Source of the DNA: an uncultured Clostridia bacterium
GTDB taxonomy: Bacteria > Bacillota > Clostridia > Christensenellales > UBA1242
Assembly: GCA_944348085.1 (NCBI GenBank)
Contig: CALVMU010000005.1
Location: forward strand, 1-60,203
Reading direction: 5' to 3'
Length of the DNA: 60,203 bases
Below the pieces are notes generated by a model. That model was not told where the DNA came from and made no database searches. It saw only the letters and a list, made by a program, of their open reading frames with translations. Both the position numbers and the translations under genes were made by a program. Positions 1 through 60,203 of the stretch are shown here, piece after piece. The stretch's first letter is position 1; each line of letters opens with the position of its first letter.

Positions 1-74
1 AAGAACATATTAGACTACAAAATCTAACATGTTCTCTCTTTTTTATTTGTTGTCCGTTTTAATCAAACAACATC
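1..74 (+). repeat. Left copy of a 74-bp repeat, inverted at the other window end; contains a 13-8-13 hairpin followed by a T-run
   Basis: 1..74 is the exact reverse complement of 60129..60202; AGAACATATTAGA-CTACAAAA-TCTAACATGTTCT (1 arm mismatch). Confidence 0.95.
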
Positions 75-314
75 TATGTTCGCTCTTTTTTTTGTTGTCT
101 TAAGAGCAAGGTTGTTTGTCGTCTAAAAGTTTGAGTCAGAAAAACAGAAAAGGAGAGGAGAGTTGATTTGGCTTTGATTTGTCCTCTGCGCCGTTTGCTT
201 ATATGGTTTTGGCCTTGGCTGATTTAACGCCGATTTAAGCTGTATGCATAAAGGGTTATAATTATAGATTTCATTTTTATAAATTTGCATATTTTCAAAT
301 TTATATAAAAAATC

Positions 315-410
315 GATGAATATTTATACAAAAATCGCTTGCATAATTATAAAAAATGATGTATAATAATCAAAAATGCATGAATAAACATAAATTTATA
401 ATTATGCATA
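315..410 (+). promoter_or_regulatory. sigmaA promoter of argR-recN overlapped by several ARG-box-like sites (probable autorepression)
   Basis: TTGCAT(339)-17 bp-TATAAT(362); GATGAATATTTATACAAA (315), CTTGCATAATTATAAAAA (338), ATGAATAAACATAAAT (380) resemble TGAAT-N4-ATTCA. Confidence 0.7.
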
Positions 411-462
411 GAGGGCTCTTTCCCTTTAAAACAAAGGAGAATAGCGATTTTAGGAGAAGATT

Positions 463-915
463 ATGGCAAGAAGTGCTAGACAGTCAAAAATTTTGGAACT
501 TATTTCCACAAAAGAGATTGAAACTCAAGATGAGCTTGCGCGAGAACTTAAAAATGCAGGTTTTGACATTACGCAAGCCACCATTTCAAGAGATATCAAA
601 GAGCTTGGCTTGACCAAGATTTTGTCTTCGACTGGCAAATATAAGTATTGTTTTGTCGGTTCTGAAGAGCAAGTTATCTCAAACAAATACATAACAATTT
701 TCAAAGAAGCTGTCATCTCTGTCAAATCTGCAATGAATATCGCTGTTGTAAAAACTATGAAAGGCATGGCTAGTGGCGTTTGTGGTTTTGTTGACAAGCT
801 TAATCTTAACGAACTTATGGGTGCTTGCTATGGCGACGACACTGTAATGCTTATTTTTCCAACAACCATACTGGCTGGCGAGGCTGTGATGACTTTGAGT
901 GGAATGTTAAATTAA
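463..915 (+). CDS. argR: Arginine repressor
   Basis: TQDEL and TQATISRDIKEL wHTH motifs; C-terminal GDDT; upstream of recN. Confidence 0.95.
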   Translation: MARSARQSKILELISTKEIETQDELARELKNAGFDITQATISRDIKELGLTKILSSTGKYKYCFVGSEEQVISNKYITIFKEAVISVKSAMNIAVVKTMKGMASGVCGFVDKLNLNELMGACYGDDTVMLIFPTTILAGEAVMTLSGMLN

Positions 916-926
916 ACGAGGACAAA

Positions 927-2588
927 ATGCTACAAACTTTAAAGATAGAAAATTTTGCGTTGATCGAAAATCAAACTGTTGAATTTAAAAATGGCTTAAA
1001 CATTTTGCTTGGCGAAACAGGCTCTGGAAAAAGCTTGATATTCAACAGCATTCTTTTTGCTCTTGGAATGAAGGCTGACAAAACTTACATCCGCTCTGGC
1101 AAAAAGTTTATGAAAGTTGATGCGCTTTTCGTTGAGCTGCCTAGCGAGCTTCGTCAGTTTTTGGAGGATGCGGGCTTTGATTGCGAAGATGAGCTTTTGC
1201 TTTCAAGAAGCCTCAGCGAAGATGGAAAAAATGTTATCAGAGTCAATGGACAAATTGCGACCACATCAATGCTTAAAGAGATTGGACAAAGGCTTGTTGA
1301 CAGTTTTACTCAACATGAAAGCGTTTCGCTTCTCAATGTTAAAAACCATTTGACCATGCTTGATAAATTTGCTGGAGAAGGGGTTAAGCCACTTAAAGAA
1401 GAAATTTCTTCTTTGCTTGAGCAAATTGCAGAGATAAACAAAAAGATAAAATCGCTTGGTGGCGATGAAAGCGAAAGAGAAAGGCTTATCTCTCTTTTGA
1501 AATATCAGTATGAGGAAATAGAAAAAGCAGGGCTTCGTCAAGGTGAAGATGAAGAAGTCAAGGAAAGGCTGAAAGTTATGGCAAGCGCAGAAAAGATTTT
1601 TGAGGCAGTAAGTGCTTCTGAGGCGCTTTTGTCTGAAAACCCTGACAGTGCGATAAATGCGCTTCAAGAGGTTTCAAATGCTCTGTCAGCGCTGTCTAAC
1701 ATTGAAGTTTTGTCAGCCTTGAAAGAAAGACTTGACAGTTGCCGCTATGAGCTTGAAGATATTGTCTCTGCGCTTGTCGATGTGAGAGATGAAACCACTT
1801 TTGATGAAGGTGAATTTAACGCTTTAGATCAGCGCAATGACCTTATAAAAAGCCTATGCAAAAAATATGGTGGCTCAATTGAGGCCGTTCTTGAATTTGC
1901 CTCTAAAGCTAAAGAACAGCTCCAGTTGCTTGATGAAGGGCAAGAGCTTTTGGAAAAGCTGAACGCGCAAAAAGAAAAACTTGTTGCTCAACTTGAAAAA
2001 GTTGCTGACAAATTGACTGAGGCTCGAAAAGTTGTGGCAGAAGAGGTTGAGGGCAAGGTTGAAAAAGAGCTTCGAGAGCTTGGGATGAAATCGTCAAAAT
2101 TTACCATTCAAATTTCACCGCTTAAAGAAATTGGCCAAAATGGAAGAGATGATGTTGTGTTTAATTTCTCGGCCAATGCCGGTCAGGAAGTTAAATCGCT
2201 TTCAAAAACTGCGTCAGGCGGAGAGCTTAGTCGATTTATGCTGGCAGTGAAAAACATCTTTGCGGAAAATGGTTTGGCTTCAACGCTTCTGTTTGACGAA
2301 ATTGATGCTGGCATAAGTGGTGAGACTGGCAAGATTGTTGGTCAGAAATTGAAGAATATAACCAAATTTTGTCAAGTGCTTTGCATCACTCATTTGCCAC
2401 AAGTTGCTGTGTTTGGAGACAATTTTGTAAATGTTTATAAGCTTGAAAAAGATGGACAAACCTTCTCTGAAACAAAGATTTTGGATTTGGATGAGGCGGT
2501 CGAGGCGGTTGCTAAAATGACAGGTGGTGCAAACCCAACTGAGATTGCACTGAATCATGCAAGAGAGATGTTTAAGGATGCAAGATAA
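927..2588 (+). CDS. recN: DNA repair protein RecN (start ATG 927, not 825)
   Basis: Walker A GETGSGKS, SGGE signature, LLFDEID, ITHLPQVA; GAGG RBS before 927. Confidence 0.95.
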   Translation: MLQTLKIENFALIENQTVEFKNGLNILLGETGSGKSLIFNSILFALGMKADKTYIRSGKKFMKVDALFVELPSELRQFLEDAGFDCEDELLLSRSLSEDGKNVIRVNGQIATTSMLKEIGQRLVDSFTQHESVSLLNVKNHLTMLDKFAGEGVKPLKEEISSLLEQIAEINKKIKSLGGDESERERLISLLKYQYEEIEKAGLRQGEDEEVKERLKVMASAEKIFEAVSASEALLSENPDSAINALQEVSNALSALSNIEVLSALKERLDSCRYELEDIVSALVDVRDETTFDEGEFNALDQRNDLIKSLCKKYGGSIEAVLEFASKAKEQLQLLDEGQELLEKLNAQKEKLVAQLEKVADKLTEARKVVAEEVEGKVEKELRELGMKSSKFTIQISPLKEIGQNGRDDVVFNFSANAGQEVKSLSKTASGGELSRFMLAVKNIFAENGLASTLLFDEIDAGISGETGKIVGQKLKNITKFCQVLCITHLPQVAVFGDNFVNVYKLEKDGQTFSETKILDLDEAVEAVAKMTGGANPTEIALNHAREMFKDAR

Positions 2589-2749
2589 GGCGCGCTTTTT
2601 GCTTGGCGCCTTTTTTGTTTGCAAAAAAAGCGCCAGGCGGTGCGCCCTCGGGCTCAAAAACCGTGTTGGTGGGTTGATGCTTTTCTTTTGGGCCCGAGGG
2701 CGAAAACTTTTCTCGCGAGTTTTTCGCGAAAAAAGTTTTAAAGCGCGCC
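2589..2749. repeat. GC-rich four-way-junction (cloverleaf) palindromic element after the recN stop
   Basis: P1 GGCGCGCTTT/AAAGCGCGCC encloses hairpins at 2599-2640, 2643-2702 and 2703-2739. Confidence 0.8.
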
Positions 2750-2792
2750 GTAAAACCAAATCAACTTTTTTAAATTTAACCTCTTGAATAAT

Positions 2793-2827
2793 TTGACTTA
2801 AAAAAAATAATATAGTAAAATTTAATC
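2793..2827 (+). promoter_or_regulatory. sigmaA promoter, probably giving leaderless ruvC mRNA
   Basis: TTGACT-17-TAAAAT-6 nt-ATG; no Shine-Dalgarno. Confidence 0.7.
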
Positions 2828-3316
2828 ATGATAGTTTTAGGAATTGACCCAGGTTATGCAATTATTGGTTATGGCGTTTTAGACACAAGCAAATCAAATA
2901 TGCTGGTTGACTATGGTGCGATTATAACGCCAAAAGAAGACTCAATGCCAGTTAGGCTTGAAAACATCGACAAAAGCTTGAAATATTTGTTTGAAAAGTT
3001 CAAGCCAGATGTGGTTGCAATTGAAGAGCTTTTCTATTTCAAAAACCAAAAGACAGTCATTCAAGTTGCTCAGGCAAGAGGAGTGATTTTGCTTGCTTGT
3101 CAAAAATATTGCGGAAACATTTATGAATACACACCGCTTCAAATAAAGCAAGCACTCACTGGTCAAGGCCGAGCAGAAAAGGCGCAGGTGCAATTTATGG
3201 TTAAGGCGATTTTGGGGCTTGATAAAATTCCAAAGCCAGACGACGCGGCTGACGCGCTTGCAGTTGCCATTTGTCACAGCCAGTCAAGCCCAATGCTTAA
3301 CACAAACAGAGTTTAG
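2828..3316 (+). CDS. ruvC: Holliday junction resolvase RuvC
   Basis: LGIDPG, IEELF, PDDAADALAVA motifs. Confidence 0.97.
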   Translation: MIVLGIDPGYAIIGYGVLDTSKSNMLVDYGAIITPKEDSMPVRLENIDKSLKYLFEKFKPDVVAIEELFYFKNQKTVIQVAQARGVILLACQKYCGNIYEYTPLQIKQALTGQGRAEKAQVQFMVKAILGLDKIPKPDDAADALAVAICHSQSSPMLNTNRV

Positions 3317-3324
3317 GAGAAAGT

Positions 3325-3915
3325 ATGATATCTTTTTTAGTTGGCGTTATTGAAGAGAAAAATGAAAACGAGCTTGTGCTCGATGTAAACGGCGTAGGCT
3401 ATAGCCTTCAAGTTTCTTCGACCACTTTATCGTCACTTCCACTTGCTGGCGAAACGGTCAAGGTTTATACATATATGGCGGTGCGCGAAGATGGTGTGTC
3501 GCTGTTTGGCTTTTCAACAAAAGAGGAGAGAGGGGTTTTTTATAAACTTATTTCAGTCAGCGGTGTTGGGCCTAAAATGGCAATCACAATTCTTTCAGGG
3601 TTAAACTTGTCCGACCTTATTCTTGCAATAATTCAAGAGGACAGCAAGCTTCTTTCCAGAATTAAAGGACTTGGCAAAAAGACAGCAGAGCGCATTTGTC
3701 TTGAACTTAAAGATAAACTAGATGAGGCAAGCTCAAGTCAAAATCAGACTTTTGCTACTGACTATAACGAAGACGCTGTTCAAATGGCAACAGACACATT
3801 GATAAGCCTTGGAATCAATAAAAATGAAGCTTATATGCTTGCTCGCGCTAATGCTCAAAATGATGCAACGGCAGAGGAGATTATTTCAAAAGCGTTAAGG
3901 GGGTATAAAGGTTGA
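3325..3915 (+). CDS. ruvA: Holliday junction branch migration protein RuvA
   Basis: [28 protein letters not shown]. Confidence 0.97.
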
Positions 3916-4919
3916 ACGAAGAAGAGAGATTTGTGCAAAGCACAAAAAATTTGACAGATGCAGAAATTGAAAATTCGCTAAGACCAACTTCGCTTGATGA
4001 ATATATCGGTCAAACAAAAGTTAAAGAGGCGCTTAGTGTTTATATTCAGGCGGCAAAGTCAAGAAAAGAAAGTCTTGACCATGTGCTTTTGTATGGTCCT
4101 CCAGGACTTGGAAAGACCACGCTTTCGCACATCATTGCAAACGAGCTTGGCTCTCAATTTAAGGTGACATCGGGTCCTGCAATTGAGCATGCAGCTGACC
4201 TTGCTGCAATACTTACAAACTTAAATCAAAACGATGTTCTGTTTATTGACGAAATCCACAGGCTTAACAAAACAGTTGAAGAAATTTTGTATCCAGCCAT
4301 GGAAGATTTTGCGCTTGACTTTATTGTTGGAAAAGGTCCATCTGCAAGAAACATGCGACTTAAAATAAAACCTTTCACGCTTATTGGTGCAACAACGAGA
4401 GCGGGAATGCTTACAAATCCACTTCGAGACCGATTTGGTGTTATTTGCAGACTTGAACTTTACAGCGCTGATGAACTTAAAATCATTATCAAGCGTTCGG
4501 CTGGAATTTTGGGCATCAATATCGATGATGATGCGGCTGGTGAAATTGCAAAGCGTTCACGCGGAACGCCAAGAATTGCAAACAGGCTGTTAAAGCGCGT
4601 TCGTGACTATGCGCAAGTGCTTGGTGAAGGGCATGTAAACAAAGCAATTGCTGTAAAAACGCTTCAAGTGATGGAGATTGATGACTTGGGGCTTGACACA
4701 ATTGACCGAAAGATTTTGCTTACCATGATAAACAAGTTTGGTGGAGGCCCAGTTGGTCTTGACACGCTTGCTGCAACAATAAGCGAAGATGCCACAACTA
4801 TTGAAGATGTTTATGAGCCATATCTTTTGCAACTTGGTTTTATTTCAAGAACGCCAAGAGGCAGAATTGTGCTTGAAGGTGCTTATAAGCATTTTGGCAT
4901 GGAATATGTTGCTAAATAA
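3912..4919 (+). CDS. ruvB: Holliday junction helicase RuvB (TTG start)
   Basis: [26 protein letters not shown]. Confidence 0.98.
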
Positions 4920-4952
4920 ATTTAATTTATAAGTTTTGATAAAGAGAGAGTT

Positions 4953-5999
4953 ATGTCTAACAAAGATAAAAAAGATTTGCTGAAAAAATCAAGTTATTTC
5001 TATAACTTGCCAGAGGAGCTTATAGCTCAAAAGCCAATAGAGCCAAGAGATAATTCTAGGCTACTTCTTTTTTGTCGTCAAACTGAAGAAATTCAAGATA
5101 AACATTTTTATGATATACTCGACTTTTTGCATAAAGGCGATGTGCTTGTAGTCAACAACACCAGAGTTTTGCCTGCAAGGCTTTTTGGCTATAAAGACAC
5201 TGGTGCAAAAATTGAAATTTTGCTTCAAAAACGAATTGACCTTACCACTTGGGAGGTTATTGCAAGACCTTTTAAGCGACTGAAAGAGGGAACTGAAATC
5301 CATTTTAGCGAAAATTTAAGCTTGACGGTTTTAGAGAAAAAAGAATATGGTGAGTGCAAGGTTAAATTCAATTTTACCGGCGCGTTTGAAGAGCGTTTAG
5401 ATGAAGTTGGGCAGGTTCCGCTTCCTCCATATATTCATGAAAAACTCAAAGATAAAGAGCGCTATCAAACAGTTTATTCAAAAGTTGAAGGCTCATCTGC
5501 CGCTCCAACTGCAGGACTTCATTTCACAAACGAGCTTCTGCAGAAATTGCAAGAGAAGGGAGTGGAGCTTATCGAAGTGCTATTGCATGTTGGACTTGGA
5601 ACTTTTAGGCCAGTTAAAGAAGACGACATCTTAAATCACAATATGCACAGCGAATATATTGAAATGACACAGGAGAATGCCGACAAAATCAACAAGGCAA
5701 AAGCTGAAGGCAGGCGAATAATTGCAGTTGGAACAACAAGTGTCAGAGTGCTTGAAAGTGTGGCGACAGAAGAGGGCAGAGTAAAAGCGTATAAAGGTGA
5801 GACAAGCATTTTTATCTATCCTTCTTACAAATTTAAGATCGTTGATGGGCTTATAACAAACTTTCATTTACCAGAAAGCACTTTGATTATGCTGGTTTCC
5901 GCATTTGCAGGTTATGACCAAACGATGAAAATATACAATCATGCAGTGAAAGAGCGCTATAGATTTTTCTCTTTCGGAGATGCGATGTTTATATACTGA
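4953..5999 (+). CDS. queA: S-adenosylmethionine:tRNA ribosyltransferase-isomerase
   Basis: LPEELIAQ, AAPTAGLHF, TNFHLP, YRFFSFGDAM. Confidence 0.97.
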   Translation: MSNKDKKDLLKKSSYFYNLPEELIAQKPIEPRDNSRLLLFCRQTEEIQDKHFYDILDFLHKGDVLVVNNTRVLPARLFGYKDTGAKIEILLQKRIDLTTWEVIARPFKRLKEGTEIHFSENLSLTVLEKKEYGECKVKFNFTGAFEERLDEVGQVPLPPYIHEKLKDKERYQTVYSKVEGSSAAPTAGLHFTNELLQKLQEKGVELIEVLLHVGLGTFRPVKEDDILNHNMHSEYIEMTQENADKINKAKAEGRRIIAVGTTSVRVLESVATEEGRVKAYKGETSIFIYPSYKFKIVDGLITNFHLPESTLIMLVSAFAGYDQTMKIYNHAVKERYRFFSFGDAMFIY

Positions 6000-6073
6000 T
6001 TTTGCATACTAGCACAATATATTGCATTTATGCGTGCAGAATACCTACAAGATATATATAATGGAGTGAATAA

Positions 6074-7201
<1,128 letters not shown>

Positions 7202-7292
7202 AATTTCTTGTTTTTTAGTTTTGATATCGTAGCATATTTGCTACCTTTTTTATAATTTCAAAAACAGAATAAAATATTATTTTGAAATTTGT

Positions 7293-7321
7293 TTGACTTA
7301 GAGTTTTATATTGTTTATAAT
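7293..7321 (+). promoter_or_regulatory. sigmaA promoter for rny
   Basis: TTGACT-17-TATAAT. Confidence 0.7.
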
Positions 7322-7449
7322 TATATCAGGTGTTTTAATAATTTAAGTTGTCGTCAACTTAATTGAAATATATTTATGGCATTACTTGGGTTGATGTCAA
7401 CCAAAAATTTTTAAGATTAACCGAGTTTATTTTAAAGGGGAACTAAAAA

Positions 7450-9042
7450 ATGTACAACAGTGTTAGCATGCTTTGTGACGCTGTTGCTACCGCAGGTGCC
7501 GTTGCTGGTGTTTGTGCCTTTATAGTTGGCGCATTAATCGGCTTTTTTGTGTATAAGTTTGTAGTTGGCAAAAAAATAAGCAAAAACAAATCTAGTGCAT
7601 TAAAGATTATTGAAGATGCCTATGCGGAAGCAAAGAGCGTTAAAAAAGAGTCTCTTTTAGAGGCAAAAGAAGAAGCTCAAAAAATTCGAGATGAGGCAAA
7701 TAATGAGGCTAAAGAGCGAAGAGGTGAGCTTCAAAAACAAGAGGAAAGACTTGACCAAAGAGAAGAATATATCACAAAGAAAGAACAACTTCTTGACACC
7801 AAATCTGACCAACTTGAAAATGAAAAACAAAAACTTGAAAACGAAAAATTGAAACTTAACGAAAAACTTGACGAGCAAGAACAAATCAAAACTCAAATGC
7901 TTGAAAAACTTGAAAAAATTTCAGGTCTTTCAAAGAAAGAGGCCAAAGACATCTTGATTGAAAGCATAACCGATGAGGCTAAAAAAGATGCAGGCGCGCT
8001 TGTTAAGCAAATTGAAGAAGAGGCAAAAGAAAATGCTGAACGCAATGCTAAAGATATTATTGTTTCAGCAATTCAGCGCTGTGCAACTGACCTTACAAGT
8101 GAAATGACTGTCACTTCGGTGGCTCTTCCAAATGACGAAATGAAGGGAAGAATTATCGGTAGAGAGGGCAGAAATATTCGTTCTATCGAAAGCGCTACAG
8201 GAGTTGAACTTATCGTGGATGACACACCTGAGACAATAACTATTTCAAGCTTTGATCCTTTCAGAAGAGAGATTGCAAGGCTTGCACTTGAAAAGCTTAT
8301 TGTGGATGGAAGAATTCATCCTGCAAGAGTTGAAGAGGTTGTTGAAAAGGCAACTATTGAAGTTGAAAAGGCGGTTAAGGAAGCAGGTGAAAACGCTTGC
8401 AATGAAGTTCAAATTTACAACTTAAATCCAGAGCTTGTAAAAGTTTTGGGAAGACTGAAATATAGGACAAGCTATGGTCAAAACTGCTTGAGACATAGCG
8501 TTGAAACTTCTATTATTGCTGGGCTTATCGCAACTGAACTTGGAGCAAATGTCGCTGTTGCAAAACGCGGTGGTCTTCTTCATGATATCGGCAAAGCTCT
8601 CGACCATGAGATTGAAGGCACTCATGTTACAATCGGTGTTGACCTTGCCAAGAAATACAAAGAAAGCGAGGCGGTTATTCACTGCATTGAAGCGCATCAT
8701 GGCAATGTTCCATTCCACAGCATTGAAGCGATTATCGTGCAAGTGGCTGATGCCATTTCAAGCACAAGGCCAGGCGCAAGGCGTGAAAGCTTTGAAAACT
8801 ATATCAAGCGCCTTGAACAACTTGAAAGCATTTGCAACGACTTTAAAGGTGTTGAAAAATCTTATGCTATTCAAGCTGGAAGAGAAGTGCGCATAATGGT
8901 TAAACCTGAAGAGATCAGCGATAACGATGCAATGTTTATGGCTAAAGAGATTGCAAAACGCATTGAAAATGAAATGCAATATCCTGGTCAAATCAAAGTC
9001 AATGTTATTCGTGAGTCGCGTTTCTCAGACACTGCAAAATAA
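7450..9042 (+). CDS. rny: Ribonuclease Y
   Basis: N-terminal TM, coiled coil, KH (KGRIIGREGRNI), HD domain (LLHDIGK). Confidence 0.97.
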   Translation: MYNSVSMLCDAVATAGAVAGVCAFIVGALIGFFVYKFVVGKKISKNKSSALKIIEDAYAEAKSVKKESLLEAKEEAQKIRDEANNEAKERRGELQKQEERLDQREEYITKKEQLLDTKSDQLENEKQKLENEKLKLNEKLDEQEQIKTQMLEKLEKISGLSKKEAKDILIESITDEAKKDAGALVKQIEEEAKENAERNAKDIIVSAIQRCATDLTSEMTVTSVALPNDEMKGRIIGREGRNIRSIESATGVELIVDDTPETITISSFDPFRREIARLALEKLIVDGRIHPARVEEVVEKATIEVEKAVKEAGENACNEVQIYNLNPELVKVLGRLKYRTSYGQNCLRHSVETSIIAGLIATELGANVAVAKRGGLLHDIGKALDHEIEGTHVTIGVDLAKKYKESEAVIHCIEAHHGNVPFHSIEAIIVQVADAISSTRPGARRESFENYIKRLEQLESICNDFKGVEKSYAIQAGREVRIMVKPEEISDNDAMFMAKEIAKRIENEMQYPGQIKVNVIRESRFSDTAK

Positions 9043-9092
9043 TTGAAATTTAAATGGGCTGTTGGGTTTTAATTGTTTATGATCATTGAGGC

Positions 9093-9224
9093 CACACGAA
9101 AGGCTTTCGCCAAATGCTTTTGGCGAAAAAAACCTCTGCTAAAAATATGAAGCGTTTATATTAAATTCAAAAACATAAGCAGAGGGCAGTGCAGTTTTCA
9201 AAAGAAAACTGCGCCTTTCGTGTG
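9093..9224. repeat. Second four-way-junction palindromic element, between convergent rny and xer
   Basis: CACACGAAAGGC/GCCTTTCGTGTG encloses TTTCGCCAAA/TTTGGCGAAA, CCTCTGCT/AGCAGAGG and GCAGTTTTC/GAAAACTGC. Confidence 0.8.
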
Positions 9225-9237
9225 TTTTTGTTGCATT

Positions 9238-9280
9238 AAAAAAGAAGACTTGCTTAAAATATCAGCAAATCTTCTCTTTA
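9238..9280. terminator. Probable bidirectional intrinsic terminator
   Basis: AAAAAAGAAGACTTGCT...AGCAAATCTTCTCTTT hairpin between convergent genes. Confidence 0.55.
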
Positions 9281-9354
9281 AAATGTGAAGCATATTTCCT
9301 TCACGGTTATATCATGTGCAGATAGAAAAGATTTATGCATAAATTTATAAAATT

Positions 9355-10404
9355 TTATTCGTCGTCTTTTCTCAGTTGCAAAACATTTGCAACGCTTTTT
9401 CTCATGTCTTCATTGATGGCTGCATAATGTTTTCTGGTGGTGTTGACATCTTTATGTCCAAGCACATCTGCGACAATATAAATATCTTTAGTTTCGCGAT
9501 AAAGATTTGTGCCAAATGTGCTTCTAAGCTTGTGCGGAGAGATTTTTTTGAGAGGTGAGGCAATTTGAGCAAATTTTTTAACTAAGTTTTCAACGGCTCT
9601 TACAGAAATTCGCTTGTTCTGAAGAGAAATAAACATCGCCTTTTCGTTTTGATCAAGCTCTAAGGTTGCTCTTTTTTCAAGCCATGTTTTAAGAGCGCGC
9701 GCAACTTCATCTGAAAAATATAAAACAGATTTGTTTCCACCTTTGCGTGTTGCAACAAAAGCATTTTCTTTAAAGTCAAAGTTGTCAACATCCAGTCCGA
9801 CAAGTTCTGAAATTCTTATGCCAGTTCCTAAAAATAAAGTGATTATCGCATTGTCTCTTTCAAAGGTGTTTTTGTTATAAGATTTTTGCTTTTCTGTAAA
9901 TTCAACAGGATTTTCGACCGCATTAAGCATTTTTTCAACTTCATTTTGCTCAAGCCTGATAATTTCTTTGTTATGCAACTTTGGTGTTTCGATTTTGCTC
10001 ACAACATTGGAAGAAATTTTGTCATGATTGAAAAGATATTTGAAGAAACTGCGCAAAGAGGCAAGTTTTCTGGCTTTTCCGCGTTCTTTGTTTTGGCTTA
10101 TCTTGTTGTTTTCGCCGTTATAATAGCTTAAGTAAGACAAAAACTGTTCAATATCGCGCGATTTTAGCTTGTTTAAATCATCATAGGTGATAGATTGTTT
10201 GTCTTTTTTAAATACAAACTCGGCAAGATAGTCATAAAAAACATTTAAATCCATTGCATAGTTATATCTTGTTAATGATGAGGTGTTGTTTTCAATTCCA
10301 ATAAAGAAATCTAAGCAATAGTCGGGGAGTACCTCCAAATATTTGCCCATTTTAAGTCTGTTTTTTAAATCTCTTTGTTCATAATATGATAATTTGTTTT
10401 CCAT
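9355..10404 (-). CDS. Xer-family tyrosine recombinase (XerC/XerS-like, probably for chromosome dimer resolution)
   Basis: Catalytic set TGIRISE, RKGG, HKLR, LGH...Y; no phage or ICE neighbours; ATG 10404 lies 6 nt after TATAAT. Confidence 0.9.
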   Translation of the reverse strand: MENKLSYYEQRDLKNRLKMGKYLEVLPDYCLDFFIGIENNTSSLTRYNYAMDLNVFYDYLAEFVFKKDKQSITYDDLNKLKSRDIEQFLSYLSYYNGENNKISQNKERGKARKLASLRSFFKYLFNHDKISSNVVSKIETPKLHNKEIIRLEQNEVEKMLNAVENPVEFTEKQKSYNKNTFERDNAIITLFLGTGIRISELVGLDVDNFDFKENAFVATRKGGNKSVLYFSDEVARALKTWLEKRATLELDQNEKAMFISLQNKRISVRAVENLVKKFAQIASPLKKISPHKLRSTFGTNLYRETKDIYIVADVLGHKDVNTTRKHYAAINEDMRKSVANVLQLRKDDE

Positions 10405-10410
10405 GATTGT

Positions 10411-10438
10411 ATTATAAAACATTTTTTAAAATTTTCAA
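10411..10438 (-). promoter_or_regulatory. sigmaA promoter of the xer gene (leaderless)
   Basis: TTGAAA-16-TATAAT-6 nt-ATG. Confidence 0.65.
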
Positions 10439-10450
10439 AACGATTTGGCT

Positions 10451-10529
10451 ATCTATGCGTAAAATTCTTGCAAAATCAATATAATGAGGCTATTATGCGC
10501 ATATTACCTACAATATATTGATTTTTGCA
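10451..10529. promoter_or_regulatory. dif-like half site plus long imperfect inverted repeat upstream of xer
   Basis: ATCTATGCGTAAAA (10451-10464) is identical to the arm at 13545; ~30-bp arms centred on GCGC at 10497-10500. Confidence 0.7.
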
Positions 10530-10676
10530 TATAAAAAGATTGAAAATTGAAGTAAAAATCGAATAGATAGAGTGTGAAAATTTAAAATTTGAAAGGTTGG
10601 CTTGAAAGTTTATAAACAAAAAATTTTTTAAAAACAAAATATTTTGTCGATTATTATATTAATTATTTCTTTTTAT

Positions 10677-10705
10677 TTGACTATTTTGAAAAAAAAATGT
10701 AAGAT
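10677..10705 (+). promoter_or_regulatory. sigmaA promoter for serS (short leader, no T-box)
   Basis: TTGACT-17-TAAGAT, 20 nt before ATG. Confidence 0.6.
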
Positions 10706-10725
10706 ATAAAATAAGTGAGGCAAAT

Positions 10726-12015
10726 ATGATTGATATAAATTTAATTAGAACAAATCCAGAACTTGTTAAGGAAAACATTAAGAAAAAATTTCAAGATCAT
10801 AAACTTGAATATGTTGATGAAGTCATTAAACTTGACAATCAAATCAGAGCGCTGAAAAAAGAAGGCGATTCTTTGCGAGCTGAGAGAAATGCAAACAGCT
10901 CAAAAATCGGTCTTTTGATGAGAGAGAAAAAGATTGATGAGGCAAATGCTATCAAAGGTGAAGTCGTAAAAATCAATGAAAGACTTGTTCAAATCGAAAG
11001 TGAAGAAGAGGCTTTATCAGCAGAACTTAAAAAATATATGATGTCTATTCCAAACATTATTGCAGACGATGTTCCAATTGGAAAAGATGACAGCGAAAAT
11101 GTTCAAAGATTGACTGTTGGAGAGGCAAAAAAAGTTGATTTTGAAATTCCTTATCATGCTGATATTTTGGAGAGCTTAAACGGACTTGACCTTGACAGCG
11201 CAAGACGAACAAGCGGAAATGGTTTTTATTATTTGACTGGAGACATCGCAAGACTTCACTCAGCAATTCTTTCTTATGCGCGTGATTTTATGATTGACAA
11301 AGGTTTTACCTATTGCATTCCGCCATTTATGATCAGAAGCGATGTTGTAAACGGCGTTATGAGCTTTGAAGAAATGGAAAACATGATGTATAAAATCGAA
11401 GGCGAAGATTTATACTTGATTGGAACAAGTGAGCATTCAATGATTGGCAGATTTAAAGACACAATTTTAAAAGAAGAAAACTTGCCAATTTTGTTGACAT
11501 CTTATTCTCCATGCTTTAGAAAGGAAGTTGGCGCACACGGAATTGAAGAGCGCGGAATTTATCGCGTTCACCAATTTGAAAAACAAGAAATGATTGTGAT
11601 TTGCAAGCCAGAAGATTCTATGGATTGGTATAATAAAATGTGGCAGATCTCATCTGAGTTTTTCAAGAGCTTAGACATTCCTCATGAAGTTATGGAATGT
11701 TGCAGTGGCGACTTAGCAGATCTTAAAGTTAAATCTTGTGACTTAAATGCTTGGAGTCCAAGACAAAATCGCTATTTTGGCGAACTTGGTTCTTGCTCAA
11801 ATCTTTCAGATGCACAAGCAAGGCGTTTAGGCATTCGATTTAAGACTGCTGACGGTATGAAATTTGCTCATACATTAAATAATACAGTTGTTGCGCCACC
11901 AAGAATGCTTATTGCTTTCCTTGAAAACAACATAAATGCTGATGGAAGCGTAAACATTCCACAAGTGCTTAGAAGCTATATGGGCGGAAAAGAAAAAATC
12001 TGTCCGAAAAAATAA
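10726..12015 (+). CDS. serS: Seryl-tRNA synthetase
   Basis: N-terminal coiled coil; GTSE, CFRKEVG, RVHQFEKQE, HTLNNT. Confidence 0.97.
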   Translation: MIDINLIRTNPELVKENIKKKFQDHKLEYVDEVIKLDNQIRALKKEGDSLRAERNANSSKIGLLMREKKIDEANAIKGEVVKINERLVQIESEEEALSAELKKYMMSIPNIIADDVPIGKDDSENVQRLTVGEAKKVDFEIPYHADILESLNGLDLDSARRTSGNGFYYLTGDIARLHSAILSYARDFMIDKGFTYCIPPFMIRSDVVNGVMSFEEMENMMYKIEGEDLYLIGTSEHSMIGRFKDTILKEENLPILLTSYSPCFRKEVGAHGIEERGIYRVHQFEKQEMIVICKPEDSMDWYNKMWQISSEFFKSLDIPHEVMECCSGDLADLKVKSCDLNAWSPRQNRYFGELGSCSNLSDAQARRLGIRFKTADGMKFAHTLNNTVVAPPRMLIAFLENNINADGSVNIPQVLRSYMGGKEKICPKK

Positions 12016-12060
12016 CTTTTATGGCTAATTTGCGCAATTTATAAAGCTTAATTATATATT

Positions 12061-12162
12061 ATCGGAAGTCGAGCCAAGCACAACTTTAGTTGTATTTGAG
12101 CGAGACTGATGGTCATACATACTATGTGATGGCGTGCAAAGCAGGCAAATTCAACAGAATTT
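12061..12162 (+). ncRNA. Putative structured small RNA or REP-like repeat (family not recognised)
   Basis: GC-richer island in AT-rich DNA; long hairpin 12061-12110 with tandem GA pairs, further hairpins at 12112-12133 and 12147-12162; TTGCGC-17-TATATA upstream. Confidence 0.4.
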
Positions 12163-12312
12163 ATTAAAATTTTATGCTAATAAAATTTTAACATCACATA
12201 GTTTATATTATTTATAATATTATTTATAAATGAATTATATAGATAAAAACCACAAAAAAATGAAAGATGAAGCGAAAAAACACAAAAAATTTTATCTCTA
12301 AAAGGTTGATTT

Positions 12313-13266
12313 ATGGCAAATATAAAGATTGATAAAGCTTTGATTGAAAGCATTGCTAAAAAAAATAATGAGGAATTTTTTGAAAAAGTCAATGAGAAAA
12401 TTTCTGTGATTTTAGTCAGCGCTATAGAAAGACTTGGCAAACAAATTCCTTATATCAGCCTTGAAAATGTCACGCTTCAGCCTTTTAATGAAATTTTGTC
12501 AGGCGCTGTGACAGACAATTCAACATTTCATTATCTTTTAGGCATTGAAAATGGTCAACTTGAGCTTAACACTTTCAAAACAAATATGTTTTGGCGTAAT
12601 TTTAAAAAGCGTTTGAAATATGCATGGGACAACAGACGCAAACATAAACAAAAGAAAAAGAAGAAGAATGATGAAAAAGCGCTTGAGATAGATTTTGATG
12701 CTAGCAAATATAATATTTTTAACTTGACAGACGATTTATTTGAAAATATAAGACAATATCTTTCGCCAACATCAATTATATCGCAGAATGACAATGTTTT
12801 GTATATCGTTGGCAAAGATGACTTTGGTGGAAACAGCAAAATCCGCATCGATATTTGCTTTTGTGACGCTGACAATTTTAAACTATTTACAGGCAGCAAG
12901 AAAGACCTTCCTAAATACAATTTTACTTGCAGGGTAAATTGTTTGAAACAAAAGATACGCGAGGCTGGTCCAAATTTTGTTAAAATGTTAAAAATCTTCA
13001 ATGTTCTTTATTTTTACGCAAATTATGAGCAACCAAATGCGATGTTTTTAGAAAGCGTTTTATACAATATTCCAGATAAGTTATATGAAGAGAACAATAT
13101 TTATAGTGTGTTTTTAAAAATAGTAAATTATCTGACGCTTAAACCAATAAACAATTTCAATTCAATCAATGATTTGGGTTTGAAAATCTATGAAGACAAG
13201 ATGCTTGGTAGCGATCAACAGGTAGGATTTTTGAAAATGCTGAGGATGATTTCAAATCAAAAATAA
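12313..13266 (+). CDS. Hypothetical protein with a CD-NTase/Pol-beta nucleotidyltransferase-like fold and degenerate catalytic motifs
   Basis: C-terminal KQKIREAGPNFVKMLKIF...PNAMFLESVLYNIP...IVNYL resembles the CdnE-type helical lobe; N-terminal LQPFNE...NSTFHY replaces hQGSY...SDxD. Confidence 0.55.
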   Translation: MANIKIDKALIESIAKKNNEEFFEKVNEKISVILVSAIERLGKQIPYISLENVTLQPFNEILSGAVTDNSTFHYLLGIENGQLELNTFKTNMFWRNFKKRLKYAWDNRRKHKQKKKKKNDEKALEIDFDASKYNIFNLTDDLFENIRQYLSPTSIISQNDNVLYIVGKDDFGGNSKIRIDICFCDADNFKLFTGSKKDLPKYNFTCRVNCLKQKIREAGPNFVKMLKIFNVLYFYANYEQPNAMFLESVLYNIPDKLYEENNIYSVFLKIVNYLTLKPINNFNSINDLGLKIYEDKMLGSDQQVGFLKMLRMISNQK

Positions 13267-13296
13267 AAAATTGCAGAGATTTTCTGCAATTTTTTT
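13265..13296 (+). terminator. Intrinsic terminator
   Basis: AAAAAATTGCAGA-GATTT-TCTGCAATTTTTTT. Confidence 0.8.
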
Positions 13297-13544
13297 ATAT
13301 GAGCATTTGTTCAAATTTGAAAATAAAAATGGATTTGAAAAATAAAATTTTGAACAAACAAAACAGATTTGAAAATAAAACCAGACATAAATATATGCAT
13401 AAAGTTGCAAACGAAAACCAAAAGAAAATCAGAATAAAACAAATCAAAATAAAGGCAAATATAATAAAAATGCATTTTATAAGCGATTTTGCATAATTAT
13501 AAAAAAATAACATAATAGTCCAAATTAATGGCTATTATGTGCTT

Positions 13545-13578
13545 ATCTATGCGTAAAAGTTGTGTTTTACGCATAGAT
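13545..13578. other. Candidate dif (chromosome dimer resolution) site for a single Xer recombinase
   Basis: Perfect ATCTATGCGTAAAA-GTTGTG-TTTTACGCATAGAT between convergent genes, at the gene-orientation switch, 3 kb from xer. Confidence 0.65.
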
Positions 13579-13840
13579 TATGCATGTGTTGACATCAAAA
13601 ATTTTTCGCCCCTTTTCCTAAAAATCAAACAAAAATTAGCAAATTTTTCAAAAGTCTGCTCTATTTTGTTATTGCTCAAAAGTGAGTTTCAATTGATTTG
13701 TATTTATTTTATCTATCAATTCCATTTATTCCTTATAAACAAGCTCTTTAAGATATGCGTTTTTATGAATATGCAATCCCCTAGCCCCTATCAAAAAATA
13801 AAATCCCCTCTTTTTGACTGAGTAACTGTTGTAGAGTATG

Positions 13841-14431
13841 TTATTTCAAATCTTTTTGTTTAAGTAAAAAACTATAATCATTCAATTGTTTTTTCAAAAT
13901 TTTGTAGTCTGGACAAAATTTTCTGACCAAATTCCAAAATTTTGGTGAGTGATTCATCTCTTTGCTGTGACAAAGTTCATGAATTATAATATATCTTGTC
14001 AGATTTTCTGGTAAAATGACGCATTTGTAGTTGAGCGAAAGCTCTTTTTTGTTTGAGAAAGTCCCCCACACTCTTTTAGAAGTGATAATTCTATAGCTTT
14101 TAAATTCTATATTTATTGCTTTTGAGATGATTTGTGCAAGTTGAAGCAATACCTTCTCTGCCCTATTTTTATAAGAAAAGTTTGGCTCTTTGTCAAAAGC
14201 TTGCCCAAGAATATAGTTATAGCGTTCAAAATCAAACTGTTTGCTGAAAAGGTTTTTCCTTTCATTTTCGTTTATTTGTTTTTTAATCCAAGAAGTTTTG
14301 TCTTTGATAAAACGCTCAATGTCCTCTGTTTTCATTTTAAGCGGTGCGCGGACTTCAATTTTGCCTGCCTCGTTCACTCTCAACGAAATGCTTTTTCTTT
14401 TGCTTCTGATTATTGTCACGCTCAGTTTCAT
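13841..14431 (-). CDS. YgjP-like/M48-type zinc metalloprotein (DUF45)
   Basis: RSKRKSISLRV N-terminus; WG; YIIIHELCH; NHSPKFW. Confidence 0.85.
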   Translation of the reverse strand: MKLSVTIIRSKRKSISLRVNEAGKIEVRAPLKMKTEDIERFIKDKTSWIKKQINENERKNLFSKQFDFERYNYILGQAFDKEPNFSYKNRAEKVLLQLAQIISKAINIEFKSYRIITSKRVWGTFSNKKELSLNYKCVILPENLTRYIIIHELCHSKEMNHSPKFWNLVRKFCPDYKILKKQLNDYSFLLKQKDLK

Positions 14432-14571
14432 ACATCAATCCTTTGACTTTATTATAGCAGATTTTTTATCTTTTTCAAAGAAATTTTTGCATACTAGTAT
14501 GCCATATGCGCATAATACCACAAAATATTGTATATAGTCTAAATATTTTTTTGCATAATAGCACAAATTTA

Positions 14572-14600
14572 TTGACTTAAAATGAAAAAATTTATATAAT
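14572..14600 (+). promoter_or_regulatory. sigmaA promoter of the PadR-like gene, abutting GCATAATA motif copies
   Basis: TTGACT-17-TATAAT; AGAGGTG RBS. Confidence 0.7.
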
Positions 14601-14620
14601 CATTCTATAAGAGGTGCTTT

Positions 14621-16498
14621 ATGGAAATTTTTGCAAAAGGTCAACTTTCTTACATGATTTTAAATTGCCTTTTAGAGCGTGATTTTTATGGCTTAGATTT
14701 TATAAGCGAAATCAACAAAAAAAGCAATGGTCGCATTATGCTTAAGAAGCCAAGTGTTTATTCCAACCTTACCAGAATGGAAAAACAAAAATATGTTTCT
14801 TCTTATACTCAGTCAAGTGAGTTGGGGCCAAATAGGCGCTACTATTCGATTACAGAAAAAGGCAAAGCTTATTATCAAGAGCTGAAAGCGCATTTTGAAG
14901 CAAACAACATTGATGTGTTCAGAGATTTTCAAGCTGATGGTTACAGCGTTGAAACTCCTTCTTTCAATTTTGATGAGCAAAATTTTGTTTCTGCTCAACA
15001 GTCTTCTTCAAATGAAGAAGCTAAAAACAATGCTTACATAGAAAACGAGGAAAGCGAAAACGAAGATGAAAGCGATTTCTTTGATTTTTCATCGCTTGAC
15101 TCCCCTCAACCTCAAGTTCAAGAAGTTTCTGAAAATCAATCAGTGCAATCTTCAGCAACGGTTTCTGAAAACTATAACGAATCTTATAATGAAACTTATC
15201 AAAACAAAATCACAAATGAAACTATTTATCAAACAAATGAGAGTTTTGTTGAAAAACAAGTTGAAAAACAAGAAGAAAAGTCTATAGCGTCAGAAGAAAT
15301 TTCGAGTGAACCAACAGAAATGTCAAAACCTGAGCCTCAAACCGTTGAAACAATTGAAGCTGAAGAACCAGTTAAAGTCAAAGATGACGGTGCTTTCTTG
15401 AGTCGAGAGCAAGTGAACAGCTATAATCAACATCTTTACGATATTTCAAAAGACATAAGAAAATATAAAAAGCAACGCAGTTTTGCTGAAGACCAGATTG
15501 CAATGACAGTTACAACTCCCCTGCAAGAATCTGAAGAGAGAACTCGCTCGAACCTTGAGGCTTTCAAAAATTCGCTTATGGAAAATCGAAACAAGTTTGC
15601 TGAGAACAGCGAGTTTGAAAGATTTAATGAAAGACAAAACCGCATGTATGGCTCAAGTGATGTGGTAAAACCAGAAGTTGATAATGCGCAAACTCAGCAA
15701 AACAATCTTTCATCAGTGCAAAATTCTTATGTGGCGAAAGGAAGCACTTTCTTTCAAGATAAGCCAGTTGAAAAAGTTGTTACCGATGATGGGCGTTTTA
15801 TCACAAGCAGAATAACTGAAGAAGTTCGTCCTAAAAAAATTCAGCCACCAAGGCTTAAAGTTGTGCAACAAGAGCGTGAGGAAACTCTTCCACCGCCAAA
15901 ACGCGATGTGAAGATTGACCCTTCTCATAAAGAAATTATTTCTCAGCTTTATTCAAAAACAAAAACTGGTCAAGATGAAGAGCTTCGCTCAGACATGCTT
16001 TATGATTACCAAGATCTTTCTGATTTTTATAAAGAGCAAAACATTGAGTTTAATGAATACAAGAAAAATAGCCTTGATGTAAAACACAATACAAACAAGC
16101 TTGCATTCTATCAAAGTTTGATTGTCTTTTTCCTGTTGGCAATTGCTTCAGCTGCAACTTTCCTTATTTTGCATTTCACAAGCAGTTTAAATCCAACGCT
16201 TAATTTTCTTTACATATTGTTGCCTGCCCTTCAACTCATAATGGTTGCCGTAAGATTTTATAACTATAAATATCATACTAGTTGGATTCCAAAACAAATG
16301 GTTTCATTCTGGGCAATACTTGGCTACACTCTTTTAATTATTGGTGCTGTGATTGGTTTGAACTTTATTTTTGGGCTTAACACAACAAACTTTGCTTTAT
16401 ATTCGACAACTTTAATTTTGCCAATTATTTTGATCATCATTGCACTTCCGATTTCCTACTTAATTCAAAAATCGCTTATTGTAAGACATTGGAAATAA
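14621..16498 (+). CDS. PadR-family wHTH protein with a long acidic disordered linker and 4 C-terminal TM helices
   Basis: ILNCL..RDFYG, PSVYSNLTRME, GPNRRYYSITEKG; ~400 aa E/Q/S/N-rich; four hydrophobic segments in the last 130 aa. Confidence 0.8.
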   Translation: MEIFAKGQLSYMILNCLLERDFYGLDFISEINKKSNGRIMLKKPSVYSNLTRMEKQKYVSSYTQSSELGPNRRYYSITEKGKAYYQELKAHFEANNIDVFRDFQADGYSVETPSFNFDEQNFVSAQQSSSNEEAKNNAYIENEESENEDESDFFDFSSLDSPQPQVQEVSENQSVQSSATVSENYNESYNETYQNKITNETIYQTNESFVEKQVEKQEEKSIASEEISSEPTEMSKPEPQTVETIEAEEPVKVKDDGAFLSREQVNSYNQHLYDISKDIRKYKKQRSFAEDQIAMTVTTPLQESEERTRSNLEAFKNSLMENRNKFAENSEFERFNERQNRMYGSSDVVKPEVDNAQTQQNNLSSVQNSYVAKGSTFFQDKPVEKVVTDDGRFITSRITEEVRPKKIQPPRLKVVQQEREETLPPPKRDVKIDPSHKEIISQLYSKTKTGQDEELRSDMLYDYQDLSDFYKEQNIEFNEYKKNSLDVKHNTNKLAFYQSLIVFFLLAIASAATFLILHFTSSLNPTLNFLYILLPALQLIMVAVRFYNYKYHTSWIPKQMVSFWAILGYTLLIIGAVIGLNFIFGLNTTNFALYSTTLILPIILIIIALPISYLIQKSLIVRHWK

Positions 16499-16535
16499 AA
16501 AGAGGCAAGCCTGTCAAATCGGCTTGCTTTTTTTG
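16497..16535 (+). terminator. Intrinsic terminator
   Basis: GGCAAGCC-TGTCAAATC-GGCTTGCT followed by a T-run. Confidence 0.8.
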
Positions 16536-16735
16536 TTTAAAATTTTTGCTTGAGTTTTCAATTGTTAATATTGTTTATTTTGTCTTATTTTTTTCTTGAG
16601 TTTTTGTTTTTAATTTTTGTGCTTCTTAGCAAACTGGCGCAATTTTAATACAACGGCATTTGATATTTTTATCAATTTTTCTTTAAGAAAAAAGTCGAAT
16701 TTCTTTAATTTCATTTTTTGTTTTTCTTGTAACAA

Positions 16736-17974
16736 CTATGCTGTTTGCTCTTCAATTTCTTTCAGCATCCAATCGGCATAAACACCGTAACCTTTGGTTG
16801 GATCTTTGAGAAAAACATGTGTCACTGCTCCGATAATTTTGCCATTTTGCAAAATTGGCGAACCGCTCATGCCCTGCACTATTCCGCCAGTTAGCTCTAA
16901 GAGACGTTTGTCAGTAACCCGAAAAACCATGCTTTTGTCATCTTCTGTTGCCTGATAGCTGGCTTTGATAATTTCAATTTCATACTCTTCGCGAATGCCA
17001 CTGACGCTTGAAATGATGCTGGCTTTGCCAGGTCTAACGCTTAACCTTCCGCCAAGATGAGCGGTTAAATTTGTGTCGATAACATCAGAGCTGTCATCAT
17101 ATTTTCCTACAATGCCAAATTTTGTGTTTTTTGTTATTGTTCCATTTTTTTGCGATTGCGTGAATAGACATTTTAGTTGCCCTGGTTTGTTGACTTGCCC
17201 CTTTTCAATTCCAAGAAGTGAACAATCATAAACACTGCCCTCGCTTAGCGGTATGGTGTTTTCGCCACTTGCATCAGTTACTGGATGGCCTAGGGCTGCA
17301 AAGTTTTGGTCTGATTTGACAAATGTCAGTGTGCCGATTCCTGACAAGTCATCTTTAACCCAAACTCCAAGACGACTGGTATTGTCTTTGCTTTTTATGT
17401 AATTTACTGTCAGCGTTTTAGTTTTGTTGTTCCGCAAAATTTCAATTGTAAGCGGATTTTCGTCGAGACTGTTGTTTAAAAATTCTTCTAAGTCAGCAAC
17501 AGAGGTCAAATCTTTGCCATTAATTTTCAAAATGATGTCTCCGTTTTTTAAAATTTTATTTGACGCAACCTTTCCACTTTCTGGATCAACGATTGTGTTG
17601 CTCACAACGATCGCTCCTTTCGTTGAAACATTGAGACCGATTGGAACGCCACCTATGTAAACATCTTCTTCAGGCAAGATGTCAACTTTCACCTTTTTGA
17701 TAGGAATAAATCCAAACAGTTTAAAAACAACCGTTCCGCTCTTCTCACTTTTTTCGCCTGTCTCCAACTTATCGTTTTCAAACTCAGCAGAATAAAATTT
17801 TCCTAAGCTTTTATCTTTGTTCAAACTTTCAATCTCTTCAATGTTTGTGTAAAAATTGTCAGGAAGCTTGTTTAAAGGCGAAAGCTGAAAACTGCTAAAG
17901 AGCGATGAAATCAAAAAGACAATCAAAAATATGTATGATACAAATATCGTTTTATTTTTCTTTTTCGGTGGCAT
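16736..17974 (-). CDS. spoIVB: SpoIVB peptidase (S55) with PDZ domain
   Basis: GIGTLTF, ALGH, GGIVQGMSGSPI, GAVTHV. Confidence 0.95.
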   Translation of the reverse strand: MPPKKKNKTIFVSYIFLIVFLISSLFSSFQLSPLNKLPDNFYTNIEEIESLNKDKSLGKFYSAEFENDKLETGEKSEKSGTVVFKLFGFIPIKKVKVDILPEEDVYIGGVPIGLNVSTKGAIVVSNTIVDPESGKVASNKILKNGDIILKINGKDLTSVADLEEFLNNSLDENPLTIEILRNNKTKTLTVNYIKSKDNTSRLGVWVKDDLSGIGTLTFVKSDQNFAALGHPVTDASGENTIPLSEGSVYDCSLLGIEKGQVNKPGQLKCLFTQSQKNGTITKNTKFGIVGKYDDSSDVIDTNLTAHLGGRLSVRPGKASIISSVSGIREEYEIEIIKASYQATEDDKSMVFRVTDKRLLELTGGIVQGMSGSPILQNGKIIGAVTHVFLKDPTKGYGVYADWMLKEIEEQTA

Positions 17975-18091
17975 TTTTTCTCCTATAAGTTTGTTGTTAT
18001 CATGATCTCTATCTTTTTGCGAGTTGAAAATGCAAAATAAAAAAGACCAACCTTCAAAGGTTAGTCTATGTAGATTTCGATATTTTATAAG

Positions 18092-19192
18092 TTATTTTTG
18101 AGAATCAAGCGAATCGAAATAATCTTGTAAATTTTCTGAAAGAGCAAGCTTTTCAATTGGAGTTAGTCTTTCACTAGCAAAGTCTCTCAAAAATTTATTT
18201 ATAGCCTCATAAAAGTCATAAGACGCAGAAGAAATCTCATTGTTTTCTTCAGCATTATCACGACTATAATATATATTTGGCTGACCAAGGTAAAGATAGT
18301 TTTTATATTTTTGAGCTAAAGCTTGATATTGTTCTGGCTTTTCATAGTAATACTCTTCCATAACACGACTGTCATTGAAAGCTTCAATAAAATCATCAAT
18401 CGCTTCTTCTCTAGCCTTGATTCCTCGTAATGTGGTTTCAAATTCCTCTGGTGTTTCGTAATCATCAGTGTCGTTGTAATAATGATTAGTTCTTTCAATA
18501 TACGGTTTACATTGCTCAGCGCTATCTCTCAGTGAAATAAATCTTTTCATTTCATCTCCTCCATTTTCTTGTTTTGTTTCTACAGTTTCTTCGCTCTCAG
18601 CGTGAAGTGTTTTGTAATAATTTTCTATACTTGGAAATACATTTTCTTTATCTGAAAGAGCATCTTTATCAGTTAGAGGCTCTTCACTTACTTTTCTTTT
18701 TTCTTCTAATCTTTGCATTTGGGATGCTTTTTTGTCAATGTTTAAGTAAAAATATTGTAACACAGGAGCATTATATAAATTGGAAATATCAAGCTCATCC
18801 AATTTTATATCATTTTCATAAGCAGTCATCAGTAAGTCATGAACACCAACATTTAACTGTTTTAATTTATCCACTAGTGACATTATATATGGATTGTTTT
18901 GGTAGTTTTTGCCATATTGATCAGATAAAGTTTTTAATTTTTTGACAGCGACATAAGTTTGTAAAAGATCATAATATGCTTGCTCTTTTTGTTTTTTATA
19001 ATTTTCAAAAATAGCACTAAAATTTTTATAGTCATAATAAGGATCTTCAAAAATTATTGTATATGGATAATAACGATTTATAAAACCTAAAGCTTTGTTG
19101 TAAGTTTCATTATTTTTAGGTGGATTTGATCTTGTGAAATATGGTTGTAAGTCGCGTATATCATCAAACAAATAAAATCTGTTATTATTCAT
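18092..19192 (-). CDS. Orphan protein with two similar domains and a possible internal start at 18550
   Basis: AT-rich ORF with AGAGGTG RBS and downstream hairpin; RF.L.D....PY..R.N motif repeated. Confidence 0.75.
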   Translation of the reverse strand: MNNNRFYLFDDIRDLQPYFTRSNPPKNNETYNKALGFINRYYPYTIIFEDPYYDYKNFSAIFENYKKQKEQAYYDLLQTYVAVKKLKTLSDQYGKNYQNNPYIMSLVDKLKQLNVGVHDLLMTAYENDIKLDELDISNLYNAPVLQYFYLNIDKKASQMQRLEEKRKVSEEPLTDKDALSDKENVFPSIENYYKTLHAESEETVETKQENGGDEMKRFISLRDSAEQCKPYIERTNHYYNDTDDYETPEEFETTLRGIKAREEAIDDFIEAFNDSRVMEEYYYEKPEQYQALAQKYKNYLYLGQPNIYYSRDNAEENNEISSASYDFYEAINKFLRDFASERLTPIEKLALSENLQDYFDSLDSQK

Positions 19193-19281
19193 ATCATCAC
19201 CTCTTTTGTATTAACTATATTGTATCATAAAAAACTGTTTTTAGCAATAGTAAAAATAAAAAAAAGTAAACTTTTTCAAGT

Positions 19282-20013
19282 TTACTCTTCATCTGGCATG
19301 TTTACATTGTGATAAACCTCTTGAACATCGTCAAGGTCTTCAAGCATATCAATCATGCGGTTGAATTTTGTAAGTTTATCTTCGTCAAGGTCAACATAAG
19401 AGTCTGGCACAAGTCTTGTCTCGGCGCTGATAACTTCGTAACCTTTGGCTTTCATCGCATCAGCAACATTGTTATGTTCATTTTGCTCAGTCACCACTTC
19501 GCAGTAGTCTTCATAGTCAACCACATCAACGGCACCACTCTCAAGTGCGTCCATCATAAGAGTGTCCACATCTTTTCCTTCAAGGCTGATTTCAACAATT
19601 CCTTTGCGGTTGAAAAGATAGCTTACGCAACCTGTCGCGCCAAGAGAACCGCCGAATTTGTCAAAAGCGTGACGAACATCACCGGCTGTTCTGTTTTTGT
19701 TATCAGTCAAGCATTCAACAATAACGGCTGAGCCACCAGTGCCGTAACCTTCGTATGTGCAGCTTTCATAGTTGACTCCAGAAAGCTCTCCGGCAGCTTT
19801 TTTGATGCTTCGCTCAATTGAGTCGTTTGGCATATTGTTTTGCTTTGCTTTGGCAATAACATCGCGAAGTTTTGGGTTTGAAACAGGGTCAGAGCCACCA
19901 GCTTTGACAATCACAGCAATTTCTCTGCCTATTTTTGTAAAGATTTTGCCTCTTTGAGCGTCACTTTTGCCCTTTCTTGCCTGTATGTTGTGCCATTTTG
20001 AATGTCCTGACAT
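19282..20013 (-). CDS. yebC: YebC/PmpR family protein
   Basis: [31 protein letters not shown]. Confidence 0.97.
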
Positions 20014-20094
20014 ATTTGTAGTTCTCCTTCTGTTTATATTTTAAATTTTTTGCTTTTTGTTGTCAAATGTATTGAATGATTTATAAAAAACTTA

Positions 20095-20820
20095 CTAAAA
20101 AGTTGAGGCATAAATTTGATACATAATAACAGCGCCTGAAACGGCAGCGTTCAAGCTTTCAACACCTTTTTCCATTGGAATGGACAATGTTTTTGAGCAA
20201 AGGCTTGAGATTTTTTCGCTAACGCCCTGTCCTTCATTGCCAATTGCCACACCAACGATGCCTTGAAATTTGGCTTTGAAGACATTTTCGCCATTCATAT
20301 CAGCTTTATATATGACCAAATTGTTGTCTTTGGCAAGTTTTGCAAATTCATCTTTGCTTGTTGAATAAATTTTCGCGTTAAAAATTGTGCCAACCGAGCT
20401 TCTTACAAGCTTCGAGTTTGTCACTTTAACGCTGTCAAGCAAATAAATGTGTTTAAAACCACAGGCAACTGCAGTTCGAATAAGCGTTCCGACATTGCCT
20501 GGGTCTTGCAAAGTGTCTATAACCAAAAAGTTTGTTTTTGGTGCTGACAATTCAATATCTTGTAGGTATTCTGCAATGCATAATACTCCCTGTGGTGTTT
20601 TGCAATCGGAAAGCTGTTCGATTGTTTTTCGCTCTACAAGATAAGTTGGCATATCTTTCCAAGCAGACAGCTCTTCTTTTTCAACTAAAATCAACTTTGG
20701 TTTGATGCCACTTTCAATTGCGTCATTTATAATCTTGATGTTATCCAAAAAAAGCAAAGAACTGTTTTCTCGTTTTTGCTTTTTTAAATCTTTAATTAGG
20801 TTTATGCTAGCCTTTAGCAT
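20095..20820 (-). CDS. TrmH/SpoU family RNA methyltransferase
   Basis: QDPGNVGTLIRTA, GNEGQG, ESLNAAVS; follows rplT. Confidence 0.9.
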   Translation of the reverse strand: MLKASINLIKDLKKQKRENSSLLFLDNIKIINDAIESGIKPKLILVEKEELSAWKDMPTYLVERKTIEQLSDCKTPQGVLCIAEYLQDIELSAPKTNFLVIDTLQDPGNVGTLIRTAVACGFKHIYLLDSVKVTNSKLVRSSVGTIFNAKIYSTSKDEFAKLAKDNNLVIYKADMNGENVFKAKFQGIVGVAIGNEGQGVSEKISSLCSKTLSIPMEKGVESLNAAVSGAVIMYQIYASTF

Positions 20821-21161
20821 TACTTAACTTGTCCTACAAGCTCAGCGAAAGCTTCAGGTTCTCTTACTGCCATGTCAGCAAGCACTTTTCTGTTAAGTTC
20901 GATGTTTTTGCTTTTAAGTCCAGCGATGAATTTAGAATAAGAAATTCCGTTAAGTCTGCAAGCAGCATTGATTCTTGTGATCCAAAGTGCTCTGAAATCT
21001 CTTTTCTTTTGTTTACGGCCAATGTATGCGTATTGTCCGCTCTTCATAACTTGTTCTCTTGCTGTTCTGTAAAGCTTAGACTTTGCTCCTCTATATCCCT
21101 TTGCGCTTTTAAGGATAGAACGGCGTTTTTTTACTGCGTTAACTGCTCTTTTAATTCTCAT
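20820..21161 (-). CDS. rplT: 50S ribosomal protein L20
   Basis: [25 protein letters not shown]. Confidence 0.98.
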
Positions 21162-21172
21162 TTTTTATCCTC

Positions 21173-21367
21173 CTATCTAGCCAAAAGGGACTTGATGTTG
21201 TCTGCATTTTTACCTGCAATGTAAGACCCTTTTCTAAGTTTTCTTTTTCTTGCTTGTGATTTTGTTGTAAGGAAATGTCCTTTTCCTGGTCTAGCATATT
21301 TTACTTGACCATTTGCGGTTACTTTAAAACGCTTTTTGCATCCGCTATGTGTTTTTTGTTTTGGCAT
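21173..21367 (-). CDS. rpmI: 50S ribosomal protein L35
   Basis: MPKQKTHSGCKKRFKVT. Confidence 0.97.
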   Translation of the reverse strand: MPKQKTHSGCKKRFKVTANGQVKYARPGKGHFLTTKSQARKRKLRKGSYIAGKNADNIKSLLAR

Positions 21368-21380
21368 AATCTTTCTCCTT

Positions 21381-21893
21381 TTATTGTTTGTTTGGGGTTA
21401 TGACTGCAAAGATATTTCGACCTACATGCTCTGGCTCTTTATCAAGCGAGCCAAATTCGCTAAGTCGTGAACAAAAATCTTTAACAATTTCAATCGCTTT
21501 TTTGACATAGGCCTGTTCTCTGCCTTTCATGCGAAGTGAAACCTTCACTTTGTCACCATTTTTGAGGAACTTCTGTGCATTTGCAAGACGATATTTTATG
21601 TCGTGCTCTTCAATGGTCATAGAAAGCCTAACCTCTTTGGTTTCGATGATTTTTTGAGACTTTTTGATTTCCTTTTCTTTTTTAAGCGCATCGTATTTAA
21701 ACTTTCCATAGTTCAAAAGTCTGCAAACTGCTGGATTTGAATTTCCAGCCATTAAGACAAGGTCCAGTCCTTTTTCCTCAGCAATAGCCTTGGCTTCTTG
21801 ATTTGAAACGATGCCAAGTTGTTCGCCATTTTCACCAATAAGTCTGATTTGTGGTGCTGAGATTTGTTCGTTGATTAAAAGTTCTTTAAAAAT
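21381..21893 (-). CDS. infC: Translation initiation factor IF-3 (ATT start at 21893)
   Basis: Frame extends upstream of the ORF call: ATT-FKELLINEQI...IRLIGENGEQLG; AGGGG RBS; ATT start is typical of infC. Confidence 0.93.
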   Translation of the reverse strand: MFKELLINEQISAPQIRLIGENGEQLGIVSNQEAKAIAEEKGLDLVLMAGNSNPAVCRLLNYGKFKYDALKKEKEIKKSQKIIETKEVRLSMTIEEHDIKYRLANAQKFLKNGDKVKVSLRMKGREQAYVKKAIEIVKDFCSRLSEFGSLDKEPEHVGRNIFAVITPNKQ

Positions 21894-21914
21894 TGTTTCA
21901 TACCCCTTTTAATA

Positions 21915-22050
21915 AAATATAGTGGAAGCACAAAGTTCCACTATAACCAAATTCAATCTAAAAGAACGCCAACAAAGACAGTCTTTTATTAATTAAGTTA
22001 TTACCAATTCAACGCAATTATCGAATGGTGAGAAGTGGAAACTTCTACTT
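21915..22050 (-). promoter_or_regulatory. L20 leader (infC-rpmI-rplT autoregulation)
   Basis: AGAAG-TTTCCA-CTTCTCACC hairpin, then ATAGTGGAA...TTCCACTAT terminator hairpin with complementarity to the first loop. Confidence 0.75.
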
Positions 22051-22066
22051 TCATGCTTAGAATATA

Positions 22067-22642
22067 TCACACTTTAGAATCTTTGTCAACTGATTTTTGC
22101 ATTTTTTTGAAAGTTCTTTCATAAATTTTTCCAATTTTTAAAATTATATGGTTGGAGCGCCGAACAGCACGCTCTTTCATAAGCGCTTTAAAAAAGATTG
22201 TAAAGCCAGCGATCACGGCTGTTGTAAAGATTGAAATCAGTGTTATAAGATTCAGATTTTGAGTGTTTTTGGTGATGTAAAGCACAATACTTGCTCCGCC
22301 TGCCCCACACAAAGTGCTGCAAATGTCTCCTACAACATCGGCACAAAAAGAGCATACTTTTTCGCAATTTTTGACAATTCTATAGCCAGTTTCAGAGCCC
22401 TCAACCTTTTTAGAGCGCCAAATTTTAAAAACTTCTATATCAGCACTTGCTGACGCAATGCCAACCATATCAAAAATTGTTGAAATAAAAATAAAAAAGA
22501 TGATGCCTGCAATTGCAAATAAAATACCCATTCTGGAAAAGACAACTTGGCTTAAAAATCCAAATGCGATTGACAAACACAGCGTCATTATAAGCATTCT
22601 TGACGCCCACAAAAAATTTAACCGCCTGCGTTTTTGTTTCAC
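22067..22642 (-). CDS. Conserved membrane protein (CNNM/DUF21-like TM domain only)
   Basis: 4 TM segments; FDMVGIA, SFCADVVGDIC motifs; GTG start. Confidence 0.6.
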   Translation of the reverse strand: MKQKRRRLNFLWASRMLIMTLCLSIAFGFLSQVVFSRMGILFAIAGIIFFIFISTIFDMVGIASASADIEVFKIWRSKKVEGSETGYRIVKNCEKVCSFCADVVGDICSTLCGAGGASIVLYITKNTQNLNLITLISIFTTAVIAGFTIFFKALMKERAVRRSNHIILKIGKIYERTFKKMQKSVDKDSKV

Positions 22643-22701
22643 ATTTATATTATATTGCCAAAACTTTTTCTATATGAAAACTTTAGTAAAACACATTTAT
22701 G

Positions 22702-22755
22702 CATATTTTGTGGCTATTCTGCAATGCATAATACTATATTTTGTAGTATTATGCA
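22702..22755. repeat. GCATAATA-motif cluster including a perfect 12-7-12 palindrome
   Basis: TGCATAATACTA-TATTTTG-TAGTATTATGCA (22725-22755) plus a reverse copy at 22702-22723. Confidence 0.75.
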
Positions 22756-22787
22756 AAACTTATGACTTTTTGCTTTTGGTGAATGCT

Positions 22788-23003
22788 TTAAATTTCTTCA
22801 AGCTTTCCAAGCGAAGTTTGGATTTCGCTTAATTTGCCTTTTGCTTTTGTAAGGCTTTCGTAGCAAATTTTGACCAGTTTTTCCCCTTCTGCAAATTTGG
22901 CAAGAGACTCTTCAAGAGACAAAGAACCGCTTTCGATTTTATCTATTATCTCTTGGAGTTGTGCCATTGCCTCTTCAAATGAGAGTTTGCTTTCAGTTTC
23001 CAT
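22788..23003 (-). CDS. xseB: Exodeoxyribonuclease VII small subunit
   Basis: SFEEAMAQLQEII..IESG.LSLEESL. Confidence 0.93.
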   Translation of the reverse strand: METESKLSFEEAMAQLQEIIDKIESGSLSLEESLAKFAEGEKLVKICYESLTKAKGKLSEIQTSLGKLEEI

Positions 23004-24715
23004 TACAGAGCCTCCATTTCTTCTTTTATAATTTTCTCTAAAGTTTGAGTCAAATCCTCAAGTTTGACCATGATTTTTTCGCCAGATTTTCTGATTGTGA
23101 TTTCTGCTTCGTCATTTGCAAGCGACCTTGGGCTTATCAGCACTCTAAGTGGAATTCCCATAAGCTCGCTGTCTGTAAGTTTGACCCCTGCAGATACTTT
23201 TCGGTCATCATAGAGCACTTCAAACTTTTCTGACAGGCTTTGTTCAAGCTCTTCTGCCTTTTTTGCAACCATTTCATCGTCAAGTCTGAGTGGGCAAAGA
23301 TAAATTTGCCATGGCGTAATACTCATTGGCCAAACAAGACCTTTGTCATCGCACGACTCCTCTGCAACAGAGGCAAGTGCTCTGCCAACGCCAATTCCAT
23401 AGCAAGCCATAAGTGGATTGATAGAAGTTCCGTCAGCCATTGCAATTGTCATATCCATTGCTTTTGTGTATTTTGTGCCAAGTTGGAAGATGTTTCCAAT
23501 TTCGATGCCTCTTTTGATCTCAAGTGGAGCTCCACAAATTGGACACTTGTCGCCCTCTTTGACTTTGCTGATGTCAAAGAATTTTACATCTTTAAGGTCT
23601 CGCTCAACATTGACGCCTTTTGTGTGATAGCCTTCTTTGTTTGAACCTGTAACCATTCCCTTCATGCCAGCAAGCGAGCTGTCAAACAGAACGATAGTGT
23701 TTGGAATGTTTAAATCTAAGCAACCGATATTTCCTTTTACAAAGCCAGTTTCAGAGAGGTCTTTTACCGCAACATCTTTGCCTAAAATGCGTTTAAGCTT
23801 TGCTTCGTTGACCTCTTTGTCGCCTCTTATAAACACAACTGCAGTGTTTTTGTCATCGCCAACCATAGCGTAGCAAACGGCTTTGATAGTTTGAGAAGCA
23901 CTGATTTTTAAAAGTGAGCAAACCTCTTCAATGGTTTTTGCCTCGCCAGTGAAAACCTCTTCAAGTTTTTCATCTTTGAACTCTGGCTTTTCTTCAATAG
24001 CGGTTGCAACTTCCATATTTGCCTTGTAACCACATTTTGGACAGATAACAATGCTGTCTTCGCCAATGTCTGTCAAAAGCATAAATTCATGCGCAACATC
24101 TCCGCCCATCATGCCAGTGTCAGATTTGACTGCAATAAAATTTTTCATTCCGATGCGTTTGAAGATGCGGTTATAGCTGTCATACACTTTTTGGTAGTAG
24201 CTTTTAAGTTCTTCTTTGTCATAGTGGAAAGAGTAAGCGTCTTTCATGGTGAACTCTCTCACTCTGATAAGTCCAGCTCTTGGGCGCGCCTCATCTCTGA
24301 ATTTTGTTTGGATTTGATAGATCATAAAAGGAAGCTGGTCATAGCTTTTGACTGTGTTTTGACAAAGGTGAACGGCAGCTTCTTCATGTGTCATTCCAAG
24401 AAGCATATCGTGGTCGTTGCGGTCTTTAAAGCGCACCATTTCTGCTCCAATTGAGGAATATCGTCCGCTTTTATCCCACATTTCGCGTGGCATTACAACT
24501 GGGAATAAAACTTCTTGTCCGCCAACCTTGTTCATTTCTTCTCTTATGATTTTTTGAATTTTCAAGTTGACAAGCTCTGCTGGTGTGAGCATTGAAAAAA
24601 TGCCGTTGCACACCTGTTTTAAATAGCCAGCTCTAAGCAAAAAGTTATGGCTTTTCACATTGACGCCATTTGCGTTGTCTTTTAATCTTTCTCCTACAAG
24701 TTTGCTGATTCTCAT
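23003..24715 (-). CDS. proS: Prolyl-tRNA synthetase (bacterial type, with INS editing domain)
   Basis: LLRAG, THEE, KFRDEARPR, GIEIGNIFQLGTKY, CYGIGV. Confidence 0.96.
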   Translation of the reverse strand: MRISKLVGERLKDNANGVNVKSHNFLLRAGYLKQVCNGIFSMLTPAELVNLKIQKIIREEMNKVGGQEVLFPVVMPREMWDKSGRYSSIGAEMVRFKDRNDHDMLLGMTHEEAAVHLCQNTVKSYDQLPFMIYQIQTKFRDEARPRAGLIRVREFTMKDAYSFHYDKEELKSYYQKVYDSYNRIFKRIGMKNFIAVKSDTGMMGGDVAHEFMLLTDIGEDSIVICPKCGYKANMEVATAIEEKPEFKDEKLEEVFTGEAKTIEEVCSLLKISASQTIKAVCYAMVGDDKNTAVVFIRGDKEVNEAKLKRILGKDVAVKDLSETGFVKGNIGCLDLNIPNTIVLFDSSLAGMKGMVTGSNKEGYHTKGVNVERDLKDVKFFDISKVKEGDKCPICGAPLEIKRGIEIGNIFQLGTKYTKAMDMTIAMADGTSINPLMACYGIGVGRALASVAEESCDDKGLVWPMSITPWQIYLCPLRLDDEMVAKKAEELEQSLSEKFEVLYDDRKVSAGVKLTDSELMGIPLRVLISPRSLANDEAEITIRKSGEKIMVKLEDLTQTLEKIIKEEMEAL

Positions 24716-25893
24716 TGTTTCTCCTTTATTGGACTTGCTTTGATAGAGCCATCTTTGAAATATATTGAAAGCTCTTTTTCATAGTCGACTTGCCCTTTCT
24801 CTGCAATTGTCTTTCCGCTTTGCTCAATTTTTGCGTAACCGTTTTTCAAAATGTTTTGTGGATTGATTTTGCTGAGAGTGTTTTCGCACAGTCCAATTTC
24901 ATAATATTTTGTGTTTAAAAAGTTTTGTGCCAAGTTGTTAAAACTTTTCAGCGAGCCATGATAGACAAGTTTGTTTTCCAAAATTTTCTTTTCAAAGTAA
25001 CCGCTCGCCTCTGCTATCATATTATATAAAATGTCCCTCTTCTCGTCAACATAATCGCCAAGAAGATACAAAAATTTTTGTTTTATTGAGGCAAAAAGCC
25101 CTTTTTGAACCTCTTTGTCGCCTGTGACGAGTTCGGCTGCTGCTGAAGGCGTTGGAGCTCTAAGGTCAGAGACAAAGTCAATGATTGTATAGTCGGTTTC
25201 GTGGCCAACAGCCGAGATAATCATCTTTGGACAGTTATAGGTTGCCCTTGCAACGATTTCTGTGTTGTAAGCTGCTAAATCTTCTAGACTGCCACCGCCT
25301 CGAGCCACAATGATAAGGTCAATCTTTTCGTAGTCTCCCATAAGTTCAATCGCTTTTGCAATCTCTTTTTCAGCACCAATCCCCTGCACCTTTGTGTTGT
25401 AAAGCACAATGTCAAGCGAAGGATTACGGCGCCAAGCAACATTTTTTATATCTTGAATGACTGCGCCCTCTTTTGAAGTTATCACTCCAATTCGCTCAAT
25501 CTTCTTTGGCAAAGGTTTTTTATGGCTTTGGTCAAACAGCCCTTCCGCTTCAAGTTTTGCTTTGAGCGCCAAAAACTCTTCATAAAGTTTGCCTTGTCCG
25601 AGCGCTTCAACTCTTATAACATTGAAATTCAGTTTGCCTGCCTTTGCATAAAAGTTTGGGCTTCCATGACAAATGAGTTTTGCGCCTTCCACAATTTGAG
25701 GTGCAAACGCTGGATAAAAGCACACGCAAGGAATGGAGGCAGTTTCATCTTTAAGAGAAAAATATATCACATTGCGCGAAAAACTCACCCCATAAACTTC
25801 GCCAAGCAGCGGAATGTTATGAAGCATCTCTTCGCTGTCAAAAATGCGTTTGATATAGCCGTTAAGCTGTGAGACAGTGATATATTCTTGCAT
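24712..25893 (-). CDS. xseA: Exodeoxyribonuclease VII large subunit
   Basis: YFSLKD, ARGGGSLEDL, SAVGHETD, RAPTPSAAAE. Confidence 0.96.
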   Translation of the reverse strand: MQEYITVSQLNGYIKRIFDSEEMLHNIPLLGEVYGVSFSRNVIYFSLKDETASIPCVCFYPAFAPQIVEGAKLICHGSPNFYAKAGKLNFNVIRVEALGQGKLYEEFLALKAKLEAEGLFDQSHKKPLPKKIERIGVITSKEGAVIQDIKNVAWRRNPSLDIVLYNTKVQGIGAEKEIAKAIELMGDYEKIDLIIVARGGGSLEDLAAYNTEIVARATYNCPKMIISAVGHETDYTIIDFVSDLRAPTPSAAAELVTGDKEVQKGLFASIKQKFLYLLGDYVDEKRDILYNMIAEASGYFEKKILENKLVYHGSLKSFNNLAQNFLNTKYYEIGLCENTLSKINPQNILKNGYAKIEQSGKTIAEKGQVDYEKELSIYFKDGSIKASPIKEKQ

Positions 25894-25902
25894 TTTCAAT
25901 CC

Positions 25903-26289
25903 TTAAAGCTTTTTACAAATTGCTGACAAAACACCATTTACAAAACGAGAACTCTTTTCAGTTGAATAGATTTTTGCAAGGTTTACAACCTCGTTTATCA
26001 CCACAGGAACTGGAGATGAAAGATATTTGATTTCGCTTAAAGCTTCATAAATCAGTGCCAGGTCAACTTTATAAACGCGGTCAAGTTCATAACCCACAAG
26101 GTTTGCGCTTACAAGTTCTTCCAGTTCTTTGCGATGAGCAGAGAAGGCTGAAACAATGTCTTTGCAAAAAGAAATGTCTTCTTCTTTTTTTAATGAAACA
26201 AAAAACTCTTCATCAAAAGGTTTTTCGCTTTCGGTGAAAAGTCTTTCAAAAATAAGTTGAAACGCGCTCTCGCGAGCTTTTGCTCTCAT
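25903..26289 (-). CDS. nusB: Transcription antitermination factor NusB
   Basis: ARE, VVINEVVNLAK, FVNGVL. Confidence 0.93.
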   Translation of the reverse strand: MRAKARESAFQLIFERLFTESEKPFDEEFFVSLKKEEDISFCKDIVSAFSAHRKELEELVSANLVGYELDRVYKVDLALIYEALSEIKYLSSPVPVVINEVVNLAKIYSTEKSSRFVNGVLSAICKKL

Positions 26290-26660
26290 TAGTTTTCTCC
26301 TGATCCTTCTTTATCGCACACAACGCCATAAACATGGACATTGATTTTTCCTGGTTTTAATCCGACCATTGAACCGAGTGAGTTTTTGATGTTCTCTTGA
26401 ACTCTGTAGGCAATGTCTGGCACAGAATAGCCAATGTAAACTTTTACATAGACATCTATGTTGATTTTTCCGTTAAGGTCAAATTTTATGCTTACGCCCT
26501 CACTCTTTGGCTTGACAAGTTTTTTATACCAAGGAAGGTATGCGTTTGTAAGAGATTCAACTCCATTGATTTCTTTTGTTGCAAGATTGATGATTGAAAG
26601 AAGAATATCTCTGTCAATTTCAACTTTACCCTTGTTTTGTAATGTTTTTGTTTTTGCCAT
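26289..26660 (-). CDS. Asp23/Gls24 family protein
   Basis: GKVEI, IDVYV...G.SVPDIA..VQENIK; canonical position before nusB. Confidence 0.88.
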   Translation of the reverse strand: MAKTKTLQNKGKVEIDRDILLSIINLATKEINGVESLTNAYLPWYKKLVKPKSEGVSIKFDLNGKINIDVYVKVYIGYSVPDIAYRVQENIKNSLGSMVGLKPGKINVHVYGVVCDKEGSGEN

Positions 26661-26711
26661 AAACAACTCCTATTCTTTTGTATTATATCATACTTTTTCT
26701 GCTTTTGGCAA

Positions 26712-27179
26712 TTATTCTACTGGAATAATTTTAATATTTGCAATATTTGTTTGAAGTTCGGTCTGAATTACCGACACAATTTGAGCCACTTGGTCAGATG
26801 TGAGGCTGGCAGCTTTTACAACAGCGTTGACATTGTTGTCAGAAATTGTTATAACGCAATCTTCAAAACCCTTTGCTTTGATAAGGCCTTCAACAACAAG
26901 CTCTTTTTCCATTTGAGCAACAAGAGAAAGTCTTGCCTCTTCTGCGTTTGCAATTGCCTCGTCAGTTGAGGTGTCACTGGCAATGATTGAGTCGTAATAG
27001 AGCATTTCTTGGTCACGCATAGATTCGCGGTCGCTTCTGTAGGTTTGGAAATAGTTTGAAGTCTCTGTCACTGGGTCTGAATTGTTTATTGAGCTGTTGA
27101 GCACAATGTTAAGATAGGCAGTCACGCCAAGCAAAAGAATCATAGCAGATAAAATGATAATTTTTGTTCTCTTTTTCAT
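26712..27179 (-). CDS. spoIIIAH: Stage III sporulation protein AH
   Basis: N-terminal TM; YF...R.DRE; EGLIKAKGFEDCVI. Confidence 0.9.
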   Translation of the reverse strand: MKKRTKIIILSAMILLLGVTAYLNIVLNSSINNSDPVTETSNYFQTYRSDRESMRDQEMLYYDSIIASDTSTDEAIANAEEARLSLVAQMEKELVVEGLIKAKGFEDCVITISDNNVNAVVKAASLTSDQVAQIVSVIQTELQTNIANIKIIPVE

Positions 27180-27194
27180 AATCAAATCTCCTTT

Positions 27195-27731
27195 TTATTT
27201 TGATGTATAAATCGAAATGTTTGAACTGGTTACATTAACCACCGTTTGAATAAGTGAGATAATGTTCATCTTTACAGAAACATTGTCTGCTCCTGCGCAT
27301 ACAACAACAATCCCTTTGATGACTGGATAAAGCTCTTCGATAAGCACAGGTTGTCCATCCACCATAACAACTGTTGTCGATGTTGTTGTGTTTCCACTAG
27401 CCGATGTTCTAGTTTCCTCTTCAGTAAGGTAGACATATTCAAAGCCTTTCTCAAGTGTAATCACAACATCCACATTGCCTGTCCCTTCGATTTGTGAGAT
27501 TACATTTTCAAGTTTATTCTCGAGTGATGCCACATATTCCTCAGAAGCGGTTAAATTTGCAGAAGTTGTGTCGTCATTTGTCGAAGGCGATGGCGAGCTT
27601 GTCAAGAATGAAGAAAAGTAAATCACCGCAATCAAAACAGCAAGACCAATTGCAACATACAGATAAAAGTTTTTGCTTTTTTTGAGCTTAAGCGCAAACT
27701 CTTTGATGCTTGTCCAAAATTTATTCTTCAT
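27195..27731 (-). CDS. spoIIIAG: Stage III sporulation protein AG
   Basis: LENKLENVISQIEGTG.VDV.IT; P.IKGIVVV..GA. Confidence 0.9.
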   Translation of the reverse strand: MKNKFWTSIKEFALKLKKSKNFYLYVAIGLAVLIAVIYFSSFLTSSPSPSTNDDTTSANLTASEEYVASLENKLENVISQIEGTGNVDVVITLEKGFEYVYLTEEETRTSASGNTTTSTTVVMVDGQPVLIEELYPVIKGIVVVCAGADNVSVKMNIISLIQTVVNVTSSNISIYTSK

Positions 27732-28218
27732 AGAAAATGTAATCCTCCCCGATTGATAAATGATTTTTAACAATGCCAGTGATTTGCTGTTTGATTCTTA
27801 CTATATTTGTATGCTCGGCATTTGCAGTTATGACTAGATTTGTAAGATCGATGGTTGCACTTCTTATTTGAAAGGTGTTGTCAAAAATGTTTGATGAGAT
27901 ATATACCTTCACATTTTGATAGCCCTCATTTTCGATTTCTTTTTCGATTTCAGTTTGAAGAGCTGAAAGCTTGTCAAGGTTTATCTGCTCAATATAGTCT
28001 TCATCTGGCTGTATAACATTAGAGTTAAAAAAGTTTGATATGTCGATATTTTGATTTAAAAGCTTTGGAATGGGCGTCAAAATGACAAGCATGATGATAA
28101 AGGCAAAAATGCCTTTGATATATTTGTTCATGGCGCCAGAAGGCAAAATCAGTTCAACAAGCACCGACAAAAGCACAACGCCAGCAATAGAAAGAACCCA
28201 AGCCGATAAGGTTGACAT
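27721..28218 (-). CDS. spoIIIAF: Stage III sporulation protein AF
   Basis: ELILPSG.MNKYIK...ILTPI; operon position. Confidence 0.85.
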   Translation of the reverse strand: MSTLSAWVLSIAGVVLLSVLVELILPSGAMNKYIKGIFAFIIMLVILTPIPKLLNQNIDISNFFNSNVIQPDEDYIEQINLDKLSALQTEIEKEIENEGYQNVKVYISSNIFDNTFQIRSATIDLTNLVITANAEHTNIVRIKQQITGIVKNHLSIGEDYIFYEE

Positions 28219-28227
28219 AATCTCCTC

Positions 28228-29472
28228 CTAGAAAATATTTGCACTGCACATAACAAGCCCAAGCATGATGAAATAGACGAAAGACAGCGCTATGATAAGG
28301 CTTATAAGAAGCACCATACATTTTGAAAGCGAACTTGCAAAGGATGCAATTTGCTTGTTGCCAAGAGGCTCAACAATTCCTGCAATAAGTTTGAGTGCAA
28401 GCATAAAGACGATAAGGTCAAGAAGTGGCGACAAAATGCTTGCCAAAAGGAGAAACAGTCCTGCCACGCCAACCGCGTTTTTGATAAGGTTTGAAGATGC
28501 CAAAATGATGCCCATGCCGTCAGAGATATAAGAGCCAACTAGAGGCACATAGCTTCTTATGGCAAACTTGGCTGTTCTGATTGAAATTCCGTCTACCGAG
28601 CCTGCAGAAATCCCCTGCAATGAAATGAAAGCGGTAAAAATTGTAAACACAAGCCCTGTCACCCATTTGTAAGCACTGCTTAAAAAAGAGGAAAATTTTT
28701 CAAGTTTTACTGTGCTTGAAAGGTTTGATACAATTGTGAAAACAACGATAAAGATGAAGAGCGGAAGCAAAACATAAGTTGCAATCGAACCAATAATGTT
28801 TGACAAAACTGCCATGGCTGGTTGATAGATGCTTGCCGAGACCGTTCCTCCCATTGCTGTCAAAAGAGTCAACAGAATTGGAAAGATTGCGTCCATTTGA
28901 TTTTTAAGCGAAACAATCGTGTTTGTTGTTGAAACCAGCATTTGCGAGACAAGCGACAACAGAAGCACAACCACAATGCCGTAAGAGACAAAATTGATGA
29001 TGTTTGCCATGCTTTTGCCGTTTGTTGAAGGTCTTATGCCTTGAAGCATACTGCCAAGAATAGAAACACCGATTATGGCAGAAATCATAGGCAAAAGGCC
29101 TAAAACACTGCTTAGAAAACAGTCAAGCACTGCCTGCCAAAGAGATGATGAGTCGTTATATTCCCCTGCAATAAGTGAAGAAATTTTTTCTAGAAAGCTG
29201 GAGCCTCCAAAAATTGCAATTTGTCCGTCTGTAAAAGATTTTAAAACCTCGTCAAGAGATGAAAAGTCAAGGTCATCAAGTTGTGAGGCAACATTTTCTT
29301 CAAGGTCTTCAATAAGCTCTTCATCTGAGCTTGATGAGCTGTTTTCTGAAACGACCGTGTTTGATAAGCCTATCGAAGCACTTGTCTCTAAAGTGAGTGA
29401 GAAGGATTCTGCTTTTACAGCTGTTGGGCAGAAAAGAAACAGCAAGCAGGCCAAAAGCAAAAACTTTTTCAT
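28228..29472 (-). CDS. spoIIIAE: Stage III sporulation protein AE
   Basis: Polytopic; TAKFAI...VPLVG..ISD; LIKNAVGVAG. Confidence 0.92.
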   Translation of the reverse strand: MKKFLLLACLLFLFCPTAVKAESFSLTLETSASIGLSNTVVSENSSSSSDEELIEDLEENVASQLDDLDFSSLDEVLKSFTDGQIAIFGGSSFLEKISSLIAGEYNDSSSLWQAVLDCFLSSVLGLLPMISAIIGVSILGSMLQGIRPSTNGKSMANIINFVSYGIVVVLLLSLVSQMLVSTTNTIVSLKNQMDAIFPILLTLLTAMGGTVSASIYQPAMAVLSNIIGSIATYVLLPLFIFIVVFTIVSNLSSTVKLEKFSSFLSSAYKWVTGLVFTIFTAFISLQGISAGSVDGISIRTAKFAIRSYVPLVGSYISDGMGIILASSNLIKNAVGVAGLFLLLASILSPLLDLIVFMLALKLIAGIVEPLGNKQIASFASSLSKCMVLLISLIIALSFVYFIMLGLVMCSANIF

Positions 29473-29861
29473 GACGGCAAAAGCCCCATAATGATTTGCA
29501 AAATGCTTGTCACGATTGGAAGAGCCATAACCATGATGACAATTTTTCCGCCCAACAATATTTTGTCACCAAGGCTTGAGTTGCCAGTGTCTTGGCAAAT
29601 GCCGACAGCAAACTCAACAAGATAGCCAATTCCAATAATCTTTATAAGCAGTCTATAGAGATTTGAAGAAATTCCCGTTGCCGAGATTATATCTTTAAAA
29701 ATATCAAAAACATCGCTTAAGTATCCAAGCACAAGAAAAAGGATAACAAGCCCGCCAGCGATTGCAATAAAGATTGCAAAATCGCTACGAACAGGCTTGA
29801 CAATCAGAGTTGCCAGGCAAGTTATAAGCCCTATTGCGACAATTTTGATGATTATATCCAT
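29469..29861 (-). CDS. spoIIIAD: Stage III sporulation protein AD
   Basis: KIIGIGYLVEF...ICQD.G...GGKI. Confidence 0.92.
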   Translation of the reverse strand: MDIIIKIVAIGLITCLATLIVKPVRSDFAIFIAIAGGLVILFLVLGYLSDVFDIFKDIISATGISSNLYRLLIKIIGIGYLVEFAVGICQDTGNSSLGDKILLGGKIVIMVMALPIVTSILQIIMGLLPS

Positions 29862-29876
29862 ATCTCTCCAAATAAG

Positions 29877-30071
29877 CTAAAACTGAAAAAGATTGTTAAA
29901 AGTTGTGAAAAGTTCTCCTATCAAATTTAGCACCATAATAATCACAAGAATAAGCCCAGCAAGTGTTGCGATTGTGGAAATCTCTTCTCTGCCTGTTTGT
30001 TTCAAAATTTGCCCGATTATTGCAGTCAGAAGACCGATTGCTGCAATTTTGATGATGATTTCAACTCCCAT
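29877..30071 (-). CDS. spoIIIAC: Stage III sporulation protein AC
   Basis: IIKIAAIG...ILKQTGREE...TLAG. Confidence 0.92.
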   Translation of the reverse strand: MGVEIIIKIAAIGLLTAIIGQILKQTGREEISTIATLAGLILVIIMVLNLIGELFTTFNNLFQF

Positions 30072-30080
30072 AGCGCCTCC

Positions 30081-30575
30081 TTAAAGAAAGATGACCACAA
30101 TCATCAGCGAGGCAACAACTGCCAGTTTGATTGAGAGCTTTCCATATTTTTTAAACTCAACATTTGAGGCAGATGAAAAATCGTTAAACTTGCTTTCAAA
30201 GTTTTTGATTTCTTTCAGTTGATTTTCCATATCGCTTCTTCCAAGCGACTTGAAAAACAGAAAGATTGAGTTCTGTTCCTCTTCACTTAGAAAAGAAATT
30301 TTTTCAAAAAGTTTTGGCTTGTCCAAACTTTCCTTTGCCTCAAGAGTTGACAGAAAATTTTTATCAAGTCCGCATAGAGCTTGCTTTATTTTATCGTCAA
30401 GAGAAGAAATGATGTTTTGCACCCTTTCGCGCGAGAAATTGATTTCAACATCAAACTTTTGACAAAGATAGACAAGTGCTTCAAAAAAATTTTTGCGCCT
30501 TTTATATTTAAAATAAAACCGCCCACCAAAAAACAAACAGACTGCAGACAAAACTATCATTAAAACAATTTTCAT
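30081..30575 (-). CDS. spoIIIAB: Stage III sporulation protein AB
   Basis: N- and C-terminal TM; LGRSD..NQ; operon position. Confidence 0.85.
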   Translation of the reverse strand: MKIVLMIVLSAVCLFFGGRFYFKYKRRKNFFEALVYLCQKFDVEINFSRERVQNIISSLDDKIKQALCGLDKNFLSTLEAKESLDKPKLFEKISFLSEEEQNSIFLFFKSLGRSDMENQLKEIKNFESKFNDFSSASNVEFKKYGKLSIKLAVVASLMIVVIFL

Positions 30576-30587
30576 AGGCTCTCCTTC

Positions 30588-31508
30588 TTACCTTGAAATA
30601 TAGCGCGTGTTGATTCGCGAAAAATTTTCGTTATAAATTCCTTCAAGTGTGCCAGGACCATTGCGAAGAGAAAGCACAACAAATCTTTTGAAAACTTTTT
30701 CTTTGATGATTTTTTGAAAGTTTGATTTGCTAGCGAAACCTTCCACACTGTCAGAATGCACGCTTGCCATAATTGAAACGCCACAGTTGTAAGCCATCAA
30801 AACTGCCTCCACATCCTCTTCAGTGCCAAGTTCGTCTGTTACAATAAGGTTTGGACTGAGCGAGCGAATGCCATTTTCAAAGCCTATCTTTTTTGAGGCA
30901 AATGAGATTTTGTCAACAAAGTTTCCAAGCGAGCCAGCTTGTCCAAGGTCAAGCTCACCTCTCTCATCAAGCACCAAAACATTGTAGGCATAGTTTCTTT
31001 GCGACAGTTGCAAGATAAAATCGCGAAGAAAAGTTGTTTTGCCAGCCCCTGGTGGCGAAATGACCAAGGTGTTGTAAAGCTTGTTGTCGCTGACAATAAA
31101 GTCAAAACAAGAAAGAGAACAGTTGCGTATTTCATGAGGAATACGAATGTTGATTGAGCTAAAATTTGTCAGTGTTTTTATCTCGCCTTTTTCTTCAATA
31201 ATGTCACCGCCAAGCCCAAGCCTTATTCCACCTTGCGTGACCAAATAACCTCGCTTCAACTGTTCGTTGACTGAATAGATTGAACATTCACTAGCATGAA
31301 AGATGATGTCTTCAATCATGGTCTTGCTAGGAAAAATTGCCTCTTTGATGTTTCCAGTTGTTCCATGAGAGGAAAGAAAAAATTTTTGACTTCCAATTGC
31401 CAGCACGACTGGCTTGTCCACTCTTAAACGGATTTCATTTATCGCTTTAAAATTGACATATTTTGCAAGTGGATTGTAAAGCTCGTCAGGCAAAATCTTT
31501 TCAAGCAT
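30588..31508 (-). CDS. spoIIIAA: Stage III sporulation protein AA (ATPase)
   Basis: EIRLR, SPPGAGKTT, DERGE, IRSLSP.LIVTDE. Confidence 0.95.
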   Translation of the reverse strand: MLEKILPDELYNPLAKYVNFKAINEIRLRVDKPVVLAIGSQKFFLSSHGTTGNIKEAIFPSKTMIEDIIFHASECSIYSVNEQLKRGYLVTQGGIRLGLGGDIIEEKGEIKTLTNFSSINIRIPHEIRNCSLSCFDFIVSDNKLYNTLVISPPGAGKTTFLRDFILQLSQRNYAYNVLVLDERGELDLGQAGSLGNFVDKISFASKKIGFENGIRSLSPNLIVTDELGTEEDVEAVLMAYNCGVSIMASVHSDSVEGFASKSNFQKIIKEKVFKRFVVLSLRNGPGTLEGIYNENFSRINTRYISR

Positions 31509-31639
31509 ATCCCCTCCTTTTACTAAAGTAAATTATGAAGGTTGTCCTTAAATTATTACGAATAAAATATGCGTGATTTGTCTTTTTGATATTGACAAAA
31601 ACAGGATTTTGTATTATAAATAAAAATAAGAGGTGTTTC

Positions 31640-32422
31640 ATGAAATATGTGAATAATTTAGAACGAGAAATAGATTTTTTACAAGAGATGACTCTTGGCG
31701 AAATAAATTTTATGTTGAATTTTGAATACAATCTGCAAAATCAAAAATTTTATTTTTGCAAGCAAAGATATCGTGTGATCGAATATGTCAATGTGCATAA
31801 AAGGCATGAGATGGAACTTGTTGTGCTTGACACTGAGACTGAAGAAGTTGGAAAAATTATCATGGATGATTATCATGTTTCAGCAAATCCATATATCAAA
31901 AACAAAACATACATCAATTTGATGAACAGCAAATTTGGAGGAGAAAAATATGGTAATTATAAAAATAATTATCCATATTATTTACAAAGCAAAATATACA
32001 GACAGGTTAAAGATATTTTAAATAAAAAAGATAAAATGACTGTAAGTCAAATTTTGAAGGCCATTTCTATATACCTAAATGTTGAAATAAATCTAGATTT
32101 GAAAGATGATGATTATCATGGTTTGTTCAGCTTTATAAAAAGCAAAGAGCTGATTGAATATGTAAAAAAATCAATAAACAATATTCCAACAATTTTAAAT
32201 GAAATAAAAAGAAATAATTTTATCAAACAAAAAGGTATCAATTTTGGTCGAAAGGATGAGATAAAAGTCTCTTTAGTTCAAGCATGTTACGCAAGCATTA
32301 ATGATAAAATGACTTTTATAAACAAAGTGAATAATTCTATTAGAAACGATGAATTTAAAAAGATATTCCATAGTTTTCGAACTGGAAGACCTTTGCAAAA
32401 TGAAGCTGAAACTTTCGATTAA
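31640..32422 (+). CDS. AT-rich orphan protein inserted antisense between efp and spoIIIAA
   Basis: Own TTGACA promoter (31592), AGAGGTG RBS, ATG 31640, terminator ~32437-32480. Confidence 0.75.
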   Translation: MKYVNNLEREIDFLQEMTLGEINFMLNFEYNLQNQKFYFCKQRYRVIEYVNVHKRHEMELVVLDTETEEVGKIIMDDYHVSANPYIKNKTYINLMNSKFGGEKYGNYKNNYPYYLQSKIYRQVKDILNKKDKMTVSQILKAISIYLNVEINLDLKDDDYHGLFSFIKSKELIEYVKKSINNIPTILNEIKRNNFIKQKGINFGRKDEIKVSLVQACYASINDKMTFINKVNNSIRNDEFKKIFHSFRTGRPLQNEAETFD

Positions 32423-32559
32423 TTTGAAACATTGCACAAAAAAACACCCTATAAAGCTTGAGCTTTTGGGTGCTTTTTATTTTTATTTTTTGGTATTATA
32501 TTTTGAATAATTTTATTTTAAACAATTCCGAATAATTTGTTTTTAAAATTTATTTTAAA

Positions 32560-33120
32560 TTATTTCACTCTTTCCATGTAAGAGCCGTCACGAGTGTCAA
32601 TTCTGATCTTGTCGCCAATGTTGATGAAAAGTGGAACGCCAAGCACATAGCCAGTTTCAACTTTAGCCGGTTTTGTGGTTGATTTTGAAGTGTCACCTTG
32701 AATTCCAGGTTCACAATCAACAACCTCAAGTTCAACAAAAGTTGGAGGATAAACAGCAAATGGATTGCCCTTGTAGAAATACATTGTGCAGTTTTCATTT
32801 TCTTTCACAAAGTTTAATGCGTCTTCAATGCTGTCTTTGTTAAGAGGAATTTGATCATAAGTTTCAGTGTCCATGAAATAGTAAATTTCACCGTCGTTGT
32901 AAAGATAAGTCATTTCTTTTTTCTCGATAACGGCAACTTGAAATTTATCAGATGGGTTGAAAGTTGTCTCCTTCACCTGACCAGTCATAACGTTTTTAAG
33001 TTTTGCTCTTACAAATGGTGAGCCTTTGCCTGGTTTAACATGCAAAAAGTCAACAACTGAGTAAACAGCTCCGTCCATTTCAAATGTAGTTCCTTTTCTA
33101 AAATCTCCTGCAAAAATCAT
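32560..33120 (-). CDS. efp: Elongation factor P
   Basis: HVKPGKG, QGDT, VPLFI..G...IDTR.G.Y. Confidence 0.97.
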
Positions 33121-33223
33121 ATTAATCTCCTTCAAATTAAATTTATTAAATTTCTTTTTTATTCTATCACATAAAAAGTTATTTGTCTAGTGATTATGAA
33201 AATTTATTTATATTTTTATTCTA

Positions 33224-34093
33224 TTATTTCCCCTCTTTTTCTTTAAGGCTTTGGTAAATGTTTTTCATAATGAGCGCGTCATGTGGCATCATGCTCATAG
33301 ACTCACAGATTATGCGTGGCTCAAGGTTATACTCAAGAAGCACCTCGGCAAGGGGTTCAAAATTTGGCCCATAAAGTTGATCGTCATAATTTAAATGTTT
33401 CACCTCGCCCTTTGGCCCATATTGAATTTTTGAAAAATGGATATGACAGTTGTTTGTGCGCTCAAAACCCAGTTTTTCAATTGAAAGGTCAAGCACTCTT
33501 TTAAAGTCTTCAGCGCTTTTCATCGAGCCTTGCTCGAGCGCATTGATGTGTCCAAAATCAAAAGTTGGAACAAGGTGGCTGTTGTTTAAGCATAGGTCGA
33601 TAACTTCCTCGTATGTGCCAATTTGCATTGACTTGCCCATTGTTTCTGGACAAAGCCAAATGCCGTCAAGCATTCCAGCAGAGTCAAGAGAGTTGAAAAA
33701 TTCATTAAACCTTTGGTTTGTCAGCTCAAGTGCCTCCTGACGAGGTTGCTTTCCGCAAGAAGCAGGATGAAACACCAAATGGTCTGCGCCGAAAGCACGC
33801 ATAAGTTTTATGCCAGTGTTGATATAGCCCTTTGTTTTTTCATACATCACAGGGTCAGGATTTGCAAAGTTTATGTAAAATGGTGCATGGATTGAAAGCG
33901 CAATGTCATGTTCTTTAAAGAGTGCGCCTGCTTTGCGAGCTGTGTCACTGCTCATTTGATAGCCATGTCCAAAAGAATATTCATAAGCGTCAAGTCCATA
34001 ATCTTTCACCCATTTTGGCACTTCCATTATCGTTTTAAAGCCTTGCTCATAAAATTCGTCACCACAGCCAGACGGTCCAAATTTGATAGCCAT
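33224..34093 (-). CDS. Endonuclease IV-like TIM-barrel (AP endonuclease family 2)
   Basis: HAPFYIN, FHP, ETMGK, DFGH, HFS metal ligands. Confidence 0.85.
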   Translation of the reverse strand: MAIKFGPSGCGDEFYEQGFKTIMEVPKWVKDYGLDAYEYSFGHGYQMSSDTARKAGALFKEHDIALSIHAPFYINFANPDPVMYEKTKGYINTGIKLMRAFGADHLVFHPASCGKQPRQEALELTNQRFNEFFNSLDSAGMLDGIWLCPETMGKSMQIGTYEEVIDLCLNNSHLVPTFDFGHINALEQGSMKSAEDFKRVLDLSIEKLGFERTNNCHIHFSKIQYGPKGEVKHLNYDDQLYGPNFEPLAEVLLEYNLEPRIICESMSMMPHDALIMKNIYQSLKEKEGK

Positions 34094-34174
34094 TTTGTCC
34101 TCCTTTTGTTGAATGCTTTTTCGCTCGAGAAAATCAATAAGTTTATGTTGATTGAAATTGGAAACAATAAATGT

Positions 34175-34241
34175 AAGTTAAGAAATATAAGGTTAGCACA
34201 ATCGATTAAAAGTTGAGAAATATAAGGTTAGCACAATCGAT
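34175..34241. repeat. Tandem direct duplication, 35-bp period
   Basis: AGAAATATAAGGTTAGCACAATCGAT exact at 34181 and 34216. Confidence 0.9.
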
Positions 34242-34274
34242 AAGATGTTTAAATCAAATTGATGCTTGCGGCAT

Positions 34275-35129
34275 TTAAAATAGCCTTATCAAGAGTTTCA
34301 GTTTGCCTTGACAAACCTCTCCAAGTCCAAGAAAAAGCTTGTCATGATAAACTTTGTATTTTCCATCTTTACAAGGCATGTCTGAAATTTGAACGCCATT
34401 TCTGACAAGCTCAAACTCTCTTTCATCAAGTGAAATTGAGGTTTGTTCAAAAATGGTGTCAGCGCCAATAAGTGAAAATTTGCCGTTTTCAATATCTTGC
34501 AAAGTATAGCTGTCTTTTAAGTCAAAAATTCCACATCTTGTGCGTATTATGCGTTGCATAACACCACATGTTGACAATTCTTTTGCAATATCTCTGCAAA
34601 GAGAACGAATAAAGGTTCCGCTTGAACAAGCAACTTTAAATTCAAAAGTGTTTTTATCGACCTTCTTTAAAAGTCTGATATCATAAATTTCAATTTCTTT
34701 TGGCTTCAAATCAACATCTTTACCCTCTCGTGCTAGCGAGTAAGCTTTTTGTCCATTTACTTTTTTGGCGCTATAGATTGGAGGCATTTGATTTTGTCTT
34801 CCAATAAATTTGGGCAACACTTTTTTGACCTCTTCTTCGGATAGATCAAGAGTTTTGTCCTCTTCTGTCAGTTCTCCTTCAAGGTCAAGCGTTGGCGAGG
34901 TTTGACCAAATTTGAAAATGGTCACATATTCTTTGTCTTTTTCAAGAAAATAGTCAAAAAGTTTGGTTGCTTTGTTTAGTGTGACAGGAAGCAAGCCTTC
35001 GCCAAGCACATCGAGCGTGCCTAAATGTCCAGCTTTGCTTGCGCCTAGCAAAAATTTGACTTTGTTGACCGCTTTATTTGAAGACATTCCCCTTTCTTTA
35101 TTCAAAAGCAATATTGCGCATTCTTGCAT
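34275..35129 (-). CDS. truB: tRNA pseudouridine(55) synthase
   Basis: GHLGTLD, PPIYSAKK.NG, CSSGTFIRSL. Confidence 0.96.
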   Translation of the reverse strand: MQECAILLLNKERGMSSNKAVNKVKFLLGASKAGHLGTLDVLGEGLLPVTLNKATKLFDYFLEKDKEYVTIFKFGQTSPTLDLEGELTEEDKTLDLSEEEVKKVLPKFIGRQNQMPPIYSAKKVNGQKAYSLAREGKDVDLKPKEIEIYDIRLLKKVDKNTFEFKVACSSGTFIRSLCRDIAKELSTCGVMQRIIRTRCGIFDLKDSYTLQDIENGKFSLIGADTIFEQTSISLDEREFELVRNGVQISDMPCKDGKYKVYHDKLFLGLGEVCQGKLKLLIRLF

Positions 35130-35139
35130 TTTGACCTCT

Positions 35140-36105
35140 CTAATTAAATTTATGCTTGACTTCTTTTAGAATAAGTTTTGCCACGCTTGTAGCAGTTGCT
35201 TTTTGGTCAACAATCTTGCCAGCACAGGCATACAAATGCCCGCCACCGCCAAATTTTTCAGCAATATCTCTGACAGGAAAGCCCTCTTTTGCACGGAAAG
35301 AGAAATAGAACGCTTTTGGTTCTTTTTCAACCACACTGAAAGAAACATTTGCCTTGTCAAACTTTATAAGTTCAGAGCTGATTTGTGAAAAATCACGCTT
35401 GTTTGCCTTAAGGTTTTTCATATCTTCTTGTGAAACAGTGCAAAAGGCGATATTTTTTTCGATTTTAAAATGGTTGTAAATAAATTGTCTGATATTCAAT
35501 TCTTTTTCAGTCATAGAACGATAGTGCTCTTCATTAAACTTTATTGAATTTGCGCCATATTTTAAAAGTTTGTAAGCTGCTAAAAATGAGTCTGCATTTG
35601 TGTTTGTGTTGATAAATGCGCCTGAGTCTGTTGAAAGACCGGCATACAAACAGCTTGCAACCCTTTTGTCAATTGGGAAATGACCAGCTTCCAATAAGTC
35701 TAAAACAATTTCTGCGCAAGAACTTTTGTTTGTGTTTGTATAGTTATATTTACCTTGCAAATCTAGTGATTTATGATGATCAAGCAAGATTGAGTTTGTG
35801 TTTTCACCAAACACTTCTTCATGTTCACATCTAGAGCGAGCTGGATTGTCCAGACTGATAAAAAGGTCATAGCTTTCTCTATCAAATTTTTTGGTGCAAA
35901 AATCATTGCCAAAGATTTTCTCGGCTTTTTCAGTTTGCTTTTCTGATGAAATAAAGTCTGCTCTCTTTCCGCAAAGCTCAAGTGAATATTTCAGACCAAG
36001 AGCAGAGCCAATTGCATCAAAATCAGGATCGGTATGAGAGAAAATGGCGATAGATGATGCTTTTTTTATGATCTTTGAAATTTTCTTTAATGTTTTATTC
36101 GTCAT
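35140..36105 (-). CDS. nrnA: DHH/DHHA1 nano-RNase / pAp phosphatase
   Basis: HTDPDFD, DHH, TDSG.F, GGGGH; located between rbfA and truB. Confidence 0.88.
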   Translation of the reverse strand: MTNKTLKKISKIIKKASSIAIFSHTDPDFDAIGSALGLKYSLELCGKRADFISSEKQTEKAEKIFGNDFCTKKFDRESYDLFISLDNPARSRCEHEEVFGENTNSILLDHHKSLDLQGKYNYTNTNKSSCAEIVLDLLEAGHFPIDKRVASCLYAGLSTDSGAFINTNTNADSFLAAYKLLKYGANSIKFNEEHYRSMTEKELNIRQFIYNHFKIEKNIAFCTVSQEDMKNLKANKRDFSQISSELIKFDKANVSFSVVEKEPKAFYFSFRAKEGFPVRDIAEKFGGGGHLYACAGKIVDQKATATSVAKLILKEVKHKFN

Positions 36106-36469
36106 CACCTTCACCTTCTTCTTTTGGAATGTTAAGTGTTTTCAAAATCTCATTGACGCGGATGCTTGCTTGCGTTCCTTTGTCAATTTCAAATTGAAGT
36201 TTTGGCATGTGTGGCATGTCAACCATGTCAGCAAGCTCGCGCTTTATAAAGCCTTCAGATTTCTGCAAAACTTTTATAGTCTCTTCCAGCTCTTTTTGGT
36301 CGTCGCTATCAAGAGCAATCTTCACTTTGCAATATTGAAAGTCAGGTGTCACATTCACTTCGCTTACATAAACAAAAGGCGAAATCCTAGGGTCGTTCAT
36401 CTTATTTTGCAAAATAAGAGCGATATTTTTTTGCAATTGACTGTTTGCTCTATCAAATCTTTTAGACAT
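36095..36469 (-). CDS. rbfA: Ribosome-binding factor A
   Basis: DPRI, V.VTPD, GFIKRE, P.LQF.ID. Confidence 0.95.
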   Translation of the reverse strand: MSKRFDRANSQLQKNIALILQNKMNDPRISPFVYVSEVNVTPDFQYCKVKIALDSDDQKELEETIKVLQKSEGFIKRELADMVDMPHMPKLQFEIDKGTQASIRVNEILKTLNIPKEEGEGDDE

Positions 36470-36520
36470 AGTTTTTCTCCTTTTATTTTAATTTTCAATT
36501 GTTTAGTTTAATGTGTGCGT

Positions 36521-38995
36521 TTAAACTCTTTTTACAACCTCTTTAACATAAAATTCGATCATGTCGCCTTCTTTGAAATCGATGTTGTCATGGAGTTTAA
36601 TTCCACATTCAAAACCTTTTGCGACTTCGGCTTTCTCGTCTTTGACAATCTTAAGTGAGTCAACTGTTGTCTTTCCAAGTTCTTCATCTCCGCGTTTTAC
36701 AACTGCAACCGCGTTTCTAGTCACTTTTCCGTCTTTCACATAGCTTCCTGCAACTTTTCCTGCAGTGGAAAGTTTAAATACCATGCGGATTTCGGCAGTT
36801 CCGATGTATTTTTCTTCATATTTAACTGAAAGCATGCCGTTAATTGCGTTTGTGATGTCGTCAACAACATCATAAATAATGTTGTATTCTTTGATTTCAA
36901 TCTTTGCACTGTCAGCCATGTTTTTAACCTTTGCTGATGTCTTTTGATTGAAGTTGATTATAACTGAACCAGTTGTTTGAGCAAGAGAAACATCACTTTC
37001 TGTGACTGCACCAGTTCCGCTATGAACAATGTTGACTTTTGCCTCGTCGTTGCGAATTGCAAGAAGTGAAGCTTTGAGCGCCTCAACTGAGCCCATAGTG
37101 TCAGCCTTAAGCACGATATTAAGGTTTTTCAAACTGCCCTCTTGCACTCTATTCATAAAGGTGTCAAGAGTCACGCCAGAAGATTGAGTTGCGCGTTCTT
37201 TCTTTATGCGGTCAATTCTTTCTTGAATAACAGCCTTTGAAAGAGTTTCTTCAACTCCATAAATTTCATCACCAGAAGATGGCACTTCATTAAGTCCCAA
37301 AATTGAAACAGGTTTTGATGGCTCAGCAGATTTAATTGATTTGCCTTTGTCATCAAACATTGCACGCACCTTTCCGTAAGTGATTCCAGTCATAACAGAG
37401 TCGCCAACATGCAGAGTTCCGTTTTGAACGATAATGTTTGCAACTGGACCTCTTGACTTGTCAAGTTCGGCTTCAATGACAACGCCAACCGCCATTTTGT
37501 TTGGATTTGCTTTAAGCTCTTGCATTTCAGCAACAAGCAAAATGGTTTGTTTCAAGTCGTCAAGCCCTGCACCAGTCTTTGCTGAACATGGCACGCAAAT
37601 TGCATCTCCGCCCCATTCTTCAGGCAGAATGTTGTTTTCAGCAAGTTGTTGCTTAACTCTGTCTGGGTTCGCCTCTGGCTTATCCATTTTGTTTATTGCA
37701 ACAATCATAGGAACGCCAGCTGCTTTGATATGATTGATAGCTTCAATTGTTTGAGGCATAATTCCGTCATCAGCCGCAACAACCAAGATTGCAATGTCAG
37801 TTGCTTGCGCACCTCTAGCACGCATTTGAGTGAAAGCCGCGTGTCCAGGAGTGTCAATAAATGTGATTTTTTCGCCATTAAATTCAATTTGATAAGCGCC
37901 AATGCTTTGAGTGATACCACCAGCCTCACCGCCTACAACATTCGTCTTTCTGAAGGCGTCAAGCAGTGATGTTTTTCCGTGGTCAACATGTCCCATAACA
38001 GCAACGATTGGTGGACGCTTTACAAGCGCGCTTTCATCGTCTTCAGTTTTAGCGCTTTCAAGCAGTTTTTCTTCAAAGGATTTGCCTGCTTTAAGTTCGA
38101 GCGTGATTCCAAAATCGCTTGCTACAAGCTCGGCTGTTTCAAAATCGATGTTTGAATTGATTGTCGCCATAATTCCAAGCAGCATAAGCTTTTTGACAAT
38201 TTCGTTGACTGGTTTTCCAATCTTTTCACTAAACTCTTTCACAGTAAATTCTTTTGAGGTCATAACAGCATGAGTGATAACTGTAACTTGAGTTGGAGCG
38301 GTCTCCTTTTTCTTTTTAACAACGCTCTTTCTAGAGCCATAAGAAATCTCTTCAAATCCGTTTTCATCTTCAACAAGCACATTGTTTCTTCTTGACGAAG
38401 ATGATTTTTTATTTTGAATTTTGCGCTCCTCATTGTTTGAATGCTTTTGAGCAAATTTTGCTTTGTTTGCATAATTTCGTTCTGCTTCAACATCAATTTC
38501 AGGTGCATCAGCGCTTGCAAAGGAACGGAAATTGTTTGTTTTTGTTGAAACAAAGTTGTTGCCTGGCTTTTTGTTTTGACCTGGTTTGTTAAACATTGGT
38601 TTTTGATTTTGAGTTTTGCCAAAACCATCCTTTTTAAAGTCTCTTGGTCTTTGGTCATTTGGTCTTTGTGAAGAAAATTTGTTTTGTTTTTGTTCGTTAT
38701 CAAAACGCTTAAATCTATTCTGTTGTCCTTGACCGTTTGAAAAAGCCTGCTCGCTGGCAGTTATAACCTTTTCTTCTTGAGGTTTTTCAGTTATGACTTT
38801 TGCCGCAGCCTCTTGTTCAAGCTTTTTCTTGTTTTCTTCTTCAAGCGCAATTGCTTTGGCTCTCGCCTGCAATTTTTGCGCAAAAGAGTCAAGAAGAACT
38901 TTCGAAGAACGCACATCTTTGATATGAGCGTTGATAATTCCTTCTTTTTGCATGTCGTGAATGATTTTTAAATTGTTTAGTGTTTGATTTGCCAA
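36521..38995 (-). CDS. infB: Translation initiation factor IF-2 (TTG start)
   Basis: RPPIVAVMGHVDHGKT, DTPGH, NKMD. Confidence 0.98.
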   Translation of the reverse strand: MANQTLNNLKIIHDMQKEGIINAHIKDVRSSKVLLDSFAQKLQARAKAIALEEENKKKLEQEAAAKVITEKPQEEKVITASEQAFSNGQGQQNRFKRFDNEQKQNKFSSQRPNDQRPRDFKKDGFGKTQNQKPMFNKPGQNKKPGNNFVSTKTNNFRSFASADAPEIDVEAERNYANKAKFAQKHSNNEERKIQNKKSSSSRRNNVLVEDENGFEEISYGSRKSVVKKKKETAPTQVTVITHAVMTSKEFTVKEFSEKIGKPVNEIVKKLMLLGIMATINSNIDFETAELVASDFGITLELKAGKSFEEKLLESAKTEDDESALVKRPPIVAVMGHVDHGKTSLLDAFRKTNVVGGEAGGITQSIGAYQIEFNGEKITFIDTPGHAAFTQMRARGAQATDIAILVVAADDGIMPQTIEAINHIKAAGVPMIVAINKMDKPEANPDRVKQQLAENNILPEEWGGDAICVPCSAKTGAGLDDLKQTILLVAEMQELKANPNKMAVGVVIEAELDKSRGPVANIIVQNGTLHVGDSVMTGITYGKVRAMFDDKGKSIKSAEPSKPVSILGLNEVPSSGDEIYGVEETLSKAVIQERIDRIKKERATQSSGVTLDTFMNRVQEGSLKNLNIVLKADTMGSVEALKASLLAIRNDEAKVNIVHSGTGAVTESDVSLAQTTGSVIINFNQKTSAKVKNMADSAKIEIKEYNIIYDVVDDITNAINGMLSVKYEEKYIGTAEIRMVFKLSTAGKVAGSYVKDGKVTRNAVAVVKRGDEELGKTTVDSLKIVKDEKAEVAKGFECGIKLHDNIDFKEGDMIEFYVKEVVKRV

Positions 38996-38998
38996 AGT

Positions 38999-39292
38999 TT
39001 ACTCCTTTTCCTCACATAATTTTTCAATTATTTCGCTAAGTTGTTTGTTTTTGATTGCTACAATTTTGCAGTTTTCAATTGCGATAAGTTTTCCCAAATT
39101 TTCGGTTGCAATTGTTTTGAGCCCTTTGTCTTTTAGGGACTGAACAATTTTTAATGTCGACTTTCCAGCTTTGCTATCATATAAAACAAGATAAAGCTTT
39201 TTGCTGTAGTCTTCAAGTTTTTCTCCGCCTATTATAAGATAGTTTGCTTTTCGGCAAATATTCAAATAACCGATTAATTTAGTCTCTTGCAA
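38999..39292 (-). CDS. ylxQ: L7Ae-like RNA-binding protein (YlxQ), divergent
   Basis: Between ylxR and infB; GYL.ICRKA...I.G; GGAGG RBS before TTG 39292. Confidence 0.7.
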   Translation of the reverse strand: MQETKLIGYLNICRKANYLIIGGEKLEDYSKKLYLVLYDSKAGKSTLKIVQSLKDKGLKTIATENLGKLIAIENCKIVAIKNKQLSEIIEKLCEEKE

Positions 39293-39536
39293 CTTTCTCC
39301 TCCAATTCAAGATAGACTTTTTCGTCCACTGCGCATTTGAAAGCTTTGTTTAAAAGTTTTTGCTTTTTGAGTTTTTGCATGCACTCTTTGCTTGAGCAGA
39401 TGTATGCTCCTCGTCCATTAGCCTTGCCTGTCATGTCGACAAAAATTTGTCCGTCACTGTTTTTAACAATTCTTTTAAGGTCTTTTTTGTCAAACATTTG
39501 TCTGCAGGCAATGCACATACGCTGACGCTTTTCCAT
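39279..39536 (-). CDS. ylxR: YlxR/RnpM family protein
   Basis: RMCIAC, GKANGRGAYIC. Confidence 0.93.
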   Translation of the reverse strand: MEKRQRMCIACRQMFDKKDLKRIVKNSDGQIFVDMTGKANGRGAYICSSKECMQKLKKQKLLNKAFKCAVDEKVYLELEEKVARD

Positions 39537-39538
39537 GA

Positions 39539-40696
39539 TTATTCCTCATCGTCAATTGGAGTCAAATCTTCAAGTTCTTCAAGGTCGCCAAGGTCTTCAA
39601 ATGCGTCATCATTAAGTTCAGTAAGTTCATATTCAGGCTCTTTTGTGTTTTGAGCTGAAACTGAGCTTTCGCTTTTAACTTCAATCTTCCAACCAGTAAG
39701 ACGAGCTGCCAAACGGACATTTTGACCATTCTTTCCAATTGCAAGTGAAAGTTTGTCGTCTGGAACGATAACTCTTGAAGCTTTCAAGCTTTCATTTGTC
39801 TCAACGCTCAAAACTTTTGCTGGGCTGAGCGCTCTTGCAATATATTCAAGTGGGTCGTCGGTATATTCAATAAGGTCAATTTTTTCGCCATTAAGTTCAG
39901 AAATGATTGTGTCAATTCTTTGACCGTGGAAACCAACACAAGTTCCGATTGGGTCGATGTTTTGTTTTGATGTGTAAACTGCAACCTTTGTTCTGTTGCC
40001 AGGGTCTCTTGCAATGTTTTTAATCACAATGTCACCATTTGCAACTTCTGGAATTTCAAGCTCGAAAAGTTTTCTTACAAAGCCGATGTTGCTTCTTGTC
40101 ACTTGAATTTGTGTGCCTTTGAATGAGTCTTTAATCTTTTTCACATAGACTTTAACTCTGTCGCCAACATTGAATTTTTCGCCTGGGATTTGATCCGAAG
40201 GAAGCATAACCCCTTCAGTGTGTGAATTTGAAATTTGAACATAGACAGTGCCGTTGTCAATGCGTTTTACGATTGTTGTGAGAAGCTCATCTTCCTTTTC
40301 AGAAAGTTCGTCAAGAGCGTTTTGTCTTTCCATTTCTTTAAGCTTTTGCATAACAACCTGTTTTGCTGTTTGAGCGGCAATTCTGCCAAAATCTTTTGTT
40401 GACTCTTCTGTCTGCACAATGTCGCCAACTTTGAAAGACTTTTTGATAAGTTTTGCCTCGGCAAGAGAGATTTCTTTGTCTGGGTCTTCAACATTGTCAA
40501 CGATTGTTTTGTAAGAATAAATTCTGATTGTGTTTTTCTCAGGATTTAATTTTACAAGTGCACTTTTTGCCTCGCCATACATCTTTTTATAGGCTGATGT
40601 AAGTGCGGTTTCAAGAGTTTGAATAAAAGTGTCTTTATCAATTTTCTTTTCTGCTTGTAAGTCTTCTAATGCTTGAAAAAAATCTTTGTTTATCAT
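39539..40696 (-). CDS. nusA: Transcription factor NusA
   Basis: FGRIAAQTAKQV, ARDPGNRTKVAV, AIGKNGQNVRLA. Confidence 0.98.
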   Translation of the reverse strand: MINKDFFQALEDLQAEKKIDKDTFIQTLETALTSAYKKMYGEAKSALVKLNPEKNTIRIYSYKTIVDNVEDPDKEISLAEAKLIKKSFKVGDIVQTEESTKDFGRIAAQTAKQVVMQKLKEMERQNALDELSEKEDELLTTIVKRIDNGTVYVQISNSHTEGVMLPSDQIPGEKFNVGDRVKVYVKKIKDSFKGTQIQVTRSNIGFVRKLFELEIPEVANGDIVIKNIARDPGNRTKVAVYTSKQNIDPIGTCVGFHGQRIDTIISELNGEKIDLIEYTDDPLEYIARALSPAKVLSVETNESLKASRVIVPDDKLSLAIGKNGQNVRLAARLTGWKIEVKSESSVSAQNTKEPEYELTELNDDAFEDLGDLEELEDLTPIDDEE

Positions 40697-40708
40697 GTTT
40701 TTTGCTCC

Positions 40709-41197
40709 TTAAAATTTTATTATTGGCACGATGTGCGCAATTTTTTCTCTTTGAATTGTGATTTGACTTGCTAGAGGTTTTTTAGTCTTTTTAGAAAGCG
40801 TTGGTTCAATTGTCACGCTTGTCTCGTCAAAGCTTGCAAGTTTGCCTTCAAAAAGTTTTATTCCGTCTTGTTTTGCAAACAGCGTGATGGCAACCTCTTG
40901 ACCTAAATTTCGCTTGAAATCTCGCTCAGTTTTGATTGGTCTGTCAAGACCTGGCGAGCTCACATTTAAGGTGTAAGGCTGGTCGTCTGTTGGATTGATT
41001 TCGTCAAGAAGCGGATCAATCACCTTGCTCACCTTTTCGCAATCGTCTGTTGAAATGCCGTTGTCAGAGTCGATATAGAAAGTAAGGTTCATGCCGTCAG
41101 ACTTTTTTGCATATTCAACTTCGATAACATCGTAGCCCATCTCTTCAATAACAGGCACAACTTTTTCTTCGCAAATTGTTTTTGTTTTGCTTGCCAA
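40709..41197 (-). CDS. rimP: Ribosome maturation factor RimP (TTG start)
   Basis: DDCEKVS, LNVSSPGLDRP. Confidence 0.96.
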   Translation of the reverse strand: MASKTKTICEEKVVPVIEEMGYDVIEVEYAKKSDGMNLTFYIDSDNGISTDDCEKVSKVIDPLLDEINPTDDQPYTLNVSSPGLDRPIKTERDFKRNLGQEVAITLFAKQDGIKLFEGKLASFDETSVTIEPTLSKKTKKPLASQITIQREKIAHIVPIIKF

Positions 41198-41219
41198 AAT
41201 AACCTCCTTTATTTACGAA

Positions 41220-41256
41220 GCAGGGAGTGAACAAATCTTGCTCACTCCCCACGCGC
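41220..41256 (-). promoter_or_regulatory. Leader hairpin upstream of the rimP-nusA operon
   Basis: GGGAGTGAGCAA...TTGTTCACTCCC. Confidence 0.55.
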
Positions 41257-41405
41257 TTCTATTCTAGTCAACTTTATTGTAACACAACAAACAAATAAAA
41301 TCAACCTTTTATATAAAATTTATTTATTTTTTAGAAAAATTATAATATTTTTTGCCTTTGATTTAAGCAATTTTTGTCAATTGTCCATGTTTTTGCGAAA
41401 AAAAC

Positions 41406-42959
41406 TTATTTGCTTTTGACTTTTGAAAGTTCAAGAAGAACCTGCGCTGTTGCAAGCGCGTCGTTATATGCCCTGTGCGCTCCCTCAAGCGTCAAACCAA
41501 GAGCGGCAACGATTGTGCCCAGTTTATAGTTTGCAAGCCTGAGCGAAGATGTTCTTGCAAGCACCAAGGTGTCAATAATTTGGTTTTTAAAGTAAAGTCC
41601 ATTTTTTTCTGCAGCTTTCTTGATAAATTTAAAGTCAAAGCCGACAACATTGTGACCGCAAAGCACACAGTTATCGCAAAATGCCTTAAAGTCATAGATA
41701 ACATCTCTGATTGAAGGCGCATCTTTAACCATATCATCAGTGATATGAGTCAAAGCCTTTACCTCTTCAGGAATAGGTTTTGTAGGCTTTACAAAAGTGG
41801 CAAATTTTTCTTTTATCACACCGTCTACAATTTTAACCGCTCCAATTTCAGTGATTTCGTCTTCTTCAAAGTTAAGACCTGTGGTTTCAATATCAAACAC
41901 AACAACATTTTTGCCTTTTACATTGTCGTTGTAATTTATCTGTTTGTCAAACAAGAAGGCTTGCGTTGTCAATTCTATCTTTTCTGGAAAAACCACCTGC
42001 TTATGATTTGAATAATCGTTTTCGGTGATAGAAGAAATTTGTGCAGATTCGATTTTTTCTTTTTTCTGAGCCCAAGAAATCTTTTTCACATAATAGGTGT
42101 TGTTTCCGCTCAAGCCCACATTGATATCGCCAAAGCAGAGCAAAAACATGTCATCTTGCAAGCTGTCCATAACCTTTTCATGAGTTTTTGAACAGAAATA
42201 GAGACAGTCGATTTTGTCACCGTCATCAAGAGTAAAGGTGTAAAACGCCTTTTCCTCACCTGCTTTTTTGCCCTTTTTTATTTTGAAAGTTTTTTTGACG
42301 ATGTTTGAAATCTTGCCCGCCAGAATAACCATTGACTTTGGTTTTTTATTGTTTTTGATGTATTCTGGTTTTGGATTGATTTCACTGCCAACAATTTTCT
42401 TTAAAACTTCAACCTCATATCGCTCAACTTTGTTTGAAGAGATTGGAATGATGTCTGGCGCGTCAATTTCGTCTGGCACAGTGTCTTCATTTTCTTCAAT
42501 TTCAATTGAAAATGATGCGATAAATTTTTCATTTAAATATGAAAGAAGTGCATTTTTAAGATCAAGTTCATTTATCATTGCAAAAATGTCTTGGTTGAGT
42601 TTTATTTTTATGGCAACTTGATCGTCTTCTCTTGAAATTTCGATGTTGTCTTCAAATATGTAAGGCGCAAGCGCCTTTTTCTCATTTTTGAAAAAGTTTG
42701 CAATTTCGCGCCTAATCAGCACCTCGTCAAGAAAGCTCTTTTTAAACTTAACGCGCACATTTGCATTGAGTGACAAAACATTTTTCAGCAGTCCTTCAAG
42801 CTCAGTGCGGTTTTCAGCTGTCATATCTTCATGAGAAAGTGGATACAAAAAAGTAAAGGTGCAAATAGAAGATGCTTTATCGTAAATCACCTCATAGATT
42901 TTTAAAAATTGATATTTATTGTCACAGGCTTTATTCAGCCTTTGCAGAATTTCGTCCAT
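41406..42959 (-). CDS. PolC-derived protein: N-terminal domain + OB fold + DEDDh 3'-5' exonuclease, without PHP or polymerase domains
   Basis: At the rseP-polC-rimP locus; ExoI VVFDIETTG, ExoII HNVVGFD, ExoIII HRAYNDA; only 517 aa. Confidence 0.85.
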   Translation of the reverse strand: MDEILQRLNKACDNKYQFLKIYEVIYDKASSICTFTFLYPLSHEDMTAENRTELEGLLKNVLSLNANVRVKFKKSFLDEVLIRREIANFFKNEKKALAPYIFEDNIEISREDDQVAIKIKLNQDIFAMINELDLKNALLSYLNEKFIASFSIEIEENEDTVPDEIDAPDIIPISSNKVERYEVEVLKKIVGSEINPKPEYIKNNKKPKSMVILAGKISNIVKKTFKIKKGKKAGEEKAFYTFTLDDGDKIDCLYFCSKTHEKVMDSLQDDMFLLCFGDINVGLSGNNTYYVKKISWAQKKEKIESAQISSITENDYSNHKQVVFPEKIELTTQAFLFDKQINYNDNVKGKNVVVFDIETTGLNFEEDEITEIGAVKIVDGVIKEKFATFVKPTKPIPEEVKALTHITDDMVKDAPSIRDVIYDFKAFCDNCVLCGHNVVGFDFKFIKKAAEKNGLYFKNQIIDTLVLARTSSLRLANYKLGTIVAALGLTLEGAHRAYNDALATAQVLLELSKVKSK

Positions 42960-42968
42960 AGCAACATT

Positions 42969-44150
42969 TTACAACACAAAATGCAAAATGTCAATTATAA
43001 TCACCGCCCCAAATAATATAAAAAGTCCGATGGTGTGAATCATATTTTCGATTTCGCGCTTTATTGGCTTTTTGCGGATTGCTTCAATGGTTGTAAAAAG
43101 CACATGCGAGCCATCAAGCGACGGAATGGGCAAGATGTTGAAGACTGCAAGGTTTGCCGAAATCAAAGGTATTAAAATAAGCACATTTGCAAGGTTTGCC
43201 TGAGTGAAAGAGGCAATTGTTGCAATTGTTGTGATTGGTCCTCCAATTTCTGCGATTGAAAGCTGGAAGGTTATCAAAAGCCATAGCGATTTTAAAACAA
43301 TCCAAGCAAGCCCGAAAGCGAATGGAACGCATCGCTCTAAAGCTTCCCAGAAAGTGTGAACATACGCTGTTGCGCTGATGCCAGTTGAATATGCGGTTTC
43401 TTCTTCTCCCAAAACTGGTTGACCTGTTTCTGAGTCTATGCTTAAAACTTTGGCGCGCTTTAACACCGAAAAGCCTGTATAAGCTGTTTGATACTCTCCA
43501 TTTCTGCGAACTGTAAGTTCGATCAGCTGATAATCTGTGACTGAGCTGTTGTTCTCCTTTGCCCAAGCAATAGCTTTATCAAGTTCATTTTCAATGGCTG
43601 TGCTATAGTTGACGCCATAGGCAAAATCGATTTTTTCGCCATTAATTGCGATGATGACATCACCCTCTTGCAGTCTAAGTTCTTCATCAAGTGACAAAAC
43701 TTGACTGTTTTCTTCAACCGAAGTTATCACATAGCCGTTTTGAATCTGCTCTGATGCAGTTGGATAGCCAAAAGTGACCACTTGTGGAATGTCGTAGCCA
43801 ATTGTGCAAAGAAGAATAAGTGAAAAAACAACGGCGGTTGCAAAGTTGAAAACAACGCCAGCAACAAAAACAAGAATCCTTTTCCAAGGTGCTTGTGCGT
43901 TGAACGAGTCTTTGCCGTCAGAAGAGTCTTCTTCGCCTTCAAAAGCGCAATACCCGCCAAGCGGAAAAATCCTAAGAGAAATCAGCTCCCCTCTTTTGTT
44001 CTTACGAGAAAAGAGGGCTTTACCAAACCCTACCGAAAATTCTGTAATTTTAAAATTTAACATTCTTCCAACGCAATAGTGGCCAAATTCATGGATAAGC
44101 ACCATAAAAAGCAAAATCACAATTGCAAGAAGAATATAAAGAAAGGTCAC
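42969..44150 (-). CDS. rseP: RIP site-2 metalloprotease RseP/RasP
   Basis: IHEFGH, PLGGYC, PDZ, NILPIPSLDG. Confidence 0.94.
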   Translation of the reverse strand: MTFLYILLAIVILLFMVLIHEFGHYCVGRMLNFKITEFSVGFGKALFSRKNKRGELISLRIFPLGGYCAFEGEEDSSDGKDSFNAQAPWKRILVFVAGVVFNFATAVVFSLILLCTIGYDIPQVVTFGYPTASEQIQNGYVITSVEENSQVLSLDEELRLQEGDVIIAINGEKIDFAYGVNYSTAIENELDKAIAWAKENNSSVTDYQLIELTVRRNGEYQTAYTGFSVLKRAKVLSIDSETGQPVLGEEETAYSTGISATAYVHTFWEALERCVPFAFGLAWIVLKSLWLLITFQLSIAEIGGPITTIATIASFTQANLANVLILIPLISANLAVFNILPIPSLDGSHVLFTTIEAIRKKPIKREIENMIHTIGLFILFGAVIIIDILHFVL

Positions 44151-44220
44151 TTTGTCTGTCCTCGCTTAAACTTGATTTATCGCTTAAAAACTTTTCCTTT
44201 GTCAATTTTAAGTTACAATA

Positions 44221-45186
44221 TTATGCCACAAGTATAAATATGCTGAATGCAAGAAAAATATAAGGCATCACAAACATATAAGAGTCGCATCTGTCAAGCA
44301 TGCCACCATGCCCTGGCAAGAAACGGCCACTGTCTTTGACAGAAGCTTGTCTTTTGAAAAGGCTTTCAAGAATGTCACCAGCCTGAGCGAGTGCCGAGCC
44401 TATGAAAGAAATTATGATAACATGCCAAAATTCAAAATTGTTGACAGCGAAGATTGTTCTGAGCTCTGGAATTGAGAAGAAAATAAAGTAAAGTGCAGTT
44501 GAAAACAGCACGCATGCAAGCAGTCCACCGACTGCGCCAGAAATTGTTTTGTTTGGACTGATTTTTGGACAAAGCTTCTTTCCACCAAAAATTCCGCCAA
44601 CAAGATAAGCAAAAGTGTCGGTAAAGATTGGAATAAGAAAAGCAAACAAAAGTGCTACAAGTGAGAAATATCCACCAAACTCGCCTACATTTGCAAAGGA
44701 TGTTGTCAGCTCGTCAAAGTGGTTGATATAGCTCATCAACATAAGCAAAAATGAAGGATAAACATAAGTAAAAGCTGTGTTCATTGCTTTTTGGAAAGCG
44801 TATTTAGTGTTTGAAATTTGAAGGCGTTTATATCTGATTTCCTTTGTGGTTTTGCCCTTTGTGATAAGTGGCCAAACAAATGCGATTGCAAAGAAAATCA
44901 CAATCAAAGCCACTTCAATAACAATGCCGTAAATCACGCCAAGGCTTGAGTCAAATGCTGTGTTTAAAAGGATGGACAACATCAAAAAAGCTGGAAAAAT
45001 GGTTGCCAAAATTTGATTGTTTGGCTTGTCCATTTTGGTGAGCAGTTTGCTCATTTCATAAGCGCTCATCATTGTGATAAAAAGAATGAGTGCGTCAAAG
45101 AAATATGGGCTTACTGTTTGTTTTAAAACAAAAGCAATAGCCAACACTGCCACAATTAAAATTGATGTCATAAGTCTTGTTTTCAT
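44221..45186 (-). CDS. cdsA: Phosphatidate cytidylyltransferase
   Basis: DTFAY, ISPNKT, GDILESLFKR...KDSG..LPGHGG.LDR. Confidence 0.95.
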   Translation of the reverse strand: MKTRLMTSILIVAVLAIAFVLKQTVSPYFFDALILFITMMSAYEMSKLLTKMDKPNNQILATIFPAFLMLSILLNTAFDSSLGVIYGIVIEVALIVIFFAIAFVWPLITKGKTTKEIRYKRLQISNTKYAFQKAMNTAFTYVYPSFLLMLMSYINHFDELTTSFANVGEFGGYFSLVALLFAFLIPIFTDTFAYLVGGIFGGKKLCPKISPNKTISGAVGGLLACVLFSTALYFIFFSIPELRTIFAVNNFEFWHVIIISFIGSALAQAGDILESLFKRQASVKDSGRFLPGHGGMLDRCDSYMFVMPYIFLAFSIFILVA

Positions 45187-45878
45187 TGTGTTATTCCTCC
45201 AAATCTGCGTTCTCTTTTGTTGTAGATTTTTATTGCTTTTAAAAGTTGTTTGCCGTCAAAGTCTGGCCAATAAAGTTTTGGAAAATAAAGCTCGCTGTAA
45301 GCCATTTGAAGCATCATAAAATTTGACAGCCTCTCTTCTCCACTTGTTCTGATCACAATGTCTGGCTCTGGCAAAAAGTTTGTGTCGAGATTTTTTTCAA
45401 TATCTTTATATTTTATTTCCACTTTGCCTGAATTTATAATCTTATTCACCGCTCTGACAATCTCATCGCGTCCGCCATAATTTAAAGCAAGCGTTAAAAC
45501 AAGTTTATCATTTTTTGAGGTGCGTTTCTCGCTTTTTGCAAGCTCATCTTTAAGGTCGTCTGGAAAAGGTGAAATTTCACCGATATGTTTGACGCAGATA
45601 TTTTTCTTTTCAAAATAGTCAGGGTTTTCTTTTAAATAGTCACGGATTAAACCAAAAATTCCATTGATTTCATCTTTGCTTCGCTTCCAATTCTCAGTCG
45701 AAAATGCAAAAAAAGTCAAATATTTGACGCCTAAACCCAAAGCTCCTTCAATGGTCTTTTCAATTGCCTTTATTCCAGCTCTATGCCCTGCATTCCGAGG
45801 CAGACCTCTTCTTTTTGCCCACCTTCCGTTGCCGTCCATTATGATTGCGATATGTTTTGGTATAATTAAATTTGACAT
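45183..45878 (-). CDS. uppS: Undecaprenyl diphosphate synthase
   Basis: HIAIIMDGNGRWA, FSTENW, RTSGEERLSNF. Confidence 0.97.
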   Translation of the reverse strand: MSNLIIPKHIAIIMDGNGRWAKRRGLPRNAGHRAGIKAIEKTIEGALGLGVKYLTFFAFSTENWKRSKDEINGIFGLIRDYLKENPDYFEKKNICVKHIGEISPFPDDLKDELAKSEKRTSKNDKLVLTLALNYGGRDEIVRAVNKIINSGKVEIKYKDIEKNLDTNFLPEPDIVIRTSGEERLSNFMMLQMAYSELYFPKLYWPDFDGKQLLKAIKIYNKRERRFGGITQ

Positions 45879-45901
45879 CAGCGTTCCTTTAAAGAAAAAT
45901 T

Positions 45902-46468
45902 TTAGACTTCCATGATCTCTTTTTCTTTTGCTTTAAAGTTCTCATCAATCTTATCGCAAGCATTGTCAATGATTTTTTGAACCTCTTTTTCAGCTGCTGA
46001 CTGCTCGTCTTCGCTGATTTCGCCGTTTTTTTCAAGGTCTTCAATCATTTCCATTGCGTCTCGTCTTGCTCCGCGAACACCAATTTTCGCCTCTTCAGCG
46101 ATTTTTTTGATGTCTTTAACAAGGTCTCTTCTGCGCTCTTCAGTCAGAACTGGAAAAACAAGCCTGATAACTTTGCCGTCATCGTTTGGAGTGACTCCAA
46201 GGTCAGCCATTGATATTGCTTTGACAACATTTTTGACTTGGCTTTGGTCCCAAACTGAAACGCACAGCATTCGCGCTTCAGGAACTGTTATGCTTGCCAT
46301 ATTTTTAAGAGGCGTTGGCACTCCATAATAATCAATAAAAACCTTATCGAGAATATGAGGATTTGCCCTGCCTGCTCTAACCACCATATATTCATTAAGT
46401 TGATGGTTGATTGATTTTGAAATTTCATCTTTGCAAGAGGCTAAGATTTCATCTATCATTTCATTCAT
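45902..46468 (-). CDS. frr: Ribosome recycling factor
   Basis: RAGRANP, YYG..TPL, LTEERR. Confidence 0.97.
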   Translation of the reverse strand: MNEMIDEILASCKDEISKSINHQLNEYMVVRAGRANPHILDKVFIDYYGVPTPLKNMASITVPEARMLCVSVWDQSQVKNVVKAISMADLGVTPNDDGKVIRLVFPVLTEERRRDLVKDIKKIAEEAKIGVRGARRDAMEMIEDLEKNGEISEDEQSAAEKEVQKIIDNACDKIDENFKAKEKEIMEV

Positions 46469-46604
46469 TTATATATGCTCCTTAGCTATAAGTTTACACA
46501 AAAACCTTTGATTTTGCAAATGTTTTTAAGTCAATATATTAATAATTTTATAAAAAAGCTCGAAAAAGAAAAAGACATATTAAATAATATGTCATTTTCT
46601 TAAA

Positions 46605-49388
46605 TCATTTAAGTTTTGGATCAACAAATTCAACTTTGACAATGTGAATAGTTCTTGGGTCGATTGTTGCAAACTCCCCTTTTGGCTTAATGTAATAATT
46701 TGTGTGATCTGGTTTAATCAACGCCATTGCAGGTTTATTGTCTTCATCAGTCATTCCAAGGTCGACATACATTTCTAAGTTTGGTCCATAATAAAGTTTT
46801 ACAGAATCTTTTTTATTTGCAAGAATATCTTCAATTTCCTGAATATACTTTTCAGTTTTTGCTAAATTAGCCTCATATTGTCTTGCATCAAGAATATTAA
46901 TCTTTGAATTTTTATCTTGCAATCTTGAATAAACAAGAACATCTTTATAATCTTTTTGTTGTGAAAGATCCTTCAAAGTGTTATTTAAAGCTTCTAAAAG
47001 CTTTGTGAAAAAGATGGAAGTTGCAGCGGCAACATTTACACTATCAAAGTTATTGGTTCTCAAATATTCGATGTCTTTTATAATGTCTGGTGCATTTAAA
47101 TTTTCATCATATTCTTGTTCTTTATTTAAATAAGGCATGAGCATATCTTCTGGATCATTGAATGCAATTTTCAAAACTTCATCTGTAAAAAATTCTTTTA
47201 ACGCATTCATCTTTGCAATTATAAACAAAATTAAAAATTGTTGAAGATGATATTCGTGATTTATTTCGGTTATGTTTGATCTCTTTACAAATTCTTCCCA
47301 ACCTTCTTTATTTTTCTCCACAAAAAGCGATTCAATGGATTTATATTGTTTTTGATTTCGTTTATATGCAGATATAATTGTGTCAATTGAGCTGTTTAAT
47401 ATAGACGCTGTCTCATTACGCATTGAAATAGATGCCCATTGTCTTAATTCAAAACCGTTTACTTCAACAATATCTATAGTATGATACATTACGCATGCAT
47501 TGTTTCCTTCAATTCTTCCAAAAGCCTTTTTAACTTCTTGGAGTTTTTTCATATCAAAGCACAACTCATCTGATCCAATGCTTTTTAAAAAATTTCGTTT
47601 TTCTTTCTTTATTTCAGAGATAAAAAAGTTAAAGAAATTTGCAATATTTGTATAAACGGCATCAAAAGTTTTCCCGCTTATCGAACGATATTGTGGCACA
47701 CCATGCGCAAAGTCGTCTGGTGTCACTTTTGAATAGAATGCTTTAGGTCCTTCACGCTTTATTTCCTCTATTCCAGCAATTATGTCATCGATAGTTGGCG
47801 TTTTTTCTTCTTTGCTTTCATCCATATTGTCTTGAGTGGTGTTATCGCCTTCTTTATTGTCAGTTGTGTCATCTGTGTCTGTTTCAGAATTTGACTTATC
47901 GTTTGATGGCTCGTTGTCTTGAGGATTTTTTGAAAGCCTGTTCATTTCTCTTAATTTTTTATAATATTCTCTTTTGGCTTTTTTATCAGTTTGAATGTCT
48001 CCAGCAAAAGAGTTCACTGAAGCGACAAATTTTTCATAAAGCTCTGAATTTATTGTTTTGTAACTATCAATTGTTTTAACAAGTTCAGAGGAAGAGATTA
48101 GTGGGAAATTTTTATCTACAACATTCTCTTCTTTTTTATGATAATCTCTGTTTTTTCCAGAAGCGTTGTTTGTTTCATCATCATTTTCATTCAGCGCTTT
48201 TTGTAGGCTTAAAACATTTAAAAATTTTGAAGGATTTGCAACAAAAGTGGTTTTTAAATGGTTGTTCTTATTTTTGTTATCAGCGTTTGCAATATATGCA
48301 AGAACAAAACCAAGCTTTGTCAAGTCTGTTGACAAAATTGCTTTATCAAGCAAGCAATTCATTGCGTTTTGCGCGCCCACAAATTTTTCAAGAAGCTCTG
48401 CTTTTAAAAGCAATGTTTCACTTTTTGAATTTGTGATTGCTTCCAAATTATCTAAATTATAAAAACTTTTTTCAAGTTTGCGATTGTTTGGCGATTTTAA
48501 AAATTTGCCTAAAACCAAATTTTTGTCCATTTTTTTGCTTAAGTTGAAATAAATTTTTTGGCAAATATCCAAATTTTCGTTGAATTTTTCAGAGCTGATC
48601 ATTAATATTGAAGGATTTTTTGAAATTTTATCAAGAAGCTCTGCCTTTGCGATTTTGTTTTCATCACAAACAATTTCAAGCAAGGCAATTGTGTTTGCCA
48701 TTTTGTCGACAGAAACAGCCAAAAGAGACGGCGTCTCTTTTAACAATGACTTTACATCAAAATGATAACAATCTTGCTCTTTGTCATAAGAAAGTTTTTT
48801 GAGAAGGTCAATGATTTCTTTCAAATTGTCAGCGCTAACGCGACATGCAATTGAAGCGCATTGTTGCATGATTTGTTTATACTCTTCTTGAGAAAAAAGA
48901 GCGCTCTCTTCGTTTTTGTTTAAGTTATATTTCTCTTTAGTTAAAGCCTCCAAAGTGTTTTGGAAATTGTCAACAGTTGCCATTCTTATGTTTGTTTTAA
49001 GTGCAATGCGATATGGAGAAAGATTGAGTTGTTTTGCAAGCGCCAAAACCTCTTTTATTTGCGATGAAACATTCTTGGAATCTTCCTCATAAAGTTCAAT
49101 TGTTTCAAGCAAAATTCTTTTAAGCGATTTGACCCTATCCTTATTTGCCGAAAAAATTTCTCCATCAAGATAGTTTTCTTTCAAAAGTTCAATAAGCTGA
49201 TCAGCAAGCTTTATCTTTCCATTTTGGCAAATTCTGTCAATCACATTTGCAACATCTTTTTCTGAAAAACTAAAATATGTCAAAATTGTAGAAAAAGAAG
49301 CGATTTTATCTTCAAATTCCTTGTTAGAATCAATCAAATTCTTTGTTTTTTCATGTAAATTTGCTTTAATTATACCACTCAATGCCAT
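46605..49388 (-). CDS. Large orphan protein with mTERF-like helical repeats (start probably ATG 49388)
   Basis: LLKETPSLLAVSVDKM, KISKNPSILMISSEKF, IMQQCASIACRVSADNL repeats; own TTGACA-17-TAGACT promoter, GAGGT RBS and terminator. Confidence 0.7.
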   Translation of the reverse strand: MALSGIIKANLHEKTKNLIDSNKEFEDKIASFSTILTYFSFSEKDVANVIDRICQNGKIKLADQLIELLKENYLDGEIFSANKDRVKSLKRILLETIELYEEDSKNVSSQIKEVLALAKQLNLSPYRIALKTNIRMATVDNFQNTLEALTKEKYNLNKNEESALFSQEEYKQIMQQCASIACRVSADNLKEIIDLLKKLSYDKEQDCYHFDVKSLLKETPSLLAVSVDKMANTIALLEIVCDENKIAKAELLDKISKNPSILMISSEKFNENLDICQKIYFNLSKKMDKNLVLGKFLKSPNNRKLEKSFYNLDNLEAITNSKSETLLLKAELLEKFVGAQNAMNCLLDKAILSTDLTKLGFVLAYIANADNKNKNNHLKTTFVANPSKFLNVLSLQKALNENDDETNNASGKNRDYHKKEENVVDKNFPLISSSELVKTIDSYKTINSELYEKFVASVNSFAGDIQTDKKAKREYYKKLREMNRLSKNPQDNEPSNDKSNSETDTDDTTDNKEGDNTTQDNMDESKEEKTPTIDDIIAGIEEIKREGPKAFYSKVTPDDFAHGVPQYRSISGKTFDAVYTNIANFFNFFISEIKKEKRNFLKSIGSDELCFDMKKLQEVKKAFGRIEGNNACVMYHTIDIVEVNGFELRQWASISMRNETASILNSSIDTIISAYKRNQKQYKSIESLFVEKNKEGWEEFVKRSNITEINHEYHLQQFLILFIIAKMNALKEFFTDEVLKIAFNDPEDMLMPYLNKEQEYDENLNAPDIIKDIEYLRTNNFDSVNVAAATSIFFTKLLEALNNTLKDLSQQKDYKDVLVYSRLQDKNSKINILDARQYEANLAKTEKYIQEIEDILANKKDSVKLYYGPNLEMYVDLGMTDEDNKPAMALIKPDHTNYYIKPKGEFATIDPRTIHIVKVEFVDPKLK

Positions 49389-49470
49389 AAAATACCTCAC
49401 CGCTTTAGTCTATCACAAAAAGCATTTATTGTCAATATACTTTGGCTAAAAAAGCCGTGTGAAATTGCTG

Positions 49471-49552
49471 TTTTTAAAAACAAAAAAATCTCATATTTTA
49501 AACAAACGAATCTTACATTTTAAACAAAAAATCTCATTTTTAAAACAAAAAA
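49471..49552. repeat. About 4 degenerate ~21-bp tandem repeats
   Basis: TTTTAAA(A)CAAAAAATCTCA-like units. Confidence 0.65.
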
Positions 49553-49583
49553 GCAGACAAAAATTTGTCCACTTGATTTTGTT

Positions 49584-50237
49584 TTAGTTTCCTTTCATTT
49601 GTTTTGCAACTTCTTCTGCAAGGTTGTCATTTCTCTTTTCAAGACCTTCACCAAGTTCGTAGCGAGTAAATCTTCTGATAGAGATTTTTTCGCCAATTTG
49701 AAGTGTCTTTTCATTGATGTATTGGCTGATAGTCATGCTTGGATCTTTAACAAATGTTTGTTCCATAAGGCAAACATCTTGATAGAACTTTTTAACTCTT
49801 CCTTCAACCATTTTGTCAATGATTTGAGCAGGTTTTCCTTCGTTGAGAGCTTGATTTCTCAAAATTTCTTTCTCTTTTTCAAGTTCTTCAGCAGGAACCT
49901 CTTCAATTCTTACATATTTTGGTGCAGAAGCTGCGATTTGAAGAGCAACATCGTGGCAGATTTCTTGGAAAGCGTCTGTTTTTGCAACGAAATCTGTTTC
50001 GCAATTGATTTCAACAAGAACACCAATTTTTCCACCCATGTGAATGTATGAAGCTACAGCCCCTTCAGATGCAATTCTTGATTGTTTTTTTGCTGCAGCA
50101 GCAATGCCCTTTTCTCTAAGCCAAACGATAGCCTTTTCAAAGTCGCCATTGCAAGCTGTCAAAGCTTGTTTGCAGTCCATCATTCCTGCATTTGTTCTTG
50201 CTCTAAGTGATGCAACGTCTTTTGCTGTAAATTCCAT
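49584..50237 (-). CDS. tsf: Elongation factor Ts (short form)
   Basis: [20 protein letters not shown]. Confidence 0.97.
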
Positions 50238-50239
50238 AA

Positions 50240-51151
50240 TTACTCTCCTTTCTTTTCTTCTTTTTTCTCTTCAGTTTTTTCTTCTGCTTTGCCGTCTTTC
50301 TTTTCTTCAGCTTTTTCTACCTTTTTCTTTGCTGGCTTTTTCTTTGCAGGTTTCTTTGATTTGTTTTCTTCGCCTGCTTCAGCAATTTCAAGGTTTGGCT
50401 TTGTTTCTGCAAGAACTTTTTCGATGTCGATTTGTTCCTCTTCAGCAGTTTCTTCTTTCTTCATAGAAACGCCTTCTCTTGCCTCGATAACAGCATCAGC
50501 GATAGCGCTTGCAATAAGTTTAACTGATCTGATTGCATCGTCATTTCCTGGAATAACAATGCTGATTCCGTCTGGGTTGCCGTTTGTGTCAACAAGTCCA
50601 ACCATTGGAATTTCAAGATTTTTACATTCGCTTACGCAAATGTGTTCAACGCAAGGGTCAACAAGGAAAACAACGCCTGGAAGTTCTCTCATTTCTTTGA
50701 TTCCGCCAAGGTTTTTCTCAAGCTTGTCTCTTTCAGCTTTCAAAAGAGTTACCTCTTTTTTAGGAAGAAGGTCAAATTCGCCAACCTTTTCCATTTGATT
50801 GAGCTTGTTAAGGCGCTCAATTCTTGACTTGATTGTTTTGAAGTTTGTAAGGCATCCGCCAAGCCAACGAGTGTTGATGTAGAACATTCCGCATCTTTCT
50901 GCCTCTTCCTTTATAGCTTCTTGAGCTTGTTTTTTTGTTCCCACAAAGAGAACGCTTTTTCCTGAAGCAACGATGTCACGAACAAAAAGATATGCCTTAT
51001 CAATTTGAGCTGATGTGTCTTCCAAGTTGATGATATGGATATCGTTTCTTGCTGTGAAGATGTATTTCTTCATCTTAGGGTTCCACTTTCTAGTTTGGTG
51101 ACCAAAGTGAACGCCTGCTTCAAGAAGTTGTTTCATTGAAATAACTGACAT
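50240..51151 (-). CDS. rpsB: 30S ribosomal protein S2 with K/E-rich C-terminal tail (start ATG 51151)
   Basis: [25 protein letters not shown]; AGGAGG RBS. Confidence 0.97.
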
Positions 51152-51164
51152 GATTTTTTCCTCC

Positions 51165-51335
51165 TTTTGTTTTTGTCCTTCCCCAAAGTTTTCAATCTCC
51201 ACTTGCAACCACAGAGCCTTTGATGGCAAGACCCTTTCATTGCAGAAAAATTTTGTTTTGGCTTTCTGCAACTTCTTTGGCAACGGCAAGTAAATCTGCT
51301 TTGAGTGCAAATTTGTCTTCAATGACGGAAGTGAT
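51165..51335 (-). promoter_or_regulatory. Structured rpsB 5' leader (probable S2 autoregulatory RNA)
   Basis: ~170-nt leader with stems CTTCC/GGAAG, ACTTGC/GCAAGT, TTGCAGAAA/TTTCTGCAA; TTGACA...TATAAT promoter just upstream. Confidence 0.55.
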
Positions 51336-51474
51336 TATATCAAACCGCAAAAAAATTGTCAAGCGTTTATAAAGATATATTTTAAATAAATAATTAATTA
51401 ATTTTTTAATGCTATTTTTTCAGCGTAAAATAAAGCTAGAAAAATAAAAAAAGAGGAAATATTCCCCTTTTTAT

Positions 51475-52542
51475 TTAAATAAGTTTTCTGTTTTTCTTGA
51501 CTGGTTTGTAAACCATGCCATAAAAACCGTTTAAAATAAATTGTGCGCTGAAATAGTTTACCAAAACCGCAAGCAAAAGTGAAAGTCCTGTAAAGAGCAT
51601 CGTTGATGAGCTTGAGAAAGCCATGATAAGAATTGCAAGAATGAAGAGAATAAGATATAGATAGAAATTGAATTTTATGTTTGACTTTGTGACTTCATTT
51701 GCAACTACTGAAACCTTATTTTTATCAACCGCACCGCCTGCCGTCATCTCCTTCGACTTGCTGTAGAACACGATAAGGTTTATCACGCTCATAAAGAAAG
51801 TGAAGGCAAAAACGCCGATTGTTGCAAGGTTTATTGGCACTCTTGTGATAGCAAGCAAAGCAAGCAAAAGCACCATATCATGCATAATTGTAAAGAAGCC
51901 TGTCACAAAAGCCGCCCGCTCATATCTGCAAACAAGATAGATGATTGCAAACAAAATGCTGACAATAAGTGCGATAATTGCGCTGTAAACGATTGTCATG
52001 TTGTTATTGTAAGACGATAAAATTTTTGCGTCAGTCACCCCTTCAACGACAACTGCTTCTCCACTGGAATAGCCAAAAGCCTGCATGAGTGCAGTTTTGA
52101 TTTGTTGATTTTGAAGTTGTTGTTCTTCTTCTGAAAGTGAGCGATCGTTATAGAAACTTATCTCGAGTGCTTTTGCGCCTAAAATGTTTTGGTCAGTAAT
52201 GTTGATGGTTGTTTTTTCAATTGAATAAGCGCTTGTGCCATTTGAAGCGAGCGCGTCAGAAATAACTTTGACAGCTCCGTCATAGCCCTCTGCCGTGTCG
52301 ATGTCAAAGCTTGAAATGTTGTCGCCTGTTGTGTAGCCTTCTGCATTTGTATAAACAGTTATTGTGCTAAGGCTTGCTAGGTCTGAGCCAAGGTTGAAAC
52401 CTAAGAAACCGCACATAAATGCACCAATGATTATGAGTGCAAGTGAGACGATTGCAAAAAATTTAAAGTTTTTGAAAAAGTTGAAATTGCTTTTTTCAAT
52501 TGCTCTGTCAAACTTTTGATTGATTGAAATTTTCTTAGCCAT
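51475..52542 (-). CDS. secF: SecF-like protein, divergent
   Basis: GFNLGSD after TM1, 5 further TMs, HD motif, downstream of secD. Confidence 0.75.
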   Translation of the reverse strand: MAKKISINQKFDRAIEKSNFNFFKNFKFFAIVSLALIIIGAFMCGFLGFNLGSDLASLSTITVYTNAEGYTTGDNISSFDIDTAEGYDGAVKVISDALASNGTSAYSIEKTTINITDQNILGAKALEISFYNDRSLSEEEQQLQNQQIKTALMQAFGYSSGEAVVVEGVTDAKILSSYNNNMTIVYSAIIALIVSILFAIIYLVCRYERAAFVTGFFTIMHDMVLLLALLAITRVPINLATIGVFAFTFFMSVINLIVFYSKSKEMTAGGAVDKNKVSVVANEVTKSNIKFNFYLYLILFILAILIMAFSSSSTMLFTGLSLLLAVLVNYFSAQFILNGFYGMVYKPVKKNRKLI

Positions 52543-53938
52543 TGTTATCTCCTCCTTTTAAGGAGTCAGCTTTGTCCTCAGGAATAATCTCCACCTCTTC
52601 CTTGATTTCTTTGACATTAGCCTCGCGATAGAGCCTCATTTTTTGAGGTTTTGTGCTGTTAAGTGGAAGATAAGTATTTACGAAAAATCTGAAAAGCACA
52701 TAGAGGCAGAACATTGAAACAATGCTTGCAATAAACATCACACCTCCAAAATATGAGAGAGCAAATTGTCCTATCAAAAGCATTACAACAGAAGTTACAA
52801 GCACGATGATATGCAGGTCAAAGATGCGCCAGAAAGAGCGACGGAAACCATTTTTGCATGAAACATGAATGCGGTTGCCAAGAGCATATTCCTTGCCAAT
52901 TCTTTCCATGATTAAAACGGCAGAAAGAGCAAACAAAAGCACAGACATAAACATTGCTACAGCTCCGCCCATGTCAAGCATCACAAATGGAATTGCTTGC
53001 ATGAAGAAAAGTTGAAGAGTCACAAAGAAAACCATTGCAAAAGATGCAAGAAGACCAAGGTCGCCATAACGAACAGCAAAGAAAATCATGATTGCAACGA
53101 TAAACACAAGAAAAGCAATCAAAGTAAGCATCCAAGCGTTGTCGCCAAGTCTTGGTGAAATTGCTGTAAGCGAGTTTTGGGTTAAGTTTACGCCAAAAGT
53201 TCCAACAAAAATGTTGCTGGCTGTTTGATATGCAGTTGAATAAGCTGAATTTGTGTTTGAAGCAGATGAAGACTGAATAAACATGCCATCTCTTAAGTCG
53301 CTTACCGAAATTGTTCCCCAAGCAGTTGAACCAATCTCGCCAACATAGATATAGACAGTGTCAGTGCCGATATTGTTTGCTTGAGTGATCAAATTTTGAA
53401 GGCTTATTTTGCCAAGACCAGTAAGAGAAATGTTGATGCCATAGACACCTGCACTTTGGTCATAGCCAACTTGTGCAAATGAGATGTCAGAACTGCCCAA
53501 ATAACTTTCAGGGTTTGTGTTTCCGCCCTCTTCTTCTGAATATTCTTCAACTGTGAAATAAATTTGTTGAGGGCTTTCAAGAAGGCCTAAAATGGTTGAA
53601 GAATACTCATCGTCAAGCACTTCAATTTTGATTTGGTCATCGCCCTGTTTTGCAATCGTGTATTCAGAAAAGCCGTGATATGAGAGAAATCTATCAAGCT
53701 TTGGCAGAGTTTGGTCTATTGTTTCAGAAACTGTCAAGTCGCTTGATGAAGACTTTTCGCTGTTATAGACAACAGAATATCCACTTGAGAAATCAAGCCC
53801 AAGTGGAATTGAACCAATAAAACCGTTATAGTTTGTTGTTGTGCCAGGAATAGTAAAAGAACATACAGTCAAAAGCACCAAAACAAGTGCAATGATTGAC
53901 AAGATGACAAATCGAGTTATAGATCGTTTTTTAACCAT
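52535..53938 (-). CDS. secD: SecD-like protein, divergent
   Basis: IPLGLDFSSG, ISPRLG, ERI..E, GF...F..IFD. Confidence 0.8.
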   Translation of the reverse strand: MVKKRSITRFVILSIIALVLVLLTVCSFTIPGTTTNYNGFIGSIPLGLDFSSGYSVVYNSEKSSSSDLTVSETIDQTLPKLDRFLSYHGFSEYTIAKQGDDQIKIEVLDDEYSSTILGLLESPQQIYFTVEEYSEEEGGNTNPESYLGSSDISFAQVGYDQSAGVYGINISLTGLGKISLQNLITQANNIGTDTVYIYVGEIGSTAWGTISVSDLRDGMFIQSSSASNTNSAYSTAYQTASNIFVGTFGVNLTQNSLTAISPRLGDNAWMLTLIAFLVFIVAIMIFFAVRYGDLGLLASFAMVFFVTLQLFFMQAIPFVMLDMGGAVAMFMSVLLFALSAVLIMERIGKEYALGNRIHVSCKNGFRRSFWRIFDLHIIVLVTSVVMLLIGQFALSYFGGVMFIASIVSMFCLYVLFRFFVNTYLPLNSTKPQKMRLYREANVKEIKEEVEIIPEDKADSLKGGDNNG

Positions 53939-54028
53939 GTAAGTCCCCTTTTTAAATTGAAAGCAAATTGTGCATTTACTTTTTAATTATATAAGAACTT
54001 ACCTTGTCATGTCAATTGATTTTGACTT

Positions 54029-54445
54029 TTAGTTTGTAGATTTTTTCAAATTTACGCAAATAATTCCGCAAATTGCTCCCATTACAGCGCCAAAGAGAAT
54101 GTCAGTAAGAAAAGTAAGGTCAAAGGCAAACACTCCACCAAGGATTGAGAAGATGACAAAGGCAACGATTGTGTAGATAAAACCTATCAAAAGTCCGCTA
54201 ACAAGCCCAAGTTCTTTGCTTTTTCGAAGCCCAACAAAAACGCCTATAAGGATTGAAAGACCTTTGATCACTTGATTGACAGGCTTGATTGTGCTTTCAG
54301 GAATGTTTGTAAACTTAAGCAAAAACGCAAAAAGCAGAACCAGCACAAGCGAAACGCAAACAGCCACAAGCGCACCTTTCGCAACAGAGAAAACAAAGGC
54401 ATTTTTCGGCATTTTTATCGAACTTTTTTTTGCTTTCAATTTCAT
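54029..54445 (-). CDS. TIGR04086-family membrane protein
   Basis: 4 TM; GLVSGLLIGFIY; clostridial position after yajC. Confidence 0.75.
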   Translation of the reverse strand: MKLKAKKSSIKMPKNAFVFSVAKGALVAVCVSLVLVLLFAFLLKFTNIPESTIKPVNQVIKGLSILIGVFVGLRKSKELGLVSGLLIGFIYTIVAFVIFSILGGVFAFDLTFLTDILFGAVMGAICGIICVNLKKSTN

Positions 54446-54487
54446 GATTGACTCCTTTTGAAAAAAATATACTCTTTTTTCTAGAGT

Positions 54488-54517
54488 ATGTTATGTTTAG
54501 AGAATAAAAAAAATGAC
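54488..54517 (-). promoter_or_regulatory. Putative sigmaE-type (mother cell) promoter
   Basis: GTCATT...CATAACAT with sigmaE-like spacing. Confidence 0.5.
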
Positions 54518-54529
54518 AGTGAACACTTA

Positions 54530-55294
54530 TCACTGCCATTCAAGTTTTTCATAACTACCATTCTTTATTGAATCCATCACGATGTCAGGCGCAAGAAAAT
54601 ATTCCAGCAAGCTGAAAACTGTTTTAGAAAGAACTGGCAAATCTGCTTTCAACCTGTCATAATCAATGTGAGAAAGCATTTTAAAGTTAAAAAGATTTTT
54701 GTATAACTTCTCATCCATAACAAAGCCATGAGAGCCGTCAAACACTTTGCGCTCTCCATGGAATTTGAAAACGCAAATTGAATGAAGATAGCCTTTTGCG
54801 CCTTGCAAAGTTTCTTCTTGACGATTGTAAAATCCTGTTTGGATTTGAGGCTTAAATTCAGAAAGTTTATTCGTAAACAAATAAGCCGCCAGATGACATC
54901 GTTGATTTTTGACATAGATGCTTGGGTCTATAAGCTTTTTTGGGTCAGCAAAAAGCCCCTCTCCAAATTCACAAGAAAGAAGATGTTGACATTTTTGATG
55001 ATTAAGGCTTACATTTACTGGATTTTTTATCAGTCTCAGCCTATCAAACTGAGTTAAAGCATCAGATGGAATCATTTTGATTGAAGATTTTTTCAAAATT
55101 GGACTTTTTAAATCAATTGAATTTATAGATTTCAAAAATCTGACAATTTCATATTTTAAAGAAGGCACATCTTGCTCTTCATATTCTTCTGTAAGTTTTG
55201 GTTCAAGCTCATTTCTTTCGTCTAAAAAAGCTCGCACATCAGAAATTGTGCAATTTGTCAAATCAATGTCGTTTGTGTTTTCGTCGTAAAACAT
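54530..55294 (-). CDS. Orphan protein with a possible transglutaminase/papain-like Cys-His-Asp triad
   Basis: RCH.AA...TG...LHS...VFD; own TTGACA-17-TAAAAT promoter. Confidence 0.55.
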   Translation of the reverse strand: MFYDENTNDIDLTNCTISDVRAFLDERNELEPKLTEEYEEQDVPSLKYEIVRFLKSINSIDLKSPILKKSSIKMIPSDALTQFDRLRLIKNPVNVSLNHQKCQHLLSCEFGEGLFADPKKLIDPSIYVKNQRCHLAAYLFTNKLSEFKPQIQTGFYNRQEETLQGAKGYLHSICVFKFHGERKVFDGSHGFVMDEKLYKNLFNFKMLSHIDYDRLKADLPVLSKTVFSLLEYFLAPDIVMDSIKNGSYEKLEWQ

Positions 55295-55366
55295 ATTTTT
55301 TCCTCAAGTGTTATTTTAAGCAACTTGCGCCCTTTTGTCAAGATAGAATCAAACAAAAAGGAAAGC

Positions 55367-55894
55367 TTATTTGCTTTCCTCTTTTTTCTCTTTAGCTTTT
55401 TCTTCTTTTTTCTTAGGCTCTATCTTTTTTGCTTCGCTCTTTTTGACCTTAGGTTCTTCCTTTTTCTCATCAACTTTAGCCTCAACAGCCTTTACCTCGT
55501 CTGTTTTAGCCTCAGTCTTAACCTCAGCAGTCTCAGCCTTTTCAGCTTTTTTGACATCTTTTTTGCTTACCTTTTTTTCTTCCTTCTTTTGATCGATAGG
55601 CTCAAGATTGCTGTTTAAAATTGCATAAATTGCGTAAGCATCAATTGCCATATACCCCTTGTTTTTGCCAGAGCCAGTTTCAAGAGTCACAATTTTTCTC
55701 TCACCTTCTTGAACAAGATCAACAATCGTTCCGACAACGCCACTTGTTGTCATAACTTTGTCGCCACGCTTGAGAGAATTTGTTTGCTCGTCAAGTTTTT
55801 GTCTTTCCTTTTTGTTTCTTGAGGTTGTTAAAATTGGATAAGCAATCACGAGAAGCACGATAACGACAATTAAGATAATTTGAGAAACATCCAT
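55367..55894 (-). CDS. yajC: Preprotein translocase subunit YajC with K/E-rich tail
   Basis: N-terminal TM; LKRGDKVMTTSGVVGTI. Confidence 0.92.
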   Translation of the reverse strand: MDVSQIILIVVIVLLVIAYPILTTSRNKKERQKLDEQTNSLKRGDKVMTTSGVVGTIVDLVQEGERKIVTLETGSGKNKGYMAIDAYAIYAILNSNLEPIDQKKEEKKVSKKDVKKAEKAETAEVKTEAKTDEVKAVEAKVDEKKEEPKVKKSEAKKIEPKKKEEKAKEKKEESK

Positions 55895-55904
55895 AAAAAT
55901 CCTC

Positions 55905-55976
55905 CTATTTCATAAACACGAAAATAAACATAAACACAACGAATATAACAAGTAATGCTAGAAAAACACCATTCAT
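55905..55976 (-). CDS. 23-aa single-TM peptide MNGVFLALLVIFVVFMFIFVFMK (not in the ORF track)
   Basis: AAGGAGG RBS; TTGAAA-16-TATAAT promoter; its TAG stop overlaps the yajC RBS (TAGGAGG). Confidence 0.7.
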   Translation of the reverse strand: MNGVFLALLVIFVVFMFIFVFMK

Positions 55977-56030
55977 AATCGTTTCCTCCTTAGTTTAGCA
56001 TAATTATATTCATTTTGCAAACAATTTCAA

Positions 56031-57770
56031 CTAGATTTTTTTAGAATTTATTTCATTTTTCAGTCTTTCGATAAAATCTTGCAAAATTAGACCTGATTTA
56101 TTTTCGTTTCCACGGCCTCTGATTGAGATTGTTTTGTTTTGTTCTTCTTCATCGCCAACAATGATAAGATATGGAACTTTCATAGAAAGAGCCTCTCTTA
56201 TTTTGTAGCCAATTTTTTCATTTCTTGTGTCAACTTCTGCTCTAAAGCCAAGGTCAAAAAGTTGATTTCTTATTTGCTCGGCATAGTCATTGTTGCGTTC
56301 AGTCAGCGCAAGCACTCTCACTTGCTCAGGCGCAAGCCAAAGAGGAAATGCTCCTGCAAAATGTTCAATAAGAACGCCCATCATTCGCTCGATTGAACCA
56401 TAGATAACTCGGTGTATCATGATTGGTCTATGTTTTTCGCCGTCATCGCCTGTGTATTCAAGGTCAAAGCGTTGTGGAAGTTGGAAGTCGAGCTGAATTG
56501 TTCCACATTGCCAAGTTCTGCCAATTGCATCAGTCAAGTGGAAGTCAATTTTTGGGCCATAGAAGGCTCCGTCACCCTCATTGATGACATAATCTTTGCC
56601 AATTTCGTCAAGCGCGTCTTTAAGACCTTGAGTTGCAACTTCCCAATCCTCATCAGAACCGATGCTGTTTTCAGGACGAGTTGAAAGCTCAACATGATAG
56701 TTGAAATTGAAAACGCTGTAAACCTCGTCAATAAGAGCAACAACATTTTTGATTTCATCTTTGATTTGGGCTGGTGTCATAAAGATGTGTGCATCGTCTT
56801 GAGTGAAGGAGCGAACGCGCAAAAGTCCGCCAAGCTCGCCAGACTTTTCATGTCTGTGCACAAGACCAAGCTCGCCAAGTCTGAGTGGAAGGTCGCGATA
56901 TGAGTGAGGCTCACTCTTATAAACCAAAACTCCGCCTGGGCAGTTCATAGGTTTGATGGCAAAGTCTGTTTCATCAATCACTGTTGTATACATGTTTGCT
57001 TTATAGTGATCCCAGTGTCCAGAAGTCTCCCAAAGATGACGAGAAAGCATGATTGGTGTTTGAATTTCTTTATAACCAGCCTTTCTATGAATTTCACGCC
57101 AATAGTCTGTCAAAATGTTTTTGACAATCATTCCGTTTGGAAGATAGAAAGGAAAGCCAGGCCCTTCTGGTGAAATCATAAAGAGTTTAAGCTCTCGTCC
57201 AAGCTTGCGGTGGTCTCTTTTCTTTGCCTCTTCAAGCATTGCGATATGGTCAGCAAGTTCTTTCTTTGTTTTGAAAGCATAGCAATAAACGCGTTGAAGC
57301 ATTTTGTTTTTCTCGTCTCCTCTCCAGTATGCGCCGTTTACGCTGTGAATTTTAAATCCATAGTTTTGAAGTCTTCTTGTGCTGTCCACATGAGGTCCGC
57401 GACAAAGGTCAAAGAAGTCGTCACCTGTGTAATAGATTGAAACCTCTTCGCCGTCAGGAAGTTCGTTAATAATCTCAGTTTTATATTCGTTTCCAGCAAA
57501 AAGTTTGAGAGCTTTTTCTTTTGAAACAACTTCTCTTCTAAACTCTTCCCCTCTGTTTATAATCTCTTGCATTTTCTTTTCAATAGCTTTAAATTCGTCA
57601 GGTGTGATTGAATGGTCGAGGTCGATATCATAATAAAATCCGTCTTCGATTGCAGGCCCTATTGTCAGTTTTGTGCTTGGATAAAGCTGAACAAGTGCTT
57701 TTGCCAGCACATGAGCAAGAGAGTGTCTTGCTTTTTCAAGTTCTTTGTCTTCCATTTTTTTAATTTCCAT
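56031..57770 (-). CDS. thrS: Threonyl-tRNA synthetase (lacking the TGS domain)
   Basis: RHSLAH, DLCRGPH, RDHRKLG, KPMNCP, RVRSFTQDDAH. Confidence 0.98.
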   Translation of the reverse strand: MEIKKMEDKELEKARHSLAHVLAKALVQLYPSTKLTIGPAIEDGFYYDIDLDHSITPDEFKAIEKKMQEIINRGEEFRREVVSKEKALKLFAGNEYKTEIINELPDGEEVSIYYTGDDFFDLCRGPHVDSTRRLQNYGFKIHSVNGAYWRGDEKNKMLQRVYCYAFKTKKELADHIAMLEEAKKRDHRKLGRELKLFMISPEGPGFPFYLPNGMIVKNILTDYWREIHRKAGYKEIQTPIMLSRHLWETSGHWDHYKANMYTTVIDETDFAIKPMNCPGGVLVYKSEPHSYRDLPLRLGELGLVHRHEKSGELGGLLRVRSFTQDDAHIFMTPAQIKDEIKNVVALIDEVYSVFNFNYHVELSTRPENSIGSDEDWEVATQGLKDALDEIGKDYVINEGDGAFYGPKIDFHLTDAIGRTWQCGTIQLDFQLPQRFDLEYTGDDGEKHRPIMIHRVIYGSIERMMGVLIEHFAGAFPLWLAPEQVRVLALTERNNDYAEQIRNQLFDLGFRAEVDTRNEKIGYKIREALSMKVPYLIIVGDEEEQNKTISIRGRGNENKSGLILQDFIERLKNEINSKKI

Positions 57771-57796
57771 GTTTTCCTCCTTTCTTGACGCTTAAA

Positions 57797-57990
57797 ATAA
57801 AAAAGCGCCCTTAAAAACTTAAGGACGATTTGTAAAATCAAACCGCGGTTCCACCTTAATTGCAAAATGCCACTCGAGTTTTGTTCTTATCATCACAAAA
57901 AGTGGTTTCGTTTTTCATCTAGCTTAGGTTTTTCACCGACCAACCTTTCTCTGTGCGCATCAAATCAAACTACTTGTCTTTCTGCTCCAA
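57797..57990 (-). promoter_or_regulatory. Thr T-box riboswitch
   Basis: AGTA, AGAGA and GGTGAAA stem-I motifs; specifier GAA-ACC (Thr); AAGGTGGAACCGCG T-box; terminator hairpin plus U-run. Confidence 0.92.
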
Positions 57991-58081
57991 GTTTCATCTT
58001 TATTATATTCTCAAAAACAATCAAAGTCAATCGTTTTTGTCAATTTTTTTGAAAATATTGTTCTGAAATTTAAAGAAAAAT

Positions 58082-58843
58082 TTAGATTTTGCCAAGATGT
58101 TTTATTATGCTATGTTTTTTATCGGTTATGCGCTCTTCAAAAAGCCTATGCAAAAGATTGATTGCCTGGCTGTCTTCATCAAAATATAGGTTTATCTTTT
58201 GAGGCGAAAGGTCAATAATGGAAGAGACCAAACTTTCTTCAGAGAAAACCCTGTTTTGATATAGTTTGTCTGACACCAAAATTTGATAGCTCAAATCTTC
58301 ACTCTGATAAATTGAAATTTCTTCTTCACAAATTTCAAGGTTATCAACTAAAAATTTCAAAAGGTCGATAAAGCTTTCGGTAGAGGTCAGATATTCACGA
58401 TTTTCATTAGCAAGTGTGACAAGCTCTGCCCATTTGGCTTTTAGCGTAGACAGCTTGAACTGATAAAAACTTTCCAAAAACAAATCTTTTTCAAGCTTAA
58501 GCGCCTTTCGCACAAGATAGCGGTCAGTTTCTTTATCAAAATTGAGAAGTGCCTTTTTAAACGCATTCATGCCTAGTGGGTCTTGAGTTGGCAAAAAAAG
58601 ATTGCTGTCTAAAAAGCTTGACTTAAAAACAGTGCAGATGACCTCAATTATACAATTTGTCAGATAGGATTGCGTTTTTTCTTTGTCCTGTTCTTTGACG
58701 GCGATAAGAATTGAAATGTAGCCACCTTCTTCCACCGAGGTGACAACGCCATGCCATTTTGCACAAACGGCAGAAATGTTGTTGTGAATAAACTTTGCAA
58801 GTTCAAAGTTTTCAGTTTTAAGATTGAGCGAAAATTCCCACAT
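58082..58843 (-). CDS. ytxC: Putative sporulation protein YtxC
   Basis: Upstream of thrS; F..FKL..LK..W, EY...FIDLLKFLV, LSPQKI, FEERI; sigmaE-like CATAGAAT upstream. Confidence 0.8.
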   Translation of the reverse strand: MWEFSLNLKTENFELAKFIHNNISAVCAKWHGVVTSVEEGGYISILIAVKEQDKEKTQSYLTNCIIEVICTVFKSSFLDSNLFLPTQDPLGMNAFKKALLNFDKETDRYLVRKALKLEKDLFLESFYQFKLSTLKAKWAELVTLANENREYLTSTESFIDLLKFLVDNLEICEEEISIYQSEDLSYQILVSDKLYQNRVFSEESLVSSIIDLSPQKINLYFDEDSQAINLLHRLFEERITDKKHSIIKHLGKI

Positions 58844-58955
58844 AGTAACCCCTTTCAAAACATATTCTATGCAAGGAAAGAAAAAATACTCAAAAAAAAG
58901 TTAGTTTTGCCGTAAATAATTTGACAAAAAAAACAAAATAATCAATAATAGAAGT

Positions 58956-59750
58956 ATGAAAAAAAGTGAAAGAACGAAAAAAGGATTGAAAGTTTTGTTT
59001 AGCGCGCTTATTTTTGCGCCTATGATTTTTCTTGCCTCTTGCGGTATAACGCAGTATTACACCATCACAACAATTTCATCAAGCGAAGCAACAATTGGTC
59101 AAGCCTCTGGTGGAAGCGATGTGGCAAAAGCAGAAGGCACAGCTGTCACTTTGACTGCAACAGAGCTGGCACCTGAGACCAATCCTTTTATTTGCTGGAT
59201 AAAAGACAACAGCAAAATTGTTTCTTTTGAAAGAGTTTATTCAACAACCTATTCGGCTGAGACTGAAGGCAACTATACAGCCCTTTTTGAAAAATCTCGC
59301 CTTAGCGCCATGAGATATGCAACGATCACCGACATAACTGTTACAGACCAAAATGGCGCAAACATAAACGGAAACATTCAAATTCAATATGCCTACTCAA
59401 CCTCATCATCGGTTTGGCACTCACTTGAAAACCTTGCGCTTGAAAATGGCAGCGCAGAGACAGACAAAACAAACCTAGTTTATTTCGGAAGCGCCAGCGG
59501 ACAAAGCACCCAATCTGTTTTTATCTTTAATGCGATTTTGGAGCAGGCTGCAGGACAATCAACCACAACATATACCGTTGCTTTTAACAACCGCCTTATT
59601 GATGCAACACCTGGCGAAAATCAAGTCACTTTCAACGAAAATGGACAGTGCACTTTGACAGCATCTGCAAGCAACAATTCGGGCGGAACAATAACAATTT
59701 CAATCACACTTTCAAAAATAAATTCTGCGCTATATCAAACTGAAGCTTAA
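58956..59750 (+). CDS. Putative lipoprotein with an InlB B-repeat-like beta domain
   Basis: Signal peptide with lipobox LASC; GTAVTLTAT...F.CW...YTALFE; TTGACA-17-AATAAT-6-ATG. Confidence 0.7.
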   Translation: MKKSERTKKGLKVLFSALIFAPMIFLASCGITQYYTITTISSSEATIGQASGGSDVAKAEGTAVTLTATELAPETNPFICWIKDNSKIVSFERVYSTTYSAETEGNYTALFEKSRLSAMRYATITDITVTDQNGANINGNIQIQYAYSTSSSVWHSLENLALENGSAETDKTNLVYFGSASGQSTQSVFIFNAILEQAAGQSTTTYTVAFNNRLIDATPGENQVTFNENGQCTLTASASNNSGGTITISITLSKINSALYQTEA

Positions 59751-59818
59751 TTAAAAATTGGCATATTTTAAAAAATGAAATTGACAAAACGCCGACACTT
59801 AATTTTCTCTTTGAGCAT

Positions 59819-59853
59819 AAAAAAAGAAGACAGCATTCTGTCTTCTTTTTTTT
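59819..59853. terminator. Bidirectional intrinsic terminator
   Basis: AAAAAAAGAAGACAG-CATT-CTGTCTTCTTTTTTT. Confidence 0.85.
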
Positions 59854-59867
59854 GGTTGAAAACTAGC

Positions 59868-59999
59868 TTATTTGCAGTTTTTTGCTTCTGATGAAGATCT
59901 TGAACTGCTCGACTTAGCCTCAGTTGCGCCTTCTACATTTTTTCTAGAAGCTTTTGCGCTCTTAGAAGACTTGTTCATTTTGGAATTCTTACCAAACAT
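59868..59999 (-). CDS. 43-aa S/K/A-rich small protein ending NCK (not in the ORF track)
   Basis: MFGKNSKMNKSSKSAKASRKNVEGATEAKSSSSRSSSEAKNCK; AGGAGGTG RBS; terminator directly downstream. Confidence 0.8.
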   Translation of the reverse strand: MFGKNSKMNKSSKSAKASRKNVEGATEAKSSSSRSSSEAKNCK

Positions 60000-60047
60000 A
60001 GTTTTCACCTCCTGTTTATTCAAGGACTTGTTTCATCCTTGTAGTTC

Positions 60048-60077
60048 TAGTTTGCCCCTGAGTGCTTTAAAATATAC
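60048..60077 (-). promoter_or_regulatory. Putative sigmaG/sigmaF forespore promoter
   Basis: GTATA-18 bp-CAAACTA (also readable as GTATA...GGCAAACTA). Confidence 0.6.
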
Positions 60078-60128
60078 ATGATTATATAAGAAAATATGGA
60101 AAAAGCACAAAAAAATAAAGAAGCGTTT

Positions 60129-60202
60129 GATGTTGTTTGATTAAAACGGACAACAAATAAAAAAGAGAGAACATGTTAGATTTTGTAGTCTAATATGTTC
60201 TT
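60129..60202 (-). repeat. Right copy of the 74-bp inverted repeat
   Basis: Exact reverse complement of 1..74. Confidence 0.95.

Positions 60203-60203: not shown

Follow-up and report, generated by a model that had tools for sequence, protein, structure and literature searches.

A PolC remnant without polymerase in the polC slot of a clade of Clostridia, a putative clamp-tethered exonuclease

A short open reading frame occupies the polC slot

The DNA analysed here (the window) comprises positions 1-60,203 of the forward strand of contig CALVMU010000005.1, from an uncultured Clostridia bacterium (GCA_944348085.1). The locus under study contains the following features:

42969..44150, minus strand: RseP-type M50 peptidase (PF02163, Peptidase_M50, E 9e-56), upstream neighbour, marks the polC slot
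41406..42959, minus strand: whole open reading frame (ORF) of the polymerase-less PolC remnant (NTD-OB-linker-Exo), 517 aa plus stop
41198..41405, no strand: AT-rich 208-bp spacer from the remnant stop to rimP, with promoter-like hexamers and a ribosome-binding site (RBS) before rimP
40709..41197, minus strand: rimP (RimP_N and RimP C-terminal domain), downstream neighbour, marks the polC slot

The remnant ORF starts with ATG and contains zero internal stops, and an AlphaFold2 model of its whole product reached a mean pLDDT of 86.4. Beyond rimP the gene order continues with nusA, ylxR, an L7Ae-like gene and infB, and synteny identifies the interval between rseP and rimP-nusA as the polC slot of relatives. 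No coding remnant of a polymerase was detected in the spacer; being short, AT-rich and occupied by promoter-like hexamers and an RBS, it leaves no room for a polymerase half. An earlier note on this DNA had placed an intact 517-aa ORF at the rseP-polC-rimP locus, followed by about 200 bp of non-coding DNA and not explained by a frameshift, and this description holds.

Domain architecture and relationship to PolC

The product can be divided into the following parts:

42465..42959, minus strand: N-terminal domain (NTD), residues 1-165, two KH-type-II-like lobes (~1-76 and 76-160), colinear with the PolC NTD
42060..42404, minus strand: OB fold, residues ~186-300, with a conserved basic loop KKGKKAG
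41913..42059, minus strand: linker of low pLDDT, residues 301-349, replacing the N-terminal PHP half
41949..41963, minus strand: QAFLF, residues 333-337, sliding-clamp-binding-type motif (QxxLF), assigned from sequence conservation without binding data
41409..41912, minus strand: DEDDh (DnaQ/PolC-type) 3'-5' exonuclease domain (Exo), residues 350-517, PF00929

In one profile alignment (E 9e-63), residues 19-513 of the remnant are colinear with PolC 25-588. Pfam recognized RNase_T (PF00929) at residues 353-508 (E 9.4e-39, 134 bits versus a cut-off of 24) and, weakly, OB families at 211-282; it found no PHP and no Pol III alpha family (PF07733, PF17657) in the 517-aa protein, whereas a bona fide PolC of the same order does show the Pol III alpha core families. 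The NCBIfam PolC model NF001688 matched residues 344-512 only, on PolC 417-585, and the curated whole-protein PolC cut-offs were missed (159.9 bits versus 873 for this model, 148.3 versus 1043 for another). The dnaq subfamily-domain model TIGR00573 was passed with 105.7 bits versus 71.5.

For the OB fold, comparison with the PolC OB (positions 215-321) by hhalign gave a probability of 98.2% (E 3.8e-14), and two residues of its basic loop, K228 and G230, are nearly invariant in 29 homologues. VIA-align placed residues 186..517 of the model on 217..595 of PolC chain 9qpc_A (Z 22.8, rmsd 20.1, 269 residues aligned). The linker VVxPE stretch was placed by hhalign on the PolC PHP segment GVVQAFPDAY; the linker alone (residues 296-350) gave no profile match to PolC.

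The NTD required other means. Modelled by itself (pLDDT 89, pTM 0.75), it folds into two KH-like lobes; its sequence is weakly conserved, P40 alone being nearly invariant in the 29 homologues. A Pfam search of the NTD alone returned nothing, which is uninformative because the bona fide PolC of the order also lacks any N-terminal-domain family in Pfam. When the NTD of 80 homologues was compared with the PolC profile by hhalign, a colinear match was obtained (probability 91%, E 1.1e-6) against 0.3% for a DnaE control. With the NTD profile searched against 1.84 billion representatives (E ≤ 1e-3), none of the best 150 of 443 clusters was of PolC length: these were short forms of ~500-545 aa, pieces of 68-456 aa and one 2559-aa repeat protein. 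A single-sequence search with residues 1-300 against proteins of 906-2585 aa gave none at E ≤ 0.01, which is weak evidence. What ties this domain to PolC is profile comparison together with position; HMMER by itself made no link to PolC-length proteins, and the solved PolC structures lack the NTD, so that none was available for structural comparison. A wide fold search gave generic KH-II-like matches: RbfA (Z 9.3), the Der KH domain (Z 7.2), DciA (Z 7.0), DnaA domain I (Z 6.8) and the tau C-terminal domain (5fku_E, Z 6.0).

The remnant has lost the polymerase core of PolC, its clamp motif at the C-terminus and both halves of the PHP domain, which in PolC is split by the Exo insertion; it ends 5-9 residues past the last Exo helix with endings such as ...LSKVKSK. 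The anatomy read earlier from the letters alone, a PolC-like N-terminal region, an OB fold and a DEDDh exonuclease, without the PHP half and without any part following the Exo, is recovered in every element: the OB by hhalign, the exonuclease by PF00929 and intact catalytic residues, the N-terminal region by profile-profile comparison though invisible to Pfam, and the absences by the lack of a PHP match and a protein that stops after the Exo. On the strength of these comparisons and of its place in the polC slot, the remnant descends from PolC.

Conservation of the exonuclease and of a clamp-type motif

The catalytic residues D356, E358, D442, H495 and D500 are invariant in the 29 homologues, and of 78 distinct homologues 74 have the full DEDDh set. 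In sequence, the Exo is nearest among solved structures to 2p1j, the PolC Exo of T. maritima (E 1.7e-54); by structure, VIA-align gave Z 22-24 to DinG-Exo, PolC and DnaQ domains. The remnant is the sole PF00929 match, and the sole DEDDh exonuclease, of the 1.06-Mb genome. Strain variants of the gene in public contigs comprise 20 synonymous versus 5 non-synonymous changes. Metatranscriptome libraries from two studies contain contigs across most of the gene at 95-99% identity, although contigs from RNA libraries cannot prove transcription. In the absence of activity data, we infer from the intact catalytic residues, the single PF00929 match and the strain variants that the nuclease is active and under selection.

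Within the otherwise variable, low-pLDDT linker, two positions, Q333 and F337, reach at least 90% conservation among the 29 homologues. They belong to the QAFLF that the earlier note had singled out as a QxxLF match at ~41950-41963; both the motif and the truncation recur in relatives. The motif is found in 63 (strict definition) or 70 (relaxed) of the 74 distinct homologues with an intact DEDDh and in none of the four with a dead Exo, the background rate being 38 occurrences elsewhere in 41,459 residues. In full-length PolCs of the order (n = 10) a clamp-type motif is located at the extreme C-terminus, as described for B. subtilis PolC in the consulted part of PMC12309361, and none occurs between residues 210 and 450. 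As judged from these alignments, the linker motif is conserved and novel relative to the PolCs of the order. Clamp binding via QxxLF remains an inference without binding data. DnaE retains an internal QFSIF motif.

The PolC polymerase is absent from a whole clade

The genome (G000; 98.35% complete, 28 contigs) has one PF07733 match, a DnaE1-type polymerase of 1204 aa with PHP, palm, fingers, HhH and OB. Neither a full-length polC nor a separately encoded catalytic half of PolC came up in a search of this genome; the only other PHP (PF02811) match is a stand-alone 254-aa protein, and PF00136 retrieved no family-B polymerase. With nothing of this kind found by these three families, a second polymerase or a PolC half encoded elsewhere was dropped as a candidate, and the proposal of a lineage without PolC polymerase stands, the only DnaE being of the DnaE1 type. 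MutS and Pol I are retained in the genome. Among 24 congeners, 23 have exactly one PF07733 match and one (G021, 90% complete) has zero; the ~515-aa form is present in all 24, in one case interrupted by a contig end.

We extended the survey to 301 genomes of the order, at least 90% complete and mostly metagenome bins. A PolC above the model cut-off was found in 145, PolC fragments in 1 and Exo-sized matches only in 155. These PolC-less genomes are spread over 17 of 38 families, and no family is mixed. Among the matches listed (150), the full-length short form is present in ~127 of the 155. A PolC-less genome assembled as a single contig (G253) contains one DnaE and a fragment in a 315-aa frame. 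In a quick DnaE tree, one branch splits 11 PolC-less from 10 PolC-bearing genomes (SH-aLRT 100).

Such a pattern could in principle arise from a frameshifted, misassembled or pseudogenised polC, its polymerase half lying elsewhere or missing from the bins, the more so as most genomes are metagenome bins and the present one is in 28 contigs. However, a frame of ~505-550 aa recurs in those ~127 genomes of many unmixed families among the matches listed, and polymerase loss is seen also in the single-contig genome and in single-DnaE genomes assembled into 3-8 contigs; rimP lies ~200 bp downstream, the variants are mostly synonymous, and neither a second PF07733 match nor a PolC-type PHP match exists. 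We regard artefact or decay as scarcely credible. Truncation of polC is a clade trait and no accident, and the polymerase was lost in the whole clade, leaving the DnaE1-type enzyme as the sole Pol III-type polymerase found.

We also considered that DnaE had lost its PHP proofreader upon PolC truncation. This was dropped: all ten checked positions of the PHP metal residues are intact in 16/16 DnaEs from PolC-less and 10/10 from PolC-bearing genomes. DnaE itself may, to go by these residues, proofread, and the remnant would then be a second proofreader at most; with the residues intact in 26/26 DnaEs, it is unlikely to be the sole one.

A separate change affects the clamp loader. In the genus of the window, dnaX is shortened to ~370 aa and its C-terminal domain is a separate 108-aa ORF. 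A tie to PolC loss was rejected: the truncation holds for family f1 and genome G040 only, and other PolC-less families have dnaX frames of 502-592 aa.

Some lineages retain the protein with a dead nuclease

Catalytic residues and clamp-type motif are both lost in 4 of the 78 homologues, belonging to two separate lineages (f25, and genus g42 of f39). The proteins, 485-547 aa long and 47-55% identical within each pair, remain in the same chromosomal slot and keep NTD, OB and a pseudo-Exo. A replacement DnaQ in every such lineage could not be upheld, with one present in 3 of 5 genomes and no separate DnaQ-like gene in the other 2.

Retention of a dead-Exo protein by two sublineages implies that catalysis is not the sole selected function. 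By their sequences, some members can do without the nuclease, and a different function is selected there; the remnant is thus probably also structural. In most of the clade catalysis appears to be selected, since 74/78 homologues have all catalytic residues and 70 of those the motif.

This raises the possibility that the remnant is mainly a structural replisome subunit, its NTD and OB linking single-stranded template DNA with a partner such as DnaE, the clamp loader or the helicase, and its Exo being losable. Besides the conserved pseudo-Exo of the dead lineages, the KH-II-like fold that the NTD lobes share with DnaA domain I, DciA and tau domain V (Z 6-7) is in line with it, as are the divided dnaX of the window's genus and the proposal, in the available text of Timinskas et al. 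(PMC3919608), of clamp-loader binding by the PolC NTD. But no partner is identified, the NTD is poorly conserved, and the prevalence of intact catalytic residues and clamp motif speaks for more than scaffolding. We consider a mainly structural protein unlikely.

Proposed function

The most likely function, which is inferred and which we hold with moderate confidence, is that of a polC-derived, clamp-tethered 3'-5' exonuclease working with DnaE1. The lineage has lost the PHP domain, polymerase core and C-terminal clamp motif of PolC, leaving a gene whose NTD-OB-linker-Exo product would act as a stand-alone accessory protein. The newly evolved QxxLF in the flexible linker would bring the DEDDh Exo to primer ends, occupying one pocket of the beta-clamp dimer while the internal QFSIF of DnaE would occupy the other, a pocket-sharing geometry like that of the E. 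coli alpha-beta2-epsilon complex. The Exo would then remove mismatched 3' ends made by DnaE, the OB fold would hold single-stranded DNA, and the tau-domain-V-like NTD might anchor the remnant on a further part of the replisome, be it clamp loader, helicase or DnaE itself. Exo activity on DnaE products and the roles of NTD and OB are all inferred.

In B. subtilis, the PolC exonuclease proofreads DnaE errors in trans within a DnaE-PolC-template complex, according to the accessible portion of Paschalis et al. 2017 (PMC5627055). This provides a plausible pre-existing function able to outlast loss of the PolC polymerase, which the remnant Exo would continue. The suggestion of an epsilon-like trans proofreader for DnaE accordingly fits the anatomy and this precedent, as an inference without functional data. 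However, the remnant has no C-terminal tail of the kind that binds E. coli epsilon to alpha, and there is no evidence of DnaN or DnaE binding, or of activity. A complex prediction for DnaE 1-590 with remnant 180-517 scored 0.00 in two runs without folded controls, a result that is neutral on binding.

Clamp motifs are common in repair proteins, and the same features could belong to a clamp-associated repair or processing exonuclease, engaged in mismatch-repair excision or in 3'-end trimming at stalled forks without proofreading DnaE. Such a role would be compatible with the MutS and Pol I of the genome, with a DnaE that has its own intact PHP site, and with DEDDh fusions such as DinG-Exo, which stand alongside PolC as closest structural matches. 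Yet the gene is of replicase descent and still in the polC slot, it encodes the genome's sole DEDDh exonuclease, and the ancestral Exo is a proofreader that in B. subtilis already serves the products of DnaE in trans. A pure repair role seems improbable to us.

A bolder form of the trans-proofreader reading would place the remnant at the centre of a minimal DnaE1 replisome as its organiser, a new kind of subunit that arose through loss of the PolC polymerase and combines epsilon-like and tau-like functions. The tau-domain-V-like NTD would take over the polymerase-coupling role of tau and the OB would ride the template strand, with clamp motif and Exo sitting behind DnaE; retention in dead-nuclease lineages would thereby be explained. 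This remains a long shot. In the window's genus the tau C-terminal domain is detached from the clamp loader.

Comparison with known replicases

The remnant shares with PolC its slot, its colinear NTD-OB-DEDDh Exo order (PolC ~25-588) and an Exo nearest by sequence to the solved 2p1j; it differs in lacking the PHP halves, palm, thumb, fingers, HhH and C-terminal QLSLF, and in carrying its clamp-type motif in the OB-Exo linker instead of at the extreme C-terminus. E. coli epsilon (DnaQ), whose structures the remnant matches at Z ~22, is likewise a DEDDh exonuclease that stands alone next to a polymerase of the DnaE1 type; in both, a flexible stretch adjoining the nuclease domain carries a clamp-type motif, recognized in the remnant from sequence alone. 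The epsilon motif, given as QTSMAF in the excerpted text of PMC12309361, follows the nuclease domain, whereas that of the remnant precedes it. The remnant is moreover of independent origin, via PolC truncation, has no C-terminal alpha (PHP)-binding segment and possesses an extra NTD and OB; the PHP site of E. coli alpha is not intact, as stated in part of PMC3919608, unlike that of the DnaE accompanying the remnant. In the B. subtilis system the same Exo domain serves the products of a DnaE partner, but within full PolC and with a DnaE3 without PHP activity, whereas the remnant has no polymerase and is accompanied by a DnaE1 whose PHP residues are intact. The mycobacterial type has an accessory DnaQ beside a DnaE1 of 'active' PHP (as summarised in the seen part of PMC12926913): a PHP-active DnaE1 again accompanies an additional DEDDh proofreader candidate, apparently of other origin and architecture, with no NTD-OB reported there.

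Timinskas et al. 2014 (PMC3919608), in the passages available, recorded some Clostridia with a single DnaE1 and some clostridial PolCs without the Exo insertion, and proposed evolution to DnaE1-only by PolC loss. The earlier description of this replisome as unusual for Firmicutes has to be tempered, single-DnaE1 Clostridia being already on record. The remnant is the reciprocal variant of the Exo-less PolCs, with Exo kept and polymerase lost; the main-text passages of that article do not mention a retained NTD-OB-Exo protein, and our full-text literature search found no report of a PolC remnant.

Implications

According to the consulted sections of PMC12592400 and PMC13003532, PolC is regarded as the hallmark of low-GC Gram-positives, as their indispensable main replicase and as a phylum-wide drug target. 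In 155/301 sampled gut Clostridia genomes of one order only its front end is seen, and no PolC polymerase. By inference, intrinsic insensitivity to inhibitors of the PolC polymerase is to be expected of these PolC-less commensals, which bears on ibezapolstat, whose spectrum in some Bacillota is called 'narrower than expected' in a source available in part. Whether PolC is linked to strand-biased genome organisation, as has been claimed, could also be tested in this order. The remnant is a living intermediate on the proposed path from PolC plus DnaE1 to DnaE1 only, and suggests the independent birth of an epsilon-like stand-alone proofreader with a clamp-type motif. PolC has here been dissected by nature, with an outcome pointing to some function of the NTD-OB, a poorly understood module that stays selected even where the nuclease is dead.

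Locus and coding content

The reading frame in the polC region and its neighbours are as follows (window positions).

41406-42959, - strand: remnant ORF, 517 aa, no interruption
41949-41963, within the remnant ORF: QAFLF, residues 333-337
9 bp upstream of the remnant ORF: M50 (RseP-type) peptidase gene
Upstream, same strand: cdsA, uppS, frr
Starting 208 bp downstream: rimP-nusA-ylxR-L7Ae-infB
46605-49400, - strand: 931-aa ORF adjoining frr, no Pfam family at E ≤ 0.01

In the 517-aa protein Pfam identified a DEDDh 3′-5′ exonuclease (Exo; RNase_T, residues 353-508, E 9.4e-39), weak OB-fold signals at residues 211-282, and nothing beyond these. The NCBIfam PolC model covers residues 344-512 only, onto PolC positions 417-585, with 159.9 bits against a cut-off of 873; NCBI product names are 'hypothetical protein' or 'ribonuclease H-like domain-containing protein'. 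The coordinates, length, OB fold, exonuclease and QAFLF position read from the sequence in the earlier note were all correct. It had also taken the ∼200 bp that follow as non-coding, and no polymerase coding capacity was indeed found after the stop codon in the 208-bp spacer inspected up to rimP, which is AT-rich and contains hexamers resembling promoter elements as well as the rimP ribosome-binding site. With an open frame, such a spacer and the recurrence in relatives described below, an artefact or a split gene can practically be dismissed.

In metatranscriptome libraries from chicken gut (two studies), contigs span most of the gene with 95-99% identity; they differ from it at 25 places, 20 of them synonymous. 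This lends some support to purifying selection and possible expression, although such contigs cannot prove transcription.

Descent from PolC

A set of 29 homologues (24 species of the window's genus and five other families) was compared with 10 full-length PolCs of the same order. Profile-profile comparison gave a single colinear alignment of remnant residues 19-513 on PolC 25-588 (E 9e-63). Because the Exo dominates the whole-length score, the profile was split. With 29 sequences, the OB piece alone matched PolC (prob 97%, E 1.8e-10), the N-terminal domain (NTD) reached merely 34% (E 4.3e-4) and linker 296-350 had no match to the PolC profile. With 80 sequences, NTD residues 21-155 aligned on PolC 28-156 (91%, E 1.1e-6), compared to 0.3% for DnaE and 1.2% for DnaX controls, and the OB fold matched that of PolC (98.2%, E 3.8e-14) better than that of DnaE (93%, E 2.7e-7). 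The PolC-like character ascribed earlier to the N-terminal region is thus upheld. The remnant OB has a conserved basic loop, KKGKKAG, absent from the PolC OB.

The AlphaFold2 model of the protein (mean pLDDT 86.4) had E. faecium PolC (9qpc_A) as its top Foldseek match (E 4.6e-19, 380 columns). VIA-align placed model residues 186-517 on chain residues 217-595 (Z 22.8, 269 aligned); the rmsd of 20.1 is high because OB and Exo are differently arranged relative to each other. Modelled alone (pLDDT 89, pTM 0.75), the NTD forms two beta-beta-alpha-beta-alpha-type lobes, both matching KH-type-II-like modules with middling Z (RbfA 9.3, Der KH 7.2, DciA 7.0, DnaA domain I 6.8, tau C-terminal domain 5fku_E residues 520-592 6.0). 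Such an architecture, a pair of KH-II-like lobes akin to tau domain V, is what Timinskas and Venclovas had predicted for the NTD of PolC (cited in PMC3919608). Direct comparison is impossible since, according to the part of PMC12592400 available to us, no solved PolC structure resolves the NTD. The second lobe (profile 97-158) also matched 34 stretches of a 2559-aa protein, P0188, which looks like a long array of this KH-like module in an unrelated context.

In families f1, f8, f11, f13, f16, f17, f20, f22, f23, f37 and f39 the short gene lies between rseP and rimP-nusA; in most families one extra gene joins rseP at this slot. Full-length polC lies between rseP and rimP at 6 of 10 PolC-bearing loci, those with both flanks captured, the other four having rseP or neither flank within reach. 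Synteny settles that the remnant occupies the polC slot. The 517-aa protein is a PolC remnant.

Loss of the PolC polymerase in part of the order

The window's own genome (1.065 Mb, 28 contigs, 98.35% complete) has one match to PF07733, the Pol III alpha family: a 1204-aa gene, followed by pfkA, with the PHP, palm, fingers, HhH and C-terminal OB of a DnaE-type enzyme. The only other PHP match is a stand-alone 254-aa protein ∼1 kb upstream of dnaE (L002:5584-6348, contig G000:C20). Pol I, MutS and DnaN are present; a genome search found no family-B polymerase. DnaE is the only Pol III-type polymerase found in this genome, in line with the DnaE-only replisome supposed earlier.

Among 40 relatives, all 24 congeners carry the ∼515-aa form, which runs into a contig end in one of them; a DnaE-type match occurs exactly once in 23 and is absent from G021 (90% complete). 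Five other families combine the short form with a single DnaE, and ten families have a PolC of 1416-1474 aa plus DnaE. The survey was extended to 301 genomes sampled from the order (≥90% completeness): 145 exceeded the cut-off of the PolC model, another, G137, shows fragments of PolC located at contig ends, and 155, in 17 of 38 families, have Exo-sized matches only. No family is mixed; the truncation recurs among relatives as a trait of the clade. At least ∼127 of the PolC-less genomes gave, among the 150 matches listed, a full-length match to the short-form profile in a ∼500-600-aa frame. A single DnaE was seen in each of five genomes assembled into 1-8 contigs, among them the closed G253. 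A quick tree of DnaE has a branch (SH-aLRT 100) that splits 11 PolC-less from 10 PolC-bearing genomes. This fits a single PolC loss, but the tree has no known root and DnaE is not a neutral marker, being itself involved in the question.

Three observations are set apart. In G253, a 315-aa frame (C1:1098678-1098989) away from the polC slot aligns to the Pol III alpha palm model over positions 3-109 alone (E 3.8e-12) and is unexplained. Family f21 (G044, G126, G145, G162, G209, G254, G299) has PolCs above the cut-off in frames of ∼1400-1434 aa, with no short-form or Exo profile match at E ≤ 1e-20; these may be the Exo-less variants of Timinskas et al., the reciprocal state within the same order. 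Finally, + strand GC and AT skew both flip sign at window ∼14000-16000 (positive left, negative right), and long genes read in the polC-slot region (∼36.5-49.4 kb) are all on the - strand. In a genome without PolC, the window thus shows strand-tracking G+A enrichment, a pattern usually associated with PolC-bearing organisms; a replication effect and coding-strand composition were not told apart.

A clamp-type motif in the linker

A QLSLF-type motif closes each of the 10 full-length PolCs from the order, and Q-x-x-[LIMV]-[FL] occurs in none of them at residues 210 to 450. In B. subtilis PolC the essential QLSLF forms the last five residues (PMC12309361, consulted in part). The short form has lost this end. 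Across 78 distinct homologues drawn from many families (80 rows less two duplicates), the five DEDDh residues are all retained in 74. At one aligned position, 63 of the 74 show the strict motif Q-x-x-[LIMV]-[FLYW] and 70 the relaxed Q-x-x-[LIMVF]-[FLYW], which bears out the QxxLF pointed out earlier; elsewhere, these proteins contain the strict form 38 times over 41,459 residues. The aligned position precedes the Exo by ∼15 residues and falls where the model has low confidence. Some 10 residues further upstream, VVxPE is aligned to the PolC PHP segment GVVQAFPDAY; by inference, the N-terminal PHP half may have left a relic within which the motif arose. At sequence level, without binding data, the clamp-type motif is new and conserved in the short form. 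An internal QFSIF (at 948, beyond the HhH region) is still present in DnaE.

Dead-Exo lineages and the PHP site of DnaE

Four homologues, G147 (L165) and G080 (L166) in f25 and G063 (L167/L171) and G293 (L170/L172) in f39 genus g42, have retained neither motif I (FDIETTG) nor the remaining catalytic residues nor the clamp motif; other f39 genera have an intact Exo. The ORFs of these four, 485-547 aa long, still lie between rimP and rseP, and the pseudo-Exo, 47-55% identical within each pair, is conserved as much as the OB. Loci L164, L168 and L169 belong to the same observation; intermediate profile scores were seen in f37 g125 and f39 g126/g141. Separate DnaQ-like ORFs of 188-192 aa occur in 3 of 5 genomes of dead-Exo lineages, with none shown in the other two.

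In DnaE, ten PHP positions were checked: three N-terminal His, followed by D, H, E, H, C, D and H. All ten are intact in 11/11 PolC-less, 10/10 PolC-bearing and 5/5 dead-Exo-lineage genomes. By the criterion of PMC12926913, as far as that source was available, DnaE would have its own 'active' PHP proofreader, activity being inferred from residues alone.

That motif and catalysis were lost together, twice, speaks for a functional link between them. Conservation of dead-Exo scaffolds in the slot indicates that NTD-OB-(pseudo)Exo is selected for something besides nuclease activity. A mainly structural role, with which these scaffolds agree, is nevertheless improbable for the family, most of which keeps its catalytic residues. 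That the protein is a repair exonuclease fits less well with its place in the polC slot; we consider it slightly less probable still. The earlier note's proposal of an epsilon-like trans proofreader for DnaE is tempered: the exonuclease domain and clamp-type motif stand, but DnaE PHP residues are intact in 26/26 checked and dead-Exo lineages keep the protein.

DnaE and dnaX features

Before the conserved PRNxSxHAAG segment, DnaE has an insertion of 9-17 residues (positions 495-503 of the reference, L002) in 10/11 PolC-less genomes (all but G040) and 0/10 PolC-bearing ones. An acidic loop before the OB (∼1015-1035) is longer in PolC-less genomes. Both are, by inference, candidate contact sites for the remnant.

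Separately, dnaX of the window's own genome, in G000:C14 (L173, 1489-2592), encodes only 367 aa, clamp-loader domains I-III. A conserved 108-aa ORF (2604-2930) follows, before ybaB-recR, and aligns (hhalign E 7.8e-4) with the extreme C-terminal domain, 449-534 of 554, of the full-length DnaX found in relatives. Tau thus seems to exist as two pieces, a gamma-like core plus a detached C-terminal domain. dnaX frames are 367-405 aa in all 23 congeners with a match, 388 in G040, 502-592 in other PolC-less families and 524-706 in PolC-bearing ones.

Discussion

PolC loss in Clostridia is already known in outline. In the parts available to us, Timinskas et al. 2014 (PMC3919608) report that a single DnaE1 is all that some Clostridia possess, that the DnaE1 of Clostridia has 'all the properties' of a sole replicase, and that the Exo insertion is missing from certain clostridial PolCs; a 2026 survey of complete genomes (PMC12926913) describes three polymerase combinations. 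Neither, in those parts, mentions a retained NTD-OB-Exo protein; their supplements, not covered, might list such genomes. Full-text literature searches found no published report of a polymerase-less PolC remnant. Four things appear undescribed: the remnant itself, the new clamp motif in it, its occurrence in roughly half of the sampled order, and the dead-Exo derivatives.

In B. subtilis, PolC Exo trans-proofreads DnaE products within a DnaE-PolC-template complex (PMC5627055, seen in part). We lean towards the remnant being a clamp-tethered exonuclease working with DnaE, both clamp binding and activity being inferred. It would share the beta dimer with DnaE and remove 3′ mismatches, OB and NTD supplying ssDNA binding and a second tether, and would so continue the trans-proofreading of DnaE products by PolC Exo.
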